Shown: positions 1 through 64,000 of the stretch, piece by piece | Layout of the letters: every line of letters begins with the position of its first letter | Position numbering within the stretch: the first letter of the stretch is position 1 | Origin: an uncultured Desulfovibrionaceae bacterium | GTDB taxonomy: Bacteria; Desulfobacterota; Desulfovibrionia; Desulfovibrionales; Desulfovibrionaceae | DNA length: 64,000 nucleotides | Assembly: GCA_944324045.1 (NCBI GenBank) | Contig: CALUUT010000068.1 | Span: 33,285-97,284, forward strand | Direction: 5' to 3' | Notes under the pieces: model-generated | What the model saw: the letters and a program-made list of their open reading frames with translations, nothing else | Database searches by the model: none | What the model was told of the DNA's origin: nothing | Made by a program: the position numbers and the translations under genes

Positions 1-2813
1 GCCGCATCCGGGACAGGTGCGGGGTTTGCGGCGTCTTGCTGTTCTGAAAGAGCGTTCGCCGCGGCATGTCCCGCGTCAAGGGACTGGTCGTCGGCGGACG
101 CGTTCGCATCGTCCGCGGCAAGCGCGGGGTCGACGCCGGCGCTTGAGCCTGGCGCAAACTGGGCGTTTTGGTTCAACGGAGGAATGTTTTCCACGGCGCT
201 GCTTGCAAGCTTGATGGGGTTCACGCCTGGAAATGGGTTCGGAAATTGAATTGATTTGGCGTTTTGCACCATGTTGTCATAAAAGGAACTGATATCCTTG
301 GCATGAATCTGGTTCACAATGGGGATGCCCGCGCTTACGAGGAAAGGCCAGATAGTCGCGGTGGGGAACATGCCGGTGAGAAGCTCCACGGGGGTAAGAA
401 GTTTGGCGGGCATAAGCGCCTTGCCGATGACGAGATTTCTGTGCGCGGCGACGTCCATCTTGACGGCCTTGAGTTTGATGAGCGCTTCTGTTTTGTTGGC
501 GGCGTCCGTGCCGGCAATGGACGCCTTAAGCCCTGTCAATTCGATTTTTGTCAGGCTGTAGGCGAGAAGCGCTCCGTCCAGCGACGCATTCAGCATGAAA
601 TTTGTTTTGAATGAGAGCGAATTCGAGGTGACGCTGGCGCCGCACGCCTTGATATCGACTCCGATTTGTCTGGTCAGATTCTCCATTTTCTGGGTATTGG
701 TCACGGTGTTGACCATGCGGACAAGGGATTGCTCCGTATAAGTGTTTGCGACTTCGTCAGCGTGCGAATCCGTGGCGCTCATGAATATGTTGGCCCCTTT
801 CATGTCGATGGCGGTCGCGGCATGCCCTTTGAACACGGCGTCTGTGGCGCAGGTCGTATTGGCGAACGATTCCGAAAGCCAGTAGTCGTCTTTGGCGGAA
901 AATTCCATGCTTTTTGCCGTAAGGCTCCTGTCGCCGCCGATATCCTCAATAAGATTGTCGGCGACGGAGAGTCTGATATCCCCGGTTACATTCAGGGTCT
1001 GGTCGCCGTGGATGGTCGCATTTCGATTTTGTTTTGTGGATTGGGCGCTTGCGCCGCTTGTTTTCTCGATGCGATTTGCAGTTTGCACCTTAAGAAAGTA
1101 ATCGCCGCCGACAAACCGGTACAATCCGTTTGTTTTTCCGTCATAGGACCCGGCGCCGGATACCACGGTATGCCGTTGTCCGCTCAGAAAATCGGCATAT
1201 GTGTTGGGGGTGGATTTCAGCACGCCGTAATTGGCTCCAAACCAGCCATAGGCGACAAGGGTTTCGGTATCGGGGTTGTGCATCTCGATGCGTTCCCTGC
1301 CGCTTAAATCCTCATACAGAATGCTGTTGTCGGCGATGGAGACGATTTTGCCCTGCGAAGGATTGTTTTGGGTGCTGACGCTTATATTGCGCGCATTGGG
1401 GAGCGCGCATTCGATATAGGGACGGTCCACGTTGCCGCCGGTGAAGCCTATGGCGACTTCCGTGCCTTTAAGCAGGGGAAAATGCATCCCGTTCCGGCTT
1501 CCCGCATAGGGTTGGGCCATGCGCACGAAACAGGAGGCGCGTCCGCGGGGAAAGGCGAAATTTTCAAAGGGAAAGGACACCTTGTACCGTCCTTCCTTGT
1601 CCAGTTCCGCATAAGTTTCGCCCTGTTCCGCATCCACGACGGCCTGGATGACGCCGGCGATTGTGGGCACAGGCGTTTGCAGCGGGGGACGGTACTGCGT
1701 GGCGGCCGGAATGCATGCAAATTCGCTCCGGCAGGCCGGCTGCTTTTCCAAAAGCAGATCGCCGAATCCGCTCATGGACAGGATATCGGCAAGACGTCCC
1801 GACTGATCGCCGCAAAGCCGGGCTGAAGTAACCATATAGGCGGCGTTGAAAGCGGCGTTCGGGTGGGTGCGCAGGCTGAAGGTCCGTCCCGGCATGAGCG
1901 CGGCGCTGTCCGCTTCGCCCTGAAAGACGCGCCGCCCGGCGTTTAGCTGCTCGGCGCGCATGGTTGCGATGAACGCCGCTTCATCCGGGGAGCGTAAAAA
2001 TTCATTGAACAGATAGACGTCGCCTTTGCCTTTTGCATCCACAGGACGTTTTGCGGCGATGGTCAGAGAGGGCGTATCCGGATTGAAGTCGCGCACGCGC
2101 AGGGACTGCGGCAGGAGCGTTTGCCGTGATGCAAAGCGGGATATGGTTTGGCCCGCGTTGCGGTTCAGTCCCTGTCCGGAGTGAAAGGTGAAGGTTTCAG
2201 GAACGGCGGAAGGGCCCGCGCCCTGATGCAGGGCTATGAGGGTTTCTCCGTTTTCCGTATGCTCAAAATAGAAGAAGACGCCCAGATATTCCATCCAGCG
2301 GGCGCAAAAATCATAATTGCTTTCATTATACTGGCAGATATGCTGCCGCTTGAAGTCCAAAGACGAGAGCGCGGAGAAATCCCATGCGTCGGCGTCAAGT
2401 TCAAGGCGCTGGCACAGTTCGGGAAAGATTTCGCGAATCGGCTTGCCGCCCAGAGGGTTGTCCTGGTCGTTTCCAAGAAACAGGCGCGTGTAGAGTCCCT
2501 GGCGCATTTTCGTAAAGCGTGGTTCAAGCGTGGCCCGGTACAGCCGCCAGCGTTTTGCGGTCCGTTCAAGGGACAAGCCGGTCACCATGCCGCTGCGGAC
2601 GGAAGCCGCCGCGCCGTCGGCCGACGTGATGGAAAGCGTTCCCTGCCGGCCGATAGCGGCGTCGCAATCAAGTTCTTCATCGGACAGAAGCAGAATATCG
2701 AACCGGTACAGCGCGGAGAGCGCCTCCGTGCCGCTGAAGCGGATGGGAAGGAGCCTTTCCCGACATCCGCTGATGCGAAAGGCCAGTTTCTCAGTGTTGG
2801 AATATATGTCCAT
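1..2813 (-). CDS. vgrG: VgrG/TssI-like spike protein, paralog C; C-terminus runs off the left window edge (at least 937 codons)
   Basis: Absent from the ORF track because it has no in-window stop. From ATG at 2813 (GAGG 6 nt upstream) the minus strand stays open to position 1. I checked the frame codon by codon at 1-300, 600-630 and 1300-1320 and by translation elsewhere. The product starts MDIYSNTEKLAFRISGCRERLLPIRFSGTEALSALYRFDILLLS. It contains YDFCARWMEYLGVFFYFEH and GMHFPLLKGTEVAIGFTGGNVDRPYIECALPN, colinear with the two neighbouring VgrG ORFs. Plus-strand ORFs 666-1307, 1368-1826 and 2148-2909 are its antisense shadows. Confidence 0.85.
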   Translation of the reverse strand, partial: MDIYSNTEKLAFRISGCRERLLPIRFSGTEALSALYRFDILLLSDEELDCDAAIGRQGTLSITSADGAAASVRSGMVTGLSLERTAKRWRLYRATLEPRFTKMRQGLYTRLFLGNDQDNPLGGKPIREIFPELCQRLELDADAWDFSALSSLDFKRQHICQYNESNYDFCARWMEYLGVFFYFEHTENGETLIALHQGAGPSAVPETFTFHSGQGLNRNAGQTISRFASRQTLLPQSLRVRDFNPDTPSLTIAAKRPVDAKGKGDVYLFNEFLRSPDEAAFIATMRAEQLNAGRRVFQGEADSAALMPGRTFSLRTHPNAAFNAAYMVTSARLCGDQSGRLADILSMSGFGDLLLEKQPACRSEFACIPAATQYRPPLQTPVPTIAGVIQAVVDAEQGETYAELDKEGRYKVSFPFENFAFPRGRASCFVRMAQPYAGSRNGMHFPLLKGTEVAIGFTGGNVDRPYIECALPNARNISVSTQNNPSQGKIVSIADNSILYEDLSGRERIEMHNPDTETLVAYGWFGANYGVLKSTPNTYADFLSGQRHTVVSGAGSYDGKTNGLYRFVGGDYFLKVQTANRIEKTSGASAQSTKQNRNATIHGDQTLNVTGDIRLSVADNLIEDIGGDRSLTAKSMEFSAKDDYWLSESFANTTCATDAVFKGHAATAIDMKGANIFMSATDSHADEVANTYTEQSLVRMVNTVTNTQKMENLTRQIGVDIKACGASVTSNSLSFKTNFMLNASLDGALLAYSLTKIELTGLKASIAGTDAANKTEALIKLKAVKMDVAAHRNLVIGKALMPAKLLTPVELLTGMFPTATIWPFLVSAGIPIVNQIHAKDISSFYDNMVQNAKSIQFPNPFPGVNPIKLASSAVENIPPLNQNAQFAPGSSAGVDPALAADDANASADDQSLDAGHAAANALSEQQDAANPAPVPDA

Positions 2814-2820
2814 GAGCGCC

Positions 2821-5193
2821 TCATGATTTGTTATACAGTCCGCACAGTTTCAGCATGGCGACCGCCGCCTCGCCGTCGTTGGGAGACAGTTTGGCCTTTA
2901 CGCCGATGAGTTCGATTTTAAACAGGTCTATGTCCTTTTTCACGCCGGCAAGGGCCACGCGCGCCATGTTTATGGCGATGTTCGTCATTTCCGCGCTGGC
3001 GGCCGCGCCAGTGACGGACACATTAAGACCGATGCTTTTGCTGGTGTTCGTTCCGCTTTCTTTGTATTTCGCCGCATTGACGTCCATATTGAAGAGCGCG
3101 GAGGTGGTCCATGCGCCTGACGGAGCGCTCAGGGACATGTTGGTCGTGGTTTTGCTCAGCATCCCGGAGGCGGACGCCGTGATTTTTTGAGCGTTCAATT
3201 CCAGGTCTTTTTGCTTGAATACGGCGTTTGCCGCGGTTTTCAAGGTGATGAAGGTCGCCGCGTCCGCAATGAGGGTTTGGGACAGAGTAATGCTTTTGTT
3301 TCCGCCCACTGTTTCAAGACCGTATCCCGCGAGAGTCTCCGTCTGAATGGATGCGGAGCAGGTTGTGCTTCTGTTGCCCATGCATTCCTCATAATCGTCA
3401 AGATCAACCGTGTGCCCGACATCGCCATCCGTTGTTTCACTGAAGTTTCCCTGAATGCGCTCGTCCCGGTCGCCTTTGATTACAAGCATGAAGTCGCCGC
3501 CATTGATATCCTCGCGATGCAGTCCGACCGTATTTTGTTCCATATGTCCGCCCACGGACAGGACGTAGCATCCGCCGGTTCCCGTATTTTCATAAACCCC
3601 CTGCCCTGAGCAGACGGTTTCGCCGTTGGGCACGGTTCCGTATTGCACGAGAGCGCCGGTGGGCGCGCTTGAGAGCAGAAGATGCTCCGCGCCTTTTTTG
3701 TCTTCAATTTCAATGACGTTTTGTTTTAGGCTCGTGACGACAAGGGAGGTCTGGTTTTTGTCTGAACGCGGGCTTGGCGTGGCCGGGTTGGGAATGGCCG
3801 CGGCGATGTAAGGCCGGTCGGGATGCCCATTTATGAAGCCGAGCATGACTTCGGCGCCTGCCGGAAGCGGAAAATGCATGCCGAATTTGTTTCCGGCGTA
3901 GGGCTTGCCCATATGCAGCAGACAGGAGGCTTTTCCGTCGGCATGATCGCTTATGTCAAAGGGAAGCCGCACCCGGTAGCGTCCCTGTTCGTCGAGTTGC
4001 GCGTATTCTTTGCCGCCCTGGGTTTCCACATGGGCGCTGAGAACCTTGGCGATGCGCGGCCATGGGGTCGCGCGTTTCGGGCGATATGGCGCGTTCGCGT
4101 CAAGACAGATGAAACGGTTGGCGTATACGGACGCGCTTTGCGTCTTGCGCGAGCCAAGATCGGCCTTTAAAAAGCGTATGATCTGAGCGGACTGATCTAT
4201 TTCATGAATGACGGACTCCACGCGAAAAGAGGCGTTGAGCGCGTCGTCCGGGTGATCGCGCAGGGCGAATATTTGACCCGGACGCAGATCAGGCGCGGTT
4301 CCCGCGCCTTCAAAGAGCTGTTTCCGGCATAAAAATTCTTCGCCGCGCCGCTGAGCGATGAAGGCGGCCTCGGCCGCTGTTTTGACATGTTCGCCATAGA
4401 AATAGCATTCTCCGCATCCTGCGGGCTCAACCGGAAATACGGCCATGATGCTTTCGTCCGGGCGCTCCTGGTTGTAATCGCGCACCAGAACCTGCGTGGG
4501 CGGGATGACGCGGCGGCCGGAAAAGGCATGGATGAATCCTTCGCGTCTGGGTTCGAGGCCGAAATGTTCGGAATAGGGAAGAGGATGCGCAAGGACGCCG
4601 GATGCGGCGTTTTCGTCCACAATCAGGATATCTGTTTCTGAATCATGGTCAAAATAAAATGCCGCGCCCAGAAATTCCAGCCAGCGGGCGCAGAAGTTGA
4701 AGAAGCTTTCCTCATACTGGCAGACGTAACGGCGTCGGAATGTTCCATCCATTCGCCGGAAATCGAAATGGGCGTCGGGCAGCCCGCCTTGCCGCGCCGC
4801 TTTGACAAGAATGTCCCGGACAGGGGTTCCGGGGTTGGCGTCGGACTGGTCCGCATCAAGAAAAACCTGACTGTATTCCGTGAGCGTCAGCAGCCAGGCG
4901 TGGGGACGCAATTCCAGCTCATAAATGAAACCCGTGGGCGTGCGTTCCAGTTCGGCAAAAGCGGCCGTCACGCCGTGCCGGCGATGTTCCCGGCCTTCGT
5001 AATCGGTGAAGAGCAGCGTCGCGGGATGTCCAAGCGGAAGGGAAACGTCCACGCGCTGTTTTGCATAGAGGATGCAGCGAAATACATATAAAGAGGAGAG
5101 CGCTTCTTCTCCATGAACGCTGACGACCGAGAACCTATCCCTGTCGCCGTCGACAAGGATGACGCACCGGATATCGTTGGAATAAGCGGGCAT
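2821..5193 (-). CDS. vgrG: VgrG/TssI-like spike protein, paralog B
   Basis: 795-aa ORF 2821..5208. The maximal start is TTG; the ATG at 5193 has AAGGAAA upstream. gp27-like N-terminus (FSVVSVHGEEALSSLYVFRC, FNFCARWLEFLGAAFYFDH). gp5 OB-fold motif GMHFPLPAGAEVMLGFINGHPDRPYIAAAIPNP. Repetitive beta-helix-like C-terminus. Confidence 0.88.
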   Translation of the reverse strand: MPAYSNDIRCVILVDGDRDRFSVVSVHGEEALSSLYVFRCILYAKQRVDVSLPLGHPATLLFTDYEGREHRRHGVTAAFAELERTPTGFIYELELRPHAWLLTLTEYSQVFLDADQSDANPGTPVRDILVKAARQGGLPDAHFDFRRMDGTFRRRYVCQYEESFFNFCARWLEFLGAAFYFDHDSETDILIVDENAASGVLAHPLPYSEHFGLEPRREGFIHAFSGRRVIPPTQVLVRDYNQERPDESIMAVFPVEPAGCGECYFYGEHVKTAAEAAFIAQRRGEEFLCRKQLFEGAGTAPDLRPGQIFALRDHPDDALNASFRVESVIHEIDQSAQIIRFLKADLGSRKTQSASVYANRFICLDANAPYRPKRATPWPRIAKVLSAHVETQGGKEYAQLDEQGRYRVRLPFDISDHADGKASCLLHMGKPYAGNKFGMHFPLPAGAEVMLGFINGHPDRPYIAAAIPNPATPSPRSDKNQTSLVVTSLKQNVIEIEDKKGAEHLLLSSAPTGALVQYGTVPNGETVCSGQGVYENTGTGGCYVLSVGGHMEQNTVGLHREDINGGDFMLVIKGDRDERIQGNFSETTDGDVGHTVDLDDYEECMGNRSTTCSASIQTETLAGYGLETVGGNKSITLSQTLIADAATFITLKTAANAVFKQKDLELNAQKITASASGMLSKTTTNMSLSAPSGAWTTSALFNMDVNAAKYKESGTNTSKSIGLNVSVTGAAASAEMTNIAINMARVALAGVKKDIDLFKIELIGVKAKLSPNDGEAAVAMLKLCGLYNKS

Positions 5194-5217
5194 GGCGTTT
5201 CCTTTCAAGGTTGCGGA

Positions 5218-7599
5218 CTAAAGGTCCAGTTTCATCAGGAACTGTTCAAGGGCGGCGCTGTTTGTTTTTGTGTCGGTCGCCGTGAGTTCCAGGTTCATGA
5301 AATTGTATCCGGCTTTTTGACCGAGCAGCTCGACTTTGAGCGCGTTGGCTTCAATATGAGCAAGTTTTGAGGACGCGGACGCGCCTTTCATGGACAGCGC
5401 CAGTCCGCTGGTCTCCGTCTTGGCGGCAGAAGACAGGGAGAGTTTGAAAACCTGCGCCAGCAGATTGACCGTATAGTCGTCCGTCTTGCTGAGCGCTTCG
5501 GCTTCAAAGCTCACGGCGTTTTTCATTTTGAACAGACAGGTTTCGTCCAGCGAATCTCCCGCTTTTACGGACGTTGAGGCATTTGAGGAACAGACCGCGT
5601 TTCCGGCCGCCTGTATCGTGATTTTGGGGGCGGTCATCTCAATGCCTGTTGGGGCCGTAATCGAGAATACGCCCCGCACGGTCTGTTTTTTATAGGTTTT
5701 GCAGGTTTCAAAATATGAATCCGCGGCAAGGATGGTTTCGTTGCCGCCGACTTTGAGCTTTCTGTTCTGTCCGATTGCGCTTGAAAAAACGCCGCCTACG
5801 ACGGATTCCCTGTTCCCTTGAACATCCAGCGTATAGTTGCCCGCGACGCTTTCCGAACGCGGCCCGGCCGTCACGCTGTTTTCATAGTTTCCGGAATGGA
5901 CGCGCATGATTCTGTCCTGACCGGCCGCTTCAAACATGCCGGCTGAAACTTCCTGAGCCATATCCGCCTGAGTGGCGAGCATGATTCCCCGCTCAAGCGC
6001 TCCGCCTTTGCCGAGAAAGGGATTTTTAAGGCCGCCTTCCATGCTGTTGCGGCCGATTTGGAAGGTCGTGGCCTGGACCGGACAATGAAAGTGAATGTGC
6101 CCAAGCCCCTTTTTGTCGTCGATGCGCACAAGGGTTTGATTTAAAGAGCGAATAACCAGTTGGGTTTGATTGTCTTCCGTGACGGGACTGCGGGTTTCCG
6201 GGTTGGGTATGGCGGCATGAATATAGGGGCGATCCGGATCCCCGTCCGCGAACCCGATCAAGACCTCTGTTCCTTTTGTCAGAGGAAAATGCATGCCGTT
6301 GCGGTCTCCGGCATAGGGTTGGGCCATGCGCAAAAAACAGGATGCCTGTCCCGCGTTTCGTCCGGATTCGTCAAAAGGCATGACGACTTTATACCGTCCA
6401 TGCTCGTCAAGCTCGGCGTATTCTCCGCTGCCCGCGGCGTCGATCTTGGCATTGAGCGTGCCGATGACTTCAGGCCAGGACGTTTTTCGTTCCGGCCGGT
6501 AGACGCGGTCCGCGCGCACGCAGGAAAAATCGCACAGATAGGCTTCTTCGCGTTGCGCATCCGCGTATTCCGCCGGGATATCCCCGGCGAGAAATGCGGT
6601 TTGGGACGCCTTGTGCCGCACGCTCGTAATAAGATACGCCTGGTTCAAGGCGGCTTTGGGGTGTCCGTTTAACAGGAACACATGGCCGGGGCGCATTCCT
6701 GTCAGCGTGCCTGAGCCGTAAAAGGTCTGTTCCTGAGCCGCAAGGGCTTCGGCGCGTCGGGATGCGATAAAGGCGGCCTCGTCCGGGGTTCGCGGGTCGT
6801 CGTCATAGATATAGACGACGCCGCGTCCTTGCGGCGAAACCGGCGACTCCGCCCGAAGCAGCAGGGTTGGTTTGTCCGGGTTGTAATCCTTGATCATGAC
6901 CTTGCCCGGAACCTGACGCAGATGTTCGACGAAGGAATAAATGATTTCATGCTCATGGGACGGCAGACCGGATTGCTCGCGAAAGGGCCGCTCGTCAGGG
7001 GACAGGCGGGGCCAGTTTCCGTCGTCGAGCGCAATCAGTTTATCCGTTCCCGAAGAATGGTCGAAATAATAGGCCGCTCCCAGATATTCAAGCCAGCGCT
7101 CGCAAAAATGCATATGGCTTTCGCGGTATTGGCAGACATAGCGCCGGCTGAACGCGCTTCGAATGCCGGAAACGTCAAAGAAGCGCTCCGGCAATCCCGC
7201 GCTGGTCACGGCTTCGCGCAGTACGTCGCGAATGGGCGTGCCCGGCTCATCCATGGATTGCCCCGGAGACAGAAAAATCCGGCTGTCTTCAGTAAAGGCG
7301 AGCGGCCGCAGGTGGGAAGAAAGCTCAAGTTCATACAGCGCGCCATTGTGCGACGCATGCAAAAGGCCGAAGGACGTCACCATTCCGTGATAAAGGTGTT
7401 CCTGGGCGCGATTGCAGGAGAGAACGCGCAAGACGGCGTCACGCCCGACAAAGGAATCCGGCGGTATGTCCGGTTCGCGGCTGAAGGCCTGGATGGAAAA
7501 GGAAAACAGTTGTGAAACGCCTTCGCCGCCCGTGAATCTGACGACAGTAAGCCGGTTTTGCACGCCGTCCACGTCCAGAAAAAAACGCAGTCCTTTCAT
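5218..7599 (-). CDS. vgrG: VgrG/TssI-like spike protein, paralog A
   Basis: 802-aa ORF 5218..7626. The maximal start is TTG; the ATG at 7599 is preceded by AAGGAAAAGGGG. Motifs LTVVRFTGGEGVSQLFSFSI, MHFCERWLEYLGAAYYFDH and GMHFPLTKGTEVLIGFADGDPDRPYIHAAIPNP. Confidence 0.88.
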   Translation of the reverse strand: MKGLRFFLDVDGVQNRLTVVRFTGGEGVSQLFSFSIQAFSREPDIPPDSFVGRDAVLRVLSCNRAQEHLYHGMVTSFGLLHASHNGALYELELSSHLRPLAFTEDSRIFLSPGQSMDEPGTPIRDVLREAVTSAGLPERFFDVSGIRSAFSRRYVCQYRESHMHFCERWLEYLGAAYYFDHSSGTDKLIALDDGNWPRLSPDERPFREQSGLPSHEHEIIYSFVEHLRQVPGKVMIKDYNPDKPTLLLRAESPVSPQGRGVVYIYDDDPRTPDEAAFIASRRAEALAAQEQTFYGSGTLTGMRPGHVFLLNGHPKAALNQAYLITSVRHKASQTAFLAGDIPAEYADAQREEAYLCDFSCVRADRVYRPERKTSWPEVIGTLNAKIDAAGSGEYAELDEHGRYKVVMPFDESGRNAGQASCFLRMAQPYAGDRNGMHFPLTKGTEVLIGFADGDPDRPYIHAAIPNPETRSPVTEDNQTQLVIRSLNQTLVRIDDKKGLGHIHFHCPVQATTFQIGRNSMEGGLKNPFLGKGGALERGIMLATQADMAQEVSAGMFEAAGQDRIMRVHSGNYENSVTAGPRSESVAGNYTLDVQGNRESVVGGVFSSAIGQNRKLKVGGNETILAADSYFETCKTYKKQTVRGVFSITAPTGIEMTAPKITIQAAGNAVCSSNASTSVKAGDSLDETCLFKMKNAVSFEAEALSKTDDYTVNLLAQVFKLSLSSAAKTETSGLALSMKGASASSKLAHIEANALKVELLGQKAGYNFMNLELTATDTKTNSAALEQFLMKLDL

Positions 7600-7723
7600 G
7601 CCCCTTTTCCTTATCCTTTTGTCCAATCAAGCGTCTTTTTTCATGGAAAAAATCTTTCCGCCATTTGCGGCGCCGCCGTTGAGGGCAAACCGCGCTTCAC
7701 CCGGTTTTTCATATGTAAAACGC

Positions 7724-7927
7724 TTATACGGCGCCCAGCGAAGCCAGAAGCGCCGTCATCCATTTTGAAAGAGCGCCCGTGCCCAGCAAAAGAGGCAGCG
7801 AAACCGCCAGAAACCAGCCCAGCATGACCAGCGCCCAAAAGGAAGAGGAGACGCGAAGACGCCGGCGTGTTGCGCCGCCTCGGGCGAGTTGCTGTTCCTG
7901 CCCTGATGTTCTGACCAGATATGCCAT
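7724..7927 (-). CDS. small hypothetical membrane protein (67 aa) upstream of the vgrG array
   Basis: Internal ATG at 7927 of ORF 7724..8005, preceded by GGAGGTG with a 6-nt spacer. Hydrophobic stretch FWALVMLGWFLAVSLPLLLGTGAL. No recognisable family. Confidence 0.35.
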   Translation of the reverse strand: MAYLVRTSGQEQQLARGGATRRRLRVSSSFWALVMLGWFLAVSLPLLLGTGALSKWMTALLASLGAV

Positions 7928-8247
7928 TGCGCGCACCTCCATTTTCTGTTTTTCGGCTTTGAATGAAATATGCTCCTTAAGGCGATGTCCTTGCGGACTA
8001 TGCATGGTTTTTTCTCCGGTTTCATGAAGAAGACGTGTCCGTTTGGCGAAAATATGAACACGCGAACGCCGGGTCGGGAACGTTTGTATTTCGCAACAGT
8101 TTTTTATGAAAAAAATAGGTATGCGGCCAGATGACGAAAAAACGACGTTGTTTTGTCGAAAAAAAACGTCATGCTTAAAAGCGGCATGGCATAAAGAAAA
8201 GAGCGACGCGTATCAGTTCGTTTTTTTATCAGCCGGGAGAATCATCC

Positions 8248-8784
8248 ATGATGCAAACGCAAGTTCTGTCGGAAGGCATGGCGCAGGCGATATTCGCATG
8301 CGCCACGCGGGAGAGCGCCTTTTGGAAGGCCGCGGACATGATTGCGGAACAAGACGGCGTCCAGGCGTGCATTATCTGGCGCATCGACGGATATGAAAAT
8401 GCAAAGACGCCGCGGCTTCGCTGCATGGCGACTTCGGGAACGATTTTTTCAGTGGAAGATATTGCGTCCCGTCCGGCCATGCCGGCGGAGCGGGAATGCC
8501 TTGATCATGACGCTGTCCGGCGTTTGTCTGTGCCGGAACTGGGCGCGTTTGCTCCGCGTTCGCCGTCTCTTTTGGAAAGCGTATGCCTTGTCTGCGCCAT
8601 GCCGGATGGGAATGAGCCGTTTGGCCTGGTCCATGTGTACCTTGGCCCCGCGGTCATGCCCGCTTTTGAACGGTTTGCCGGCCTGGCTCGTGAAACGGGC
8701 GCGCTGTTGGGATGGAGCGAACGTCTGCGCAGCGACGTGGAGCGCATGGATAGAATGTTTTCCAGCGCGTTGCGCATGATCTGA
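8248..8784 (+). CDS. hypothetical protein (possibly GAF-like fold), divergent from the vgrG array
   Basis: 178-aa ORF with GGGAGA 7 nt upstream of the ATG. No firm motif recognised. Confidence 0.5.
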   Translation: MMQTQVLSEGMAQAIFACATRESAFWKAADMIAEQDGVQACIIWRIDGYENAKTPRLRCMATSGTIFSVEDIASRPAMPAERECLDHDAVRRLSVPELGAFAPRSPSLLESVCLVCAMPDGNEPFGLVHVYLGPAVMPAFERFAGLARETGALLGWSERLRSDVERMDRMFSSALRMI

Positions 8785-8797
8785 GCGTTGTCTCTCC

Positions 8798-9214
8798 GTG
8801 CGTGCGCGGCTGGTTTTGACGCGAAAAGCCCGGCGCGCCGGTCAAAGGCGCGCCGCCGGACAACAAATCCGCCGCGGGAGTCGTCTTGTGAACGTCAGGG
8901 GAAAAGTCGTGTTTATTGTCGCGTTGTTTGCTGTCATGGCGGCGACTGTGTCGCTTTATTACGGTCTGGGGCGCATTGCGGCCTGTTTTTCTCCGCACCG
9001 GGAATGGCGTTGGGGGGCCTGGGCCTTGCTGTCAGGCTTGCTTTTGGCCCTGTCCTATCTTTTGTATTTTGCGCGGATGCCGGAACATACGGGAGAAGCG
9101 ATTTTTTTGAACGGGCTGCTTGGATTTTATACGCTGTTTACGGTCGTATTCTCGATCATGACCGTTTATTCGCTTGTCTGGCGTTTTATCCAGCGTTTTT
9201 TTTCACAGGGATAA
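8798..9214 (+). CDS. hypothetical integral membrane protein (true start probably an internal GTG/ATG)
   Basis: 138-aa ORF with 3-4 hydrophobic segments (VVFIVALFAVMAATVSLYY, WALLSGLLLALSYLLYF, LLGFYTLFTVVFSIMTVYSLVW). Followed by the hairpin terminator at 9271-9310. Confidence 0.5.
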   Translation: MRARLVLTRKARRAGQRRAAGQQIRRGSRLVNVRGKVVFIVALFAVMAATVSLYYGLGRIAACFSPHREWRWGAWALLSGLLLALSYLLYFARMPEHTGEAIFLNGLLGFYTLFTVVFSIMTVYSLVWRFIQRFFSQG

Positions 9215-9270
9215 CCCTGGTTTTGGCAGAGGGCCGGCCATGAGGGCTACGGGAATGACCGGTTGCATGG

Positions 9271-9310
9271 AAAAGAAAAAGCGGTCTGTCTGAAACAGAC
9301 CGCTTTATAT
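9271..9310. terminator. bidirectional intrinsic terminator
   Basis: A-run, then gcggtctgt / ctgaa / acagaccgc, then a T-run. It serves the plus-strand membrane-protein gene and the minus-strand tRNA pair. Confidence 0.75.
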
Positions 9311-9313
9311 TTC

Positions 9314-9390
<77 letters not shown>

Positions 9391-9405
9391 AGTTAGGCCA
9401 TGACG

Positions 9406-9481
9406 TGGTGGGCGGTGTAGGGCTCGAACCTACGACCCTCGGCTTGTAAGGCCGATGCTCTGCCAATTGAGCTAACCGCCC
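9406..9481 (-). tRNA. tRNA-Val (TAC)
   Basis: The reverse complement reads GGGCGGTTAGCTCAATTGGCAGAGCA TCGGC CTTACAA GCCGA ...GGTTCGAGCCCTACACCGCCCACCA. Anticodon UAC. Confidence 0.95.
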
Positions 9482-9582
9482 TGAAGCCTTCGTCCTCGTC
9501 ATCGCGAAAGTGTTTTCAACATATTTGAGGGGCTTTTGTCAACCTGTTTTTTTTAAAATGTGCACTATGCTTTTTTATCGTG

Positions 9583-10383
9583 TTATAACGGCACCTTATC
9601 ATGGCCAAGAATGGCCGCGAAATGGGGGTTCCCGGTAAAAAACGCTTTGGTTGCAAGCAGCGCCTCTTTTTGGTGCGGCTCATAGGTGACGGAGACGGAC
9701 AGGTTCAAGTCATGCAGCAAGGCGAAAAACTGAGTCCATGGAATGGTTCCGCATCCCAATCCGGCATGCGCGTCATGGCTTCCGTCATTGTCGTGCAGAT
9801 GCAGGCAGCGCAGTTTTGGAGCAAAAACGCGCATCCAGTGTTCCATGTCTTTTTTTGCATATCCCTGTGAAAAAGCGTGCCAGTGCCCTATGTCGAAACA
9901 GACGCCCGCGCCCGGTTTCGGGACGCGCTGCACGGTCTCAAGCAGGGATTCGGGATTTTCTTCCCATATATTCTCCAGAAAAAGCGGAATATCGCCCGAA
10001 ACGCTCAAAACGTCGCTCCAACACGCCGGGCTTAAGCGCCTGGGTTTTCCATCCCGGATATACTGCGGGTGTCCGATCATGTGCGTTGCACCGTACAAAA
10101 CGGCGATGCGCGCGCCGCGCACAAGCATTTCATGCATGGTTTTTTCAGGCTGCGGCAACTGTTCGCTTTCGTCTCTCATGAGAAAGGGCAGATGAACGGC
10201 GACAGGCAGCCCGGCCTCGTGAAAACGCCGCGCAACGGCCTGATGCGTTTCTTCCGGATACAGGAGGGAAACGCGATCCAGACCCAGTTCAGGGCATATG
10301 TTTTCCCGCAAAAACAGCGCGAGATATTCCGGTTGTTCCTGAGTATAGCGTACCGGCAGATTAACGAAGCACGTCATGGGCAT
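9583..10383 (-). CDS. sugar phosphate isomerase/epimerase (xylose isomerase-like TIM barrel) family protein
   Basis: ORF 9583..10395 with a TTG maximal start; ATGs at 10383 and 10377. Family-typical segments LFLENIWEE, VCFDIGHWH and LHLHDNDGSHDAHAGLG. Confidence 0.75.
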   Translation of the reverse strand: MPMTCFVNLPVRYTQEQPEYLALFLRENICPELGLDRVSLLYPEETHQAVARRFHEAGLPVAVHLPFLMRDESEQLPQPEKTMHEMLVRGARIAVLYGATHMIGHPQYIRDGKPRRLSPACWSDVLSVSGDIPLFLENIWEENPESLLETVQRVPKPGAGVCFDIGHWHAFSQGYAKKDMEHWMRVFAPKLRCLHLHDNDGSHDAHAGLGCGTIPWTQFFALLHDLNLSVSVTYEPHQKEALLATKAFFTGNPHFAAILGHDKVPL

Positions 10384-10560
10384 TCTCTTTGTCAAAATGT
10401 TTATATCATATTTATCTTATTGAAATATAAAAAATTATTTTTAACATCCCTGTCTTTTTTTATACGGTTTTTTCAACATATATAGGCGCATTGCACTGTT
10501 TCAAACAATGTAATCTTTTGGAGTGTTTAAAAAATAATTAATAATTTTAATTAATTATAT

Positions 10561-10588
10561 TTGATACAAACATTGTTTAAATTATATT
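10561..10588 (+). promoter_or_regulatory. candidate sigma70 promoter (TTGATA - 16 nt - TATATT) facing repeat copy 1
   Basis: Hexamers read directly in an AT-rich intergenic stretch. The only plus-strand content before the terminator at 10823-10870 is repeat copy 1. Confidence 0.35.
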
Positions 10589-10647
10589 GCGCACAGGATG
10601 TTTCTGCCTTGAGGATTGTTGATAACAGCCGTTTCGTCAAGAGCGAA

Positions 10648-10811
10648 AGCAATAAGGCGGCAAAACCTAAGAGACGCTTTGCGTTTGCGCCTGGGAGAGC
10701 GTGCGTTTTTTTCCAGGCCCTGCGCCCTCAGGATACCCCGCGGGAAAAGACGCGGGTGGGGCTATATGGCCTTTTGGTCTTCGGTTTCAAACCACAGAGG
10801 AAGATAGATGG
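10648..10811 (+). repeat. conserved intergenic element, copy 1 of 3 (candidate structured sRNA)
   Basis: Aligns with 22116-22270 (+) and 37412-37537 (-). Shared 5' anchor AGCAATAAGGCRGCAAA, GAAAAG-loop hairpin cccgcg/cgcggg, and a near-identical 3' block ending TCAAACCACAGAGGAAGATAGATGG. Confidence 0.6.
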
Positions 10812-10822
10812 AAATAAGGGCG

Positions 10823-10870
10823 CATGCGTCTGAAAAACAATCGTCCGCATCTGGAAAGCGGATGCGGACG
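10823..10870. terminator. bidirectional intrinsic terminator
   Basis: aaaaacaatcgtccgcatc / tggaaagc / gatgcggacgattgtttttt. A perfect long stem flanked by an A-run and a T-run. It ends pgpA (minus) and the repeat copy 1 transcript (plus). Confidence 0.85.
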
Positions 10871-10907
10871 ATTGTTTTTTACGGGAAACGGGCTGTTTTG
10901 GGAGCGG

Positions 10908-11414
10908 TCAAAAGACCGCATGCGCGACCGGGTCAAAAGGGAGAAGATACAGGAGAATTTGCAAAAGCGCGAGCGCATAGAGTCCGGCGAACGCATCGTC
11001 GATCATGATTCCCGCGCCGCCGGGCAGCCAGTTTTCCGAAGCGCGCACGGGCCAGGGTTTGAGAATGTCGAAAATCCGGAACAGGACAAACGCAAGGGCG
11101 CATGTCGCGAAACCGGCCTGGGTCACGGGCAGAAGCGTGAGCCATTGCCCCAGCACTTCATCGATGACCACTTCGCCGGGATCTTTTTTTTCAAGGATTT
11201 TTTCAGATCTGCTCGCGGCAAGGCTTCCGGTGATGAAAATAAGGGCAAGCACGCAGATGCGCCAGCCAAAACCCAGCGGCAGAAATATCCAGGGGGCCAG
11301 GATGACGGCCAGCAAAGACCCGGCTGTTCCCGGCGCCCGGGGAGAGCATCCCGCGCCAAAAGCCCTGCTGTACCAGAGCGCGAGGGCGTCGATGGTTCCC
11401 AGCTTTTTTTTCAT
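10908..11414 (-). CDS. pgpA: phosphatidylglycerophosphatase A
   Basis: MKKKLGTIDALALWY..PGTAGSLLAV..VIDEVLGQW..FRIFDILKPWP..GGAGIMIDD are PgpA signatures. The ATG at 11414 overlaps the maf stop (ATGA). Confidence 0.85.
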   Translation of the reverse strand: MKKKLGTIDALALWYSRAFGAGCSPRAPGTAGSLLAVILAPWIFLPLGFGWRICVLALIFITGSLAASRSEKILEKKDPGEVVIDEVLGQWLTLLPVTQAGFATCALAFVLFRIFDILKPWPVRASENWLPGGAGIMIDDAFAGLYALALLQILLYLLPFDPVAHAVF

Positions 11415-12028
11415 GGCGTATCTCCTGGGTTGGGCGCGATGCATCCGTGTTTGAGCAGAATGCGCACAAGATGGGACACCGGAAGGCCGACCACGCTGGT
11501 CCATGAGCCCTGTATTTCTTCGATGAGAAAAGCGCCCAGACCCTGTACGGCGTAGCTTCCGGCCTTGTCGGCCGGCTCTCCGGTGCGGATGTAAGCCTTT
11601 AAAAGGGCGTCGTCGTGCCGGCCCATGACGACGCGCGAGGCTGCAACGGTCGATTCCGCGGGAGCGTCCGGAATATGCACGACGCAGGCCGTGAACACGG
11701 TATGGGCCGCGCCGCTTAAACGGCGGAGCATGTCCAGGGAATGTTCCGGGCTTCCCGGCTTGCCGAGTATGGCCCCGTCAAGAACCACGATGGTGTCCGC
11801 CCCGATAATCACGGCGTTTGTTTCGTGCGCGGCAACTTCTGCAACCTTGGCGGATGCGGCGCGCATAACATACGCTTCAGGCGCTTCGCCGGGAAGGGGA
11901 AGAGATTCCGGCGCAACGGACGGCCTGATGCGAAAGGCGATGCCCATGTCGCTGAGAAATTGCCTGCGCCGCGGAGAAGCGGATGCAAGAACAATATCCT
12001 TAAGCGTCGTAAAGGTTCGTTTGGTCAT
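11411..12028 (-). CDS. maf: Maf-like nucleoside triphosphate pyrophosphatase
   Basis: VLASASPRRRQFL..IIGADTIVVLDG.ILGKP..GAFLIEEIQGSWTSVVGLP. The ATG at 12028 overlaps the gntR stop (ATGA). Confidence 0.85.
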   Translation of the reverse strand: MTKRTFTTLKDIVLASASPRRRQFLSDMGIAFRIRPSVAPESLPLPGEAPEAYVMRAASAKVAEVAAHETNAVIIGADTIVVLDGAILGKPGSPEHSLDMLRRLSGAAHTVFTACVVHIPDAPAESTVAASRVVMGRHDDALLKAYIRTGEPADKAGSYAVQGLGAFLIEEIQGSWTSVVGLPVSHLVRILLKHGCIAPNPGDTP

Positions 12029-12786
12029 GTCAGTATGCCTCTTCCGCTGAGCGCGCATTTCGGGCTCAAGCGCAGTTCATAGGAATAATCGGCCGCATGG
12101 TGCCGGTGAATGGAATATTCCACGGCCCTGTCGCAGGCATAGAAAAGGCGTTCCATGACCAGAACCGGGGCTCCTTCGTCCAGCTCCAGGTGCGCCGCGA
12201 CTCTGCGCGAAGCGGCTTCGGCTCTGATGATTTGCTCCGCGCCGTCGCGCACAATGCCCATGGCGTCAAGAATGTCGTGCAGGCTTTGTTCGGAGAAATT
12301 GTATTTCAGAATTTCCCGGCCAAGTTCCAGGGGCCAGTAGCTCTCAATCAGGCATACCGGCCGTGAATCCATGCATAAAAGAAGCTCGATCATGAACAGT
12401 GTTATGGATTCGAATCGTTCCAGACCGGGATGACGTTGCAAAAGTTCTTCGCCGACCTGGCATTTTTCACTGCGGATGAGCTGGGCTGAGGGCCGCGCTC
12501 CTCTGAGGCGTATCTCATCGAATATGTCCGTCAGGGCTCCCATTGCGGAAGCCACGGCATGGGTCTGGACAAAGGTTCCCTTTCCGGCCTGGCGCAAAAG
12601 CCAGCCTTCGCGGGCAAGTTCGTTTAAGGCGTGGCGCACCGTGGTGACGCTTACGCCGAATGTTTCAACCCAGTGCTTGTCAGGCGGAAAAAGCTGTCCA
12701 TGGCGCCATTCCCCGGCCATAAGACGGCGGCGTAAAGATTCCATAACCTGATAATGGAGGGGCAGTGCCCTGCGTTTGTCGATCAT
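12025..12786 (-). CDS. GntR-family (HutC/UTRA-type) transcriptional regulator
   Basis: N-terminal winged HTH (LPLHYQVMESLRRRLMAGEW..FPPDKHWVETFGVSVTTVRHALNELAREGWLLRQAGKGTFV) plus a C-terminal effector domain. Its start overlaps the bla stop. Confidence 0.85.
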   Translation of the reverse strand: MIDKRRALPLHYQVMESLRRRLMAGEWRHGQLFPPDKHWVETFGVSVTTVRHALNELAREGWLLRQAGKGTFVQTHAVASAMGALTDIFDEIRLRGARPSAQLIRSEKCQVGEELLQRHPGLERFESITLFMIELLLCMDSRPVCLIESYWPLELGREILKYNFSEQSLHDILDAMGIVRDGAEQIIRAEAASRRVAAHLELDEGAPVLVMERLFYACDRAVEYSIHRHHAADYSYELRLSPKCALSGRGILT

Positions 12787-13694
12787 GAGGCGGCCTCGTT
12801 CATGCGCGTCAATGCGTCGATGACCAGACGGGCGACATGCGCGAGAACGTCCCGGCGCATGGGCGCGTCTTTTTCAGACTGCGTGAAATAGACGGCCAGG
12901 ACCAAAGGCGCTCCTGAAGGCGGCCAGAGCACGGCGATATCATTGGTCGTCCCGTATCCGCCGCTTCCGGTCTTGTCGCCGACGGTCCATCCGGCGGGAA
13001 CGCCCGCCCGGATGCTCTCGCCGCCTGTGGTGTTCCCTTTAAGCCAGTTTTGCAGCAGCGTTCTTTGCGTTTTTCCCAGGGCGCCGCCCAGCGCGAGCGC
13101 GCGCAGGTCGGCTTCCATGGCGGCCGGGCTCGTCGTGTCGCGCGCATCGCCGGGCGTTGCGGCATTGAGCGCCGGCTCCCATCTGTTCAGGGTGAAAACA
13201 GCGTCTCCAAGTGAACGGGCGAAATCCGTGAGCGCTTCGGGACCGCCTATTTCGCGCAGGAGAAGATTGGCGGCCGTGTTGTCGCTTTGCTGCAGGGCCG
13301 CGGCGCACAGTTCGGACAGGCTCATGCCGCTGGAAAGACGCTCTTTTGTGACGGGCGACCAGGAAACAAGGTCTTTTTCCGTGTAGGCGATGTTTTTTTC
13401 CAGAAGGCCGGGCGCTGTTTCGTTTTTTTTAAGGACGGCTGCAACAAGAAGCATCTTGAAGGTGCTGCAAAACGGGAAACGCTCGTCCCTGCGGTATTCG
13501 ACGCGCCGCCCTGTGCCGGTATCTGTGGCGGAAACGCCAAGGCGTCCTCCGAATTGTTTTTCAATGCGTTGAAACTCCTGGACAAGCGAAGAAACGTCTT
13601 CTTTGGCGTATGCGTGGTTTGACGGACAGAGAAACAGGAACATCAGAAAAAAAACGTGGAGCGCGCTCAGCCCTTGCATGGCATATATTTTCAT
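12783..13694 (-). CDS. bla: class A beta-lactamase (secreted)
   Basis: All four class A signatures are in order: STFK (FPFCSTFKML), SDN (QQSDNTAANLL), the E166 loop (NRWEPALN) and KTG (GDKTGSG). Signal peptide MKIYAMQGLSALHVFFLMFLFLCPSNHAYA. The maximal ORF start at 13715 is TTG. Confidence 0.9.
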   Translation of the reverse strand: MKIYAMQGLSALHVFFLMFLFLCPSNHAYAKEDVSSLVQEFQRIEKQFGGRLGVSATDTGTGRRVEYRRDERFPFCSTFKMLLVAAVLKKNETAPGLLEKNIAYTEKDLVSWSPVTKERLSSGMSLSELCAAALQQSDNTAANLLLREIGGPEALTDFARSLGDAVFTLNRWEPALNAATPGDARDTTSPAAMEADLRALALGGALGKTQRTLLQNWLKGNTTGGESIRAGVPAGWTVGDKTGSGGYGTTNDIAVLWPPSGAPLVLAVYFTQSEKDAPMRRDVLAHVARLVIDALTRMNEAAS

Positions 13695-14171
13695 CGTTGG
13701 CGCCTTGCGGTTCAAAGGGTTATGGAAAACTTCCGGGACGGTTTCATCTTTGGGATTACGCGGAGTTCGCCTTGCGTTTCACCAAGGGAGACGATATTCG
13801 CCGAACCTCTTGGCGTTTTCGTCTCTCAACGCTATCCGGACAGGCGCAATATTTGCTGTTCCGGCTGTCTTTAAGCCGTCTGGCCGCTTTGAAGCGGCGA
13901 GCCGGCATAAGCATAGCCTTTTGAACTTCAGTTCACAATTGGTATTTAAAACGGAAATACATTCCGGTTCATGGAACATGACATATACTTTTTTCAGAAT
14001 TTTTTCATGATGGCTTTTTGCCGCAAGAGATGGAAAAGACTAAAAAAAAGAAAAAATATTGGGGATGATAATTGAGATTTTATACTGTAGTTGCTTGTAA
14101 TCGCTAAAATTTTTATTGCCTTAAAGACCCTTCAAGGCTATGGCTATTTTTAGCCATTCAAGGAGGGGAAC

Positions 14172-14492
14172 ATGAAAATTACAGGAACCGGGTTGATGCG
14201 CGAAGCCCAGATGCCGGCGCGCAGGGAAACGCAATCCGCGCCGAACGGCTTTGAGCAAGTTCTTGAGAATCAGGTCGCCCATTCCATGGGAAATATCTCA
14301 CATACTGCGCCAGCCATGGAGGGGATGCGAAATCCGCTTGGGGTGGTCAGCACCCAGGCCGCTACCGTTCTTAATCAGCATGAGATCAGTTTTTTTGAAA
14401 ACATGCTCAACCCCAGGGCCTCGCGCTATGGCAAGGAGAACGTGTACGGCTCGCAAACGTCGCCGGTTGCGAGATTTAACGGCATTGCATAA
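14172..14492 (+). CDS. hypothetical protein (106 aa)
   Basis: Strong SD AAGGAGGGG 5 nt upstream of the ATG. AT-rich promoter region upstream. No family recognised. Confidence 0.55.
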   Translation: MKITGTGLMREAQMPARRETQSAPNGFEQVLENQVAHSMGNISHTAPAMEGMRNPLGVVSTQAATVLNQHEISFFENMLNPRASRYGKENVYGSQTSPVARFNGIA

Positions 14493-14726
14493 AGACCGGC
14501 TGGACAAACGCCTGCGCGGCGTTGCGCCGGTTCCGGATGCGGCGGGAGTCGGTCCGGAAAAAGGTTCTTTTTGGCGCGGCGTTTTTTTAACGCAGAGCGC
14601 TTCTTGTCTAATGGGCGATTGCCAACCGGCTTTCAGCAGCGGTGATGAGCAGGCTGTCTTTTTTCTGGAAAATCGGACGCCGGGGCGCTCCGCCGGGCTG
14701 AAAGCTGGTTGAATTCGCATATTTTA

Positions 14727-15500
14727 TTATTCGGGCAGACGCAATTCCAATCCGACGGGGCAATGGTCCGAGCCCTGCACGTCCGGTTCAATCCAGGCGT
14801 CCACAATAGCGTCCCGCAGTTCATTGGATACAAAGAAATAGTCGATTCTCCATCCCACATTGCGTTTGCGGGCGTTCATTCTGAATGACCACCAGGTATA
14901 GGCGTCTGGAAGGCCGGCATGCACATGCCGGAAGGTGTCCACATAGCCGTGGGCCACGAATTTATCCATCCAGGCGCGTTCAATAGGCAAAAAACCCGAA
15001 ACATGTTCGTTTTCTCTGGGGCGGGCAAGGTCTATGGGGTTGTGCGCCGTGTTGAAATCGCCGCATGCGACAATAGGCTTTTGTTTGCGCAAACTCTGCG
15101 CGTAATTAAGAAACGCATCATAGAAACCAAGCTTGTATTGGAGCCTGGTTTCATCCTTTTGTCCGTTCGGGAAGTAGATATTGAAATAATGAAACCAGGG
15201 ATATTCAAGGTGCAAGACCCGGCCTTCGCCGTGAAAGGCCGGGTCAGGCAGTTCCGTGGTCACCTGGAGCGGCCGCGTCCGGGAAAACACGGCTACCCCG
15301 GAATAGCCCTTTTTCCCTTTGGATGCGTTCCAGTAGCCTGCATAGCCGGGCGGATTGCGGTGCTCCTCAGGAATTTGTTCCGGCGCGGCTTTTGTCTCCT
15401 GCAGGCCGATAATGTCTCCGCCGCATTGCGCGAACCAGCGCCAGTCGTCTTTGGCGAGCGCGGCTCGCAGCCCGTTTACATTCCACGAATACAGCTTCAT
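14727..15500 (-). CDS. xth: exodeoxyribonuclease III
   Basis: MKLYSWNVNGLRA..IIGLQETK..GYSGVA..GDFNTAHNPIDL..WWSFR....GWRIDYFFVS..SDHCPVGLEL. The ORF extends N-terminally to 15596, but homology starts at the ATG at 15500. Confidence 0.9.
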   Translation of the reverse strand: MKLYSWNVNGLRAALAKDDWRWFAQCGGDIIGLQETKAAPEQIPEEHRNPPGYAGYWNASKGKKGYSGVAVFSRTRPLQVTTELPDPAFHGEGRVLHLEYPWFHYFNIYFPNGQKDETRLQYKLGFYDAFLNYAQSLRKQKPIVACGDFNTAHNPIDLARPRENEHVSGFLPIERAWMDKFVAHGYVDTFRHVHAGLPDAYTWWSFRMNARKRNVGWRIDYFFVSNELRDAIVDAWIEPDVQGSDHCPVGLELRLPE

Positions 15501-15771
15501 GTGAATTCCTTGTGATTTTCCGGAAAAGGTCATGCTGTTTCCGGCGCATGTCCGGCGAACGGACCGGATGCGTTTTTGTATCATGGGCGCGCGCAAACGC
15601 CAAGACCGGGGAACCGGCGCCGGCCTGCGTTTCCCCTGGTTGATGGACTTTAGCCGCTAAATGGTATATTATAACCAGTTGCGTTTTGTTCACGCCGTCG
15701 TCTGGTATGTTTACTTCATCAAAGATATTTTATGGCTTGAACCTTTCACCCTGCATAAGAGAAAAAAATTA

Positions 15772-15798
15772 TTGACAAACCGGCGCGGCCGATAAAAT
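15772..15798 (+). promoter_or_regulatory. candidate sigma70 promoter for lepA-lepB (TTGACA - 15 nt - TAAAAT)
   Basis: Perfect hexamers about 140 nt upstream of lepA. The spacer is short at 15 nt. Confidence 0.4.
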
Positions 15799-15937
15799 CG
15801 TTTTCACATCTGCTCCTTAAAATAAGGGAAGTGCGAGCCCCCGCAGCTTTTGTTTGCCGGATGCGGCGGTTCGTCCCGGATAGGGGCGGCTTGCGGATTG
15901 AAACACTGGAATACGCTCCAAGGGGAACATAGCACAC

Positions 15938-17743
15938 ATGGCCAAACAGGACCATATCCGTAATTTCAGCATTATAGCGCACATCGACCATGGCAAGTCC
16001 ACTCTGGCCGACCGAATCCTGGAAATGTCCGGGCTGGTGAGCGAACGCGAAAAACGCGACCAGTATCTTGACCGCATGGACCTTGAACGCGAACGGGGGA
16101 TAACCATCAAGGCCCAGTCCGTGCGCATTCCCTATCGCGCGGCGAACGGCGAAGAATATATTCTGAATCTGATCGACACGCCCGGGCATGTGGATTTCGG
16201 CTATGAGGTTTCGCGCTCTCTGGCCGCCTGCGAAGGAGCGCTGCTCGTGGTTGATGCGACGCAGGGGGTTGAGGCTCAGACTCTGGCCAATGTCTACCTT
16301 GCGCTTGATCATAATCATGAGATCATTCCGGTGTTGAACAAGATTGATCTGGCAAGCGCCGACCCGGAGCGCGTGCGCGCTGAAATTGAAGAAGGCATCG
16401 GCTTGGACTGCTCCCATGCGCTTGAGGTGAGCGCAAAGACAGGCATGGGCGTGGACAAGGTGCTTGAAGCCATTGTGGAAAGGCTTCCAGCCCCGAACGG
16501 CGAGCCTGACGCGCCTTTGAAAGCCCTGATTTTTGATTCCTGGTATGATTCGTATCAGGGAGTGGTGGTTTTGTTTCGGATTATGGACGGGACGGTCAAA
16601 AAAGGCGACGTCATTCGATTTATGGCTACAAAACGTCAGTTTGAAGTCGCCCGGTTGGGGGTCTTTTCGCCTGAAGCCCGGGACGTGGACCGGCTGGAAG
16701 CCGGGGAAGTCGGTTTTTTGTGCGCAAACATCAAGGAGTTGGGCGACGCCCGCGTCGGGGACACCATCACGCACGCGGCGCGTCCCGCAGACGCCCCTGT
16801 TCCGGGGTTCAAGGCCGTAAAACCCATGGTCTTTTGCGGGTTGTATCCCACGGATTCCTCTGATTATGAGACTCTGAAAAACGCATTGGAAAAGCTGCAT
16901 CTTAATGATGCGTCGTTTTCGTATGAGGCTGAGACGTCTCAGGCATTGGGTTTTGGTTTTCGTTGCGGATTTCTTGGGCTTTTGCACATGGAAATCGTGC
17001 AGGAGCGGCTTGAACGCGAATTTCAAGTCGAGCTGATTGCCACAGCGCCATCCGTGGTGTACCGTGTGGAAACCACAGCCGGCCAGACCATCGAAATCGA
17101 CAATCCGAGCAAAATGCCCGACGCCGCGAAAATCGCCCGGTTATATGAGCCGTATGTGCGCATGGAAATTCATGTGCCTGACGAATATGTGGGCAATGTG
17201 CTTAAACTGTGCGAGGAAAAGCGCGGCATTCAGATTGATATGCGCTATCTGACTTCAAAGCGCGTGATCATCACCTATGAAATGCCTTTTTCGGAAATCG
17301 TGTTCGACTTTTTTGACAAGCTCAAGTCTGGAACCAAGGGATATGCGTCCATGGATTATGAAATCGTGGACTACCGCGCCGCGGATTTGGTCAAGCTTGA
17401 CATTCTCATCAACAAGGAGCCCGTGGATGCGCTCGCGGTCATTGTGCACAGGGACAAGGCCTATTATCATGGCCGGGCCGTGGCCCTGAAGCTTAAGCGC
17501 ACCATCCCGCGTCAGCTCTTTGAGGTGGTCATCCAGGCCGCCATAGGCTCCAAGATCATCGCCGCAGAACGAAACAGCGCCATGCGCAAGGATGTGACCG
17601 CAAAATGCTACGGCGGCGATATTACCCGGAAACGCAAGCTCTTGGAAAAACAGAAAGAAGGAAAAAAACGCATGAAACGCATGGGGAACGTCGAACTCCC
17701 CCAGGAAGCTTTTCTTGCCGCTTTGCGCGTGGAAGACGAGTAG
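15938..17743 (+). CDS. lepA: translation elongation factor 4 (LepA)
   Basis: [28 protein letters not shown] and NKIDL G-motifs, plus the LepA-specific C-terminus ([25 protein letters not shown]). Confidence 0.97.
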
Positions 17744-17884
17744 CGCGGCGGAGGCTTTTGGCGTTTATTCTCATGTAACCTTTTATTCAGACTCGCAAGG
17801 GCGAAAACCGGGCCGGCATGATTTTTTAAAAATGTGCAAGCGGTGTTTTTCGCGGCGGGTCTGAAGCAATGGAACGGAATCCAT

Positions 17885-18478
17885 ATGACGCCGAAAAACA
17901 AGATCATCGAGTACGGTGAAGCCATTGTTCTGGCCATAATCCTGGCCTTGTTCATCCGCACCTTTATTGTGCAGGCATTTTTCATTCCTTCGGGCTCCAT
18001 GCTTGATACGCTTCAGATCGGAGACCGGCTTTTGGTCAACAAGTTTCTTTACGGCATAAAGATTCCCTTTACGGACAAATACCTGGTGCGTTTTGCGGAC
18101 CCTCAGCGCGGGGATATCATCGTGTTCCGGTATCCTGAGGATCCGTCCGTGGATTTCATAAAACGCATCGTGGGGGTGCCGGGGGATGTCCTGTCCATGC
18201 GCGACAATGTGCTGTACCGCAACGGAGAGCCTGTGGACGAGCCCTTCGTTCGCCATGCGGATGCGGCAAATCCTCTGGCGCGCAGAAATTTTGACGAGAT
18301 CGTTGTGCCTGAGGACGAGTATTTCGTAATGGGCGACAACCGCGACAACTCCAGAGACTCTCGCTACTGGGGGTTTGTGAAGCGTTCCACAATTCATGGA
18401 AAGGCATGGCGCATTTACTGGTCTTCAAACGGCCTGAGCAATATTCGGCTTTCACGCATGGGGCGGCTGGTGGAATGA
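17885..18478 (+). CDS. lepB: signal peptidase I
   Basis: SGSMLDTL (catalytic Ser), DFIKRIVGVPGD (Lys box) and GDNRDNSRDSRYWGFV. The maximal ORF starts at GTG 17834. Confidence 0.9.
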   Translation: MTPKNKIIEYGEAIVLAIILALFIRTFIVQAFFIPSGSMLDTLQIGDRLLVNKFLYGIKIPFTDKYLVRFADPQRGDIIVFRYPEDPSVDFIKRIVGVPGDVLSMRDNVLYRNGEPVDEPFVRHADAANPLARRNFDEIVVPEDEYFVMGDNRDNSRDSRYWGFVKRSTIHGKAWRIYWSSNGLSNIRLSRMGRLVE

Positions 18479-18590
18479 TCTGTCCGGCTTGATTTCCGGG
18501 CATGCCGCGCCGGTCAGGGGTTGCTCCGTAAAAGAACATTGCAAAAGATACGTCACTCGACCCTGGAATGTGAATCCGGCAAGGAGGCTC

Positions 18591-20150
18591 ATGATTTTTC
18601 GCGTGGCCGGGTTTGCCCTGCTTGGCGTGGATGCCTTCAAGGTGGACCTGGAAGTTGATATCGCCCGCAAAGGCATTCCCGCTTTTACCATGGTGGGGCT
18701 TGCGGAAGGTGCGGTGCGCGAATCCAAGGAGCGGGTTTTTGCAGCCCTGAAAAACGCGCGCTACGACATTCCGCCGGCCCGCATCACCGTCAACCTTGCG
18801 CCTGCCGACCGAAAGAAAGGCGGCAGCGCTTATGATCTGCCGCTTGCCATAGGGCTTTTGGGCGCGGCCGGATATCTGCGCCAGGAGGCGGCGTCGCCGT
18901 TTCTTCTGGCCGGCGAACTGTCCTTGTCCGGCGACGTGCGGCCTGTGTCCGGCATTCTGCCCATGGCGGTTCTCGCGCGCGACAGCGGCTTTTCCGGAAT
19001 CATCGTGCCCAAAGATAACGCGGCCGAGGCCGCTGTGGTCAAAGGGCTTGCCGTATATGCCGTGGAGACGCTCGCCGAAGCGGTGGAGGTCCTTTCCGGC
19101 GGCGTTGCGGAGCCGCATCATGCGCGCTCTTCCTTTGCGCCGGCAGTCCCGGAAGAACAGGATGCCGAATATGTTTCGGCTTTTGATTTCGCGGAAGTCA
19201 AAGGACAGGAACATGCCAAACGCGCCGTCGTCATCGCGGCGGCCGGCGGGCACAACATCCTTTTCGTCGGACCGCCGGGAAGCGGCAAAACCATGCTGGC
19301 CGAACGCATTCCAGGCGTGCTTCCGCCGCTTTCCTTTGAAGAGGCGCTGGAAGTCAGCAAGGTGTACAGCGTGGCCGGACTGTTGGCCCCGGGCAAGGGG
19401 CTGCTTGGGCGCAGGCCCTTTCGCGCGCCGCATCACACCATTTCCCGGATAGGACTTGTCGGCGGCGGAAGCGTTCCCCGGCCGGGCGAATTGTCCCTTG
19501 CGCACAAGGGCGTGCTTTTTTTAGACGAATTGCCGGAGTTCGGCCGCCAGACCCTTGAATCGCTCAGGCAGCCGCTTGAAAAAGGCCGCATCGTCATCAC
19601 CAGAGCCGGCGCGTCTCTGGAATTTCCCGCGGATATCATGCTGGTTGCGGCCATGAACCCGTGCCCGTGCGGCTATGCGACCGACCCCGGCCATGTCTGC
19701 ACCTGCACTGCGCATCAGATTCAACAATACCGGGCGCGCCTGTCCGGTCCCCTGCTCGACCGGATTGATCTGCACGTGGAAGTGCCGGCCGTGCCGTTTC
19801 AGGATTTTTCGGCGGATTCACTTCCGGACGGAGCGCCCGGAACGTCTTGCGCCATGCGGCAGGCTGTGGCGAACGCGCGCAGACGGCAAAGCGCGCGATA
19901 CAAAGAGACGGGGCTTTCCTGCAATGCCGATTTGTCCGGCCGCCGCCTGGAAACGTTCTGCCCGCTGTCCGGACCGGCTCGGGCGTTTCTTTCCCGCGCC
20001 GCGGACCGGCTCGCCCTATCGGCGCGCGCCTGTTCCCGCATCATCCGCATCGCCCGCACCATTGCGGATTTGGATGAGGCGCGGGACATTGACGCCCGCC
20101 ACCTGGCCGAAGCCGTGAACTACAGGGTTTTTGACCGGGAACGAAATTGA
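18591..20150 (+). CDS. comM: YifB/ComM-family Mg-chelatase-like AAA+ ATPase
   Basis: The ATG at 18591 is preceded by AAGGAGG. N-terminal Lon-protease-like domain, Walker A GPPGSGKTMLA, LFLDELPEF and a C-terminal Mg_chelatase_C-like tail. Confidence 0.9.
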   Translation: MIFRVAGFALLGVDAFKVDLEVDIARKGIPAFTMVGLAEGAVRESKERVFAALKNARYDIPPARITVNLAPADRKKGGSAYDLPLAIGLLGAAGYLRQEAASPFLLAGELSLSGDVRPVSGILPMAVLARDSGFSGIIVPKDNAAEAAVVKGLAVYAVETLAEAVEVLSGGVAEPHHARSSFAPAVPEEQDAEYVSAFDFAEVKGQEHAKRAVVIAAAGGHNILFVGPPGSGKTMLAERIPGVLPPLSFEEALEVSKVYSVAGLLAPGKGLLGRRPFRAPHHTISRIGLVGGGSVPRPGELSLAHKGVLFLDELPEFGRQTLESLRQPLEKGRIVITRAGASLEFPADIMLVAAMNPCPCGYATDPGHVCTCTAHQIQQYRARLSGPLLDRIDLHVEVPAVPFQDFSADSLPDGAPGTSCAMRQAVANARRRQSARYKETGLSCNADLSGRRLETFCPLSGPARAFLSRAADRLALSARACSRIIRIARTIADLDEARDIDARHLAEAVNYRVFDRERN

Positions 20151-20277
20151 ATGCTCAGGACGTTTCCGCGTTGCGGCCGCAATGCATTGACCCGCCCTTT
20201 GTCTCTTCGCGGCGCTTGAAAGCGCCGCGCTGTAATCCTTTTTGGCGTTTCTTCACGCCGGAAGAGCCCTTTTTTTC

Positions 20278-20559
20278 CTATATCGCCGGATTTCTTGAGA
20301 CAATAAAGGGACGCCCATCCGGATAGGCGTTGATGATGACCCCGCGCGTCAGCGCCAGGAGGTCTTTGTCTATGCAAAATGTATAACCGGCCACGGTCAC
20401 GACTTCATCAGATTTTTTCGGCTCGCCCGGAGCCAATGAAAAACGCGACTGCGCCCGTCAGCCGCAGGCCGGGCTATAGGCGACGCGCACTATCTGTTCG
20501 CCGGGCGCGGGAAATCGTTCCTTGAGCATCTTTTCCCCTGACCCTGTCACGCTGATCAT
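20278..20559 (-). CDS. HesB/IscA-like selenoprotein, 93 codons with in-frame UGA (Sec) at 20458-20460
   Basis: Not called in the ORF track, which stops at the TGA. Translation: MISVTGSGEKMLKERFPAPGEQIVRVAYSPACG-U-RAQSRFSLAPGEPKKSDEVVTVAGYTFCIDKDLLALTRGVIINAYPDGRPFIVSRNPAI, ending at TAG 20278. It is colinear over its full length with the Cys paralog 22475-22756 (..AACGCRAQPKMSLAPG..), with the UGA aligned to Cys. SD AAGGAGG sits 5 nt upstream. A SECIS-like hairpin lies downstream of the UGA. Confidence 0.85.
20412..20444 (-). promoter_or_regulatory. SECIS-like hairpin about 14 nt 3' of the UGA
   Basis: mRNA UGA-N14-UUUUUC AUU GGCUC CGGGC GAGCC GAAAAA. A 6-bp lower stem, a 3-nt bulge, a 5-bp upper stem and a G-rich 5-nt loop. 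The Cys paralog lacks an equivalent extended hairpin at this position. Confidence 0.6.
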
Positions 20560-20931
20560 ACTTATCCTCCTTAACAGCATAATCTTAACAGCATAATTCG
20601 AGTTGCCCGCGCAAAGACCGGAATGGGCCGGGCATCGCCGGGATTTGAAACCGCCCCTCTCTACGGGAGAAACACATTCCCGGCAGGACGGCGCAATCCT
20701 TTTTTGCAAGCCTGTCCTTGAGGGGTGGGCCATTCGCACGAGACCCATCTGCCGGCCGTGAAAAGCCAGTCGGCGGAATGGGGTAAGGCGCAAATTGAAC
20801 CATACGGCATGTCGCAGCCAACCGCAAGGCGCAAAAGCGCGCGGACAACGGCGTTCTGTTTTGCCGCGTTCCGCCTGCGGGAAAGCGGCATGGCGGCAAG
20901 GATGCGTAACGCATCGCGTTCTTTTCCCGGA

Positions 20932-21963
20932 CTACGGCGGGGACGTTCCGGGGGGTTCGGAGCGTCCGTCATGCGGCTGTGAGGCCAGATGGGCGGCAAT
21001 GCGCTTCGCCGCATTTTCCTGAAGGTTTCTGTAGAAAAATTGATAGTCATAGAGATGATAGACGCCGTCTTCAAAAAGAACGCCGGGATAGTCCCTCTCC
21101 GACACATCCGTGACCTTGAGGGTTCCGCGTTCCGCATCAAGGTATGCGCCGGTCAGCGCGGGTATTTCGCGTACAATGACGCCGTTGTAATCGGTAAAGC
21201 AGGCGCCTTTGTTGCATTCCCTTCCCGCGGGCGTCGAGTCCGTTTTCCAGTTCAGAGGATTGACGGCAAAAGATTTCATGCCGTGCGGCACAAAGAGCGT
21301 TGAGGAAATACGCTCAGCTTCGCTGTTGAAGGAAACAATGACCCCGGTATCGCATTCTCCCTGCGCCATTTTCAGATGTGGAAAGGCGGCAAGGTCTTCT
21401 CTGGTCACGCGCCAGCCGATGACATAGGCGGCCGCCAGCCGTTTCTGGAAATCCGGTTGAGCGAAAAATTCTTTCAGAAGCCGCAGGACCAGTTCCGCCC
21501 CCTGGGAAAACCCGGCAAGGACAAGGGGACGGCGCGGACGGATTTTGGCATAGTGCAGAAAGGCTTCCCGCACATCGGCGTAGGCTTTGTCCAGAGCCGC
21601 GCGCCGCGTCTGTTCATCCTGTTTGTATGCCGCCAGCGTCGCCTGACGGTAGACGGGCGCAAAAAGGCAAGCCTGCGCGTCATAAATGCCGCGCTGCATG
21701 TTCAGCGCGCCGGCAAGACGCCTGCGGTAGGCGGCGTCTTCCATTGCCGCATTGAGGACGCCGTTTTCTCCAAGGGCCGCCGTGGGCGCCACAAGAAACA
21801 CATCCGCGGGTTTCTTTCCGTCATCTTCATAGTATGCCCAATTTGTCCTGTAGGTATAGGAAGGCGCATCCGCGCCGCTTCGGCTGGAAACGGGAAAGAG
21901 CAGCAGACACAGCAGGACTGCGCAGGAAATGCCGTACAGGGAATGATGGCGGCGGCGCATCAT
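20932..21963 (-). CDS. secreted alpha/beta-hydrolase, DUF3089-like (putative lipase/esterase)
   Basis: Signal peptide, nucleophile elbow GFSQGA and a family-like PVYRQAT segment. Confidence 0.7.
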   Translation of the reverse strand: MMRRRHHSLYGISCAVLLCLLLFPVSSRSGADAPSYTYRTNWAYYEDDGKKPADVFLVAPTAALGENGVLNAAMEDAAYRRRLAGALNMQRGIYDAQACLFAPVYRQATLAAYKQDEQTRRAALDKAYADVREAFLHYAKIRPRRPLVLAGFSQGAELVLRLLKEFFAQPDFQKRLAAAYVIGWRVTREDLAAFPHLKMAQGECDTGVIVSFNSEAERISSTLFVPHGMKSFAVNPLNWKTDSTPAGRECNKGACFTDYNGVIVREIPALTGAYLDAERGTLKVTDVSERDYPGVLFEDGVYHLYDYQFFYRNLQENAAKRIAAHLASQPHDGRSEPPGTSPP

Positions 21964-22115
21964 GCCGCTTCTCCTTTTTGAAATGAAAACGCGCGGTTTG
22001 CCCGGCGTGCTTTTTTACTGGCGGAAAGCTTCTGTCGCGAAAAAAAGGGAACATGCCGGCTCATGCGCGGCTTTCCGCTTCCCGTGAAAAAAAGCAGCCG
22101 GGAACGTCTCTGTCA

Positions 22116-22270
22116 AGCAGTAAGGCAGCAAATCAGGGCTTTGCGTTTGCGTCTGGGAGGGGCGTGCATCCCCTCCAGGCTTTGTGTTCCTCAGATACTC
22201 CGTGGGAAAAGGCGCAGGGTGGGACCTATGGCTTTTTGGCCAGCCTCAAACCACAGAGGAAGATAGATGA
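22116..22270 (+). repeat. conserved intergenic element, copy 2 of 3 (candidate structured sRNA)
   Basis: Aligns to copy 1 over its whole length. The variable hairpin is ctgggagggg-cgtgcat-cccctccag. Confidence 0.6.
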
Positions 22271-22283
22271 ATGCGGCGGCGTG

Positions 22284-22347
22284 CCGCGCAGGTCACGGCA
22301 TCTGTCGCGTTTGGGACAGGCGCAGTGTGATGCCGCGCGGTTTTTTT
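22284..22347 (+). terminator. intrinsic terminator following repeat copy 2
   Basis: CCGCGC..GGCATC...GATGCC GCGCGG followed by TTTTTTT. Confidence 0.65.
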
Positions 22348-22403
22348 ATACTTTTTGACCTTTCTCACGTCTTGCCAAGGATTTTCAATTCATTCCAATT
22401 TGA

Positions 22404-22440
22404 ACGCCCCGCCAGTGAACGCAGGCGGGGCGTTTCCTAT
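22404..22440. terminator. hairpin terminator downstream of the Cys-type hesB-like gene
   Basis: cgccccgcc / agtgaacgca / ggcggggcg followed by T-rich sequence on both strands. Confidence 0.6.
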
Positions 22441-22474
22441 ATTTCAGACTGATGGCGCTCTGAAACGAACCGGT

Positions 22475-22756
22475 TTATATCGCCGGATTTTTTGCGGTGA
22501 GAAAAGGCCGTCCGTCCGGATAGGCGCTGATGGTTATCCCGCGCGTCAACGCCAGAAGATCCTTGTCCACGCAAAAGGTATAGCCGGATATGGCGATGAC
22601 TTCGTCAGACGCTTTCGGCGTTCCCGGGGCCAGGGACATTTTTGGTTGCGCCCGGCAGCCGCATGCGGCGTTATAGGTGACGCGCAAGGTTTGCTTGCCG
22701 GCATCAGGGAATGTCGCCTTGAGCATGTTTTCCCCTGAACCTGTTATCGTGATCAT
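22475..22756 (-). CDS. HesB/IscA-like protein, Cys-containing paralog of the selenoprotein at 20278-20559
   Basis: 93-aa ORF MITITGSGENMLKATFPDAGKQTLRVTYNAACGCRAQ.... SD GGGAGGA upstream. Confidence 0.85.
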   Translation of the reverse strand: MITITGSGENMLKATFPDAGKQTLRVTYNAACGCRAQPKMSLAPGTPKASDEVIAISGYTFCVDKDLLALTRGITISAYPDGRPFLTAKNPAI

Positions 22757-22860
22757 GGTTGTCCTCCCATCTTTTCAGGTTGTCCGCATCAGGCGGAATA
22801 GAATGGGGTTCCCGATTTTTGGGCGGCATGCGCAGGGCCTGGGGAAGACGTCCGCATCCG

Positions 22861-23646
22861 TCAGGCGAACGTCGCCGGCGTCGGGCCGTGCGGCGTCAGC
22901 CGCGCATATTCAAACGGTTTGTATCCGGCCATGAGCACGGCGTAGACCTGGTGGTTTTCCGGAATGGGAACCCCTGGAAGCGTGACTCCGGCCTGCGCGG
23001 CATCGACCACAAACCCGGCCCAGCAACTGCCGATGCCGCGAGAGTGCAGGCTTAGGTCCAAAAATGCGGCCGCGACCGAGCAGCTTGTGCAGGCCATAAA
23101 GCTTTTCGGGTCGGCATGGGCGAATATGACGCACGGGGCATGCCGGAGAATGCGGTCAATCCCGCGTTCGTAGTTTTGGGCCACGATTTTCAGCTCTCCG
23201 CCCAGGGTGTGCATCCATGCGGCGACCGCAGCCGATATGGCGTCTATTTTTTCCACGCCTTCAACCACAGTCCAATGTACAGGCCGCAGATTGAAGGCTG
23301 AAGGCGCATTATTGGCGTCTTCAAGCGCCGCATTGAGAATATCGCGGGGAATCGGGTCTTTTTTATAGACCCGCGTCGAGCGGTGCCCTTTAAACAGCAT
23401 GGCGCGTTGTTCTTCGGACAAGGGCGCCTGAATGACCGGCGCAAGCTCTTCCGGCCCAAAGCCTTTGAATCGAATCGCGGCCTTTGGGCATACGGCGATG
23501 CAGTGCCCGCATTTGATGCAGCGTTCGGCGTCTTCTTCGATAAAACGCACGGTTTTGTCTTCCAGTCTCTCAAACAGGGCCGGGGAACAGACCTGTATGC
23601 AACGGCCGCACCGCACGCATCGCGACGCATCAAGTTCGACGTTCAT
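22861..23646 (-). CDS. 2x[4Fe-4S] ferredoxin domain fused to a nitroreductase-family domain
   Basis: CVRCGRCIQVCSP and CIKCGHCIAVCP cluster motifs, followed by nitroreductase-like RSTRVYKKDPIPRDILNAALEDANNAPSAFNLRPVHW. Confidence 0.85.
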   Translation of the reverse strand: MNVELDASRCVRCGRCIQVCSPALFERLEDKTVRFIEEDAERCIKCGHCIAVCPKAAIRFKGFGPEELAPVIQAPLSEEQRAMLFKGHRSTRVYKKDPIPRDILNAALEDANNAPSAFNLRPVHWTVVEGVEKIDAISAAVAAWMHTLGGELKIVAQNYERGIDRILRHAPCVIFAHADPKSFMACTSCSVAAAFLDLSLHSRGIGSCWAGFVVDAAQAGVTLPGVPIPENHQVYAVLMAGYKPFEYARLTPHGPTPATFA

Positions 23647-23678
23647 GCAAATACTCCCTCACAGTGTTTCGGCATAGT

Positions 23679-23710
23679 AAAAGGGGGAAACAGCGGACGC
23701 GCTGTTTCCC
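23679..23710 (-). terminator. hairpin (11-bp stem) plus U-tract between isf-like gene and the nitroreductase gene
   Basis: gggaaacagcg / cgtc / cgctgtttccc, then CCUUUU on the minus strand, about 40 nt before the nitroreductase ATG. Confidence 0.5.
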
Positions 23711-23808
23711 TGAATTCAGAGAATGTTCCGGGGCGTTGCCGCTGTTTTTGCGTTTTTTGCAATCAGAGCGCAGAGCAGCGGCGTTTCACCGTGTCGTTTT
23801 GTTTCAGG

Positions 23809-24390
23809 TTATTTGAAAATTTTGGCGGCCACGTCGCTGATCTGGGCCATGGCCGGCTCAAGAGCCGCGCCGGCGTCGCCCACGGGCGGAAGGTTGAGCC
23901 CTCTGACAACATGAACGTCTTTGCATGCGCAACTGCGGCTGAGCACTGCGCTGTAGCGGTCCACGACGTCCTTGAAAGCCTGTTCCACAGGAGCGCCCTG
24001 GGTTACGACGAGAACCAGCGTTTTGCCGCCCGCAAGACGCGAAGGCTCGGGGTTGGTCTTGAAATCGGGTTTGAAGAAACTGAATGTGCGGTCTATGAAG
24101 GCTTTTGTCTGAGAAGTGACGTCGCTCATATATACGGGCGTTCCCACGGCGACCACGTCGGCATCGGCAATGGCCTTCAGAACGGGAGTCAGGCCGTCGT
24201 CCAGGCGGCAGTGATCCATTTTCTGCTTGCAGGCGAGCACGCAGCTTTGGCAGCCGGAAAACGTCAGGTCGTTCAACTGGAAGCAGAGAACATCGGCTCC
24301 GCTCTTTTTGGCCGCATCAGCAAAGGCGTCCAGAAGTTTCGCGGTGCTGCCCTCTTTTCTGGGGCTTCCGCAAATGGCTACAACTTTCAT
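23809..24390 (-). CDS. iron-sulfur flavoprotein / NADPH-dependent FMN reductase family
   Basis: MKVVAICGSPRKEGST flavodoxin-like start. Compact Cys motif CQSCVLACKQKMDHC. VVAVGTPVYMSDV. Confidence 0.8.
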   Translation of the reverse strand: MKVVAICGSPRKEGSTAKLLDAFADAAKKSGADVLCFQLNDLTFSGCQSCVLACKQKMDHCRLDDGLTPVLKAIADADVVAVGTPVYMSDVTSQTKAFIDRTFSFFKPDFKTNPEPSRLAGGKTLVLVVTQGAPVEQAFKDVVDRYSAVLSRSCACKDVHVVRGLNLPPVGDAGAALEPAMAQISDVAAKIFK

Positions 24391-24641
24391 GGTTTATCCT
24401 CCGTGCATGGTTTATGGTTGTCAGGCGCGCTTAAAACAACACGCTTGCCAGGAGCTGCCTTGGATAAACGCCTCTCCCAGCGTGGCAAAACGCTACCACT
24501 AAAGGGAAAATAAACGCAAGAAAAAATATTTTACGAAAAAACAGCGTTACTTACGGGGTGTTATGGACCCTGTAACGCAAGAAGCGAACGCAACGTTCAG
24601 CATCATGGACAATGCGGCGCATGACCGGCTTTAACCAGCGC

Positions 24642-25019
24642 CTAGTCAATGCACCGCAACACGATGACTGCGCCCCAAATGAGCGCGGCGATAAACAGCG
24701 CGGTGAGCACCGCGGCGGAGCCCAGGTCTTTCGCGCGGCCGGACAGTTCGTGATATTCGCTGCCTATGCGGTCTACAACGGCTTCCACGGCTGAGTTGAG
24801 CAGTTCGGCCGTCATGACCAAAAGCCAGGAAGCGATGAGAAGCGCTTTTTGCAATGCGCCGTTTCCAAGCCACAGGGCCAGAGGGATGATTACAATTAAA
24901 GCGACGGTTTCCTCTCTGAACGCACGTTCATTTTTCCAGGCCGCCACATAGCCTTTGACGGAATAGCGGGCCGCATTGAACAGTCTACGGAACATGCCCA
25001 CAGGCTTTGGTTTTCCCAT
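24642..25019 (-). CDS. dgkA: diacylglycerol kinase
   Basis: 125 aa with three TM segments. AWKNERAFREE and ELLNSAVEAVVDRIG..H.LSGRAKDLGSAAV signatures. Confidence 0.9.
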   Translation of the reverse strand: MGKPKPVGMFRRLFNAARYSVKGYVAAWKNERAFREETVALIVIIPLALWLGNGALQKALLIASWLLVMTAELLNSAVEAVVDRIGSEYHELSGRAKDLGSAAVLTALFIAALIWGAVIVLRCID

Positions 25020-25068
25020 GCATCACATCCTTTTGTTTGAGGGATAGGCTTTTTGCCGCGACAGGGGC

Positions 25069-26232
25069 CTACAGGGCCTCTTCCGGGAAAAGCGCTTCGT
25101 AGCGCGCTTTGAGTTCTGCAAATTGGCCTTCCGCAATGGCCCTGCGCGCGGCGCGCACGGTGTCCAGAAAAAACATGAGATTATGCAGCGAATTGAGTCT
25201 GAAGGATAACAGTTCCTTGGCGGTATAGAGATGGCGCAGATATGCGCGGCTGAACGTGCGGCATGTGTAACAGGAGCAGCATGGATCAAGCGGACCGTCG
25301 TCTTCCGCAAATTCCCGCCGTTTGATATTGATTTTGCCCTGCGAGGTGTAGAGTGTGCCGTTGCGCGCGTTGCGCGTGGGCAGCACGCAGTCGAACATGT
25401 CGACGCCCGCGTCGATGCCCCGTATGATATCAAGGGGCGTGCCCACGCCCATAAGATATCGGGGTTTGTCCTGCGGAAGAAGCGGCGCGCAGTGATATAA
25501 AAATTCCATCATTTCCGGCTTGCTCTCGCCCACGGACAGCCCGCCGATTGCAAACCCGTCAAACGGATGCCGGGTCAGTTCTTCAATGGAGCGTTCCCGC
25601 AGGTCTTTGAAAAATCCGCCCTGGGTTATGGCGAAGAGAAGATTCCCCGCTGCCCCGGAATGCAGCAGATGGGGCGGATAGGCGTCTCTGCATCGCAGGG
25701 CCCAGCGCGTGGTCAGCCCTACGGATTGTTCCGTGTACGTCCTGTCCGCGCCATAGGGCACGCACTCGTCAAGCGCCATCATAATGTCGGAGTTCAAGTT
25801 CCTCTGGATGGAGATGACTTTTTCAGGCGTGAATATGTGCTTTGACCCGTCAAGATGCGAGCGAAAGGTTACGCCTTCTTCCGTGAGCGTGCGCAGCGAG
25901 GACAGGCTGAAAACCTGAAATCCGCCGCTGTCCGTGAGGATGGGCTTGCGCCAGGCGTTGAATTCGTGCAGGCCGCCGCGCCGGGCGACAAGTTCGTCGC
26001 CCGGTCTTAAATACAGATGATAGGTGTTGCCGAGAATGATTTCCGCGCCCACGGCGTCCAGGTCGTCGGGCGCTATGGCCTTGACGCTTCCGACCGTGCC
26101 CACGGGCATGAAAATGGGGGTGTGCACCATGCCGTGCGCGGTATGCAAAACGCCTCTGCGCGCGGCTCCGTCCCTGGCCAGAATCCGGAAGACGCCCGGA
26201 TATTCCGTTGTTATTGCGGCATGTTGTGTCAT
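25069..26232 (-). CDS. tgt: queuine tRNA-ribosyltransferase
   Basis: [44 protein letters not shown] and the zinc motif CCSCYTC..H. Homology starts at the ATG at 26232; the 98 upstream ORF codons are not Tgt-like. Confidence 0.93.
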
Positions 26233-26280
26233 GAAAGCATTGTACCTTTCAAAACGCTGTTTGAAAAGAGCGCAGTCAGG

Positions 26281-26329
26281 AAAAAAATACGCCCCTTGAG
26301 CGCGCCGGACAGGGCGCGTCAAAGGGGCG
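26281..26329 (-). terminator. intrinsic terminator after the MFS transporter gene
   Basis: Long GC hairpin cgcccctt..ggcgcg..aaggggcg followed by UAUUUUUUU on the minus strand. Confidence 0.7.
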
Positions 26330-26357
26330 AGGGGTTTTTGCGGGAATGATGCGGGCG

Positions 26358-27575
26358 TTAGTGTTCCGGCATCCTGTACACTTTTCTGTGATTCATGAAC
26401 GTCCAGGTGGCCAGCGAAAAAGCGCCGATGACCATGGTGATGACGGACAGGCGGAAGATGAAGGACGTGCCCCAGTTCAGGGAAGAGAGCATCATGGAGA
26501 TGGAGCCGCACAGCAGGGCCGTGCATACGATCAGCGAAGCCACGGTGCCATTATCCGACGTATGTTGGGACATCATAAGCACCGTGCCCAGAGGACGAAC
26601 GCAGGCGCAGCAGAATGTGACCGGCGCATAGAGAAAAGCGAAGAAAAACGGCCCGTTTTCGCCGAAGAAGAAGAGCAGCGCGCCAAAACAGAAGACCAGG
26701 GTGAAGATCACGCTTAAAAAACGGACCCGGGGCAGGTTGCGCAGAACACGCATGTACAAAATGGGGCCAAGCATGGAGAAGACCGCGTTAATGAGGAAAA
26801 AGAAACTGTATTCTTGAGTGGTGCGCTGGAAGAAGTTGATATAAATATAAGAGGAAGAGGCCAGAAAGGCCATGAACGGCATGATAAGACAGGAAAAAAG
26901 CAGAAGCAGCCAGCGGTAGCCGCTGTTTTTCAGCACGAAGCCTATGCGCCCGAGCGAGCGGAAGGGAGAGCCTTGAGTGCGTTCGCCCACAGTTTCCCTA
27001 AGGCCCAGGCTCAGCGCGAGCGCTATGACGCCGCAGGCGGTCAGCACCCAGAATGTGCCTCGCCAGGAAAGGTAATTGAGCAAAAACGCGCCGATCATGG
27101 GCGCGAACATGGGCGAGAGGACCGTCATGGTCTGGATGAGCGCGAGCACGCTTTCCATCAGGCGTCCGCGGAACGTGTCCTTGACAATGGCCATGGATAC
27201 GGAAGAGAGCGCCCCGCAGCTGAGAGCCTGAATGCAGCGGCCGATAATGAGCCATGTAATGGTCGGGGCATTGGCGCACAGGACGCTGGACAGGATGTAG
27301 ATGGAAAATCCCGTGAACAGGATGGGCTTTCTGCCGTATTTGTCGCTTAAGGGGCCCCAGATCAGCATGGAGAACGCAAAGACCAGCATGAACAGACTTA
27401 ACGTCAGGTTCACCGTATCCGCGTCGGCGTTGAAGATGCGCGCCATATGCGGAAGCGCGGGGAGGTAGAGGTCTGTGGAAATGGGAACAAAGGCGTTTAA
27501 AAAAGTGAGAAGACCAATAAGAAATTTTTGTCCCAGCGCATGAGGGCATGGGGTGCTGGTCGGGGTGTCCGTCAT
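26358..27575 (-). CDS. MFS transporter, Bcr/CflA drug-resistance subfamily
   Basis: The ATG at 27575 follows [22 protein letters not shown] and [14 protein letters not shown] motifs. About 12 TM segments. Confidence 0.85.
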
Positions 27576-27871
27576 TGTTCGCTCCTTGTTGCAACAGGTT
27601 GCGCGTACCGGCGACAGATGGAAAAGCGCGAAAAGCTTGCCGCAAGCCGCGGCGTTTCCGGCGGAAACGTCTTTGCTTTTCAAGCGGCTGCCATGGACCG
27701 GGCCGCCTGGACGCCTGCCGGGGAAAATTTGCGGAATGTACCGAACATATTAACTGAAATTAGTCAATGGAAATAATGTGGGAAAGAATGCGCGGAATAT
27801 ATGGGGAGAGTTTCAGGGGGCCGCGTTTTTGCCGGACGCGGCCGTTTTGCAGGGCTGATTTTTGAAAGCGG

Positions 27872-29236
27872 TCACTCTTCGTCTTTTTTGTGGGACGAGC
27901 GAAAGTGCAGCCGCATGGGCGCATGCTGGATATCAAAGGCCGCGCGCAATGATTTTTCCAGATACCGGGCGTAGGATTCCTTAACGCGGGCCGCGTCGTT
28001 GACGAACATGACGAAGGTCGGCGGGTTTGTTTCCGCCTGGGTCAGGTAATAGAATTTGGCGCGCACCCGATTGACGACCGGCGCCTGATGCCGGGCGAGC
28101 GCTTCTTCCATGGAGCGGTTCAATACCGCGGTAGGCACGCGGACGCCGCATTCTTCCCTGATGCGTTCAGCCATGGGCAGAATGTCTTTAAGCCCTTTTC
28201 CGCTTTTGGCCGAGACCATGAGCAGCGGCACATGACGGCAGAACAGGAGCGCGTCTTTAAAGGCCCGCGCGACCGCGGCCAACTGCCCGCGCGGCACAAG
28301 ATCAATTTTGTTGACCAGGACCATGAATGGGGTGCGCCGTTCGTCCAAAAGCGCGATCAGGCGTTTGTCCTGGACCGCCAGCCCTTCGACGGCGTCCAGG
28401 ACCAGGAGGGTCACATCCGCCTTGGTCGTGCTTTTGATTGAGGAGTTGACGGAGAATTTTTCCACGCTGTCCGTGATTTTCGTGCGCCGGCGCACGCCCG
28501 CGGTATCAACAAAGGTATAGCGCCGGCCGTTTTTTTCCACAGTGACGTCCACGCTGTCTCTGGTCGTGCCCGCGATATCGCTGACGATCATGCGGTCTTC
28601 GCCAAGCATGGCGTTCACCAGAGAGGATTTGCCCGCGTTGGGGCGTCCCAGCATGGCGATGCGCAAAGGAACGGCCGGGTTTTCTTCATGGGTTTCTTCT
28701 TCCGCGGGAAGCATGTCGCGCAAGGCTTCTTCCAGGGCAAGAATATTAAAGCCGTGGGCCGCGGAGACCGGGAGCATTTCAAAGCCCAGCGCGTGAAAAT
28801 CCATGCACATGGCGTCGGCCCGTTCTTCGCCGTCGACTTTGTTGACCGCAAGCAGCACGGGCTTGCCGCTTTTGCGGGCAAAGTCCGCCAGGCGTTCGTC
28901 AAAAGGCAAAAGACCGTCGCGTCCGTCCGTCACCAGACATATGGCGGCGGATTCGCGGACGGCCGTTTCAACCTGTTTGAGCATGTGTTCTTCAAATCCC
29001 TGACTGGCTTTGGGACCGGGAGCGGTCTTGTTTCCCGCATCCAGATTGACGCCGCCTGTGTCGATGATCACAAAGGCGCGTTCGCAGGGACGGCGCACGA
29101 CGCCTTCCATGCGGTCTCTGGTGATGCCCGGCCGGTCGTGGGTAATGGCCCTGTTGCTGCGGATAAGCCGGTTGAAAAGGGTCGATTTGCCGACGTTGGG
29201 CCGGCCTATGAGCGCTATTTTCGGCTGAGCGGACAT
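27872..29236 (-). CDS. der: ribosome-associated GTPase Der (EngA)
   Basis: Two tandem G domains (GRPNVGKSTLFN and GRPNAGKSSLVN, with DTGG and DTAG) plus a KH-like C-terminus. The ATG at 29236 is preceded by GAGGAA. Confidence 0.95.
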   Translation of the reverse strand: MSAQPKIALIGRPNVGKSTLFNRLIRSNRAITHDRPGITRDRMEGVVRRPCERAFVIIDTGGVNLDAGNKTAPGPKASQGFEEHMLKQVETAVRESAAICLVTDGRDGLLPFDERLADFARKSGKPVLLAVNKVDGEERADAMCMDFHALGFEMLPVSAAHGFNILALEEALRDMLPAEEETHEENPAVPLRIAMLGRPNAGKSSLVNAMLGEDRMIVSDIAGTTRDSVDVTVEKNGRRYTFVDTAGVRRRTKITDSVEKFSVNSSIKSTTKADVTLLVLDAVEGLAVQDKRLIALLDERRTPFMVLVNKIDLVPRGQLAAVARAFKDALLFCRHVPLLMVSAKSGKGLKDILPMAERIREECGVRVPTAVLNRSMEEALARHQAPVVNRVRAKFYYLTQAETNPPTFVMFVNDAARVKESYARYLEKSLRAAFDIQHAPMRLHFRSSHKKDEE

Positions 29237-29247
29237 GATGTTCCTCA

Positions 29248-30342
29248 TTATGATTCCAGGGATTTCAGGGCGCGCGACGCATCAAAGGCGTCAGGCCAGG
29301 CGGGGTCTGCGCGATATTGTTCGCCGTCCGGAAGCGTGATGCGCCAGGCATGGAGCAGCATGGGCCCTTTTTGGTCCGGGGCTCCGTATTTGCGGTCTCC
29401 GATGATAGGATATCCGCGCAGGGCGAGCTGCGTCCGTATCTGGTGCGTGCGGCCGGTCAGCAGGGTTATGAGCAAAAGCGTTCTGTTTTCATGAATTTCA
29501 AGCGCCAGAGCCAGAGCTTTGGCCGCGCGTCCTTTTTCCATGCGCTCCATGCGTTCGTATGGGCCGGATTGCTTTTTGCCCAACGTATCTTCAAGGAAGA
29601 TCGGTTTGCGCGATATGCGCCAGGCGCCGCGCACCCAGGCCAGGTATTCCTTGCGCAAGGAGTCGGGAGCGTGCGGGGCGCGGCTTTTCTGGGCAAACAA
29701 TTCATGCAGCCGGGCAAGACGCGCATAGGTTTTCGCCGCCAGCACGATTCCGGACGTGTCCTTGTCAAGACGGTGCGCGGGCGTGGGCATGAACGCCGCA
29801 TGAGCGTAGCGGCCGGCAAGACGCGCGGTCAGGCTGTCCGTATGTCCGGTTCCCGGATGCGTGGGCAATCCGGCTGGTTTGAAAAGGACCAGCAGGTCCG
29901 GCGTTTCCGCGAGAATTGTAAGCGCCGGGGCATGCCGCGCGGCATTGTTCGGCTGTTTGGACCGCGCTTGCGCGGCGTTTTGGGACGCGCCGGCCGCGGC
30001 GTTGCTTTTCGTACGCTTTTGCGCTGTTTCGCGGTCCGGTTCGGCGAGCTCCTTTGCTGTCCGCATGGGCGGAATCCGGATGCTCTGTCCGGATTCCACG
30101 CGCTGAAAGGGAGTGGCGCGGCAGCCGTTTACTCTGACCTCTCCTGAGCGGATGATGCGATGGAGCATGGAATCGGGCACGGCGCCGGCGGTCGGCGTCA
30201 GCCGCCGCCGCAGGAATTGCAGCAGTTTCTGTCCGGATTCGGCTTTCGTGACCGTGATGTTCAAAACCGCGCCCATGCGTCGCTCCGTGCTGAAACCTGC
30301 GAAACCCGGCGTTGCACGCCGGGTTTCGGTACTGTCTGTCAA
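29248..30342 (-). CDS. RluA-family pseudouridine synthase with N-terminal S4 domain
   Basis: S4-like IIRSGEVRVNG, catalytic HRLDKDTSG and GRTHQIR. Ala/Gln-rich insert between the S4 and catalytic domains. Confidence 0.85.
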   Translation of the reverse strand: MTDSTETRRATPGFAGFSTERRMGAVLNITVTKAESGQKLLQFLRRRLTPTAGAVPDSMLHRIIRSGEVRVNGCRATPFQRVESGQSIRIPPMRTAKELAEPDRETAQKRTKSNAAAGASQNAAQARSKQPNNAARHAPALTILAETPDLLVLFKPAGLPTHPGTGHTDSLTARLAGRYAHAAFMPTPAHRLDKDTSGIVLAAKTYARLARLHELFAQKSRAPHAPDSLRKEYLAWVRGAWRISRKPIFLEDTLGKKQSGPYERMERMEKGRAAKALALALEIHENRTLLLITLLTGRTHQIRTQLALRGYPIIGDRKYGAPDQKGPMLLHAWRITLPDGEQYRADPAWPDAFDASRALKSLES

Positions 30343-30396
30343 AACGTTTTTTGACGTCTTACCCTGCTTGAGAGAGACGGTTTCGCGTCGGGCGTC

Positions 30397-32067
30397 TTAT
30401 TCCGTCACCGAGGGCAGCGTGTTGGGGTCTGTCTTGCTCAGATCCAGAGGATAGGCAAGCACCATGGCCCGCCGGTTCGAGAGGCCAAGAGCGCCCGGAT
30501 GCGAGTTGACCAGCACCACAAGGTACATTCTGCCGTCGTTGTTGACGTCGGCGAAGTTGAAATCGACAATGGTTCCCTTGATGCGCCGGGTTTTCCATTT
30601 CAGGCTCATGCCAAGGCCGTCCCAGAACAGGGACTGTATTTCGCCCTGCGGGAAGGTGCGGTAGTTGGTGAATATCTGGCTGGCCGTGGAAATGGGGCGC
30701 AGTATGATGACTTCGCTTTTGCCGTCGCCGTCCAGGTCGTTCACAATCATCCGGATGGGCACATGATAATAGTTTTTAACGCCGTCGTTCGCGCTGGTCT
30801 GGCCGAAGGGCGAGTCGTTCAGTTCAATGCCGACGGAGGAGCCGCTGTATTTTTCATCCGTTTCAGCCAGCATTTTCAAATCCTCGGTGTACAGGCGCAG
30901 GCGTTCCTGGTCGGTCAGCATAAGGAACTTGTCGCCTTCTTCCATGTCCGGAAGCCAGTCTATGGCGAACAGTTTGGCGAATTCGGGCATCTTGAGACGT
31001 CTGCCAAGCTCAAAGCCGCTTTGGGTCTTCGTCATTTCATAGATGCCGGGGCGGAAGGGGTCGCGCATGTCGCCGTCCTGTCCGAGAAGAACAGGCACGT
31101 AGTCCGGCGGCGTTTTCAGGACGTTGAGATAATATGGAATTTTTTTGTGCTCCACATGAAATTCCTTGCCGTCGAAGGTCAGCATCATGGTGGCGATATC
31201 CTTGCGGTCGTCGCGCGCGTTGACGATGATCTTGGGCAGGCTGTCGCGATCTTCCCACAGACGCAGGTTGATGGGGTGGAGCATGAGCGACAGAGGAAAT
31301 TCCGCGATGATGTTCAGGCGTCCGTTTTCGAAACGTCCGGCGTACACCTTGCGTTCGCCCAAAATAAGCACTTCGACCTGACCGTCTCTGTCCACATCGC
31401 CCACTTCCATGCTCACGCCGGGGAAGCTCAGCGACTGACTGCGCAAAAGCGTGGTGTCCTCGCCGCCGGCATAACGGAACTGGGGGTTCATATAGACTTG
31501 CTGTTGCTGCGGCTGGGTCTGATTGTTTAAAATATCCGGATTCATGGAGTTTTGCGCGCTTTGCGCGGCGGCCGCGGGCCGGGTCCGGGCCGCGGGCGCT
31601 GTTTCAATTTGCAGCTTGAACACTTCGGTGGCCACGCTGTCCGCCATGCGCTGTATCTGCGGAATGATGTTGTTGACCACGCCCTGCGTGGATTTGCTCC
31701 AGATGTTGCCGGCGGCGTCGCGAACCCGCACGTCCAACGTGGAGCTGTTGCCATTTACGGTCAGCGTGCCCCACAGCAGATAGCCGGTTTTGAATTTTTC
31801 CTGGAGTTCCTGGGCTTCTTTGTCGGACGCCACAGCTTTCATGTTGGAAGCGTTCAGGCTCATGGGCTGGAACTGTCCGCCGCCGGCCCTGTAGAGACGC
31901 GAAGAGAACATGGGGGCTATGGCTTTTTCCAGATATTTGTAGTCCGCCGGCCCGTTGACCGTGAAGGGCATGACGGCGTAGTTTTGCACCGCGGCCTGAG
32001 CGCCGGCGGCAAAACCCAGCAGCATGAGCAACGTGCCAAGCACAACAATGCGTTGCGTCAGTTTCAT
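30397..32067 (-). CDS. secreted FG-GAP/VCBS-repeat protein
   Basis: The ATG at 32067 follows AAGGAGA. Signal peptide MKLTQRIVVLGTLLMLLGFAAGAQA. Repeats DVDRDGQVEVLILG, DLDGDGKSEVIIL and DVNNDGRMYLVVL. Confidence 0.75.
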   Translation of the reverse strand: MKLTQRIVVLGTLLMLLGFAAGAQAAVQNYAVMPFTVNGPADYKYLEKAIAPMFSSRLYRAGGGQFQPMSLNASNMKAVASDKEAQELQEKFKTGYLLWGTLTVNGNSSTLDVRVRDAAGNIWSKSTQGVVNNIIPQIQRMADSVATEVFKLQIETAPAARTRPAAAAQSAQNSMNPDILNNQTQPQQQQVYMNPQFRYAGGEDTTLLRSQSLSFPGVSMEVGDVDRDGQVEVLILGERKVYAGRFENGRLNIIAEFPLSLMLHPINLRLWEDRDSLPKIIVNARDDRKDIATMMLTFDGKEFHVEHKKIPYYLNVLKTPPDYVPVLLGQDGDMRDPFRPGIYEMTKTQSGFELGRRLKMPEFAKLFAIDWLPDMEEGDKFLMLTDQERLRLYTEDLKMLAETDEKYSGSSVGIELNDSPFGQTSANDGVKNYYHVPIRMIVNDLDGDGKSEVIILRPISTASQIFTNYRTFPQGEIQSLFWDGLGMSLKWKTRRIKGTIVDFNFADVNNDGRMYLVVLVNSHPGALGLSNRRAMVLAYPLDLSKTDPNTLPSVTE

Positions 32068-32473
32068 AAGCAAAAATCTCCTTTGGGAATAGAGACATTC
32101 AGCGCAAGGAGCCTTTCCGGCGGAGCGCATACGGCCTTAAAACGAGCCTGGGCCGGGCGCAAGGGCTGAAAAGAGGGCGGCGCAAAAGGCCGTCCCCACG
32201 GTAGTCGTCTTCAAAAAGCCCTTTGCCTTCCGAAAAAACAGGAAGCGGTTTCAGGACGTGGTCCGGGCTTTCAGCAAGACGCCGTCCCGTAAAAATATGT
32301 TCTTTTCAGGGCATCGCGTCTTTGCGCGGAAGAGTTTCCGCCGCCGGGGCCGCCTTGCAAACAGTGAAGGCACTCTAAAGGTCTTTTGGGGAAAGATCAA
32401 TCGGAATCCGGAAGATGACATATTTTGAAATAACGCTTGCGCTGCAAAGCAACCTTGGGATACTGCGTTTTGC

Positions 32474-33829
32474 ATGACCAGACAGTATTTCCGTTCTTTT
32501 CGGCTGGTGTGCCGCGCCCATGAACGGGACGCGGCGTGCGCGCTTTTACGGGCGCAGGGCTATGCATTCGAGCCGGAGCCTTTTTCTTCCTGGGCCTTTC
32601 GGCTGACGGCGGAACCGAGGCCTTTGGGCGGCAGTCTCGCGGCGTTTTTCGGGCTTATATATATTCAGGACCGCTCGTCCATGCTGCCGCCTCTGGCCTT
32701 AGCCCCGGCGCCAGGCGGCGTTGTCTTGGATATGTGCGCAAGTCCGGGCAGCAAAACCGGTTTTCTGGCGCAGCTTGTGGGCGAAAACGGTTTTGTGGCC
32801 GGAAACGAGCCGAATCGCGCCCGTCTTGGAACATTGCGTCAAAATCTTGTCGCGCTCAATCTCATGAACGCCGCGACCCTGTCCTGCGCGGGCGAGAGTC
32901 TGCCTCTTGCGCCGGACAGTCTGGATGCGATTCAGCTTGATCCGCCGTGCAGCGGTTGGGGCACAGAGGAGCGCAATCCCAATGTGCGCAAGCTGTGGCG
33001 CGGCGACCGGATAAAGCCTCTTATCGGGTTGCAGCGGCTTTTGCTCGCGCGCGCGGCCATGCTGCTGAAGCCCGGCGGCCGGCTTGTGTACTCCACATGC
33101 ACCACCAATCCGCAGGAAAACGAAGAACAGGTCCGGTATGCCCTGGATTATCTGGGGTTGCGCCTTGAGCCGCTTCCAGCGGTTCCCGGTTTCGTCATGG
33201 ATGCGCCCAAGCATGGGGACTGCGTCGGGACGTGGCTGGTCAACGGGGCGGATTCCGGGGCGCAGGGGTTTTATGTGGCCGCGTTTTCCAAGGATGCGCC
33301 CTATTCCGGGACGGCTTGTTCAAAGAGCGCGGGGCCGGCGCATCGCGCCGCGCGCGGCGCTTCTTGGGCGTCTCGTTCCGGTTTTCCGGGACAGGGGACG
33401 GCATGGCCGGGAGAAACGCTTTCCCGCGACTGCCTTGACGGCGTCTGTCTTGATTCGGCGCTGCTTCCGGAAGGACGGCTCGCGGCGTTTAACGGAACCG
33501 TGTATTTTTTGCCCCAAAAGGCGGAAAACCTGCTTGCCGGGACGGTTCCATGGCAGGGGTTCGCTCTTGGAAAAGCCGGGGGCGGCGGGGTGCGGCCGTC
33601 GCCGCGCGCGCGAAAGCTCATGCGCCCGGCCGGGGCCGGGCCATGCCTTGATCTGGATGAGCCGCGCGTCATAGCGGATGTGCTTTCAGGACAGAGCATC
33701 CAGTTCGCCGTTTCGGACGGCCTGGGGCTGAAAACCGGCTATTCAGGAGATGCGGGGCTGTACTTTCGCGGCATGCCTCTTGGCCTGCTGCGGGTGAAAA
33801 ACGGCCGCGCTTTCTGGAGCGAAGGATAG
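32474..33829 (+). CDS. RsmB/RsmF (NOL1/NOP2/Sun) family rRNA cytosine-C5 methyltransferase
   Basis: SAM-binding DMCASPGSKT, catalytic DPPCSGWG and VYSTCT motifs. Confidence 0.85.
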   Translation: MTRQYFRSFRLVCRAHERDAACALLRAQGYAFEPEPFSSWAFRLTAEPRPLGGSLAAFFGLIYIQDRSSMLPPLALAPAPGGVVLDMCASPGSKTGFLAQLVGENGFVAGNEPNRARLGTLRQNLVALNLMNAATLSCAGESLPLAPDSLDAIQLDPPCSGWGTEERNPNVRKLWRGDRIKPLIGLQRLLLARAAMLLKPGGRLVYSTCTTNPQENEEQVRYALDYLGLRLEPLPAVPGFVMDAPKHGDCVGTWLVNGADSGAQGFYVAAFSKDAPYSGTACSKSAGPAHRAARGASWASRSGFPGQGTAWPGETLSRDCLDGVCLDSALLPEGRLAAFNGTVYFLPQKAENLLAGTVPWQGFALGKAGGGGVRPSPRARKLMRPAGAGPCLDLDEPRVIADVLSGQSIQFAVSDGLGLKTGYSGDAGLYFRGMPLGLLRVKNGRAFWSEG

Positions 33830-33836
33830 AAAACGC

Positions 33837-34322
33837 ATGGGGCAGAGAGAACACAGGCGGATGATTCCGCTTTGCGCGTTGCTTTTGCTTGCGGCGGCCC
33901 TGTGGGGCTGCGGCGCAAAGCGGATTGAGGTTCCGGACGGGCAGCCCGCGAATGGTCCGGCTGTCGTGCGTACAGCGCGGACCCAGCTTGGCGTGCCGTA
34001 TAAATGGGGCGGCAGTTCCCCTGAAACAGGCTTTGACTGTTCCGGGTATATTTGCTGGGTGTATGCCCGGCACGGGATAACCGTGCCGCGTCACACTTCG
34101 GCTCAGGCCAAGGCGGGACGGCCCGTAAGCCGCAAACAGCTTAAGCCGGGCGATATTCTTGTGTTCCGGCAGCCGGGGAAAAAGGGCGTGGCGCATACCG
34201 GAATTTACGCGGGAAAGGGCACGTTTCTGCATAGCCCCAAATCCGGCGCAAAGGTCAGGGAAGAAGCGCTCGCCGGCGTATGGAGCAAGTGGTTTTTGGG
34301 CGGACGGCGCGTTTTGCCGTGA
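33837..34322 (+). CDS. NlpC/P60 (C40) peptidoglycan endopeptidase lipoprotein
   Basis: Lipobox LAAALWGC, GVPYKWGGSSPETGFDCSGYICWVY (catalytic Cys) and HTGIY..G.FLHSP (His). Confidence 0.9.
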   Translation: MGQREHRRMIPLCALLLLAAALWGCGAKRIEVPDGQPANGPAVVRTARTQLGVPYKWGGSSPETGFDCSGYICWVYARHGITVPRHTSAQAKAGRPVSRKQLKPGDILVFRQPGKKGVAHTGIYAGKGTFLHSPKSGAKVREEALAGVWSKWFLGGRRVLP

Positions 34323-34406
34323 AGGCCGCTTCACAGCGCCGCAGGACAAAAGCCGCGCGGGATCATGACGGCCGCATCCTGCAATGCGTTCACGCCGGGT
34401 TTCTTT

Positions 34407-34958
34407 TCAATTATTCTTTAGCAGCTGCATGGGGAGACTTGAAACAAAGATTTCCATGCCTTTTTCGTCAAATCCATATATGACGCCAAGGAACAGGTTT
34501 ATGGGACATGTTTTTCCATTGGCGAATTGCACATCGGTGTCAAAAGCCAGCAATTCCCCCCGCTCGACATCGGAAAACGAGGGCGGCCTGACATAGGCGA
34601 GAAGTCTGCCGCGTCCCGCTTCTTTATGCCTGAAGTTTATTGATATTACGGACATATCTTTGGCCACCTTTTCTTCCGTGCATTCAATGTCCTCTATTTT
34701 TTCATTATTTTCCAGGGCGTCCTCTATGGATTCCGTGATGTCTATCCCTGTTCTTGCCTCAATGCCTTCCGCAATCACCTGATATATTGTATCAAGCTGT
34801 TTCCCTCGTTCCGGTGTTTCCGAGATGGTCTTGTTCGCCAGCCGCATCACTGTGAGCAAAGATGCGTTCAACGCCTTGTCCTTTGCGCTGTCAAAGAAAA
34901 GCAAGTATATGGAGCCGTATACAAGCAGGACAAACAGGGAAAGCCCCCAAAGCGCCAA
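34407..34958 (-). CDS. hypothetical membrane-anchored protein (183 aa; TTG start uncertain)
   Basis: Single N-terminal TM segment LWGLSLFVLLVYGSIYLLFF followed by an acidic soluble domain. Lies in a visibly AT-richer stretch. No family recognised. Confidence 0.45.
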   Translation of the reverse strand: MALWGLSLFVLLVYGSIYLLFFDSAKDKALNASLLTVMRLANKTISETPERGKQLDTIYQVIAEGIEARTGIDITESIEDALENNEKIEDIECTEEKVAKDMSVISINFRHKEAGRGRLLAYVRPPSFSDVERGELLAFDTDVQFANGKTCPINLFLGVIYGFDEKGMEIFVSSLPMQLLKNN

Positions 34959-35147
34959 ATATATTGTCAGGCATCCTTTGAGACACCCGGGTTTTTGTTT
35001 TCGTTTGGCATGGCTGCTTTTGACCCCCTTATTTATACGCGATGAACGGGCGCATGCTGTGGAAAAGCGGTAAATGGACTGGCTGTCAGGCGTCAGAACA
35101 GTGTTTGCCGACGCCGGAAAACAAAAGAAGGTATGTGAAGACCGTTT

Positions 35148-35507
35148 CTAGATTGGCGATGTGATTCCCATGGCGTCGCACAGGCGATGGAATTCCTTTT
35201 TTACGGAGCCGCAGCATCGCTTTCCGTAGCGTTGTATCTCCATTACCGCCTGTGCAGCGCCAATATGTATTCCCCGCGCTATTTCAGGCAACGGATTCGT
35301 TCCCGGATTGCGCTCCACCACCCATCGGCCGTATGTTTTAGAAAGTTCGTCAACAAATGCCGGGTGTGAGTTCAGTTCATCTTCATAGCAGACGAAAAAA
35401 TAGGCAATCAGAGCGGCGTCGTTGGAAATGTCCGGCGTCCGGCAAAACGCCGGCGCGCACATAATGCAAAGACAGGCGCAGATGAAAAATGCAATGCCAT
35501 ATTTCAT
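35148..35507 (-). CDS. hypothetical secreted protein (119 aa)
   Basis: SD AGGAGGG. Signal peptide MKYGIAFFICACLCIMCAPAFC. AT-richer context. Confidence 0.55.
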   Translation of the reverse strand: MKYGIAFFICACLCIMCAPAFCRTPDISNDAALIAYFFVCYEDELNSHPAFVDELSKTYGRWVVERNPGTNPLPEIARGIHIGAAQAVMEIQRYGKRCCGSVKKEFHRLCDAMGITSPI

Positions 35508-35839
35508 TCTACATTCCCTCCTAAATTCCTCTGATGGATTTTGGCCTTCAGGGCGGCGCCTGCGTCTGCCCTGAAGGCGCCCGTTGTGTTCTCAGCATGG
35601 TGTGCGCCGGGGTTTCCCTGTCTCCTCTTTTTATTACTCGCCGGGCATGAGCTGCCACATTTCTTTTATGATATGGGGCGGTTCCAATCCAAAGGGTTCC
35701 AGATTTTGGATATATTTTTGGCGAACATCCCGGCAGCCCTTTTGTCCTAATTTTTGTTGATAAGCGCTGCCAGCACGCACTACATAGTACCGGGCGGCGA
35801 TACCGGATGCGAGATAATCAAAAGCGTCATAAATATGAT

Positions 35840-35871
35840 AAAAAAGGCCTCGCATCGCGAGGCCTTTTTTT
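35840..35871. terminator. bidirectional intrinsic terminator after the 388-aa gene
   Basis: aaaaaa ggcctcgc atc gcgaggcc ttttttt. Confidence 0.8.
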
Positions 35872-35907
35872 CAGCGGAAAGCATGATGCCGCGCACGTTG
35901 CCGGACA

Positions 35908-37074
35908 TCAGGCCAGAAGCGTCATATCGCCGTCGAGCATGGCCAGCGCAAGGGCTTTTTCCTCCCGAAGCCGGGACTGGACCGCGCTGCGCACCCTGCT
36001 GCTTGAAGAGCCGAACTGCCGCGAGCGCAGGGCGTAGATGTTTTCAATAAGCGACTTGTCGAAAACTTCCTGATTGACGGTCCCGTTTTTCCCGCCGGCC
36101 GCGACTTTTTGTTCCGTCTTGTTCATGGCCCTTGAAAAAATGCGCGCCGCCCCGCCCGGACCATGCTGCACCGCGGTGCTGAAGAGCACTTCCTGAAGCG
36201 CCGGCGACATTTCGTTGGGGTCAAGTCCTGTGTTGCGGATGAGGGCCTGCAGGGCCGGCTTATAATGATTGTCATGGACAAAGCGGTCCTGGAGCGATTC
36301 AAACAGTTCGGGATTTTCAGCGGCCAGTTGCTTCCAGATTCGCGGCATGCGGCCGTTTCTGCCGCCCGTGTCCGCTTCGCCGGCGGCCTGAAGCCGCCTG
36401 GCCCAATCCGGCTGTTGCTTGCGCAGATATTTTATGAACTGGTCCATGGTCCCGGCGCGCGATGAAAGCTGGTATTTTCCATAGGACGTTCCGCCATGGG
36501 CGTCATATCCGATGACGGAAATATCTTCGCCTGATTCAAAATGCGCGGACAAAGCGCCGGTCACTTCGGCCGGGACGTTCGGCTTTTTGGGCGTTTTGTC
36601 CGGCGGGGTTACGGAGCCGCGCACGGCGCCCCGGCCGGATATGCCGCGTTCCGGGGAAAGATATCCCGACAGGGCAAGAAGGGTGCTGTGCGTGTTGACG
36701 ATGTTGCGCAGGGTGTCCAGGGTGCTGTCCGTGGGGCTGCTGCTTTGGGAGAGCATGTCGAGCGTGTTGAACAGCTGCGCGTTCATCATGTGCAACGTCT
36801 GCTGCGCCTTGGCCGGCATGCCGCCGGACATTTGCGACGGCGTGCGGGAAATAGGCGTGATTTTCGCCATGCCGGGCGCGCGCCCTGAGGAACGCACGGC
36901 AACGGGCCGGAGGCTTTCGCGCTCGTTTGCATCTTTTGTCTTGTCTGCATCCGCTATGGCGTCGGCAAATTTGCGGGCCTGGATTGTGTCGCGCGCGCGT
37001 TCCTGCTTTTTGTCGTTGGTCGTGGCTGATATCTGCCGCGTGGTTGGTGTTCCGAAAAGAATGCTGTTGTTCAT
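35908..37074 (-). CDS. hypothetical protein with no signal peptide, a Ser/Thr/Pro-rich N-terminal half and a globular C-terminal domain (possibly lysozyme/chitosanase-like)
   Basis: 388-aa ORF with SD GGAGGGGAG. The C-terminal segment HFESGEDISVIGYDAHGGTSYGKYQLSSRAGTMDQFIKYL resembles, from memory only, VgrG3-C/chitosanase-like cell-wall hydrolase domains. It has a sigma54-type promoter upstream and its own terminator. Confidence 0.6.
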   Translation of the reverse strand: MNNSILFGTPTTRQISATTNDKKQERARDTIQARKFADAIADADKTKDANERESLRPVAVRSSGRAPGMAKITPISRTPSQMSGGMPAKAQQTLHMMNAQLFNTLDMLSQSSSPTDSTLDTLRNIVNTHSTLLALSGYLSPERGISGRGAVRGSVTPPDKTPKKPNVPAEVTGALSAHFESGEDISVIGYDAHGGTSYGKYQLSSRAGTMDQFIKYLRKQQPDWARRLQAAGEADTGGRNGRMPRIWKQLAAENPELFESLQDRFVHDNHYKPALQALIRNTGLDPNEMSPALQEVLFSTAVQHGPGGAARIFSRAMNKTEQKVAAGGKNGTVNQEVFDKSLIENIYALRSRQFGSSSSRVRSAVQSRLREEKALALAMLDGDMTLLA

Positions 37075-37140
37075 GCGACGGGCTCCCCTCCAAAAATCAT
37101 TGCCGCGTTCTCAGGAACCTGGGTCCGGCTGCAAGATAAA

Positions 37141-37156
37141 AGCAAGGGGAATGCCA
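37141..37156 (-). promoter_or_regulatory. sigma54-type promoter (-24 TGGCAT / -12 TTGCT)
   Basis: The minus strand reads TGGCATTCCCCTTGCT, which has the exact consensus spacing of TGGCAC-N5-TTGCW. The predicted start site is about 55 nt upstream of the ATG at 37074. Confidence 0.55.
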
Positions 37157-37411
37157 AGAAAAATAAATTCAGTTAAAACAGGTAATTGCTTTTAAGGAAG
37201 AGGCGGCGGCGGATATCGCGCGCTGCTTTGTCAGTATTTGGACATGGGCGCGCGCCAAAAATTTGAAAGATGCGGACCGGGGAGAATGAGCGCGTATCAA
37301 CGTTTGAAAGACGGCATGATGCTCGCTCATGCGGTTTGCGCGCATGGTCTGCGCGGCGGCGTCTGTTCGATGCCGGGCGGCGCTGGAACAAGGGCGCGGC
37401 CCTGTCCCGGT

Positions 37412-37537
37412 CCATCTGTCTTCCTTATGTGGTTTGAGACCGAAGGTCAAAAGGCCATAGAGCCCCACCCCGCGCCTTTTCTCGCGGGGCATCAGATGGG
37501 CGCTTCGCGTCCTGAAGGGCTTTGCTGCCTTATTGCT
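37412..37537 (-). repeat. conserved intergenic element, copy 3 of 3 (short form lacking the variable hairpin)
   Basis: The reverse complement aligns with copies 1 and 2. Its 5' anchor AGCAATAAGGCAGC contains the TAA stop of the M48 peptidase gene. Confidence 0.6.
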
Positions 37538-38360
37538 TTTTCCCAGAGCGGTACCGTTCCATTTCAGGAAGAATTTTTTTCAACTCAGCGATGCGCGTTT
37601 CATCCGAAGGGTGCGTGGACTGCCATTCGGCAACATTGGAATTTTTGTTCATGGCGGCCATGCGCTGCCAGAAGGTTATGGCGGCTTTCGGGTCATATCC
37701 GGCCTTGGCGGCGAGAATAAGCCCGATGTAGTCGGCCTCTGATTCATGCGTCCGGGAATACGGCAGCAGCACGCCGTATTGCATGCCTGTCCCGTATGCG
37801 GAGCCGAACAGTTCCGCCGCTCCGCTGGACTGGGTCGCAACGCCCACGGCGAGGGAGCCCACGGACTGGAGAAGAGAGGAGAGCGATTCCTGGCTCATGC
37901 GTTCCGCGCCGTGCCGCACAAGAGCGTGCGCCACTTCATGCCCGATAATGGCCGCAAGCTCGTCGTCGCTTTGCACGAAGTTGAGAATCCCGGTGTTGAC
38001 AAAGATGGAGCCGCCGGGCAGACAAAAGGCGTTGACTTCGTCGTCCTTAATCGTATGGAACTCCCACTTGAATTCCATGGGTTTTGGCACTTCCGGGTCA
38101 GGCTGTTCCGCGGCCGCGGCGATGCGCTTGCCTACCCGTTCGACCATGCGCGATTGCGAGGTCCCGGTCACCACGGAGCTTTTTTGGAGTATTTCCTTTG
38201 AATAGGCCGCGCCCAGGGCTTTTTCCTCATCCGCATCCATCATGATAAGTTGCGAGCGCCCGGTATAGGGGGCCCTGACGCAGGCGAACGCGCCAAGGCA
38301 CATGATGAGAAGGCACAGCGCCGGCAGGGCGCGCGCGGTGTTATGCAAAGGAATGTTCAT
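37530..38360 (-). CDS. M48-family zinc metallopeptidase (secreted/periplasmic)
   Basis: HEVAHAL zinc motif (IIGHEVAHALVRHGAERMS), downstream ESEADYIG and an N-terminal signal sequence. Confidence 0.88.
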   Translation of the reverse strand: MNIPLHNTARALPALCLLIMCLGAFACVRAPYTGRSQLIMMDADEEKALGAAYSKEILQKSSVVTGTSQSRMVERVGKRIAAAAEQPDPEVPKPMEFKWEFHTIKDDEVNAFCLPGGSIFVNTGILNFVQSDDELAAIIGHEVAHALVRHGAERMSQESLSSLLQSVGSLAVGVATQSSGAAELFGSAYGTGMQYGVLLPYSRTHESEADYIGLILAAKAGYDPKAAITFWQRMAAMNKNSNVAEWQSTHPSDETRIAELKKILPEMERYRSGKKQ

Positions 38361-38487
38361 GGCCGTCCTTTTCCCTGAATGGGGAGACTTGTCGTTTGAA
38401 AACAGAACTTGACGGACTTGAAGTTTGACCTATCTTCTTTCTTCTGACAAGCTGAACATATGATACTTTTATATCGAGGTCTTAAGC

Positions 38488-40782
38488 ATGGGTAAAGCGC
38501 TTATCATCGTGGAATCTCCCGCCAAGGTGAAAACCATCAAGAAATTTCTGGGAGCGGACTATTCGGTGCAGGCGAGCGTGGGGCATGTGCGCGACTTGCC
38601 GGTAGGCAGCATCGGGGTAGATGAAAGCCATGATTTCGCGCCGGATTACCAGATCATTCCGGGGAAAGAAAAAATTGTCGCCGGACTCCAGGAAGCCGCG
38701 GCCAAGGCGGATGAAGTGTTTTTGGCCCCGGACCCGGACCGCGAAGGGGAAGCCATTGCCTGGCATGTCGCGGAGCTTATCCGGGACAAAAACCCTAATA
38801 TCAAACGGATTCAGTTCAACGAAATCACGGCGCGGGCCGTGCGCGACGCTTTGGCGCATCCTCGCGAACTGAATCGCGATCTGTATGACGCGCAGCAGGC
38901 GCGGCGCGTTTTGGATCGCCTGGTCGGGTATAAAATATCGCCTCTTTTGTGGAAGAAAGTCAAACGCGGCATCTCCGCAGGCCGCGTTCAGTCCGTGGCC
39001 CTGCGGCTTATCGTGGAGCGCGAGCATGAGCGACGGGCATTCAAACCCGAAGAATACTGGGTGCTTACAGCCCACCTGCAGGGAAATTCCCCGCCGCCCT
39101 TTACTGCGGAACTGTTTAAAGTCGAAGGCAAAAAACCGGTTATAGCCAATGAGGAAGCCGCGCGGAAACTCGAAGAGATCATCCGCGCCCATACCTTTGA
39201 GACGGCGGGCATTGAGGAAAAAGAACGCTCGCGCGAGCCGCAGCCGCCATTTATCACCTCCACCCTGCAACAGGCGGCAAACCAGCGGCTTGGGTATCCG
39301 GCCAGGCGGACCATGACCATTGCGCAACGCCTCTATGAAGGGGTAGACCTTGACGAACTGGGAACAGTGGCGCTTATCACCTATATGCGCACCGATTCCG
39401 TGCGCATTGCGGACGAAGCCCGGGACGCGGCCAGAGAATATATCCTTTCCCATTACGGCGCGGATTATTATCCGCCCAAACCGCGCGCGTTTAAAAGCAA
39501 GGGTTCCGCTCAGGACGCCCATGAAGCCATTCGGCCGGTTGATGTGAATATCACCCCGGAATCAATCAAAGGACAGGTTCCGCCAGATCAATACCAGCTC
39601 TACAAGCTTATCTGGAGCCGGTTCGTCGCTTCCCAGATGGCCGCGGCCCGCTTTCACGACACCACGGTCAGCATTGCAAACGGACCGGCGCTCTGGCGGG
39701 CCAGAGGCGAGCGGCTGCTCTTTCCCGGATTTCTGGCCGTCTTCCCCCAGAAGGACGACACGGTCCTGTTGCCGCCCTTAGTCAAGGGCGAGACGCTGAA
39801 ACTGGAAAAGCTCGACAAAGAGCAGAAATTCACCCAGCCGCCGGCGCGCTATACTGAAGCCTCGCTTGTGCGCGAGCTTGAGGAAAAAGGGATTGGCCGC
39901 CCTTCCACCTATGCCAGCATTATTTCCACCCTGCTTGATCGGGAATATGCCAAACTTGAGGACAAGCATTTCATGCCCACGGACCTTGGGGATGTGGTGT
40001 GCCGTCAACTTACCGGACACTTTGGTTCGCTCATGGACGTGAATTTCACGGCGACAATGGAAGATTCTCTGGATAAGGTGGCGGAAGGCAAAGAAAACTG
40101 GGTTGCCCTGCTCAAGGGGTTTTCCCATGAATTTAACGATACCCTGGCAAACGCCGCCAAAACCATGGAAAGCGTGAAAACAGGCGTGCCCACGGGCTTG
40201 ACCTGTCCGCAGTGCGGCAAGGAACTGGTCGTGAAATTCGGAAAGGCCGGCACCTTTCTTGCCTGCAGCGGATACCCTGAATGCACCTTTACCAGCAATT
40301 TCACCCGTGATGAAAACGGGAATATTCAGTTGCAGGAAAAGGTTGCGGTGAATCGTGAAGTTGTCGGAAAGTGTCCACTATGCAATGGCGATTTGGTGGT
40401 GAAAAAGGCTCGCACAGGCAGCCGGTTTATTGCCTGTTCCAATTATCCGGATTGCGAGTACGCCAAACCCTTTTCCACCGGCATCCCCTGTCCAAGGGAT
40501 GGGTGCAATGGCGTTTTGGTTGAAAAAAGTTCCCGCAGAGGAAAGGTTTTTTATGCGTGCGACCAGTACCCGAAGTGCGATTATGCGGTATGGGATCCCC
40601 CGGTCAATGAGCCCTGTCCTCAATGCGGCTCAAAAATTCTCACGCTTAAGACCACCCGTGGCGTCAAGCGGCTGGTGTGCCCGGAAAAGAACTGCAAGTA
40701 TGTGAGAAAACTTGGTGAAGATGAAAGCGGCGCGGCGGACGGCGGCCTTGCGCTGCCTTTGGAAGAGAACAAGACAGAGTAG
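38488..40782 (+). CDS. topA: DNA topoisomerase I
   Basis: TOPRIM start KALIIVESPAKVKTIKKFLG, active-site region ITYMRTDS and four C-terminal C4 zinc-ribbon repeats (CPQCGK...C, CPLCNG...C and others). Confidence 0.97.
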   Translation: MGKALIIVESPAKVKTIKKFLGADYSVQASVGHVRDLPVGSIGVDESHDFAPDYQIIPGKEKIVAGLQEAAAKADEVFLAPDPDREGEAIAWHVAELIRDKNPNIKRIQFNEITARAVRDALAHPRELNRDLYDAQQARRVLDRLVGYKISPLLWKKVKRGISAGRVQSVALRLIVEREHERRAFKPEEYWVLTAHLQGNSPPPFTAELFKVEGKKPVIANEEAARKLEEIIRAHTFETAGIEEKERSREPQPPFITSTLQQAANQRLGYPARRTMTIAQRLYEGVDLDELGTVALITYMRTDSVRIADEARDAAREYILSHYGADYYPPKPRAFKSKGSAQDAHEAIRPVDVNITPESIKGQVPPDQYQLYKLIWSRFVASQMAAARFHDTTVSIANGPALWRARGERLLFPGFLAVFPQKDDTVLLPPLVKGETLKLEKLDKEQKFTQPPARYTEASLVRELEEKGIGRPSTYASIISTLLDREYAKLEDKHFMPTDLGDVVCRQLTGHFGSLMDVNFTATMEDSLDKVAEGKENWVALLKGFSHEFNDTLANAAKTMESVKTGVPTGLTCPQCGKELVVKFGKAGTFLACSGYPECTFTSNFTRDENGNIQLQEKVAVNREVVGKCPLCNGDLVVKKARTGSRFIACSNYPDCEYAKPFSTGIPCPRDGCNGVLVEKSSRRGKVFYACDQYPKCDYAVWDPPVNEPCPQCGSKILTLKTTRGVKRLVCPEKNCKYVRKLGEDESGAADGGLALPLEENKTE

Positions 40783-40849
40783 CGTGGGCCGGATGCGCCC
40801 CGCATGGAGAGCGCCTGGCGACGATTTCTGAAATTTTTCGCGCCGGGAA

Positions 40850-40881
40850 GCCGGGGGAATGTTTCCCCCGGCGTATTTTTT
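40850..40881 (+). terminator. intrinsic terminator after topA
   Basis: gccggggg / aatgttt / cccccggc followed by gtatttttt. Confidence 0.75.
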
Positions 40882-40905
40882 ACAGGCGTTGCCGCGCCGG
40901 GGCCG

Positions 40906-41481
40906 CTATTCCGGCACGACTTTTCCGGCAAGAGCTAGAACGCCGAGAAGAATTTTTATTTTCGCCATGTCGTTTGCATAGATGCTTTCAAGACCCGCGT
41001 AGTCGTCATCCACGATGATGCCGTTTGTCACGCCCGGACTGTTTTCCAGGACTTTTTTATAGCTTGGGTCTGTGGAGCTTACGACATATTCCGCGCTGTA
41101 GGGCGAAAATCCCTTGTCGTCGCCTTTATTCAGGGCAAAGCGCACGATATAGCGCAACGTGACGGCGTCAGGCGGCAGTTTGGATGCGGCGTTTAAAAAT
41201 GCGGCGGCGGCCGCGCTTTCTAAAGCGCCAAGTTTCGGCTCGGTTTGCAGGATTTTGGGAATATCGAACTCCGCATCGGCCTGTACGATATCCCGCCCCT
41301 GTTTGTCCGTGTAGTGGGACCAGAGCGTTTTTTTGAAATAGGAATAGTTTTCAAACGCCTTGCCCACAGTGATGGACTTGTCGATATCCAGAGTTCCGTT
41401 TTTGACTCTGTTTTCCGGCGAGGTGCACGCGGCAAGTCCAAAAAAAACGATGAAAAGAAGAATAAAGCGTTTGACGCGCAT
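40906..41481 (-). CDS. hypothetical lipoprotein
   Basis: MRVKRFILLFIVFFGLAAC lipobox. No family recognised. Last gene of the flagellar-side operon. Confidence 0.6.
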   Translation of the reverse strand: MRVKRFILLFIVFFGLAACTSPENRVKNGTLDIDKSITVGKAFENYSYFKKTLWSHYTDKQGRDIVQADAEFDIPKILQTEPKLGALESAAAAAFLNAASKLPPDAVTLRYIVRFALNKGDDKGFSPYSAEYVVSSTDPSYKKVLENSPGVTNGIIVDDDYAGLESIYANDMAKIKILLGVLALAGKVVPE

Positions 41482-41491
41482 GGTGTACTCC

Positions 41492-41914
41492 TTACAATGC
41501 ATTCAGTTTGCCGAGTATCAGGCTGATTTCATCGCGGGAAAGTCCGCTTTGCAGGGCGAGTTGGTCAATGCTTTTACCCGCCTTATACCCTGACAGGATG
41601 GATTCGCGCAAGACCATTGGCGAGCGGGCCACAGCTTCCGCCTGTTCCAGGAGTTTGCGCAAACCGGCCGCCCGGTCTTCAAGGCGGATGTCAAGGTTGC
41701 GCAATTCCTCCTGCCGCTGGCTGAAGGAATCCATGATTTCATGCTCAAGCTCGGCATTGAAATGGAGTTTCTGCAGAAGCTGTTCCTGACTTGCCTGGAG
41801 CGCGTTCAGAATTTTTTCAGAGCGTCTGAGTCTGGAAAAAAACACGAAGATCGCGATGAGAACCACGATTTCCACAATGCTGATGACGACAAGTAGCAAG
41901 AAAGAAAATTGCAT
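41492..41914 (-). CDS. hypothetical single-pass membrane protein with coiled-coil and C-terminal HTH-like tail (DUF2802-like, tentative)
   Basis: The ATG at 41914 gives MQFSFLLLVVISIVEIVVLIAIFVFF... and ends ..GKSIDQLALQSGLSRDEISLILGKLNAL. Flagellar gene neighbourhood. Confidence 0.5.
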   Translation of the reverse strand: MQFSFLLLVVISIVEIVVLIAIFVFFSRLRRSEKILNALQASQEQLLQKLHFNAELEHEIMDSFSQRQEELRNLDIRLEDRAAGLRKLLEQAEAVARSPMVLRESILSGYKAGKSIDQLALQSGLSRDEISLILGKLNAL

Positions 41915-42087
41915 ATGACTGTGACCCCGGGCAGACTGCGCAAAAAGGGCGCGCGATGTTCGTGGGTTATGCGCATCCTCCGGCGAAATGCGCAATGCTG
42001 TGGAGTTCTCCGGGCTGATCTGCCATGGCCGCTGTTCCAGAAGCCCGCTTCTGGAACGCATTTTGAGCGTATCAAAGGCCATTGCCC

Positions 42088-42399
42088 TTATATCCGGACA
42101 TTTAAAAGATTACCGCTCCACGGCGCGGCCGGGCTCTGCGCGGCCGCGTTTTTGCTTTTGCCGCGCGCCTGCCGCTTTGGCTGTTGAAACGCCTGCTTTT
42201 CTTCCGCGTCAGGGCTGATTTTTTGTCCGTTCTGACCGGCTTCGGTTTTTTTTACCTGCGCGTTTTCCTGTTTCAGGGTATGAACGGCGTACGCCTGGGC
42301 CGCGGCCGCCTGCGTTTCCGGCTGAGTCTGCACTTCGTAGGCCACCCGTTCAAGAAGCCCTAATGAAGCCATGGCCTGAGGAATGGGAGTAATGGACAT
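42088..42399 (-). CDS. hypothetical Gln/Ala-rich small protein
   Basis: ATG at 42399 after GGGAGA. No family recognised. Lies between fliL and the DUF2802-like gene. Confidence 0.45.
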   Translation of the reverse strand: MSITPIPQAMASLGLLERVAYEVQTQPETQAAAAQAYAVHTLKQENAQVKKTEAGQNGQKISPDAEEKQAFQQPKRQARGKSKNAAAQSPAAPWSGNLLNVRI

Positions 42400-42478
42400 G
42401 TTTTTTCTCCCGGACAAAAAATACCAACCCGTTCGCCGGGTTCGGCGCAGTGCGCCCGCCACTGACGCGGCTTCTTAT

Positions 42479-43222
42479 TCATTTGACAAGATAACTCTCA
42501 ATAAGCAGACTGTCCATGGTTCCAGTGGACAAATGACCGTTTAGAATGCCGAGCAAATCCTGTTTCATGACAGCCACGTTTTCTTTATCGGAAAGAAATG
42601 TCAGGTTCTTATGTTTCAGATAATAAAAGACGGCGTCCCGTAAAAGCAGTATCTTGTTGCCGGCCTCCCAGCGCACTCTTTCATCCTTGCTTGAGGCTGT
42701 GAACTTGAATATGAGAAAGCGGGTGTTGCCTTCCGTGTCGGTTTGCTCAACCCAGAACGGTTCAAACGACATGGCGTAATCCTGAGGCACCGGCGGGGCC
42801 ACGGATTCAGGGACGGCGGTCTGATCTGCTTCAGCCGCGGGCGGCGGGGTTTGCTCCTCTTTTTTTATGAATAAAAAATAGACGCAAACGGCAATAACAA
42901 TGAGAAGCGCAAACCCTGTTTTAAAATTGAGAATCCTGCTCAGCCCCGGATGCGCGTCGCGCCAGCCTGTTTTTTCATCCGACGCGTCCTTTACGGCAAA
43001 AGGTTGCGCGGGGGAATTTTTTTTGTCTTCCGGACGCTCTTCCTCAACAAGAAAAGGCGCGCCTTCAAGGTCAAGCTCGACCTTGGCCATGGCGTCGTAT
43101 TCTTTCTTGTTGTCCAGGAATTCATGGGAACTTAAATTCGTATCCAGCTCCACGCCGCCGTTGGCGGATGCATTCGCGGACGCATTTTTTGAGGGAGGAT
43201 CATCGGGTAATGCAAAGAGCAT
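42479..43222 (-). CDS. fliL: flagellar basal-body-associated protein FliL (long N-terminal form)
   Basis: Single TM segment FALLIVIAVCVYFLFI followed by a FliL-like C-terminal domain (FLIFKFTASS..LLLRDAVFYYL..LLGILNGHLSTG..LLIESYLVK). Confidence 0.75.
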   Translation of the reverse strand: MLFALPDDPPSKNASANASANGGVELDTNLSSHEFLDNKKEYDAMAKVELDLEGAPFLVEEERPEDKKNSPAQPFAVKDASDEKTGWRDAHPGLSRILNFKTGFALLIVIAVCVYFLFIKKEEQTPPPAAEADQTAVPESVAPPVPQDYAMSFEPFWVEQTDTEGNTRFLIFKFTASSKDERVRWEAGNKILLLRDAVFYYLKHKNLTFLSDKENVAVMKQDLLGILNGHLSTGTMDSLLIESYLVK

Positions 43223-43581
43223 GGCATGTCCTAATGAGCCGGAGGTATCCGGACGGAATGGGAACGGCCGAAGCCGGACTTTTTTGTCGGATGGACGGAA
43301 CCTTCAAGAGGACGAGCATACAGGCCGTTTAGCGTGTATGCTCCCATTGCCGTATTGTTATGCTTTTTTCGTCCTCTTGTATGGAAGAAGCGCAGCTGCC
43401 GGCCCTCAGGCGTGATTTTTGATCATTCCATCCGAAAAGAGCATTTTCAAGAGCATGTTTTGCCGGACTGCGCGATGCCGCAAAAGCGTCCGCGCTTTTT
43501 AAAACGACAGATTTTACACTATCTGGCGTTTTAAGCCGCTTATTTTTGGCAAAAGACGCAATACTTACAGAACGGACGATT

Positions 43582-43962
43582 CTACGGAAATATTTTTTCA
43601 ATTTTCTGCTTCATGGTTTCAGCGGTGAAAGGTTTGACGATATAATTCGACACCTTGGCCTGCACCGCTTCGATGATGTTTTCCTGTTGCGCTTCAGCCG
43701 TGACCATAAGGAAGGGAATGTCCGCAAATTCCTCGCTGCTGCGTACCTTTCGCAACAGTTCGATGCCGGTCATTTTAGGCATGTTCCAGTCGGAAACGAT
43801 GAAGTCGATTTTATCCTTGTTCAGAACTTCCCACGCGGTGGTTCCGTCGTCCGCCTCGACGACGTTTGTGAAACCAAGCTGGCGAAGAATGTTTTTGATG
43901 ATCCGGCGCATGGTTGAAAAATCGTCAACCACAAGCACCCGCATCTCTGGGTTGTAGGGCAT
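43582..43962 (-). CDS. cheY: chemotaxis response regulator CheY
   Basis: 126-aa stand-alone receiver domain with VVDDFSTMRR, SDWNMPKMTG, MVTA and KPF. Confidence 0.9.
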   Translation of the reverse strand: MPYNPEMRVLVVDDFSTMRRIIKNILRQLGFTNVVEADDGTTAWEVLNKDKIDFIVSDWNMPKMTGIELLRKVRSSEEFADIPFLMVTAEAQQENIIEAVQAKVSNYIVKPFTAETMKQKIEKIFP

Positions 43963-44107
43963 GATCTATACTCCTTCTTTCTGGTCAGTCATTTGGCCAT
44001 GGCGTTTATATCCGGCGTAAGGGCATGAAGGACATACGCTATGGACATTCAGCCATGTCCAAGCGTATTTTTTACTGCTCAGCAAAAGCCCCTCTCCGCC
44101 ATGTTTT

Positions 44108-44905
44108 TTACAAGGCGCCGTTGCCGTATTGATTGTGAAATTCGCGGCGCAGGCGGTTCAACGCTTGAGTATGCAATTGTGAAACCCGTCCCTCAGTGAT
44201 GCCCATTACTTCAGCCGTTTCCCGCATATTCAGTTCATCCGTGTAATACAGTGATAATACCAGCTTCTCACGGGGTGTCAATTGCTCAATAAGCGCCGCA
44301 ACTTTATCAATTAAATCGTTGGTTGCAACGGCGCGGTACGGCTCATCATATTCCATATTTTTTTCATCAAGGAGAAGAGAATCCTGCATGTTGTCCAGGG
44401 ACAGGCAAAGCTGGTTTTGCATTGCTTCCATGGTTTCCCGTATGTCCTTGATGGGAATTCCGGTATCCTTGCTCAGCTCCGCTTCGGACGGCAGGACGCC
44501 ATGCTCGTTGCCCAGACGCTGAATGGCTTCGTCAAGATGCCGGATACGCTGGCGCAGGGAGCGGGGAAGCCAGTCCAGGCGACGCAGTTCGTCAAGCATG
44601 GCTCCGCGGATGCGGTTTTCGGAATAGGTATCGAACTTTATTCCCATTTGGGGCTGGAATTTGCCCAAAGCCTCGACAAGTCCAAGCGTTCCTGCGCTGA
44701 TAAGCTCCGAAAGCTCTATGGATTTCGGCAGCTTGTATTTTAGGCGGGAGGCGATGTATTTTATTTTTGGCGCATAATGACGGACAATGCTTTCCTGTTG
44801 GGATGCAGTAAAGTCCGGCCACGCGATGCGTCCGGTTTCAAAATCCTCCCAGGGGCCGCTATTTCCCGAACAGGAGTTTTTTCCAGAAAAACTTGATGTT
44901 ACCAT
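44108..44905 (-). CDS. fliA: flagellar sigma factor FliA (sigma28)
   Basis: Region 2 (LISAGTLGLVEALGKFQP..GIKFDTYSENRIRGAMLDELRR) and the region 4 HTH (ELNMRETAEVMGITEGRVSQLHTQAL). Confidence 0.92.
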   Translation of the reverse strand: MVTSSFSGKNSCSGNSGPWEDFETGRIAWPDFTASQQESIVRHYAPKIKYIASRLKYKLPKSIELSELISAGTLGLVEALGKFQPQMGIKFDTYSENRIRGAMLDELRRLDWLPRSLRQRIRHLDEAIQRLGNEHGVLPSEAELSKDTGIPIKDIRETMEAMQNQLCLSLDNMQDSLLLDEKNMEYDEPYRAVATNDLIDKVAALIEQLTPREKLVLSLYYTDELNMRETAEVMGITEGRVSQLHTQALNRLRREFHNQYGNGAL

Positions 44906-45740
44906 CGAGGCTTGCCGGGGGATTCCATGTTAAAAGTATGTTCGCAACATTTGCAAGCGCCTTGGACGCCGGACTGTCTTTGTTTTCGGCATAGTAGGGC
45001 AGTTGCTGGACCACAGCCTTTCTGACGTTGGGGTCGCGGGGAACGGCGCCGAGATAATCAAGGGACACGCCGGAAAGAAAGTGGTCGCATGCCGTTATGA
45101 GACGCCGGTAGACCTCTTTTGCAGACTGTTCGCTGTCCGTCATGTTGATCAGTATCTTGAAATTGTCGATGCCGTGCTGCTGCCTCATGACTTTGATGAG
45201 CGCATAGGCATCGGTCAGCGACGTAGGCTCAGGCGTAAGTACCACGATGCGTTCCTGCACCGCAAGGTTGAAGTAAAGCACATTATCGCCGATGCCCGCG
45301 CCTGTGTCCACGACAAGATAATCGACGTCGTTTTCAAGCTCATCCATGGCTTCCAGCAGCTCAAGCTTCTGGCCGGTGTCGAGGTTGAGCATTTCCGTAA
45401 CCCCGGAAGACGCCGGGAGAATGGAAAAACCATATTCCGTGGGATGCAGAATATCGGAAACCTTTGCCCCTTCATGAAACAGGTGAAAAAGGTTGCAGCG
45501 CGGCGTTATGCCTAAAAGCACATCGACATTGGCAAGACCCAGGTCCGCATCCAAAAGAACGACCTTTTTTTCCGCACTTGCCAGCAGCAGGGCAAGGTTG
45601 ACGGAAATGTTGGTTTTTCCGACTCCGCCTTTGCCGGAGGTGACGGAAAACACGATGGGCGGCCGCGACGACCGCTTTGGCAGAGCGTCTCCCTCAAAGA
45701 CGGCCTCTCCTGTGACAAACATGGCGCACTCCCTCTTCAT
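44859..45740 (-). CDS. flhG: MinD/ParA-family flagellar number regulator FlhG (FleN)
   Basis: Deviant Walker A SGKGGVGKT. Positioned between flhF and fliA. Overlaps the fliA start by 47 nt. Confidence 0.9.
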   Translation of the reverse strand: MKRECAMFVTGEAVFEGDALPKRSSRPPIVFSVTSGKGGVGKTNISVNLALLLASAEKKVVLLDADLGLANVDVLLGITPRCNLFHLFHEGAKVSDILHPTEYGFSILPASSGVTEMLNLDTGQKLELLEAMDELENDVDYLVVDTGAGIGDNVLYFNLAVQERIVVLTPEPTSLTDAYALIKVMRQQHGIDNFKILINMTDSEQSAKEVYRRLITACDHFLSGVSLDYLGAVPRDPNVRKAVVQQLPYYAENKDSPASKALANVANILLTWNPPASLDGNIKFFWKKLLFGK

Positions 45741-45764
45741 GCTGTTTGCTTGCGTAATCGATGT

Positions 45765-47069
45765 TTATACTTTTGCGCGGATGTGCTCTCCCGTCGCAGA
45801 TCGCGTCTTGGTCGAAGATTGCCGCGTGCGGGATTGCCGCTGGGGCGTCAGCACGCTTCGCTCAAGCGCCTGGGTTTCTTCTTCCCGCAAGGCGCGTTCT
45901 TTTTCGAATGCATTATCTTCAATATCGTCCTCACTTTGCCTGATTTTTTCTTTCAGGGCAAAGTTTTTGGCTTTCTTTTGCGCGGCATGGACCGCACGCG
46001 CCGTCGGCATTTCATGCTTGAATATAAGCCGCCACACGCTTGATTTTTCCGCAGCCGTCAGAGAATCGGTCAGCCCCGCGCCCGCGGAAAGAGCGGAAAT
46101 CGGCAACCCCATATTCAGGGCCACGTTGACGAGTTCGCCATATGTATCGGCTTCGTCAAGTTTGGTCCAGATAAGACTTGCAAGGTTTTCCGACCGGTAA
46201 ATTTCGGCGAAGACGGATAATTGACGTCCGCTGTACTGCGGCGAGAGCAAAAGGTGGATATCCATATTTCGGGATACGAATCCCATGCGGCTCATGGCCG
46301 CGGCCAGGGAATCGCCCCTTGCCGGAGCCGGGAAATCAATGATGAACCTGTCCGCTTCGTGACCGTTTCTGGCCCATTTGGCCAGGTCTTTGGCCGAGGC
46401 CGCCTCACAGTAAAGAAGATCTGAAAGTTCGGCATAGTGTTTGAGCACAAGGCGGCCGTGCCCTTTGTTCACATCCGCGTTGACAAGACAGACCGCCATA
46501 TCCGGATTTTCGTTTTTAAGCGCAAGGGCCAGGCGCAGGGCGGTCACGGTTTTTCCAACCCCCGCAGGTCCGGTCACGGCGTGGATGCGTTGAGGCCATT
46601 TGTCCGCCGCCCACGGACGGCATGGAACCATGGCGGAGAGCGGCTCCAGAATGGAAGCGTGAGGCGTGACGATGAGCGCGCGGTAAAGGTGCAAAATGGC
46701 GTTGTCGTTTACGCCTTCCTGCTGAAGGTATTCAAGAGCGGCGCGCTGGCGTTGCGTCAGATCGCCAAGACGCATGTGCGGCTTTAAAAGCGCCATAAAA
46801 TGGTCATGTATCTGCGCCCATTCGCGCTGCCAGCTTTTTGGTCCCGGTCCGGAAAAAGAAGGACGGGCCATGCCTTCATGCGCCCCTGCGTTCGGTTGGC
46901 CGGCTCCCGGCGGCTGCTCGCGCTCGACACCTGCGGTGACCTCGCTTAAATTCTTGCCGTCGCGGCGCACTGTCCGGGAAGAAAGGATAACGGCGTCCGG
47001 TCCCAGTTCTTCCTTTATTTCTGCAAGAATCGTTTTGGTGTTCGGGCCAAGATATGTTTTTATATGCAT
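45765..47069 (-). CDS. flhF: flagellar biosynthesis GTPase FlhF
   Basis: N-terminus MHIKTYLGPNTKTILAEIKEELGPDAVILSSR. SRP-type G domain GPAGVGKTVT, with DFPAP in place of the canonical DTAG. Confidence 0.9.
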   Translation of the reverse strand: MHIKTYLGPNTKTILAEIKEELGPDAVILSSRTVRRDGKNLSEVTAGVEREQPPGAGQPNAGAHEGMARPSFSGPGPKSWQREWAQIHDHFMALLKPHMRLGDLTQRQRAALEYLQQEGVNDNAILHLYRALIVTPHASILEPLSAMVPCRPWAADKWPQRIHAVTGPAGVGKTVTALRLALALKNENPDMAVCLVNADVNKGHGRLVLKHYAELSDLLYCEAASAKDLAKWARNGHEADRFIIDFPAPARGDSLAAAMSRMGFVSRNMDIHLLLSPQYSGRQLSVFAEIYRSENLASLIWTKLDEADTYGELVNVALNMGLPISALSAGAGLTDSLTAAEKSSVWRLIFKHEMPTARAVHAAQKKAKNFALKEKIRQSEDDIEDNAFEKERALREEETQALERSVLTPQRQSRTRQSSTKTRSATGEHIRAKV

Positions 47070-47089
47070 TGGACGTTTCCGGCACTACG

Positions 47090-49180
47090 TTAAAGCGTTA
47101 CGCTGCCCACCGAACTAAGACGGATATCGCTGGGTATTTCCGCCTGCGATATGACGGGCACGCCCGGCAAAAAGCGCATGACGAGCTGAGCCAGATGCGG
47201 TCTGACCGAAGGCGTCGCAAGAACCACGGGCTGCCCGTCCGTGACCACGGCGTTTTCCACAAGGGCGCTTATTTTCTGCATGATCTGTTGCGCCGTTCCG
47301 GGCGGCAGAGCAAGATAGGCGCCGCCTTCAGTCTGGCGCAGGCTCTCCTGGATGGTCCGGTCGACGGCAAGATCAAGCGATATGACGCCAAGGCCGCCAT
47401 CCGAGCCAAGATACGGCTTTACAATGGTGCGGCTTATGCGTTCGCGCACATATTCCGTCAGGACTTCGGGATTTTTCACGGCCGTTCCATAATCCGCAAG
47501 GGTTTCGACGATGCTGAGCAGATCGCGGATGGAAACGTTTTCGCGCACGAGGTTCTGCAAAACCTTCTGCACCACGCCAAGCGGCAGAATGCCGGGCACA
47601 AGCTCTTCCACAGCCTTGGGCGCGGTTTTCGCCAGATTGTCCAGAAGTCCCTGGACTTCCTGCCGCCCAAGGAAATCTCCCAGATGGCGTTTGAACACTT
47701 CCGTAAGATGCGTGGCGATGACTGTGGCCGGATCCACCACGGTGTAGCCCGCGAGCATGGCCTCTTCCTTGCGGCTTTCCGGTATCCAGAGCGCCGGGAG
47801 ATTGAACGCGGGCTCGCGCGTTTCCACGCCGCTTATGCGGTGCGCCGCGTTGCCCGGGTCCATGGCCAGGAAGTGATCAATAAGGATTTCCGCGGAAGCC
47901 ACTTCATTGCCTTTAATGAGCAAGGAATACTGCCCGGGTTTGAGCTGGAGATTGTCGCGCAGGTGCAGCGACGGAATTATGACGCCCATATCCAGAGCGA
48001 ATTGCCGTCTTATGGCCCTGATGCGCGACAGAAGGTTGCCGCTTTGCTCCTCATCCACCAATGGAATGAGTCCATATCCCACTTCCAACTCAAGCGTGTC
48101 AAGAGGCAACAGGGATTGCACGGCTTCCGGCGTATCAAGAGGCGCCGCATCGGGCTTTTTCTCTTTGGCGGCGCTTGCCGCATCAGGAGCGACTTTGCTG
48201 ATGGCGCGCGCAACCAGGAAAAGCAGGGCCGCAAATATGAGGAAGGGAATCGTGGGCATTCCAGGGACTATGGCGAATATCAGCAATACGGCGGCGACCA
48301 GCTTGAGGGCGCGCTGGTTGAAGGCGAGCTGTCCCAGAACTTCTTCGCCCATTTTGGCTTCCGCCGCCGCGCGGGACACGATGATGCCGGCGGCGGTGGA
48401 TACGATGATCGAAGGAATGGTGGCTACAAGCCCGTCGCCCACCGTGAGCAGGGTATAGGTGGTGAGCGCGTCGCGCCACTCCATGCCCTGCTGCACGACG
48501 CCTATGATGATGCCGCCGATGATGTTGATGAACGTGATGATAAGTCCGGCGGTCACGTCTCCCTGCACGAATTTGCCCGCGCCGTCCATGGCGCCGTAAA
48601 AGTCGGCTTCCTTGCGGATGTTGGTGCGCCGTCTGGTGGCTTCGGCTTCGTCGATGACGCCTGCGTTCAGGTCCGCTTCAATGGCCATTTGCTTGCCGGG
48701 CATGGCGTCAAGGGTAAAGCGCGCCGCGACTTCCGCGATGCGCGTCGTGCCTGCGGTGATAACCATTTTATTTAGAATAAATAAAATGAAAAAGATAATG
48801 ATGCCGACGACATAACTGCCGCCCACAACGAACGCCCCAAAAGCCTGAATGATCTCGCCGGCGGCCCCCGGACCTTCGCTGCCGTGCAGGAGAATAAGGC
48901 GTGTGGAAGCCACGTTCAATGCCAGGCGAAGAAGCGTCGTCACCAAAAGCAGCGTGGGAAATACGGAAAACTCCAGAGGCGAGAGCATGAACATGGATGT
49001 GATCAAAATGATAAGGGACAGGGAAATGGACAAAGAGAGCATGATATCAAGAAAAAAGGTCGGAAGCGGGACGAGCATGACAAAAAGAATGACGACCACG
49101 CCGCCGGCAAGAACAATGTCGCCCTGTTTGGCGAATTTGGCATAGGGTATTTCCGGTATCAGTCCTGGTGCTTTGGCCAT
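47090..49180 (-). CDS. flhA: flagellar export apparatus protein FlhA
   Basis: FHIPEP region (FPTLLLVTTLLRLALNVASTRLIL, AGEIIQAFG, RFTLDAMPGKQMAIEADL) plus the cytoplasmic domain. The maximal ORF start at 49198 is TTG. Confidence 0.96.
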   Translation of the reverse strand: MAKAPGLIPEIPYAKFAKQGDIVLAGGVVVILFVMLVPLPTFFLDIMLSLSISLSLIILITSMFMLSPLEFSVFPTLLLVTTLLRLALNVASTRLILLHGSEGPGAAGEIIQAFGAFVVGGSYVVGIIIFFILFILNKMVITAGTTRIAEVAARFTLDAMPGKQMAIEADLNAGVIDEAEATRRRTNIRKEADFYGAMDGAGKFVQGDVTAGLIITFINIIGGIIIGVVQQGMEWRDALTTYTLLTVGDGLVATIPSIIVSTAAGIIVSRAAAEAKMGEEVLGQLAFNQRALKLVAAVLLIFAIVPGMPTIPFLIFAALLFLVARAISKVAPDAASAAKEKKPDAAPLDTPEAVQSLLPLDTLELEVGYGLIPLVDEEQSGNLLSRIRAIRRQFALDMGVIIPSLHLRDNLQLKPGQYSLLIKGNEVASAEILIDHFLAMDPGNAAHRISGVETREPAFNLPALWIPESRKEEAMLAGYTVVDPATVIATHLTEVFKRHLGDFLGRQEVQGLLDNLAKTAPKAVEELVPGILPLGVVQKVLQNLVRENVSIRDLLSIVETLADYGTAVKNPEVLTEYVRERISRTIVKPYLGSDGGLGVISLDLAVDRTIQESLRQTEGGAYLALPPGTAQQIMQKISALVENAVVTDGQPVVLATPSVRPHLAQLVMRFLPGVPVISQAEIPSDIRLSSVGSVTL

Positions 49181-49253
49181 GATTTTGACGCCTTTCAAAT
49201 TGAGTTTGTTACAGCGAACGCCCGTTTTCCATGAGCGGCGTTTCTGGAATCCG

Positions 49254-50324
49254 TCACTTTTTCCTTAGTTTTGACCGGAACTTGCTCAGCCCGGCGAGTA
49301 TTCCCGCCACTGCCTTGTACAGATCTTCCGGAATGACGTCGCCAACCTTGACACTTTTATACAAAGCCCGTGCCAAAAGAACGTTTTCCCTGATGGGAAC
49401 ACTGTGTTTTCTTGCTTCCTCTTTTATTTTTTCCGCAAGATGGTTCGCGCCCATTGCGACTACAATCGGCGCCGGAGCCTGGGCGGCGTCATACATGAGA
49501 GCGACGGCGATATGGGTGGGGTTGGTGATGACCACATCGGCCTTTCGCACGCTTTGCAGCATGCGTTTGCCCATGGTCTCCATCATTTTTTGACGCTGTT
49601 TGCCCTTGATGATCGGATCGCCCAGGATTTGTTTTTGTTCTTCCTTGACGTCCTGTTTGCTCATTTTGATGTTTTCTTCATAGTCCCAGCGGGTATAGAT
49701 AAGATCGGCAATCGCGATGAGCGTCATGGGAATAAGCGCATACACGGCCATTTTAAAGCCGACGGAAAGCATGAATTCCGCAAGTTGTCCGGCGTCAGAA
49801 TGATACAGCCCCATGAAGTTGTCGAACTCGCTTCGAAATACAAGCCATGGCGCGATGCCGATTACAACGGCCTGGAGCACGCTTTTCCCAAGACGGATCA
49901 GGGTCTTTGGCGAAGCGAACATATTTTTTATGCCGTTCACAATATTAAAATTGGAAAATTTGAATTTGAGAACTTCGGTGGTCCAGAGTTTGCCGACTTG
50001 TTTGCGCATGGCGATAAAGGCAAGAAGCCCGATAAAAAATAAAATGGGCAGAACCATTTTGGCCAGAAACAGGCAGGCCCATATAAACAGGCTGTAAACG
50101 CTTTGTTTATCGACATTAAAGCTCATGAATTCAGTCAGAAAATGGCGGAACGCAACCTGAAATTCGCTGCTCATGTAGCTTATGTAGGCATAAAGACCCA
50201 GCAGGCCGCCAATAACGGTGATAGTTTTGCTGACCTCCTGCGACTTGGGAACATTTCCTTTTTTTCGGATTTTTTCACGCTGTTTCGGCGTCGCTTTTTC
50301 TGTTTTACTGGGATCTCTGGCCAT
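49254..50324 (-). CDS. flhB: flagellar export apparatus protein FlhB
   Basis: SKTEKATPKQREKIRKKGNVPKSQE and the autocleavage NPTH motif (VVITNPTHIAVAL). Confidence 0.96.
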   Translation of the reverse strand: MARDPSKTEKATPKQREKIRKKGNVPKSQEVSKTITVIGGLLGLYAYISYMSSEFQVAFRHFLTEFMSFNVDKQSVYSLFIWACLFLAKMVLPILFFIGLLAFIAMRKQVGKLWTTEVLKFKFSNFNIVNGIKNMFASPKTLIRLGKSVLQAVVIGIAPWLVFRSEFDNFMGLYHSDAGQLAEFMLSVGFKMAVYALIPMTLIAIADLIYTRWDYEENIKMSKQDVKEEQKQILGDPIIKGKQRQKMMETMGKRMLQSVRKADVVITNPTHIAVALMYDAAQAPAPIVVAMGANHLAEKIKEEARKHSVPIRENVLLARALYKSVKVGDVIPEDLYKAVAGILAGLSKFRSKLRKK

Positions 50325-50433
50325 GGAAAGATTCCTGCTTCAGTGTTGTTCCGGCAACGCCCGGACAGGCGTCTTGCGTTTGTTTGGCGCGTGCGGGCGG
50401 CAACGTCTCTGTTCCCGTTTTGTCTGGAAACGG

Positions 50434-51225
50434 TCAGTTGAATGAAGGGCTTGCGGCCCTAAGGAGGTGGAGAAACATGGGGCCCATTTCCATGATGAAT
50501 TCCCGAATGCGGTCTGCCATGGCCATGAAAAGAAGGCCCAGAAAGAACATGCCGATACCGATTTTCAAGGGAAACCCCAGCATCATGATATTCATTTGCG
50601 GCGCGGCGCGGCCCATGAGCGCCAGCGCAAGTTCCGCCAGAAACAGGGCGGCCATAACCGGCGCGGCTATCTTCACCGCAATGAGAAACATATCTGCGGA
50701 CAGAGAAAACACCTGGCGCGCCAAGACGCTGTTGACCGCCAGTCCGCCCGGCGGGATTAAGGAAAAGGATTCCGAAAGCGCGCGCAGCATGAACAGATGT
50801 CCGTTTAAGGTGAGAAAGGTCAGCAAAGCGACTGTGTAAAGCAAGTGCGACGTGACGGGTTCTTGTTGTCCGGTGAGCGGGTCTGCGATATTCATCATGG
50901 TAAAACCCATTTGATACGCCAGAAGCTGGCCGCCGGTCTGCATGCCCGCAAAAAGAAACTGAATGCACATGCCAAGAATAAGGCCCAGCAGCGCTTCGGA
51001 AAAAAGCATGGCCACAAGCCCGAAAGTGTGCGTGGGAAACAGCGCGCCGTCAAAGGACAGTCCGGGAAAGACGGCCAGGGTGAAGACAATGCATAAGGCG
51101 GCCTTGCCCGCGACAGGCAGAGATTGAGCGCCGAAAACCGGAAGCAGAAACACGACCAGGCTTATGCGCATGAGCGTGAGCAGGAAAGCGGCGAAAAGCA
51201 GGGGGTTGAATGAGAAAATATCCAT
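50434..51225 (-). CDS. fliR: flagellar export apparatus protein FliR
   Basis: Polytopic membrane protein with LLTLMRISLVVFLLPVFG and GLILGMCIQFLFAGMQTGGQLLAYQMGF. The ATG at 51225 follows AAGGTA. Confidence 0.9.
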   Translation of the reverse strand: MDIFSFNPLLFAAFLLTLMRISLVVFLLPVFGAQSLPVAGKAALCIVFTLAVFPGLSFDGALFPTHTFGLVAMLFSEALLGLILGMCIQFLFAGMQTGGQLLAYQMGFTMMNIADPLTGQQEPVTSHLLYTVALLTFLTLNGHLFMLRALSESFSLIPPGGLAVNSVLARQVFSLSADMFLIAVKIAAPVMAALFLAELALALMGRAAPQMNIMMLGFPLKIGIGMFFLGLLFMAMADRIREFIMEMGPMFLHLLRAASPSFN

Positions 51226-51385
51226 TACCTTAAAATTTAGCAAAAAATGAGCCAATAAACTGTGTATTTATAATACATTGATTTTATAAGATATTTTTGA
51301 AGATAGGGGGATAAGCGCCAATCTTTGACGTTTCCTTTTCTTGCCTTGTGGTCATTATTCTGGCAGTTGCTGGACACGGAGGTGC

Positions 51386-51985
51386 ATGATGGAAACATTA
51401 TTGATCAAGCGCGCGATTCTGAGCGTGACGGATAAGAGCGGGATTACGGAATTCGCCGCGTTTTTGCATGAGAACGGGGTGGAGCTTCTTTCAACCGGCG
51501 GCACGGAACGGACTTTGCGTGAAGCGGGCCTTCCGGTAACGCCTGTCAGCGCGGTGACGGGATTTCCGGAAATCCTCGGCGGACGGGTGAAAACATTGAA
51601 TCCGAAAATTCACGGCGGCATTCTCGCGGACAAGGACAATCCTGAACATTTGGAAACCCTGAAAATGCACGGCATCGCCCCGATTGATCTGGTGTGCGTG
51701 AATTTGTACAATTTTTCCCGCGCAGTGGCGCAGGCGCTTTCGCCGCGGGCGGCCATAGAGGAAATCGATATCGGCGGTCCCTGCATGCTGCGCGCGGCGG
51801 CCAAGAATTTTCACAGCGTCCTGGTCGTGCCGGGAACGGAACATTATGCCGCGGTTCGCGCGGAGCTGGAGAAAAACAATATGGGCGCGTCATGCGCGTT
51901 GCGGCAACGCATGGCGCAGGCGACCTTTGCCCTGACGTCCGAATATGACGCCATGATTGCGTCGTATATGGCCTCATGGCAATAA
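51386..51985 (+). CDS. stand-alone IMP cyclohydrolase (PurH MGS-like N-terminal domain only)
   Basis: KRAILSVTDKSGI..LLSTGGT...TGFPEILGGRVKTLNPKIHGGIL..IDLVCVNLYNF. The ORF stops after about 200 aa and no AICARFT domain follows. Confidence 0.85.
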   Translation: MMETLLIKRAILSVTDKSGITEFAAFLHENGVELLSTGGTERTLREAGLPVTPVSAVTGFPEILGGRVKTLNPKIHGGILADKDNPEHLETLKMHGIAPIDLVCVNLYNFSRAVAQALSPRAAIEEIDIGGPCMLRAAAKNFHSVLVVPGTEHYAAVRAELEKNNMGASCALRQRMAQATFALTSEYDAMIASYMASWQ

Positions 51986-52072
51986 TGGCGTTTTTTCGGG
52001 CGCGGGGAGAAGGGCGGCGTCTTTGATGTTAGGAGGTGGCTTATCGCCAGAGTATTAGGCAATACGGAAGGT

Positions 52073-53776
52073 TTGAAGGCCAGCGAGCTTAAAGGGTTGC
52101 AGCGTCTTTACGGAAGGCGCTATCCTGTGCGCGGCGGATACAGCGTGGAGCAGGCAAGGGAATTGGCCGCGCTGTCCAGGGTGACGGGGCGGCAAATCGC
52201 GTTGCTTTTGGACCGGCAGGGACGTCCGGAAATGGTCATCGCAGGCGAGCCTTCTTCCATATTCATTCCCGAACTTTCTCGCGCGCGTCAGTCTCAAGGG
52301 CGTCTGCGCGGTCTTAGGGTTTTGCATACCCATTTGTCGGATGAGCTTTTGTCTCAGGAAGACCTTATGGATATGCTTTTTTTGCGCCTGGACTCTTTCT
52401 CTGTGCTGACGGTCGGCCCGCACGGCGAGCCGCTTCGTTTTCAAACCGCCCATCTTCTGCCGCCGAATCCGGAAAACGAGCTGTATCGGATTTCCGAGCC
52501 CATGACATGGGAGCGCGTGGACATTGATTTTGCGGCGCAAACCATGGCTTTGGAGGAAGAGCTTTCGCGCACTGTGGAGGCGGCGCGGGAGACGGGAGCG
52601 GCTCAGGGGGCGAGGCTTTCCGGGGCCGGGCGGCCGCAAAGGGCCGTTTTGGTCGGCGTGGGAACCGAACCGCGCACGGTGCAGGAGCAGCATCTTGAAG
52701 AGTTGAAAGAGCTTGCGCACAGCGCCGGCGTCGAATGCGCAGGGACTATGATCCAGCGGGTGCAGGCCATAAATCCCCGGCATATTTTGGGAAAGGGAAA
52801 ACTTGCGGAACTGGAGGTTCTCGCTCTCAGGGGAAACGCGGATCTCATTGTTTTTGACGATGAGCTGCTGCCCGCGCAACTTGCGAATCTTGCGGAAATA
52901 ACGGAACGCAAGGTTCTGGACCGGACGCAACTGATTCTCGATGTTTTTGCGCAGCGCGCCAGCACCAAGGCGGGCAAGCTTCAGGTGGAAATGGCTCAAC
53001 TTAAATACGCGCTGCCGCGTCTGGCCGGAAGCGGCCGGAATCGGGCTTTTGACCGTTTGGCGGGCGGCATTGGCGGACGGGGTCCGGGCGAAACGAAGCT
53101 GGAAACAGACCGTCGGAAAATTCGGGACAGAATCGCCCGCATAAAAGGCGAACTTGACGCCCTTCGCAGGCAGCGCGCCTTTGTGCGCGCGCGTCGGGCA
53201 AAAACCGGCATTCCTCTGGCTTCGCTCGTCGGGTACACGAATGCCGGAAAATCCACCTTGCTCAATGCCTTGACCCAATCCGAGGTTCTGGCGGCGGACA
53301 AGCTTTTTGCGACGCTGGATACTACGACCAGACGGCTCAGGGTGCCTGAAGAACGGGAAGTCATTCTTGCAGACACAGTAGGCTTTATCAGAAAATTGCC
53401 CAAAGAGTTGAAAGAAGCGTTTCGGGCCACGCTTGAGGAACTGGCGGCCGCCGATATATTCATCCATGTCGCGGATGCGGCGCATCCGGATCTTGACCGG
53501 CAGATATCCGCGGTCACGGCCATTATCGAAGAGCTGGAGCTGGGGAATGTCCCTTCGATTTTGGTGTTGAACAAATGGGATAAAGCGCCTGAAGAATCAC
53601 GGGAAGGGATTCTTGCGCGCTATCCCGGCGCATATCCTGTTTCGGCCCTGAAAGGCGAAAATTTGGACAGCCTGGCGCGAGCCGTCGCGGCGCGTATAGA
53701 CTGGGAACGCGCAGAGACGGATATGGCGGAAGAAAATGGCATGCAAAAAGGCGAAGCAATGGAGAAAAAAGAATGA
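52073..53776 (+). CDS. hflX: GTPase HflX with a roughly 190-aa N-terminal extension
   Basis: HflX N-domain ([14 protein letters not shown]...[39 protein letters not shown]-like, [14 protein letters not shown]) plus a G domain ([23 protein letters not shown]). TTG start at 52073, so the start is uncertain. Confidence 0.88.
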
Positions 53777-53947
53777 GCAATTTTTTTATCCGCTCCGAAT
53801 GGCGGCTTGGAGATGGCCGGGCATGGAAATGCAGACATATCTTTTTCCTGATTGCCATATTGCGGCGATATAGCGCCGTATGCCGTTCATTTTCATAGCC
53901 CGGCCAATATATTCAATATATTTCTGACAGGCGGGATCAAGAGCCTG

Positions 53948-54394
53948 TTATTCCACAGGGGCGGTTTTCCGTCTCTTTTCCCATAATTTCATGTCTTTCA
54001 TCTTTTTGCGGCGGTCACGCTGCAATCCTTTGCAAACAAGCGGCGTATCCTCTTTGAGTTTCCATTTTTCCCGGTATTCGTCCGGAGTCAGGCCATGGCT
54101 TGCAAGGTGCTTTTTGGTGAGAATTTTAAAAACCTTCCCGCATTCAAGGCAGACAATGGTTTTTTCTTTAATGGATTTGCGGAAATCCTGCATCATTTCC
54201 GGGGAATTGTCGTCAAGACAGGTGTCGCCGGCCATTTTGCAGAAATTGGCGGTCAGCTTCTGAACAAAGGAGAGCATTTCCTCCTCAGTCATGACCCGAA
54301 CGCTTGCTTGCGCTTTAAGAATGTTCAATGCTTGTTTAAGATATTCTTCCACAATATTCCCCCACGTATCGGTATGTCCATGCGGCTGAAGCAT
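53948..54394 (-). CDS. MucR/Ros-family zinc-finger transcriptional regulator
   Basis: CLECGKVFKILTKKHLASHGLTPDEYREKWKL signature. Confidence 0.9.
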   Translation of the reverse strand: MLQPHGHTDTWGNIVEEYLKQALNILKAQASVRVMTEEEMLSFVQKLTANFCKMAGDTCLDDNSPEMMQDFRKSIKEKTIVCLECGKVFKILTKKHLASHGLTPDEYREKWKLKEDTPLVCKGLQRDRRKKMKDMKLWEKRRKTAPVE

Positions 54395-54869
54395 TTTTCC
54401 ATTGAACAGGAAATTTTATACGCCATGGTTTGCAGTGTTCTTCATCAACAAATACGAGCATTGCAAGGTATTATAAAGACAGTATTTTTATATTTATGAA
54501 TAAAAATGCGCTTTTAAAAAAGCATTGCTTTTTTTTGGAAAAGATCTAAATCCATATATATCTAATGAACTTTTTATATTTTATGATTTTTTCCGCATAT
54601 GCTTATATTTAGAAATATATGTCGTATTTGAGCATCCACTTTATTTGAAAAGATTTTTGCATGTAGAAAATGTCGTTTCGCATTAATAGAAAATTTTTTT
54701 AATTATTTATCAAAAACAATAGCTTGTCAATTTATTTGTAGACTTCTTTATATGATTGCTGTTTCTGTAATAAAATTTTTTTGGCCGTGTCAACTCGCCG
54801 CCAGAAACATTCTTTTATATCTATTGTCTGTCGGATTATTTTATATTGCTGTACACTACATGATTTTTA

Positions 54870-54909
54870 GAAAAAAACAATCTATATGCTATGGTTGCAT
54901 AGCATATAG
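54870..54909 (-). terminator. intrinsic terminator after the U32 peptidase operon
   Basis: Perfect 12-bp inverted repeat ctatatgctatg-gttg-catagcatatag followed by UUGUUUUUUU on the minus strand. Confidence 0.75.
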
Positions 54910-55038
54910 TATATAATTACAAATTATATCAATAAATGTACGGTATTTATCTGCATGTTGGGCGATTCCCGGCATATGTGCCAGGAATGCCGCGTTTTTT
55001 GTCGTAAATCCGACGGACGCGTGCAGCGTGTGATTTGG

Positions 55039-56289
55039 TTATGCGCGAAGGTACAATCCAGGCATGAGAAACGTATTTTCCGCATAAAGAGTGGCGATAA
55101 GTCCGGGATGCAGTTCCAGACGCCGTTCGCCGCGGTGATTTTCAAGCGTGTATGCGTCTGGCGCAAGGACCGGACGATGCATGCCTGGCGCCATAATTTC
55201 AATGGGCTTGCGGGCATCCCAGCGACTGCGCACATGGACGGACCAGACTCCCGGCTTTTGTTTTTCAAGAATTTTGGCGATGACCGGCTTGCGTTGTTCA
55301 CAGGCCGGCATGGGATACAGGGCACGCTTGCCGCCGGGTAAAAAGAACCCTGTGCCCATAGGGCGCGATGCCGTATTCGCCAACTCAGCAAGATATTCTT
55401 TGTGCGCCAGGGATGGTTTTCGTCCAAGAGCGTCAAGGGCCGTTCTGTACGCATCCACGACATGGGCCGTGTATCCGCCGCTTTTCATCCGGCCTTCGAT
55501 TTTGAGAGCCCGGATGCCGTTTTTGGCGAACCAGCGTACATATTTGATAAGGCAGAGGTCTTCAGGTGCCCAGAGCGTGCTGTAACCGGGAGCTTCCCTG
55601 AGCGCTTCCCACAACAATGAGCCGGGTCGGGTTTTCTCCTCAACTCCAAGCGATATGGCCCGGTATTCAAAGCGGCAAGGGTGGGTGCAGCGGCCAAGGT
55701 TGGCCGGCCGGGCGTTGAGCCATGCGGATAAGAGGCATTGACCGGAAACCGCCAGACACATGGCCCCATGCACAAAGACCTCAAGTTCAACGTCCGGGCA
55801 GCGTCGCGCAATGGCTTTTATGCCTGTAAGGTCCAGTTCGCGGGCCAGATTGACCCTGCAAACGCCCTGATCTTTCCAGAATGCCGCGGACAGCGCGTTT
55901 GTCGTGTTGGCCTGCGTTGAAAGATGCAGGGGCATATGCGGGCATCGTTTGCGTGCAAGGCTGATGACGCCGGGATCTGCGACAATAAGGGCGTCGGGCT
56001 GGTTGGACATGGACGAAAGTCGTTCCAGGACAGTTTCCAGGGCGCGCAGATCATGCTGCCGCGGCAGGGCGTTCAGGCAATAATAGACATGAACGCCCGC
56101 GTTATGGGCCAGTTTCAGCGCTTTTGGCAGAGTATGCTCGTCAAAACCCTGGGAGCCGGCGCGCAGATTGAATTCTTTGCCGGAAAGGTAGACCGCGTCC
56201 GCGCCGTACAGTATGGCGGCTTCAAGTTGTTCCATGTCTCCAGCCGGGCAAAGCAGTTCCGGCCGCGTGATGCGCTCAGGCGTCCGCAT
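55039..56289 (-). CDS. peptidase U32 family protein
   Basis: PELLCPAGDMEQLEAAILYGADAVYLSG, E.FVHGAMC...SGQC and a C-terminal beta-barrel region. Confidence 0.88.
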   Translation of the reverse strand: MRTPERITRPELLCPAGDMEQLEAAILYGADAVYLSGKEFNLRAGSQGFDEHTLPKALKLAHNAGVHVYYCLNALPRQHDLRALETVLERLSSMSNQPDALIVADPGVISLARKRCPHMPLHLSTQANTTNALSAAFWKDQGVCRVNLARELDLTGIKAIARRCPDVELEVFVHGAMCLAVSGQCLLSAWLNARPANLGRCTHPCRFEYRAISLGVEEKTRPGSLLWEALREAPGYSTLWAPEDLCLIKYVRWFAKNGIRALKIEGRMKSGGYTAHVVDAYRTALDALGRKPSLAHKEYLAELANTASRPMGTGFFLPGGKRALYPMPACEQRKPVIAKILEKQKPGVWSVHVRSRWDARKPIEIMAPGMHRPVLAPDAYTLENHRGERRLELHPGLIATLYAENTFLMPGLYLRA

Positions 56290-56755
56290 GGGATTCTTGT
56301 GCCCAGAGGGTCAGCATGTGGATGCGCTCGGATTCGACAAATCCGTGACGTGCGTAAAAACGGCGGGCCGGGGCGTTTGTTTTGGTCGTTTCAAGCGCGA
56401 TGCCCACGAAACCGTTTTTTCTGGCCCATTTTTGCAGCGCGTCAAGAGCCGTCGTCCCGGCGCCGCAGCCGCGCAGTTTCGGATGGATCATAAATTCATC
56501 CAGGAAAAAGAGAAAACCGCCATATTCATTGCTGTAGAGAGAGGTTCCAAGCATGTAGCCCGCGTTTTCGCCTGTTTTTCTTGAACGGAGCAGAAATATA
56601 TACACGCCTTTGCAGGCTAAAGCGGTTGCGCGTTTTACAGCCGTCGGAATGGTTTTAAGGTCCATTATGCCGGCGTGTTCTTTTTCGGAATAGAAAATAT
56701 GCATGAGTTCTTCAATAGCGGCATGGTTTTCTTCCGTTGCCCGTACAAGTTCCAT
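56276..56755 (-). CDS. GNAT-family N-acetyltransferase
   Basis: Acetyl-CoA binding motif HPKLRGCGAGTTALDAL. The ATG at 56755 gives MELVRATEENH. Confidence 0.8.
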   Translation of the reverse strand: MELVRATEENHAAIEELMHIFYSEKEHAGIMDLKTIPTAVKRATALACKGVYIFLLRSRKTGENAGYMLGTSLYSNEYGGFLFFLDEFMIHPKLRGCGAGTTALDALQKWARKNGFVGIALETTKTNAPARRFYARHGFVESERIHMLTLWAQESHADA

Positions 56756-56798
56756 GTTCTTTTCTCCCATACCGGATGGAAATCCGACGTTTTTATTT

Positions 56799-58118
56799 TT
56801 ACTGTAAAGCGAATTTGACGGCAAAGAGGATTGCAAGCACATACGTCAGGCGGGGAATTTCTTTTGCGCGTCCCGTCAATACGGACAATATCACATAGGC
56901 CATGATGCCTATGGCGATGCCTGTGGCGATGCTGTAGGTCAGGGGGATGAGGATAAGAATTAAAAAAGCGGGAATGGATGTGACGTACTTGTCATAATCA
57001 AGATTTTTTATGGGCGACATCATGAAAAGGCCGACAATGATCAGTGCGGGGGCTGTCGCCGCCGGCGGAATCAAAAGGAAAATGGGCGCAAGAAAAAGGG
57101 CGGCCAGAAAGAGCAGGCCTGTGGCCAGCGCAGTCAAACCGGTGCGGCCGCCGGCGGCGACGCCGGCGGAGCTTTCCACGAATGAGGTGACGGTGGAGGT
57201 GCCGAGCATCGCGCCTACGGAAGTGCCTATGGCGTCGGCCAGAAACGCCGGACGGGCCGCAGGCAGCCGTCCGTCCTTGTCCAGAAGGTCGGCTTTGGTC
57301 GCGACTCCGACAAGCGTGCCCACGGTGTCGAACATGTCCATAAAAAGAAACGTGAATACGACAACGAGCATATCCATGGTCAGGATATTGTGAAGTTCAA
57401 ATTGCAGAAACGTGGGCGCAAGGCTTGGGATATTGAAAAGATGCCCGGCGTTGAATTCCGCAAGATTGGTGACGCCAAGCGGGATGCCCAGAAGCGTTGC
57501 CGCAAGCATGCCGATGAGCAAGGCGCCCTTGACCCTGCGCGCCAAAAGCGCGCCTATAAGTAGCGTCCCTATGATGGCGACAAGGGCCCCCGGCGTGGCG
57601 AGCGAGCCCAGGCCAAGGAGGACAGCGTCGTTTCGCACTACAATTCCCGCGTTTTGCAGCCCTATGAATGCGATAAACAGTCCGATGCCTGCGGAAATGG
57701 CCTGCTTAAGCGGCATGGGGATGCTGTTGAGCATGGCCTCGCGAAAATTGGTCATGGTCAGGACAATGAAGATGAGCCCTTCGATGAAAACAGCCGTGAG
57801 CGCGAATTGCCAGGAATGCCCCATGCCGAGGACCACAGTATAGGCGAAAAACGCATTGAGCCCCATTCCAGGCGCCAGACCGACGGGCAGGTTGGCGATA
57901 AACGCCATGATTATGCACGCTATTGCGGAAGAAATGGCTGTGGCCGTGAAAACAGCGGCCGCGTCCATGCCGCAGGCCCCCAGAATTTGCGGATTGACGG
58001 CAAGAATATAGGCCATGGTCATGAACGTGGTCAGACCGGCGCTGATTTCCGTGCGAACCGTGGTCCCTGATTGGTGCAGGCGAAAACGCCGCTCCAGAAA
58101 ACTTGCCGTCTGCGTCAT
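56799..58118 (-). CDS. NCS2/AzgA-family purine (adenine/guanine/hypoxanthine) permease
   Basis: RTEISAGLTTFMTMAYILAVNPQIL start and FMDMFDTVGTLVGV. Start at ATG 58118 or 58127. Confidence 0.88.
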   Translation of the reverse strand: MTQTASFLERRFRLHQSGTTVRTEISAGLTTFMTMAYILAVNPQILGACGMDAAAVFTATAISSAIACIIMAFIANLPVGLAPGMGLNAFFAYTVVLGMGHSWQFALTAVFIEGLIFIVLTMTNFREAMLNSIPMPLKQAISAGIGLFIAFIGLQNAGIVVRNDAVLLGLGSLATPGALVAIIGTLLIGALLARRVKGALLIGMLAATLLGIPLGVTNLAEFNAGHLFNIPSLAPTFLQFELHNILTMDMLVVVFTFLFMDMFDTVGTLVGVATKADLLDKDGRLPAARPAFLADAIGTSVGAMLGTSTVTSFVESSAGVAAGGRTGLTALATGLLFLAALFLAPIFLLIPPAATAPALIIVGLFMMSPIKNLDYDKYVTSIPAFLILILIPLTYSIATGIAIGIMAYVILSVLTGRAKEIPRLTYVLAILFAVKFALQ

Positions 58119-58219
58119 GATATGCATCCTGGTTACTATTTTTGGAAGAGACGCCGCTTGGCTGCAAAGAATGTCCGCCAGCCGCACCCCATATGGCGAG
58201 CAAGACGTAATACATATTT

Positions 58220-58873
58220 TTACGGCAGACGTCCAGGATAGACCACATCCCTGCACAGCCCGCGTTCTTCAGCCCTTTTCCAGGGCTGGCATTCGCCCTG
58301 ATCGCACGCCGCCTGCAGATTGCGGCATCCCGCGACAGCGTCGTTGTTATGGAAATTCACTTCGGCCATGGCGACAAGCACAATAGGCAGTTTGTCGTCC
58401 ATGACCAGGGCGCGGCGCGCGTCTTTTTCAGCCCCAAGAAAATTGCCGCTGTCGGAAAAAATAAGACTGCGCGCGGCATAGTTGAAAGCGTCAGGCTTAA
58501 GCACAATCGCCTTGGTGGCGTCTTCTTCGGCTCCGTCCCAGTATTTCAGGTCTTTATAGGCAAGGGCGCGCAGTCTGAGCGCTTCGACGTTCTCCGGTTC
58601 GCCACGCAAAGCCTGGGTAAGCAAAGCGGCGGCCTTGCGAGGCTCGGAGCATACTGTGCTCTCATTCCATAAGCGGCGCGCCTGGACAAGAATTTTTTCA
58701 ACCTGGGGATGCTGCCGCTGCGGGCGCGACGTTTCGGGCTTTGCGGGCGCGGGAGCCGTTTTTTCGGATTGGGGCGGTTTGGCCTTTTCTCCTTCAAAAA
58801 TTTCAAGAAACGAGAGCGGGCTACAGCCGGAAAGGCAGAAAACGCAGGCCAATACGGCAAGAAAACGAATCAT
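58220..58873 (-). CDS. TPR-repeat lipoprotein
   Basis: MIRFLAVLACVFCLSGC lipobox and TPR-like repeats. Confidence 0.7.
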   Translation of the reverse strand: MIRFLAVLACVFCLSGCSPLSFLEIFEGEKAKPPQSEKTAPAPAKPETSRPQRQHPQVEKILVQARRLWNESTVCSEPRKAAALLTQALRGEPENVEALRLRALAYKDLKYWDGAEEDATKAIVLKPDAFNYAARSLIFSDSGNFLGAEKDARRALVMDDKLPIVLVAMAEVNFHNNDAVAGCRNLQAACDQGECQPWKRAEERGLCRDVVYPGRLP

Positions 58874-59356
58874 GTATTTTCCTCCCTGCACATATATTTT
58901 ATAAGTATAAACTATGAGACAGTAAGAGAAAAGGCATTTTCAATTTTATAAAAAATAATTATTTCAATATATTGAGAAAATAGTTCCATATGGAGAAAGC
59001 CCGAACATGCCGCGCGGTGCGGGAGAATGGCGGCATGTTCGGGCCGGGCGGGAATCGGTTTGCGTCAGGGGGCGCCGACGGCATGCGCGGCATATCTGCA
59101 AACCGGTAAGCAATATATAGCTTATTTTATATTTTTTCGAAAGGGGGTAAAAGGCAAAAAAAGCAATTTTTTATATAACACTATATTATTATTGATATAT
59201 TTTTGAATTATAATTTTTTTGATTTTAAAAATAAATTGTTATGCCATAAAAATGTATGCCAATAAAAGCAATTTATGATATATTTATCAAATAATAATTA
59301 TTTATTGAGGTATTAAATAGAATAGTTTATTGTTTTTTTAAGGGAAAGGAGGACAT

Positions 59357-59860
59357 ATGCATTTTTTTCAATCAATCAGAACTATTACCTCGTTCATCAT
59401 GCATATGGAGCGCTGGATGTCCTACTCATTGGACAAAGAGCGCGCCAGGCTATGCAGAAATGGCCTTATTGAGTTGCGGACAAATATATATGAGTATGAC
59501 GCTCATGTTCAGGCGGCGGCTTTTTTCAGAGATGAGCTTCTTATGCTTTTGACTGGAAAGGCGAACGACGATGTTGTTTTTGCGTTGATTGAAGACCTTG
59601 CGGTCATCATGCGGGAGAAGGCCTTACGCTGCCCGATGGCGACGTCTGGAGAAAAAAGAATTTTTGAGTATTTTGAACAGAGCGGCAATTGGGAGATTGA
59701 AGATGGAACGCTGGTTTCAATGTTCTATTATGTATATATACCTGCTGCTGTTGAACGGGACAGAACCTGCAGGTCTTTGGCTCATGCGCGGCGAAAGATT
59801 CAGCCGGCAAGGAAGCCCAGGCCGGTTTCCGGGCGTTCGCTTGCAATGCGTGGATATTGA
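59357..59860 (+). CDS. hypothetical protein (167 aa)
   Basis: Strong SD AAAGGAGGA 5 nt upstream. Preceded by about 250 nt of extremely AT-rich DNA. No family recognised. Confidence 0.5.
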   Translation: MHFFQSIRTITSFIMHMERWMSYSLDKERARLCRNGLIELRTNIYEYDAHVQAAAFFRDELLMLLTGKANDDVVFALIEDLAVIMREKALRCPMATSGEKRIFEYFEQSGNWEIEDGTLVSMFYYVYIPAAVERDRTCRSLAHARRKIQPARKPRPVSGRSLAMRGY

Positions 59861-60107
59861 CAGCGTGTCGTCTTCATACTAGTTGGAGCCGTTGATCTGA
59901 TTTTTTTGCAAAATAATTTTTTATTGATGGATTTGGACCGTACAGGCGCGCTGACAGGACTGGATGCGATATCTTTGAGACGACATGACGCACAGGTGTG
60001 AATGGAACATTTTTGAGGAAACAAGGCCGGCGCTTTTTGCTTTCCGCCGCGCCGTTGCACGTGTATTTCCGGATGCGCCGCATTTTCGCCGGTCTTTGAA
60101 AAAATCC

Positions 60108-60692
60108 ATGGCGCATACATTTTGCCGCTTGGCCGCCGGTGCGGCGTGCCTTGCTTTTTTGACTCTGCATGTTGCATGTGTAAGCGTTTTTGCGCAGGAA
60201 AGCAGTGCGTCTGTGGATGAGGAAGCCTGGATTACCATGCCGGAAGGCAACCGCGCCACGTTTGTAGGCATCCATGGCGGGACGGTTCCCATTACCATTT
60301 TTTCTTCTGAGGACGGCAAGATGGTCGCTTTGCCCGGCAATTCGGGCAAGGACTTTTTGAATATTTTAAGAGGCGTCGCCTCAAGCGATATCAGCGGCGC
60401 GGAAAGCGGGGCCTTTGTGCTGCAGGGAGCCCCGGCTGACAAGCCTTCACAGATAAACACCTTTGACTGGAGCCGCAAAACGGACGGCGTGACCGGACAG
60501 TGGATTCCTTTGGGACTCAAGCCGGAATCGCCGCATGACAGACTCCGGGCGGAAGCCAGGCGTCTGCGGTATGAAGCCGAAAGGCGCGAGGCCGGCATCA
60601 AAACCATTATGGCGCTTAAGCCGTTGCAGAAAATTTATCCGAACAGAGAGCGGTTCCGGTCTGTCGATCTTGGGAAAATCCTCCACATCTAA
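60108..60692 (+). CDS. hypothetical secreted protein
   Basis: The ATG at 60108 gives the signal peptide MAHTFCRLAAGAACLAFLTLHVACVSVFAQE. No family recognised. Confidence 0.5.
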   Translation: MAHTFCRLAAGAACLAFLTLHVACVSVFAQESSASVDEEAWITMPEGNRATFVGIHGGTVPITIFSSEDGKMVALPGNSGKDFLNILRGVASSDISGAESGAFVLQGAPADKPSQINTFDWSRKTDGVTGQWIPLGLKPESPHDRLRAEARRLRYEAERREAGIKTIMALKPLQKIYPNRERFRSVDLGKILHI

Positions 60693-60776
60693 GTCGCGTT
60701 TGCCGCGCAAGGCGCGCGCGTTGGACGGCATGGCGCGGTTTCCGCCGTCGCGTTGTTTTGGATGTTTTTTACTGTG

Positions 60777-62237
60777 TCATTTTTCTGACAACTCTGAATC
60801 GTGCGCTATCGCCGCGGCCTGTTGCAGGGATTTGGCGACAAGCGGGAACTCTTCTTCGGCAATGGTCCGCGGGTCAAGAAGAAAGCCGTTGTCTTCAATT
60901 CTGCCCAAAACCGGCGTATCCGCATGCAGAAGGGCCGCGCGCAGGCTTTCGACTGTGAAAGACGACGCAGTCGGCTCAAGGCATACAAGGCTTGTGGGCA
61001 AGTCCCGCTCAGGGAAGGCGCCGCCGCCTATGCGCGAGCACCCGGGGCGTATGCGCGCCGTGACCGGCGCCCCGGCGTTTTTTAAAGCGGCTTCAAGAAT
61101 GTCGGCCAGTTTTTCGGCTTTTTGGCGCAACAGGGGTTCAGGCAGAAGAATCATGTTCAGCGTGGGAACATGGCGGGCCGCCATACCCGGCTCAAGGTAC
61201 AGCTCAAGTGTGGCTTCAAGCGCGGCAAGCGTCAGTTTGTCCAGACGCAGCACGCGGGCCAGGGGATTTTTTTTCAAAACCTCGATATATTTTTTCCGGC
61301 CGGCAATAATCCCGGCCTGGGGCCCGCCCAGTATTTTGTCGCCGCTAAAGAGAATCAGGTCCGCTCCGTCCGCGGCTATGCGTTGCGCCATGGGCTCGTC
61401 CTGCGACAGACAGGCGAATTCCGCGGCGGCGTGGGATGCGAAATCATACAGGTTGCCGCTGCCAAGATCCACAAAAACCGGGATGCCGCGCTGCTTTCCA
61501 AGCAGGGCCACATCCCGGACCGACGCCTCTTCATGAAAGCCCGTTATCCGGTAGTTTGAAGGATGCACCTTCATGAGCGCCGCCGTATTTTCCGTTATGG
61601 CCTGCGCGTAGTCTCCGATTCGGGTGCGGTTGGTCGTTCCCACTTCGCGCAGGAGCGCGCCGCTTTTGGTCATGATATCGGGAATGCGGAATGAGCCGCC
61701 TATTTCCACAAGTTCCCCGCGCGAGAGAATGACCTCTTTTCCCCGGCAGAACGTGTCCAGCACAAGAAACACGGCCGCCGCATTATTGTTTACCGCAAGC
61801 GCCGCCTCTGTTTTGACGATGCGGCATAGAAGCGGCTCCACATGGGAATGCCGGCTCCCCCGCAAGCCTGTGCGCAGGTCAAGTTCAAGGTTCGTGTAGT
61901 ATTTTCCGGCCATGAGCACGGCGTCCAGGGCTTTTTGGGATAAAAGGGAGCGGCCGAGATTCGTATGCGCCACAATGCCGGTGCCGTTTATTACTTGCCG
62001 CAGGGACGCATATCGTGCCGTGCGGACGAAATCGCGCAATTCAGGAAGCAATGCGGCAAGGGCCAGCTCCTTTTCATCACGGATTGTTCCGTTGCGAACG
62101 GCATTGCGTTTTCCGTCAAGGAATGCGTTGATCGCATCGCGCAGCAACGTGCGCGGAATGTTCCGGAATGTTTCGGTTTCGCTCAGGGCTGCAAGCAGAA
62201 CATCCACGGCGGGCAGGCGGCGAAAAAGTCGGTTCAT
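60777..62237 (-). CDS. selA: L-seryl-tRNA(Sec) selenium transferase
   Basis: SelA N-domain (LPAVDVLL...), INGTGIVAHTNLGRS, and the PLP lysine region FSGDKILGGPQAGII. Confidence 0.93.
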   Translation of the reverse strand: MNRLFRRLPAVDVLLAALSETETFRNIPRTLLRDAINAFLDGKRNAVRNGTIRDEKELALAALLPELRDFVRTARYASLRQVINGTGIVAHTNLGRSLLSQKALDAVLMAGKYYTNLELDLRTGLRGSRHSHVEPLLCRIVKTEAALAVNNNAAAVFLVLDTFCRGKEVILSRGELVEIGGSFRIPDIMTKSGALLREVGTTNRTRIGDYAQAITENTAALMKVHPSNYRITGFHEEASVRDVALLGKQRGIPVFVDLGSGNLYDFASHAAAEFACLSQDEPMAQRIAADGADLILFSGDKILGGPQAGIIAGRKKYIEVLKKNPLARVLRLDKLTLAALEATLELYLEPGMAARHVPTLNMILLPEPLLRQKAEKLADILEAALKNAGAPVTARIRPGCSRIGGGAFPERDLPTSLVCLEPTASSFTVESLRAALLHADTPVLGRIEDNGFLLDPRTIAEEEFPLVAKSLQQAAAIAHDSELSEK

Positions 62238-63514
62238 GCATACGCCTCATTAAGGTATGTGGGATAGAGGTCATAAAAAACAGCCAGGAGATAGAGCGAA
62301 CCGCATATGAGCACAGGACCGGCGGCAGGCGCGTTGCGTCCTTTTGTTGCCGGAATGCGGCGGACATGCTGCATGGCGTTTTCCAGCGCGTCGCGCAGAC
62401 TGGGCATAGGGCGGGCCCGGTCGCCGAGTTTCGCGGCAATGAGCGCAGGGTCGGCCGCGCGCGGATTGCGCTCGACAGGCGGAACAAAAATCGGGCCGCT
62501 TGTAAGTCCGGGCAGCATGTCCAAAACCGCATCCATTTTTTTATCCCCAAGGCAGGAAAAAATAATGGCCGCCGGGAGCGGAGAACGGGCGCGTATGGCA
62601 TGCGCGAGAGCCGTAAGCCCGTGCGCGTTGTGCGCGCCGTCCAAAAGCAGGGCCGGGTGTTCCGGTGTCGCCGGGATATATTGCAGTCTGCCTGGAATGA
62701 ATGCGCGTTCCAGGCCATGGCGTTCTTTGTCCGGCGTGGAGGGTATGCCGAGCTTTGCCGCCAGGGAACGCCATGCGGCCAAAGCCAGAGACGCATTTGT
62801 TTTTTGATGCGCCCCGGCCAGGCCAAGAGGGATTTCAGCCGGAAGCTGTTCCGGGCCGGTCAGAACAAACGGGCAGGCGCGCTCGCGCGCTATCTGGCGC
62901 AATACGGCGAGCGCCGCGGGTTGTTGGGGCGCGCAGAAGGCGGGTATGCCTTTTTGCATGGCCTGGGCTTTGTCTGTGGCTATGGCTTCGAGCGTATCGC
63001 CAAGAATGGCCTGATGGTCAAGATCAATGGGCGTAAACAGGGTCATGTCCATAGATATGGCGCTCGTCGCATCATGCGCCCCGCCAAGGCCGGCCTCCAG
63101 CACCGCCAGATCGACGCCGGCGGTCTTGAAGGCCAGCAAAGCCAGAACCGTGAGAAATTCAAAATACGTGAGCTTTGCGCCGCCTGCGGCCATGACTTCC
63201 CGCGCGAGAGCGAGGCATGCTTCCTTTGAAGCCGGCGCGCCGTCTATGCGGATGCGTTCCCGGAAATCCACAAAGTGCGGGGAGGTGTACAGCCCTGTGC
63301 GCAGACCGTGCGCTCTGGCCAGAGACGCCAGAAACGTGGCGGTGGAGCCCTTTCCGTTCGTGCCCACGACATGGACTGCCGGATACGGCGGGCGCGATAC
63401 GCCAAGCCGGACGAGACACGCGCCCACCCGGTCGAGAGTCAGGTCCATGTGAAAAAAGCCAAGACGGTCCAGGTAGGACAATATGTCCCCAAATGTGCGG
63501 AATTCGTGATTCAT
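62234..63514 (-). CDS. folC: bifunctional folylpolyglutamate synthase / dihydrofolate synthase
   Basis: VVGTNGKGSTATFL P-loop, TSPHFVDFRERI and DGAHN. Its stop overlaps the selA start (ATGA). Confidence 0.92.
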   Translation of the reverse strand: MNHEFRTFGDILSYLDRLGFFHMDLTLDRVGACLVRLGVSRPPYPAVHVVGTNGKGSTATFLASLARAHGLRTGLYTSPHFVDFRERIRIDGAPASKEACLALAREVMAAGGAKLTYFEFLTVLALLAFKTAGVDLAVLEAGLGGAHDATSAISMDMTLFTPIDLDHQAILGDTLEAIATDKAQAMQKGIPAFCAPQQPAALAVLRQIARERACPFVLTGPEQLPAEIPLGLAGAHQKTNASLALAAWRSLAAKLGIPSTPDKERHGLERAFIPGRLQYIPATPEHPALLLDGAHNAHGLTALAHAIRARSPLPAAIIFSCLGDKKMDAVLDMLPGLTSGPIFVPPVERNPRAADPALIAAKLGDRARPMPSLRDALENAMQHVRRIPATKGRNAPAAGPVLICGSLYLLAVFYDLYPTYLNEAYA

Positions 63515-63630
63515 TTGCGGTTAGTAGAAGAGGGCAGGCGCTTCCGTCAAGGGTCAAAATGCAAAATCTTGAAGTTTGCCGGGCAACAGGGCTTGACCGT
63601 AAAGAGGAACTTGCGTAACAAAGCGTTCAC

Positions 63631-63707
63631 GCGCCATTAGCTCAGTCGGATAGAGCATCTGCCTTCTAAGCAGACGGCCGGGCGTTCGAATCGCTCATGG
63701 CGCGCCA
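63631..63707 (+). tRNA. tRNA-Arg (TCT)
   Basis: GCGCCATTAGCTCAGTCGGATAGAGCA TCTGC CTTCTAA GCAGA ...GTTCGAATCGCTCATGGCGCGCCA. Anticodon UCU. Confidence 0.95.
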
Positions 63708-63715
63708 TATTTTCA

Positions 63716-63752
63716 GGCGCTTGCAGGTATTCAGCAAGCGCCTTTTCTTTTT
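63716..63752 (+). terminator. intrinsic terminator after tRNA-Arg
   Basis: ggcgcttgc / aggtattca / gcaagcgcc followed by ttttcttttt. Confidence 0.8.
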
Positions 63753-64000
63753 GGGCACATGTTGCGGGCACATGAGATTATATCCGGCAGAAAGACCGTT
63801 GTGGTCTATTATGGGTATAGGGGGGCAGAAGAAATGAGCATGACGGGATGGCGTCATCCAGTCGGCTGGATGCAGGCTATATATGTAGTAGGCTAGGCGC
63901 GGGCTTATAGTGGTTCGGCGTCGTAAAAAGGCCACAAAAAAAGACTTGAGAACGGACCAGGCTCTTTCAAGTGCGTTTTCGCATGGCAAATGAGAACAGA

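Follow-up and report, generated by a model that had tools for sequence, protein, structure and literature searches.

The stretch of DNA analyzed here, 64,000 nucleotides in length and in the following referred to as the window, belongs to the core chromosome of an uncultured Desulfovibrionaceae bacterium, for which the LepA protein of the closest species genome in GTDB is only 80% identical. The 49 open reading frames scanned against Pfam comprise housekeeping, flagellar, VgrG-like and similar genes. Two tandem VgrG-like paralogs of 795 and 802 amino acids (positions 2821–7626, minus strand) each match Phage_GPD plus Phage_base_V, and the VgrG-like region repeats at 1396–7136 with a period of about 2.4 kb, including a third, partial unit upstream. 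Within a core part of the chromosome, a class A beta-lactamase-like gene (12783–13715, minus strand; Beta-lactamase2, E = 1.6e-42) with STFK, SDN and KTG motifs adjoins the gene for a GntR/UTRA regulator. A 388-amino acid VgrG3-like_C/GH46-like protein is encoded at 35908–37074 (minus strand); about 70 nt upstream of its gene lies a sigma-54-type promoter (TTGGCAT-N5-TTGCT, 37141–37157, minus strand) and about 100 nt further upstream the block TTTCAAATTTTTGGCGCGCGCCCATGTCCAAATACTGACAA (37227–37268, minus strand). Promoter and block are near-invariant in relatives down to a protein identity of 76%, while the DNA between them varies, and the block is a possible binding site for an activator.

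Interspersed among these genes is a structured repeat. A first-pass annotation made from the sequence had reported three copies, and all three are present at the positions it gave. In the orientation used there, which we keep for description, copy 1 occupies 10649–10807 (plus strand, 159 nt, covariance-model score 171.6 bits) and copy 2 22117–22266 (plus strand, 150 nt, 147.9 bits), and copy 3, a variant with an internal deletion of 41 nt, is located at 37416–37536 (minus strand, 121 nt, 118.8 bits). The three copies share 77–83% pairwise identity, and neither nhmmer profiles nor the covariance model detected any further copy in the 64 kb. The 17-nt anchor AGCARTAAGGCRGCAAA indeed matches perfectly three times, at 10648, 22116 and, on the minus strand, 37537; when up to three mismatches are allowed there are five matches in the window, a number reached by none of 100 shuffles. 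An L module, a central hairpin and an R module follow one another in each unit. The hairpin with a GAAAAG-type loop and the shared 3′ block were found in three of three copies, as described before, and the additional hairpin is present in copies 1 and 2 and lacking in copy 3, where it falls into the 41-nt deletion. In copy 1, the hairpins (all given on the plus strand) are H0 at 10660–10682 (subterminal, GCAAA...TTTGC, decayed), H1 at 10690–10717 (CCTGGGAGAG...TTTTTTTCCAGG) and the central H2 at 10737–10756 (CCCGCG-GGAAAAGA-CGCGGG). Copy 1 is situated between the terminator of pgpA and the AT-rich promoter region of a divergent gene for a TIM-barrel protein of 266/270 amino acids, copy 2 about 150 nt upstream of a divergent DUF3089 gene, and copy 3 begins within the last codons of a peptidase M48 gene.

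The earlier statement that the repeat belongs to no Rfam family holds: no copy matched Rfam 15 on either strand, and the whole window yielded only three tRNAs at gathering thresholds. Under permissive settings, the best scores for the copies were 10–26 bits against thresholds of 34–98 bits, for eukaryotic miRNAs and the like, and represent noise; none of the copies reached the gathering threshold of the IS605/HEARO guide RNA families. A pattern scan with the 3′ block returned no match in 185,579 species genomes and a single chance match (L001) in JGI metagenomes, scans of IMG/VR gave seed-length chance matches only, and blastn of copy 1 against plasmids and phages found neither a match nor likeness to known IS ends. 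When the locus was fetched via LepA, one distant relative (80%, MAG HAN036) and 79 entries from irrelevant phyla were obtained, and the element was absent from the 1.4 Mb concerned. The covariance model likewise detected no copy in about 70 kb from relatives with 76–84% identity, and the literature searched for MITEs in Desulfovibrio held nothing relevant.

The decisive information came from the M48 locus, which was taken from the nearest relatives in public assemblies. The site of copy 3 is empty in L085 and L089, two contigs from ENA metagenomes with flanks 95–97% identical to the window at the DNA level and with M48 proteins that are 98–99% identical. With junctions marked by a slash, the filled site is ...GGGAAAAA/121 nt/ATGGACC... 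and the empty site ...GGAAAAAA/ATGAACC...; the corresponding readings are ...CGCACTGGAAAAAA/ATGAACCGGAACAGGG... for L085/L089 and ...CGCTCTGGGAAAAA/GCAATAAGG...(121 nt)...GAAGACAG/ATGGACCGGGACAGGG... for the window. The junctions fit the empty site base for base, with zero duplication or loss, in this comparison of one site between two strains. An integrase-type core repeat or a duplication of 1–2 nt at the junctions was considered and rejected, as either needs an extra indel relative to the empty site. It follows that a discrete unit with the termini GCAAT...GAYAG inserted recently to give copy 3, and the unit so delimited excludes the flanking ATG. The insertion cuts the native stop codon of M48 (the TGA inside AAATGA) off from its frame, and translation ends instead at a TAA of the element (37531–37529, minus strand), so that the protein has gained one glutamine and comprises 276 residues in the window versus 275 in the empty-site strains. 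In three more distant relatives (L004, L002 and L003, with 84, 82 and 76% M48 identity, respectively) gene order is kept and the element is absent. For the host, the consequences are incidental, namely the rewritten stop codon of M48 in the case of copy 3 and a location in promoter regions in the case of copies 1 and 2.

Related elements occur elsewhere. A fourth copy, the best preserved of all, is located at positions 346–505 of a 936-nt contig from a different ENA sample (L087); it was recovered via a spurious ORF of 69 amino acids, the sole match when the translated element was compared with 5.8 billion proteins. Its surroundings are unrelated to the sites in the window, it starts 19 nt past the stop codon of another gene, and its junctions read AACA/GCAAT...GATAG/ATGAC. 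One Logan contig that represents the strain of the window ends 5 nt into copy 1, and assemblies typically break at repeats. A variant form was found in L086 (ENA ERZ17292904), where the DUF3089 protein is 90% identical and the left junction of copy 2 and the L half are shared with the window. Past the central hairpin, however, an inverted second L module takes the place of the R module (L086:1155–1360), which results in a 200-nt palindrome with arms that are 69% alike, a fold z-score of about −11 and H2 as the axis of symmetry; the palindrome terminates in GCAAT...ATTGC and is possibly flanked by TC/TC, an arrangement expected by chance in 1 of 16 cases. At the same locus the window contains an L-R copy, together with about 125 nt that are missing from L086. 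From the L086 variant it thus follows that the repeat family is modular and long-standing in the lineage. Several further observations were made at this locus. Copy 2 is followed at 22290–22345 by a terminator-like hairpin (CCGCGC...GCGCGG TTTTTTT) that has no counterpart in L086, where only the terminator of a gene for a 93-amino acid protein is kept (about 22400–22440 in the window). Paralogous genes of this 93-amino acid type flank DUF3089 at 20279–20570 and 22476–22767 (minus strand), with 74% nucleotide identity and no Pfam family, and the one at 22475–22756 is kept beside DUF3089 in L086.

On the basis of its hairpins and surroundings, copy 1 had been proposed to be a self-contained sRNA gene. 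The promoter-like sequence TTGATA-N16-TATATT does exist (10561–10588, plus strand), yet it is located 60 nt outside the repeat in the AT-rich divergent promoter region, which contains five such sites compared with 1.6 in shuffles, and it can therefore not be counted as part of copy 1. The same applies to the terminator: the perfect hairpin after copy 1 (about 10836–10884, two-way, a 23-bp perfect stem and then a T run) is real but lies in the flank, 28 nt outside the repeat. It is also 28 nt past the stop codon (10908) of the convergent pgpA and is most simply regarded as the terminator of that gene. Copy 3 comes without any promoter-like site or terminator of its own. That the copies represent paralogous genes for trans-acting sRNAs, or that one member of a repeat, copy 1, has become domesticated as an sRNA, could draw on the promoter-like site and the strong terminator that bracket copy 1, and on the z-score of −5.45 with which the whole 296-nt stretch folds. 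This value is mostly due to the terminator, however, both signals are outside the unit, and the window copies themselves fold like shuffles. Together with presence or absence between strains, insertion into a stop codon, the missing match in Rfam, absence from relatives and stem changes that follow mutation bias, this makes an sRNA function highly improbable. Copy 1 belongs to a family of discrete insertions that are present or absent between near-identical strains, one of them in a stop codon; the repeat is best understood as a small non-autonomous transposable element rather than an sRNA gene. The first-pass annotation had itself named a mobile repeat at unrelated sites as an outcome contrary to the sRNA proposal, and in substance this is what was found, though target-site duplications and terminal inverted repeats are lacking.

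The differences between the hairpin stems, which had been taken as compensatory, have another explanation. Among the private substitutions of the three window copies, C>T outnumbers G>A by 17 to 6 on the plus strand of the window, a direction that agrees with the positive GC skew throughout the 64 kb, and in H1 of copy 1 such changes have converted G-C into G-T pairs. Strand-biased mutation can therefore produce apparent covariation without selection at the RNA level. As changes at neutral sites, the private substitutions report on the replication-strand mutation bias of this genome. H1 is perfect in copy 2 and in L087 and missing in copy 3, and in copy 1 it is kept solely by G-T wobble pairs that arose from C>T changes. 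In the intact copy of L087, the 9-bp stem of H0 (GCAAAGCCC/GGGCTTTGC) is perfect and located 11 nt from the element end; it has decayed in copies 1 and 2, and copy 3 has lost half of it. In line with these differences, the window copies reach z-scores of only −0.6 to −1.1 against shuffles on the strand of the original description, and down to −1.9 overall, whereas the L087 copy with its intact hairpins reaches −4.6/−3.6. As the window copies fold no better than shuffles and the L087 copy does, we regard the former as decaying.

A conserved ATG at the 3′ end had also been pointed out. Conservation was attributed to the nucleotide or RNA level because the open reading frames starting at this ATG encode unrelated peptides, and both observations proved right insofar as the post-ATG peptides do not resemble one another between copies and the repeat is a structured, non-protein-coding element. 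The empty site shows, on the other hand, that the ATG is flanking sequence outside the unit, and it is the complement of the target motif described below. A small protein gene might be suspected, or a cis-regulatory leader (riboswitch or attenuator) terminating in a ribosome-binding site plus start codon, since GAGGAAG precedes the ATG by 5 nt in every copy and one frame is open across copies 1 and 2. Such a function is nevertheless scarcely conceivable: the ATG belongs to the flank, the peptides downstream of it are unrelated, those of copies 1 and 2 run into terminators or are antisense to real genes, and indels of 1 nt break the frame. A protein-coding reading was accordingly rejected on account of the broken frames, which differ between copies because of 1-nt indels flanking a shared VGLYGLL stretch, and of the single spurious ORF among 5.8 billion proteins. 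A sigma-54 promoter within the 3′ block was dismissed upon inspection because of its wrong spacing.

When the insertions are aligned at their boundaries, a short motif becomes apparent on one side. It is TCCAT at copy 1 (10808–10812, minus strand, corresponding to ATGGA on the plus strand), TTCAT at copy 2 (22267–22271, minus strand), TCCAT at copy 3 (37411–37415, plus strand), where both empty-site strains have TTCAT, and GTCAT in L087; at the window copies it is in each case part of the flank and not of the element. Thus, YCAT adjoins the CTATCTTCC end in four of four L-R insertions, on this side only, with a chance probability of about 1e-8. The flanks at the opposite end begin with TT, TT, TT and TG, so T is the first base each time. 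When the L half was locally aligned with the reverse complement of the R half, inverted similarity stayed within the range of shuffles in all four copies. Past the target motifs of copies 1 and 2, the flanks at 10813–10825 (AAATAAGGGCGCA) and 22270–22280 (AATGCGGCGGC) resemble the element terminus GCAATAAGGCGGCA; by shuffling this resemblance is marginal (p = 0.04 and 0.09), and it could be the remnant of a tandem insertion, an extended target preference or chance.

All in all, we consider it highly probable that the repeat is mobile and non-autonomous. Absence of terminal inverted repeats, absence of a target duplication and a one-sided motif combine to the ‘peel and paste’ signature of the IS200/IS605 family. 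Experiments on ISGst5 from Geobacillus have defined TTCAT as its target motif, and gene-less PATE-like relatives of such elements exist (PMC10055086). IS608 inserts precisely 3′ of a tetranucleotide that is kept in the left flank, has subterminal hairpins and exhibits a preference at the +1 base (PMC5934647). On the evidence of four insertions and one empty site, we consider a mobility mechanism of the IS200/IS605 type in particular to be somewhat favored. Transposition would then be catalyzed in trans by a Y1 HUH transposase of this type encoded elsewhere in the genome. The transposon top strand, from left end to right end, would be the complement of the orientation used so far, i.e., the minus strand for copy 1. 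The left end, CTATCTTCCTC..., would abut the TTCAT/TYCAT target, followed by a preferred T, the right end, ...CCTTATTGC, would lie 11 nt past a 9-bp hairpin, and the hairpins would serve the transposase as recognition structures on single-stranded DNA. In IS608, the distance from the hairpin to the right-end cleavage site is 10 nt. Read in this way, ‘ATG(R)A’ would be the complement of the T(Y)CAT target motif and the ‘Shine-Dalgarno’ sequence GAGGAAGATAG that of the left-end terminus, and the IS200/IS605 reading thus accounts for both conserved features of the original description. If the motif is required for excision as in IS200/IS605 elements, copies 1 and 3 with their TCCAT may be immobilized.

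Not all details conform to this scheme. Above all, neither a cognate transposase nor a full-length parent element was found in the window; a transposase or integrase domain was found in none of the 49 window ORFs scanned with Pfam, which include all ORFs of at least 300 amino acids, as would be expected of a non-autonomous unit. When the guide rule of IS608, a rule known for few elements, was applied by inspection, the right-end candidate AAGC versus TTGC fitted at two of three canonical positions, and no left-end guide candidate was recognized under the same pairing rule. The presumed left end has only hairpins of 3–4 bp, 21–28 nt in, and the strong central hairpin lies 53 nt in. Copy 3, the sole copy that is demonstrably recent, lacks one half of the right-end hairpin. 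With respect to replication, as judged from GC skew, the orientations are divided 2:1 (n = 3), copy 3 alone having the expected lagging-strand-template orientation. Finally, the L-L′ palindrome of L086 is not a normal peel-and-paste product.

The closest counterparts are PATEs, gene-less derivatives of IS200/IS605 elements described for Haloquadratum walsbyi (PMC3119063), with PATE-like elements in Geobacillus stearothermophilus (PMC10055086). Like these, the present repeat is a short gene-less unit with unequal ends and, at least at the presumed right end, a subterminal hairpin, without inverted repeats or target duplication, inserted directly 3′ of a short T-rich motif on one flank and precisely present or absent between strains. 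Unlike in PATEs, no similarity to known IS ends was found, the cognate TnpA was not found in the window, pairing between guide and cleavage site was not recognized, a palindromic right-end/right-end variant exists, and the host belongs to a Desulfovibrionaceae lineage for which elements of this kind have not been described. Weighing these points, we think it reasonably probable that the repeat is a gene-less miniature mobile element of 121–160 bp and of the IS200/IS605 type (PATE-like), confined to a narrow lineage of uncultured Desulfovibrionaceae.

Mobilization by some other mechanism, i.e., as a MITE of a DDE-type transposase with L-L′ as its canonical form or as a rolling-circle IS91-like or a site-specific IS110-like element, appears unlikely. 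In the DDE variant, the L-R copies would be rearranged derivatives of the palindromic L-L′ element seen in L086, and that palindrome, with its 69% similar arms, GCAAT...ATTGC termini and possible TC/TC flanks, speaks in favor of such a mechanism. The unit shown to insert is the asymmetric L-R form, however, which left no duplication and whose L and R ends show no inverted similarity, and TC/TC arises by chance in 1 of 16 cases. More generally, the repeat resembles classical MITEs and other modular repeats in being small, structured, interspersed and non-coding, in its potential to alter neighboring genes and in its modularity, H1 being optional and the R module exchangeable. Correia/NEMIS, ERIC and BOX elements possess terminal inverted repeats and usually target duplications (TA in the case of Correia). 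The L-R unit differs from classical MITEs in having neither, inverted arms being present in L086 only. IS91-type elements have no inverted repeats, generate no duplications and use a one-sided tetranucleotide target, all of which would suit the present repeat as well; against them and the other mobile mechanisms stands the target motif, which is the same as a known IS200/IS605 motif.

Another group with ties to this transposase family is formed by REP/REPIN sequences, which are spread by domesticated RAYT (TnpA-REP) transposases. RAYTs are Y1 HUH enzymes related to the TnpA of IS200/IS605 (PMC8266576), and the repeat shares with REP/REPIN sequences their structured, intergenic nature, a presumed Y1 HUH enzyme and, in the palindrome of L086, a doublet-like hairpin form. 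REP units are palindromes of 20–40 nt with a conserved 5′ tetranucleotide, frequently arranged as inverted doublets beside a RAYT gene, whereas the unit described here is asymmetric, 121–160 nt long and equipped with three different hairpins and an unpaired tail of 65 nt. It also has a one-sided target and a low density, with only three copies in 64 kb, and a RAYT gene was not found in the window. For these reasons we regard a REP/REPIN-type repeat as improbable.

The right ends of IS200/IS605 elements are also known to encode the guide RNAs termed omega-RNA or reRNA (PMC8612924, PMC10055086). The presumed right end of the repeat is similar in that two strong hairpins reach up to the boundary, where guide scaffolds end, and dissimilar in that there is no Rfam match on either strand and that neither tnpB nor iscB was found in the window. 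It is a decidedly speculative and improbable idea that the right-end hairpins form a working scaffold of the omega-RNA type that programs TnpB or IscB for retention, or that copy 1 has been captured as an sRNA. In the former case, transcription of each copy would have to continue past the right boundary into flanking DNA, and a TnpB or IscB nuclease encoded elsewhere would re-cut emptied sites, so that a repeat of 150 nt would secure its own retention; in the latter, the flanking promoter and terminator would have captured copy 1 as a new sRNA.

With the sRNA proposal set aside, a false candidate is removed from this genome. The case illustrates how conserved hairpins, seemingly compensatory changes and what looks like a ribosome-binding site with start codon can make a short mobile repeat resemble an RNA gene. 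While the kind of element is well known, the repeat family itself appears to be undescribed. For a poorly sampled lineage of the Desulfovibrionaceae it adds a gene-less repeat family that has been active recently and differs between strains that are 95–97% identical in the flanking DNA. If the connection to IS200/IS605 holds true, TTCAT together with the end sequences would, given a complete genome, lead directly to the cognate transposase and to any RNA-guided nuclease associated with it.

Follow-up and report, generated by a model that had tools for sequence, protein, structure and literature searches.

A UGA-containing gene that probably encodes a small selenoprotein of the IscA/HesB fold from a rare, divergent clade

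HesB-like selenoproteins are an established family found in Desulfovibrio species (PMC1794560) and also listed in PMC13188914, where their active-site motif is given as U/C-x-G-P (Table 1) and where several other families of selenoproteins appear with C-x-U motifs. As reported in PMC11097638, 75Se labelling in Methanococcus maripaludis has confirmed a HesB-like selenoprotein; the classical members are without established function (PMC11097638). The family is known to have Cys-containing homologs, and also remnant SECIS structures in forms that do not carry selenocysteine (Sec) (PMC1794560). The locus that we describe lies in a window of 64 kb (the whole stretch of DNA analysed), and the comparisons below suggest that positions 20559-20278 of the minus strand are very probably a genuine Sec-encoding gene. 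Its product resembles the HesB-like selenoproteins in being a small single-domain protein of the IscA/HesB fold (about 90-110 aa), in the position of Sec in the loop after strand 2, and in a GGCUC..GAGCC stem that follows the UGA by 20 nt in the classical and L007-type genes and by 23 nt in the window type. It differs from them in its motif, which is C-G-U-R/G in the window clade and G-G-U-S-G-P in the classical members, and in its C-terminus, since the classical members carry a Cys/Gly/Ser-rich tail (alignments A4 and A5) that the window clade does not have. The features on which the comparison rests are these:

20278..20559, minus strand: candidate Sec gene, 93 codons, from ATG 20559-20557 to TAG 20280-20278 (translation)
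20460-20458, minus strand: in-frame UGA at codon 34, taken as selenocysteine in a C32-G33-U34 motif
20566..20570, minus strand: Shine-Dalgarno GGAGG, 6 nt 5' of the ATG, read from the sequence
20434-20420 (20418..20436 with the outer pairs), minus strand: candidate SECIS core stem-loop GGCUC-CGGGC-GAGCC, 23 nt after the UGA
20239..20264, no strand assigned: terminator-like hairpin flanked by T/A runs, one on either side, from a consensus scan only
22475..22756, minus strand: Cys paralog (P0001), 93 aa, motif C-G-C, with TGC at codon 34
60777-62237, minus strand: selA (L-seryl-tRNA(Sec) selenium transferase), Pfam PF03841 SelA, 466 bits, E 8e-140

The frame of the candidate gene runs for 33 codons to the TGA and then for 59 open codons to the TAG, and with the UGA read through its translation is MISVTGSGEKMLKERFPAPGEQIVRVAYSPACG-U-RAQSRFSLAPGEPKKSDEVVTVAGYTFCIDKDLLALTRGVIINAYPDGRPFIVSRNPAI. 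The coordinates proposed in the sequence-only reading, from ATG 20559 to TAG 20278, held, as did its length of 93 codons for both this gene and the paralog. By BLASTP the protein (with U written as C) aligns with the Cys paralog without gaps, 63 of 93 residues being identical (68%, E 2e-52), and in the part 3' of the UGA, counted from the same alignment, 42 of 59 are identical (71%), in agreement with the roughly 70 percent first estimated for the C-terminal part. The UGA pairs with C34, the second Cys of the paralog's C-G-C (..PACG-U-RAQSR.. against ..AACG-C-RAQPK..), and the ungapped alignment thereby confirms the pairing that had been read from the letters. An open frame of 59 codons is by itself weak evidence; homology that continues across the UGA is, judged from this alignment, far beyond chance. 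Shine-Dalgarno sequences, GGAGG or GGAGA/GGGGG, likewise precede the relatives in L010, L106, L007 and L109. In public collections we found such genes only as a 33-aa N-terminal stub (L106) and as 54-aa C-terminal stubs (P0020, P0088), with no entry for the window's own copy, which is the fate that the sequence-only reading had foreseen for this gene under standard gene callers.

The 372 nt between the DUF3089 gene and the candidate gene (20560-20931) hold no convincing ORF, no Rfam match at gathering thresholds and no sigma-70-like promoter by consensus scan, and Rfam at the same thresholds finds no RNA family at the locus of the gene itself. On the other side, the terminator-like hairpin at 20239..20264 sits between the convergent comM (which ends at 20150) and the candidate gene (which ends at 20278). 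Two copies of an 11-nt direct repeat, ATGCTGTTAAG, separated by 3 nt, lie just 5' of the gene's Shine-Dalgarno and extend into it (window positions 20556-20586, minus strand); in L010 this site bears another small duplication (CTTGAACTATG).

The homologous codon is TGA in four lineages, whose proteins are 38-97% identical to that of the window. An ortholog of 97% identity in L010 keeps the TGA together with the gene order of the window (Cys paralog, DUF3089, Sec gene, comM), and one of 74% identity in L106/L108 has TGA at the same codon in the same lepA-lepB-comM neighbourhood. In L106 a Cys gene (P0087, motif C-S-C) precedes the TGA form, publicly called as the 33-aa stub at 2605-2706, by 238 nt (span 2086-2886), so that the two forms are direct tandem neighbours there, whereas in the window the DUF3089 gene stands between them. 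Two further lineages, L007-L009 and L109-L111, are 38% identical, keep the TGA beside a tRNA-synt_1c gene and read ..FEQGCG-TGA-GGRRM(T/M)LAPGEP.., and in these the callers retained the C-terminal stubs. The Cys paralogs have TGC as this codon, and L006 has GGA (Gly), which indicates that the residue can be lost. After the TGA, the window and L106 genes are separated by 31 synonymous and 10 non-synonymous differences, with a dN/dS of 0.047; the synonymous sites are near saturation (pS 0.67, about two thirds differ). L007 against L109 gives a dN/dS of 0.118. Measured in this way, purifying selection acts strongly on the sequence 3' of the TGA, and with so many synonymous differences the relatives are not assembly copies of one sequence. 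The proposed check of this gene against HesB-like selenoproteins and their Cys homologs has given homology, a UGA aligned with Cys and a TGA kept in orthologs.

The clade is very rare: searches found it on a handful of metagenome contigs, and its peptide patterns recovered no relative among 185,579 species-representative genomes. Among the matches listed for ComM, the best come from MAGs of Desulfovibrio and Desulfovibrionaceae and reach no more than 57% identity, so that a placement of the organism in the Desulfovibrionaceae is tentative on this basis, and no homolog of the candidate gene stands beside comM in the 80 loci among the matches listed.

The bSECIS model calls for a stem-loop that follows the UGA closely and has a G in its apical loop. 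The candidate gene has both features, a GGCUC/GAGCC stem and the G-containing loop CGGGC, in a stem of five inner base pairs that outer U-G and U-A pairs lengthen to 7 bp; the element overlaps the codons for L-A-P-G-E-P, its apical loop begins 28 nt after the UGA, and GGCUC-CGGGC-GAGCC occurs as a single copy in the 64-kb window. GGCUC-N5-GAGCC is the sole helix common to all Sec forms, and each of the 11 distinct TGA forms, the classical HesB-like genes from metagenomes included, keeps it intact at a spacing of 20 or 23 nt from the UGA. The inner five pairs are invariant across these 11 sequences, the outer two vary from U-G to U-A and from U-A to C-G, and the loops are G-rich (CGGGN, UGGAU, UGGAC, AGGAU). 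In the L007/L109 type the spacing is 20 nt, and one extra codon brings it to 23 nt in the window type; in the classical genes L017-L022 (..LAPGG-U-SGPRLALALDEP..) and L024/L025 (..RAS-U..) the same stem follows the UGA by exactly 20 nt and has UGGAU, UGGAC or AGGAU as its loop. Between the window and L106, differences along the codons UUG GCU CCG GGN GAG CC are limited to the loop and to the bases just past the stem. The hairpin is broken in 5/5 distinct Cys forms: the stem has decayed to GGCCC..ACGCC in the window and L010 paralogs (GGCCC-CGGGA-ACGCC in the window), to GGUCC..GAGUC in the L106 Cys gene and to GGCUC..ACUCC in the classical Cys form L023. In the C-N-A-C forms L015 and L016 the helix is absent.

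The stem is short, and because it overlaps the conserved L-A-P-G-E-P, its conservation is partly protein-driven; covariation is limited to one outer pair, and the folding energy of the single sequence does not differ significantly from that of shuffles. The argument for a SECIS rests on conservation that is specific to the Sec forms and on a spacing in common with established family members. A stem that stays nearly identical across proteins of about 35% identity points to a recoding signal inherited with the family. The sequence-only reading had described a bulged hairpin from about 14 nt after the UGA; a long bulged helix does form in a single-sequence fold, but it starts at about 8 nt, and the conserved stem-loop lies at 23 nt. 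This long lower helix folds no better than shuffled sequences (z -0.6 to -1.0) and is unconserved outside the window type, and we set it aside as a signal, claiming only the upper stem of 5-7 bp. A terminator-like stem-loop that spans the UGA itself (20466-20444, minus strand) and is followed by UUUUU was likewise treated as chance, which it probably is, given that it is unconserved in the 74% ortholog of L106.

The homolog in L006 (P0002, at L006:331-609) lies 3' of a ferredoxin-nitroreductase gene, like the window's Cys paralog. It has GGA exactly at the Sec codon together with an intact GGCUC-CGGGA-GAGCC hairpin, and its sequence has the look of a case in which Sec was recently lost to Gly and the SECIS stayed behind as a remnant. 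A Gly codon with the helix kept resembles the remnant SECIS structures described for the HesB-like family (PMC1794560).

The presence of selA in the window, noticed from the letters and now backed by the Pfam SelA match, marks the selenocysteine-decoding trait in this genome. No tRNA-Sec was found in the 64-kb window, where ARAGORN and Rfam at gathering thresholds give three ordinary tRNAs only, and neither selB nor selD is among the ORFs scanned in it. A crude codon-usage screen for further TGA-bridged coding ORFs in the window gave nothing convincing.

Three other readings of the UGA have to be weighed against Sec insertion. The gene could be a duplicated copy of the Cys gene, now in decay after a nonsense mutation from TGC to TGA, a reading invited by the full-length Cys paralog 2 kb away, by the single base between TGA and TGC, and by public collections that call no gene at the window locus. 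It is hard to reconcile with the retention of TGA at this codon by four lineages, the most distant of them 38% identical, with a sequence that has no further stops or frameshifts, and with a hairpin conserved in the TGA forms only and degraded in the Cys forms; the dN/dS values after the TGA rule out a decaying pseudogene, and we regard this origin as extremely improbable. The locus could instead give two products, a 33-aa peptide that ends at the UGA and a downstream part translated from an internal start (TTG 20436, or ATG in L007/L109). The ORF listing and the public callers do give a downstream ORF of 52-54 aa, and L007/L109 have an ATG four codons after the UGA. That internal start nevertheless differs in position and kind between the clades, the conserved RAQSR and GGRR just after the UGA lie upstream of it, both halves form one IscA-like domain that matches Cys homologs and solved structures end to end, and half a beta-sandwich would not fold, so that we give two separate products hardly any chance.

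A UGA read through with another residue, by a near-cognate Trp or Cys tRNA or through reassignment of UGA to Gly or Trp, would make the Gly of L006 the true residue, and the GGA at its Sec codon is what speaks for it. TGA is, however, the normal stop of 11/28 Pfam-backed ORFs in the window, at a G+C of about 56%, which rules out a reassigned code; selA is present in the window, the downstream hairpin matches that of established HesB-like selenoprotein genes, and the paralogs have Cys, the usual partner of Sec, at the homologous residue. We consider decoding as anything other than Sec very unlikely. Insertion of Sec, which had been proposed from the letters of this one gene, is the reading that now also has the TGA in four lineages, a dN/dS of 0.05-0.12 after it and the hairpin in all 11 TGA forms behind it.

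The candidate protein has no match to Pfam PF01521 (Fe-S_biosyn), for which the Cys paralog reaches 17.5 bits against a gathering threshold of 26.3. It scores 31.5 bits on NF038090 (IscA_HesB_Se; cutoff 85), on which all clade members reach 24-38 bits, and 19.1 bits on TIGR01911 (HesB_rel_seleno; cutoff 66.35), whereas the classical proteins of the L017 type and of alignment A4 obtain 115-119 bits on NF038090. Scores under the thresholds of NF038090, TIGR01911 and Pfam Fe-S_biosyn indicate a divergent sister clade and not a textbook member. With hhalign, the clade profile matches a profile of classical small HesB-like proteins, themselves passing NF038090, at 99.5% probability (E 1.1e-22). When the Cys paralog is modelled with AlphaFold (pLDDT 87.6), the model finds its only significant PDB matches in IscA (1x0g, 1s98, 1r94), SufA (2d2a), AQ_1857, HI1723, DsrR and YneR, with TM of 0.54-0.68 for IscA, SufA, AQ_1857 and HI1723. 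A sequence profile that combines the clade with classical members matches the same IscA/HesB entries of the PDB; the clade-only profile had no match among PDB sequences, and the classical members had to be added. The model of the paralog and these profile matches support a predicted IscA/HesB (A-type carrier) fold for the candidate protein, and the HesB/IscA-like identity first assigned to it is borne out. Taken with the UGA, the analysis supports a selenoprotein of 93 residues with this fold, in a divergent, rare and tail-less C-G-U clade.

Giant repeat proteins of 1,000-4,900 aa (P0003-P0019 and others) were also retrieved by phmmer, with E down to 1e-29, and were discarded as cumulative repeat scoring. 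They match through short repeats resembling SDEVIxIxGYxxxxDKDxL, and the two that we inspected (P0006, P0018) are surface-repeat proteins and not IscA-like; the resemblance is probably convergent or compositional.

The Sec position falls in the least confident loop of the model, between strands 2 and 3, and this loop is presumably flexible. In the hhalign alignment it is the invariant C32, and not U34, that is paired with the canonical Cys. This placement is probably a loop-gap artefact, since the L007/L109 type and the classical genes align without gaps over the stretch between the UGA and the codons of the hairpin, an alignment that puts U34 on the classical Sec. From this alignment we favour U34 as the classical Sec position, which we take to be Cys35 of E. 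coli IscA, the first cluster ligand. The clade is further characterized by its C-G-U pair, by a C-terminus without a Cys-rich tail, and by a conserved AYPDGRPF..KNPAI near its end (..AYPDGRPFIVSRNPAI, which contains no Cys); the motif reads C-G-U-R-A-Q in the window type and C-G-U-G-G-R in the L007 type, with no G-P after the Sec. Of the three Cys ligands of IscA-type proteins (C-x(n)-C-x-C), the first position alone is present, as U34, and the C-terminal C-x-C is absent.

Compared with IscA, SufA and ErpA (PF01521; 1x0g, 1s98, 2d2a), the clade has the same fold by Foldseek (TM 0.6-0.68, probability 1.0) and by profile search, but not the C-terminal C-x-C pair, and the candidate gene stands outside any isc, suf or nif operon. 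The DsrR/YneR-type proteins (2k4z, 9a4q) are likewise small, have the IscA fold and lack the canonical Cys ligands at the C-terminus, and they are among the best structural matches; sequence identity is about 17%, and the genomic contexts are unrelated. To our knowledge, no selenocysteine has been reported in DsrR/YneR-type proteins.

Following the known bacterial pathway, the stem-loop 23 nt 3' of UGA34 would act as a bacterial SECIS that recruits SelB-GTP-Sec-tRNA(Sec) to the ribosome, with selenocysteine inserted at UGA34 in place of termination; SelA, encoded 40 kb away, would make the Sec-tRNA(Sec). The Sec would then occupy the flexible loop that joins strands 2 and 3, with a second Cys two residues before it (C-G-U), and this pair, possibly together with C62, could form a redox-active selenenylsulfide or a metal- or Fe-S-binding site. 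Since the clade has no C-terminal Cys pair or tail of the kind that binds Fe-S in IscA-type proteins, the C-G-U pair is what is most likely used. It seems unlikely that the protein holds an Fe-S cluster in the manner of IscA, and a redox-active or metal-binding C-x-U site appears more plausible. The neighbouring Cys paralog may serve as the selenium-independent isoform. This functional part of our explanation is much less certain than the claim of a Sec gene. As a tentative proposal, which we would sooner expect to fail than to hold, the clade might be a distinct, uncurated subfamily of IscA-fold selenoproteins ('HesB-like form 2'), with the C-G-U loop pair, no C-terminal Cys ligands, the conserved AYPDGRPF and usually a Cys twin beside it, acting in selenenylsulfide redox or chalcogen transfer and not as an Fe-S carrier, its Sec/Cys pair being selenium-dependent and -independent isoforms as in methanogen isoenzymes.

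The result is an annotation correction more than new biology, and it would not surprise a selenoprotein specialist: the Sec site and the SECIS are shared with known HesB-like selenoproteins, and the clade is missed by the current curated models. The gene is missing or in stubs in every public copy that we found, because the UGA is read as a stop and the curated HesB-like models miss the clade. A clade-based family model combined with the signature TGA-N20/23-GGCTC-N5-GAGCC would recover such genes. The clade also offers a compact system for asking what selenium does in the IscA/HesB fold: the Fe-S-binding tail has been lost and a Cys two residues from the Sec gained, Sec and Cys twins lie adjacent, and in one natural variant a Gly codon takes the place of the Sec codon.

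Classical HesB-like genes with an in-frame TGA are likewise present in the metagenome contigs (L017-L022, L024 and L025; for example L017:700-1026 and L024:1549-1836). Those of the L024/L025 type read RAS-U and have a short tail ending in GTCSH/GTCAR; at 69.8 bits on NF038090, under the cutoff, they would also escape model-based annotation.

Directly upstream of the Cys paralog stand genes for a 4Fe-4S ferredoxin-nitroreductase fusion (22861-23646) and for an FMN reductase (23809-24390), neighbours that would fit a redox setting and possibly a selenium-independent isoform. Further along, the ORFs of TGT (queuine tRNA-ribosyltransferase, 25069-26526) and of an MFS transporter (26358-27683), both on the minus strand, overlap by 169 nt. 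As listed, the TGT ORF has an N-terminal extension of 119 residues that overlaps the upstream transporter ORF, and its true start is probably further downstream. The window also encodes a protein with a type VI secretion VgrG3-like C-terminal domain (35908-37074) and a flagellar export cluster (flhF-like, flhA, flhB, fliR; 45765-51255).
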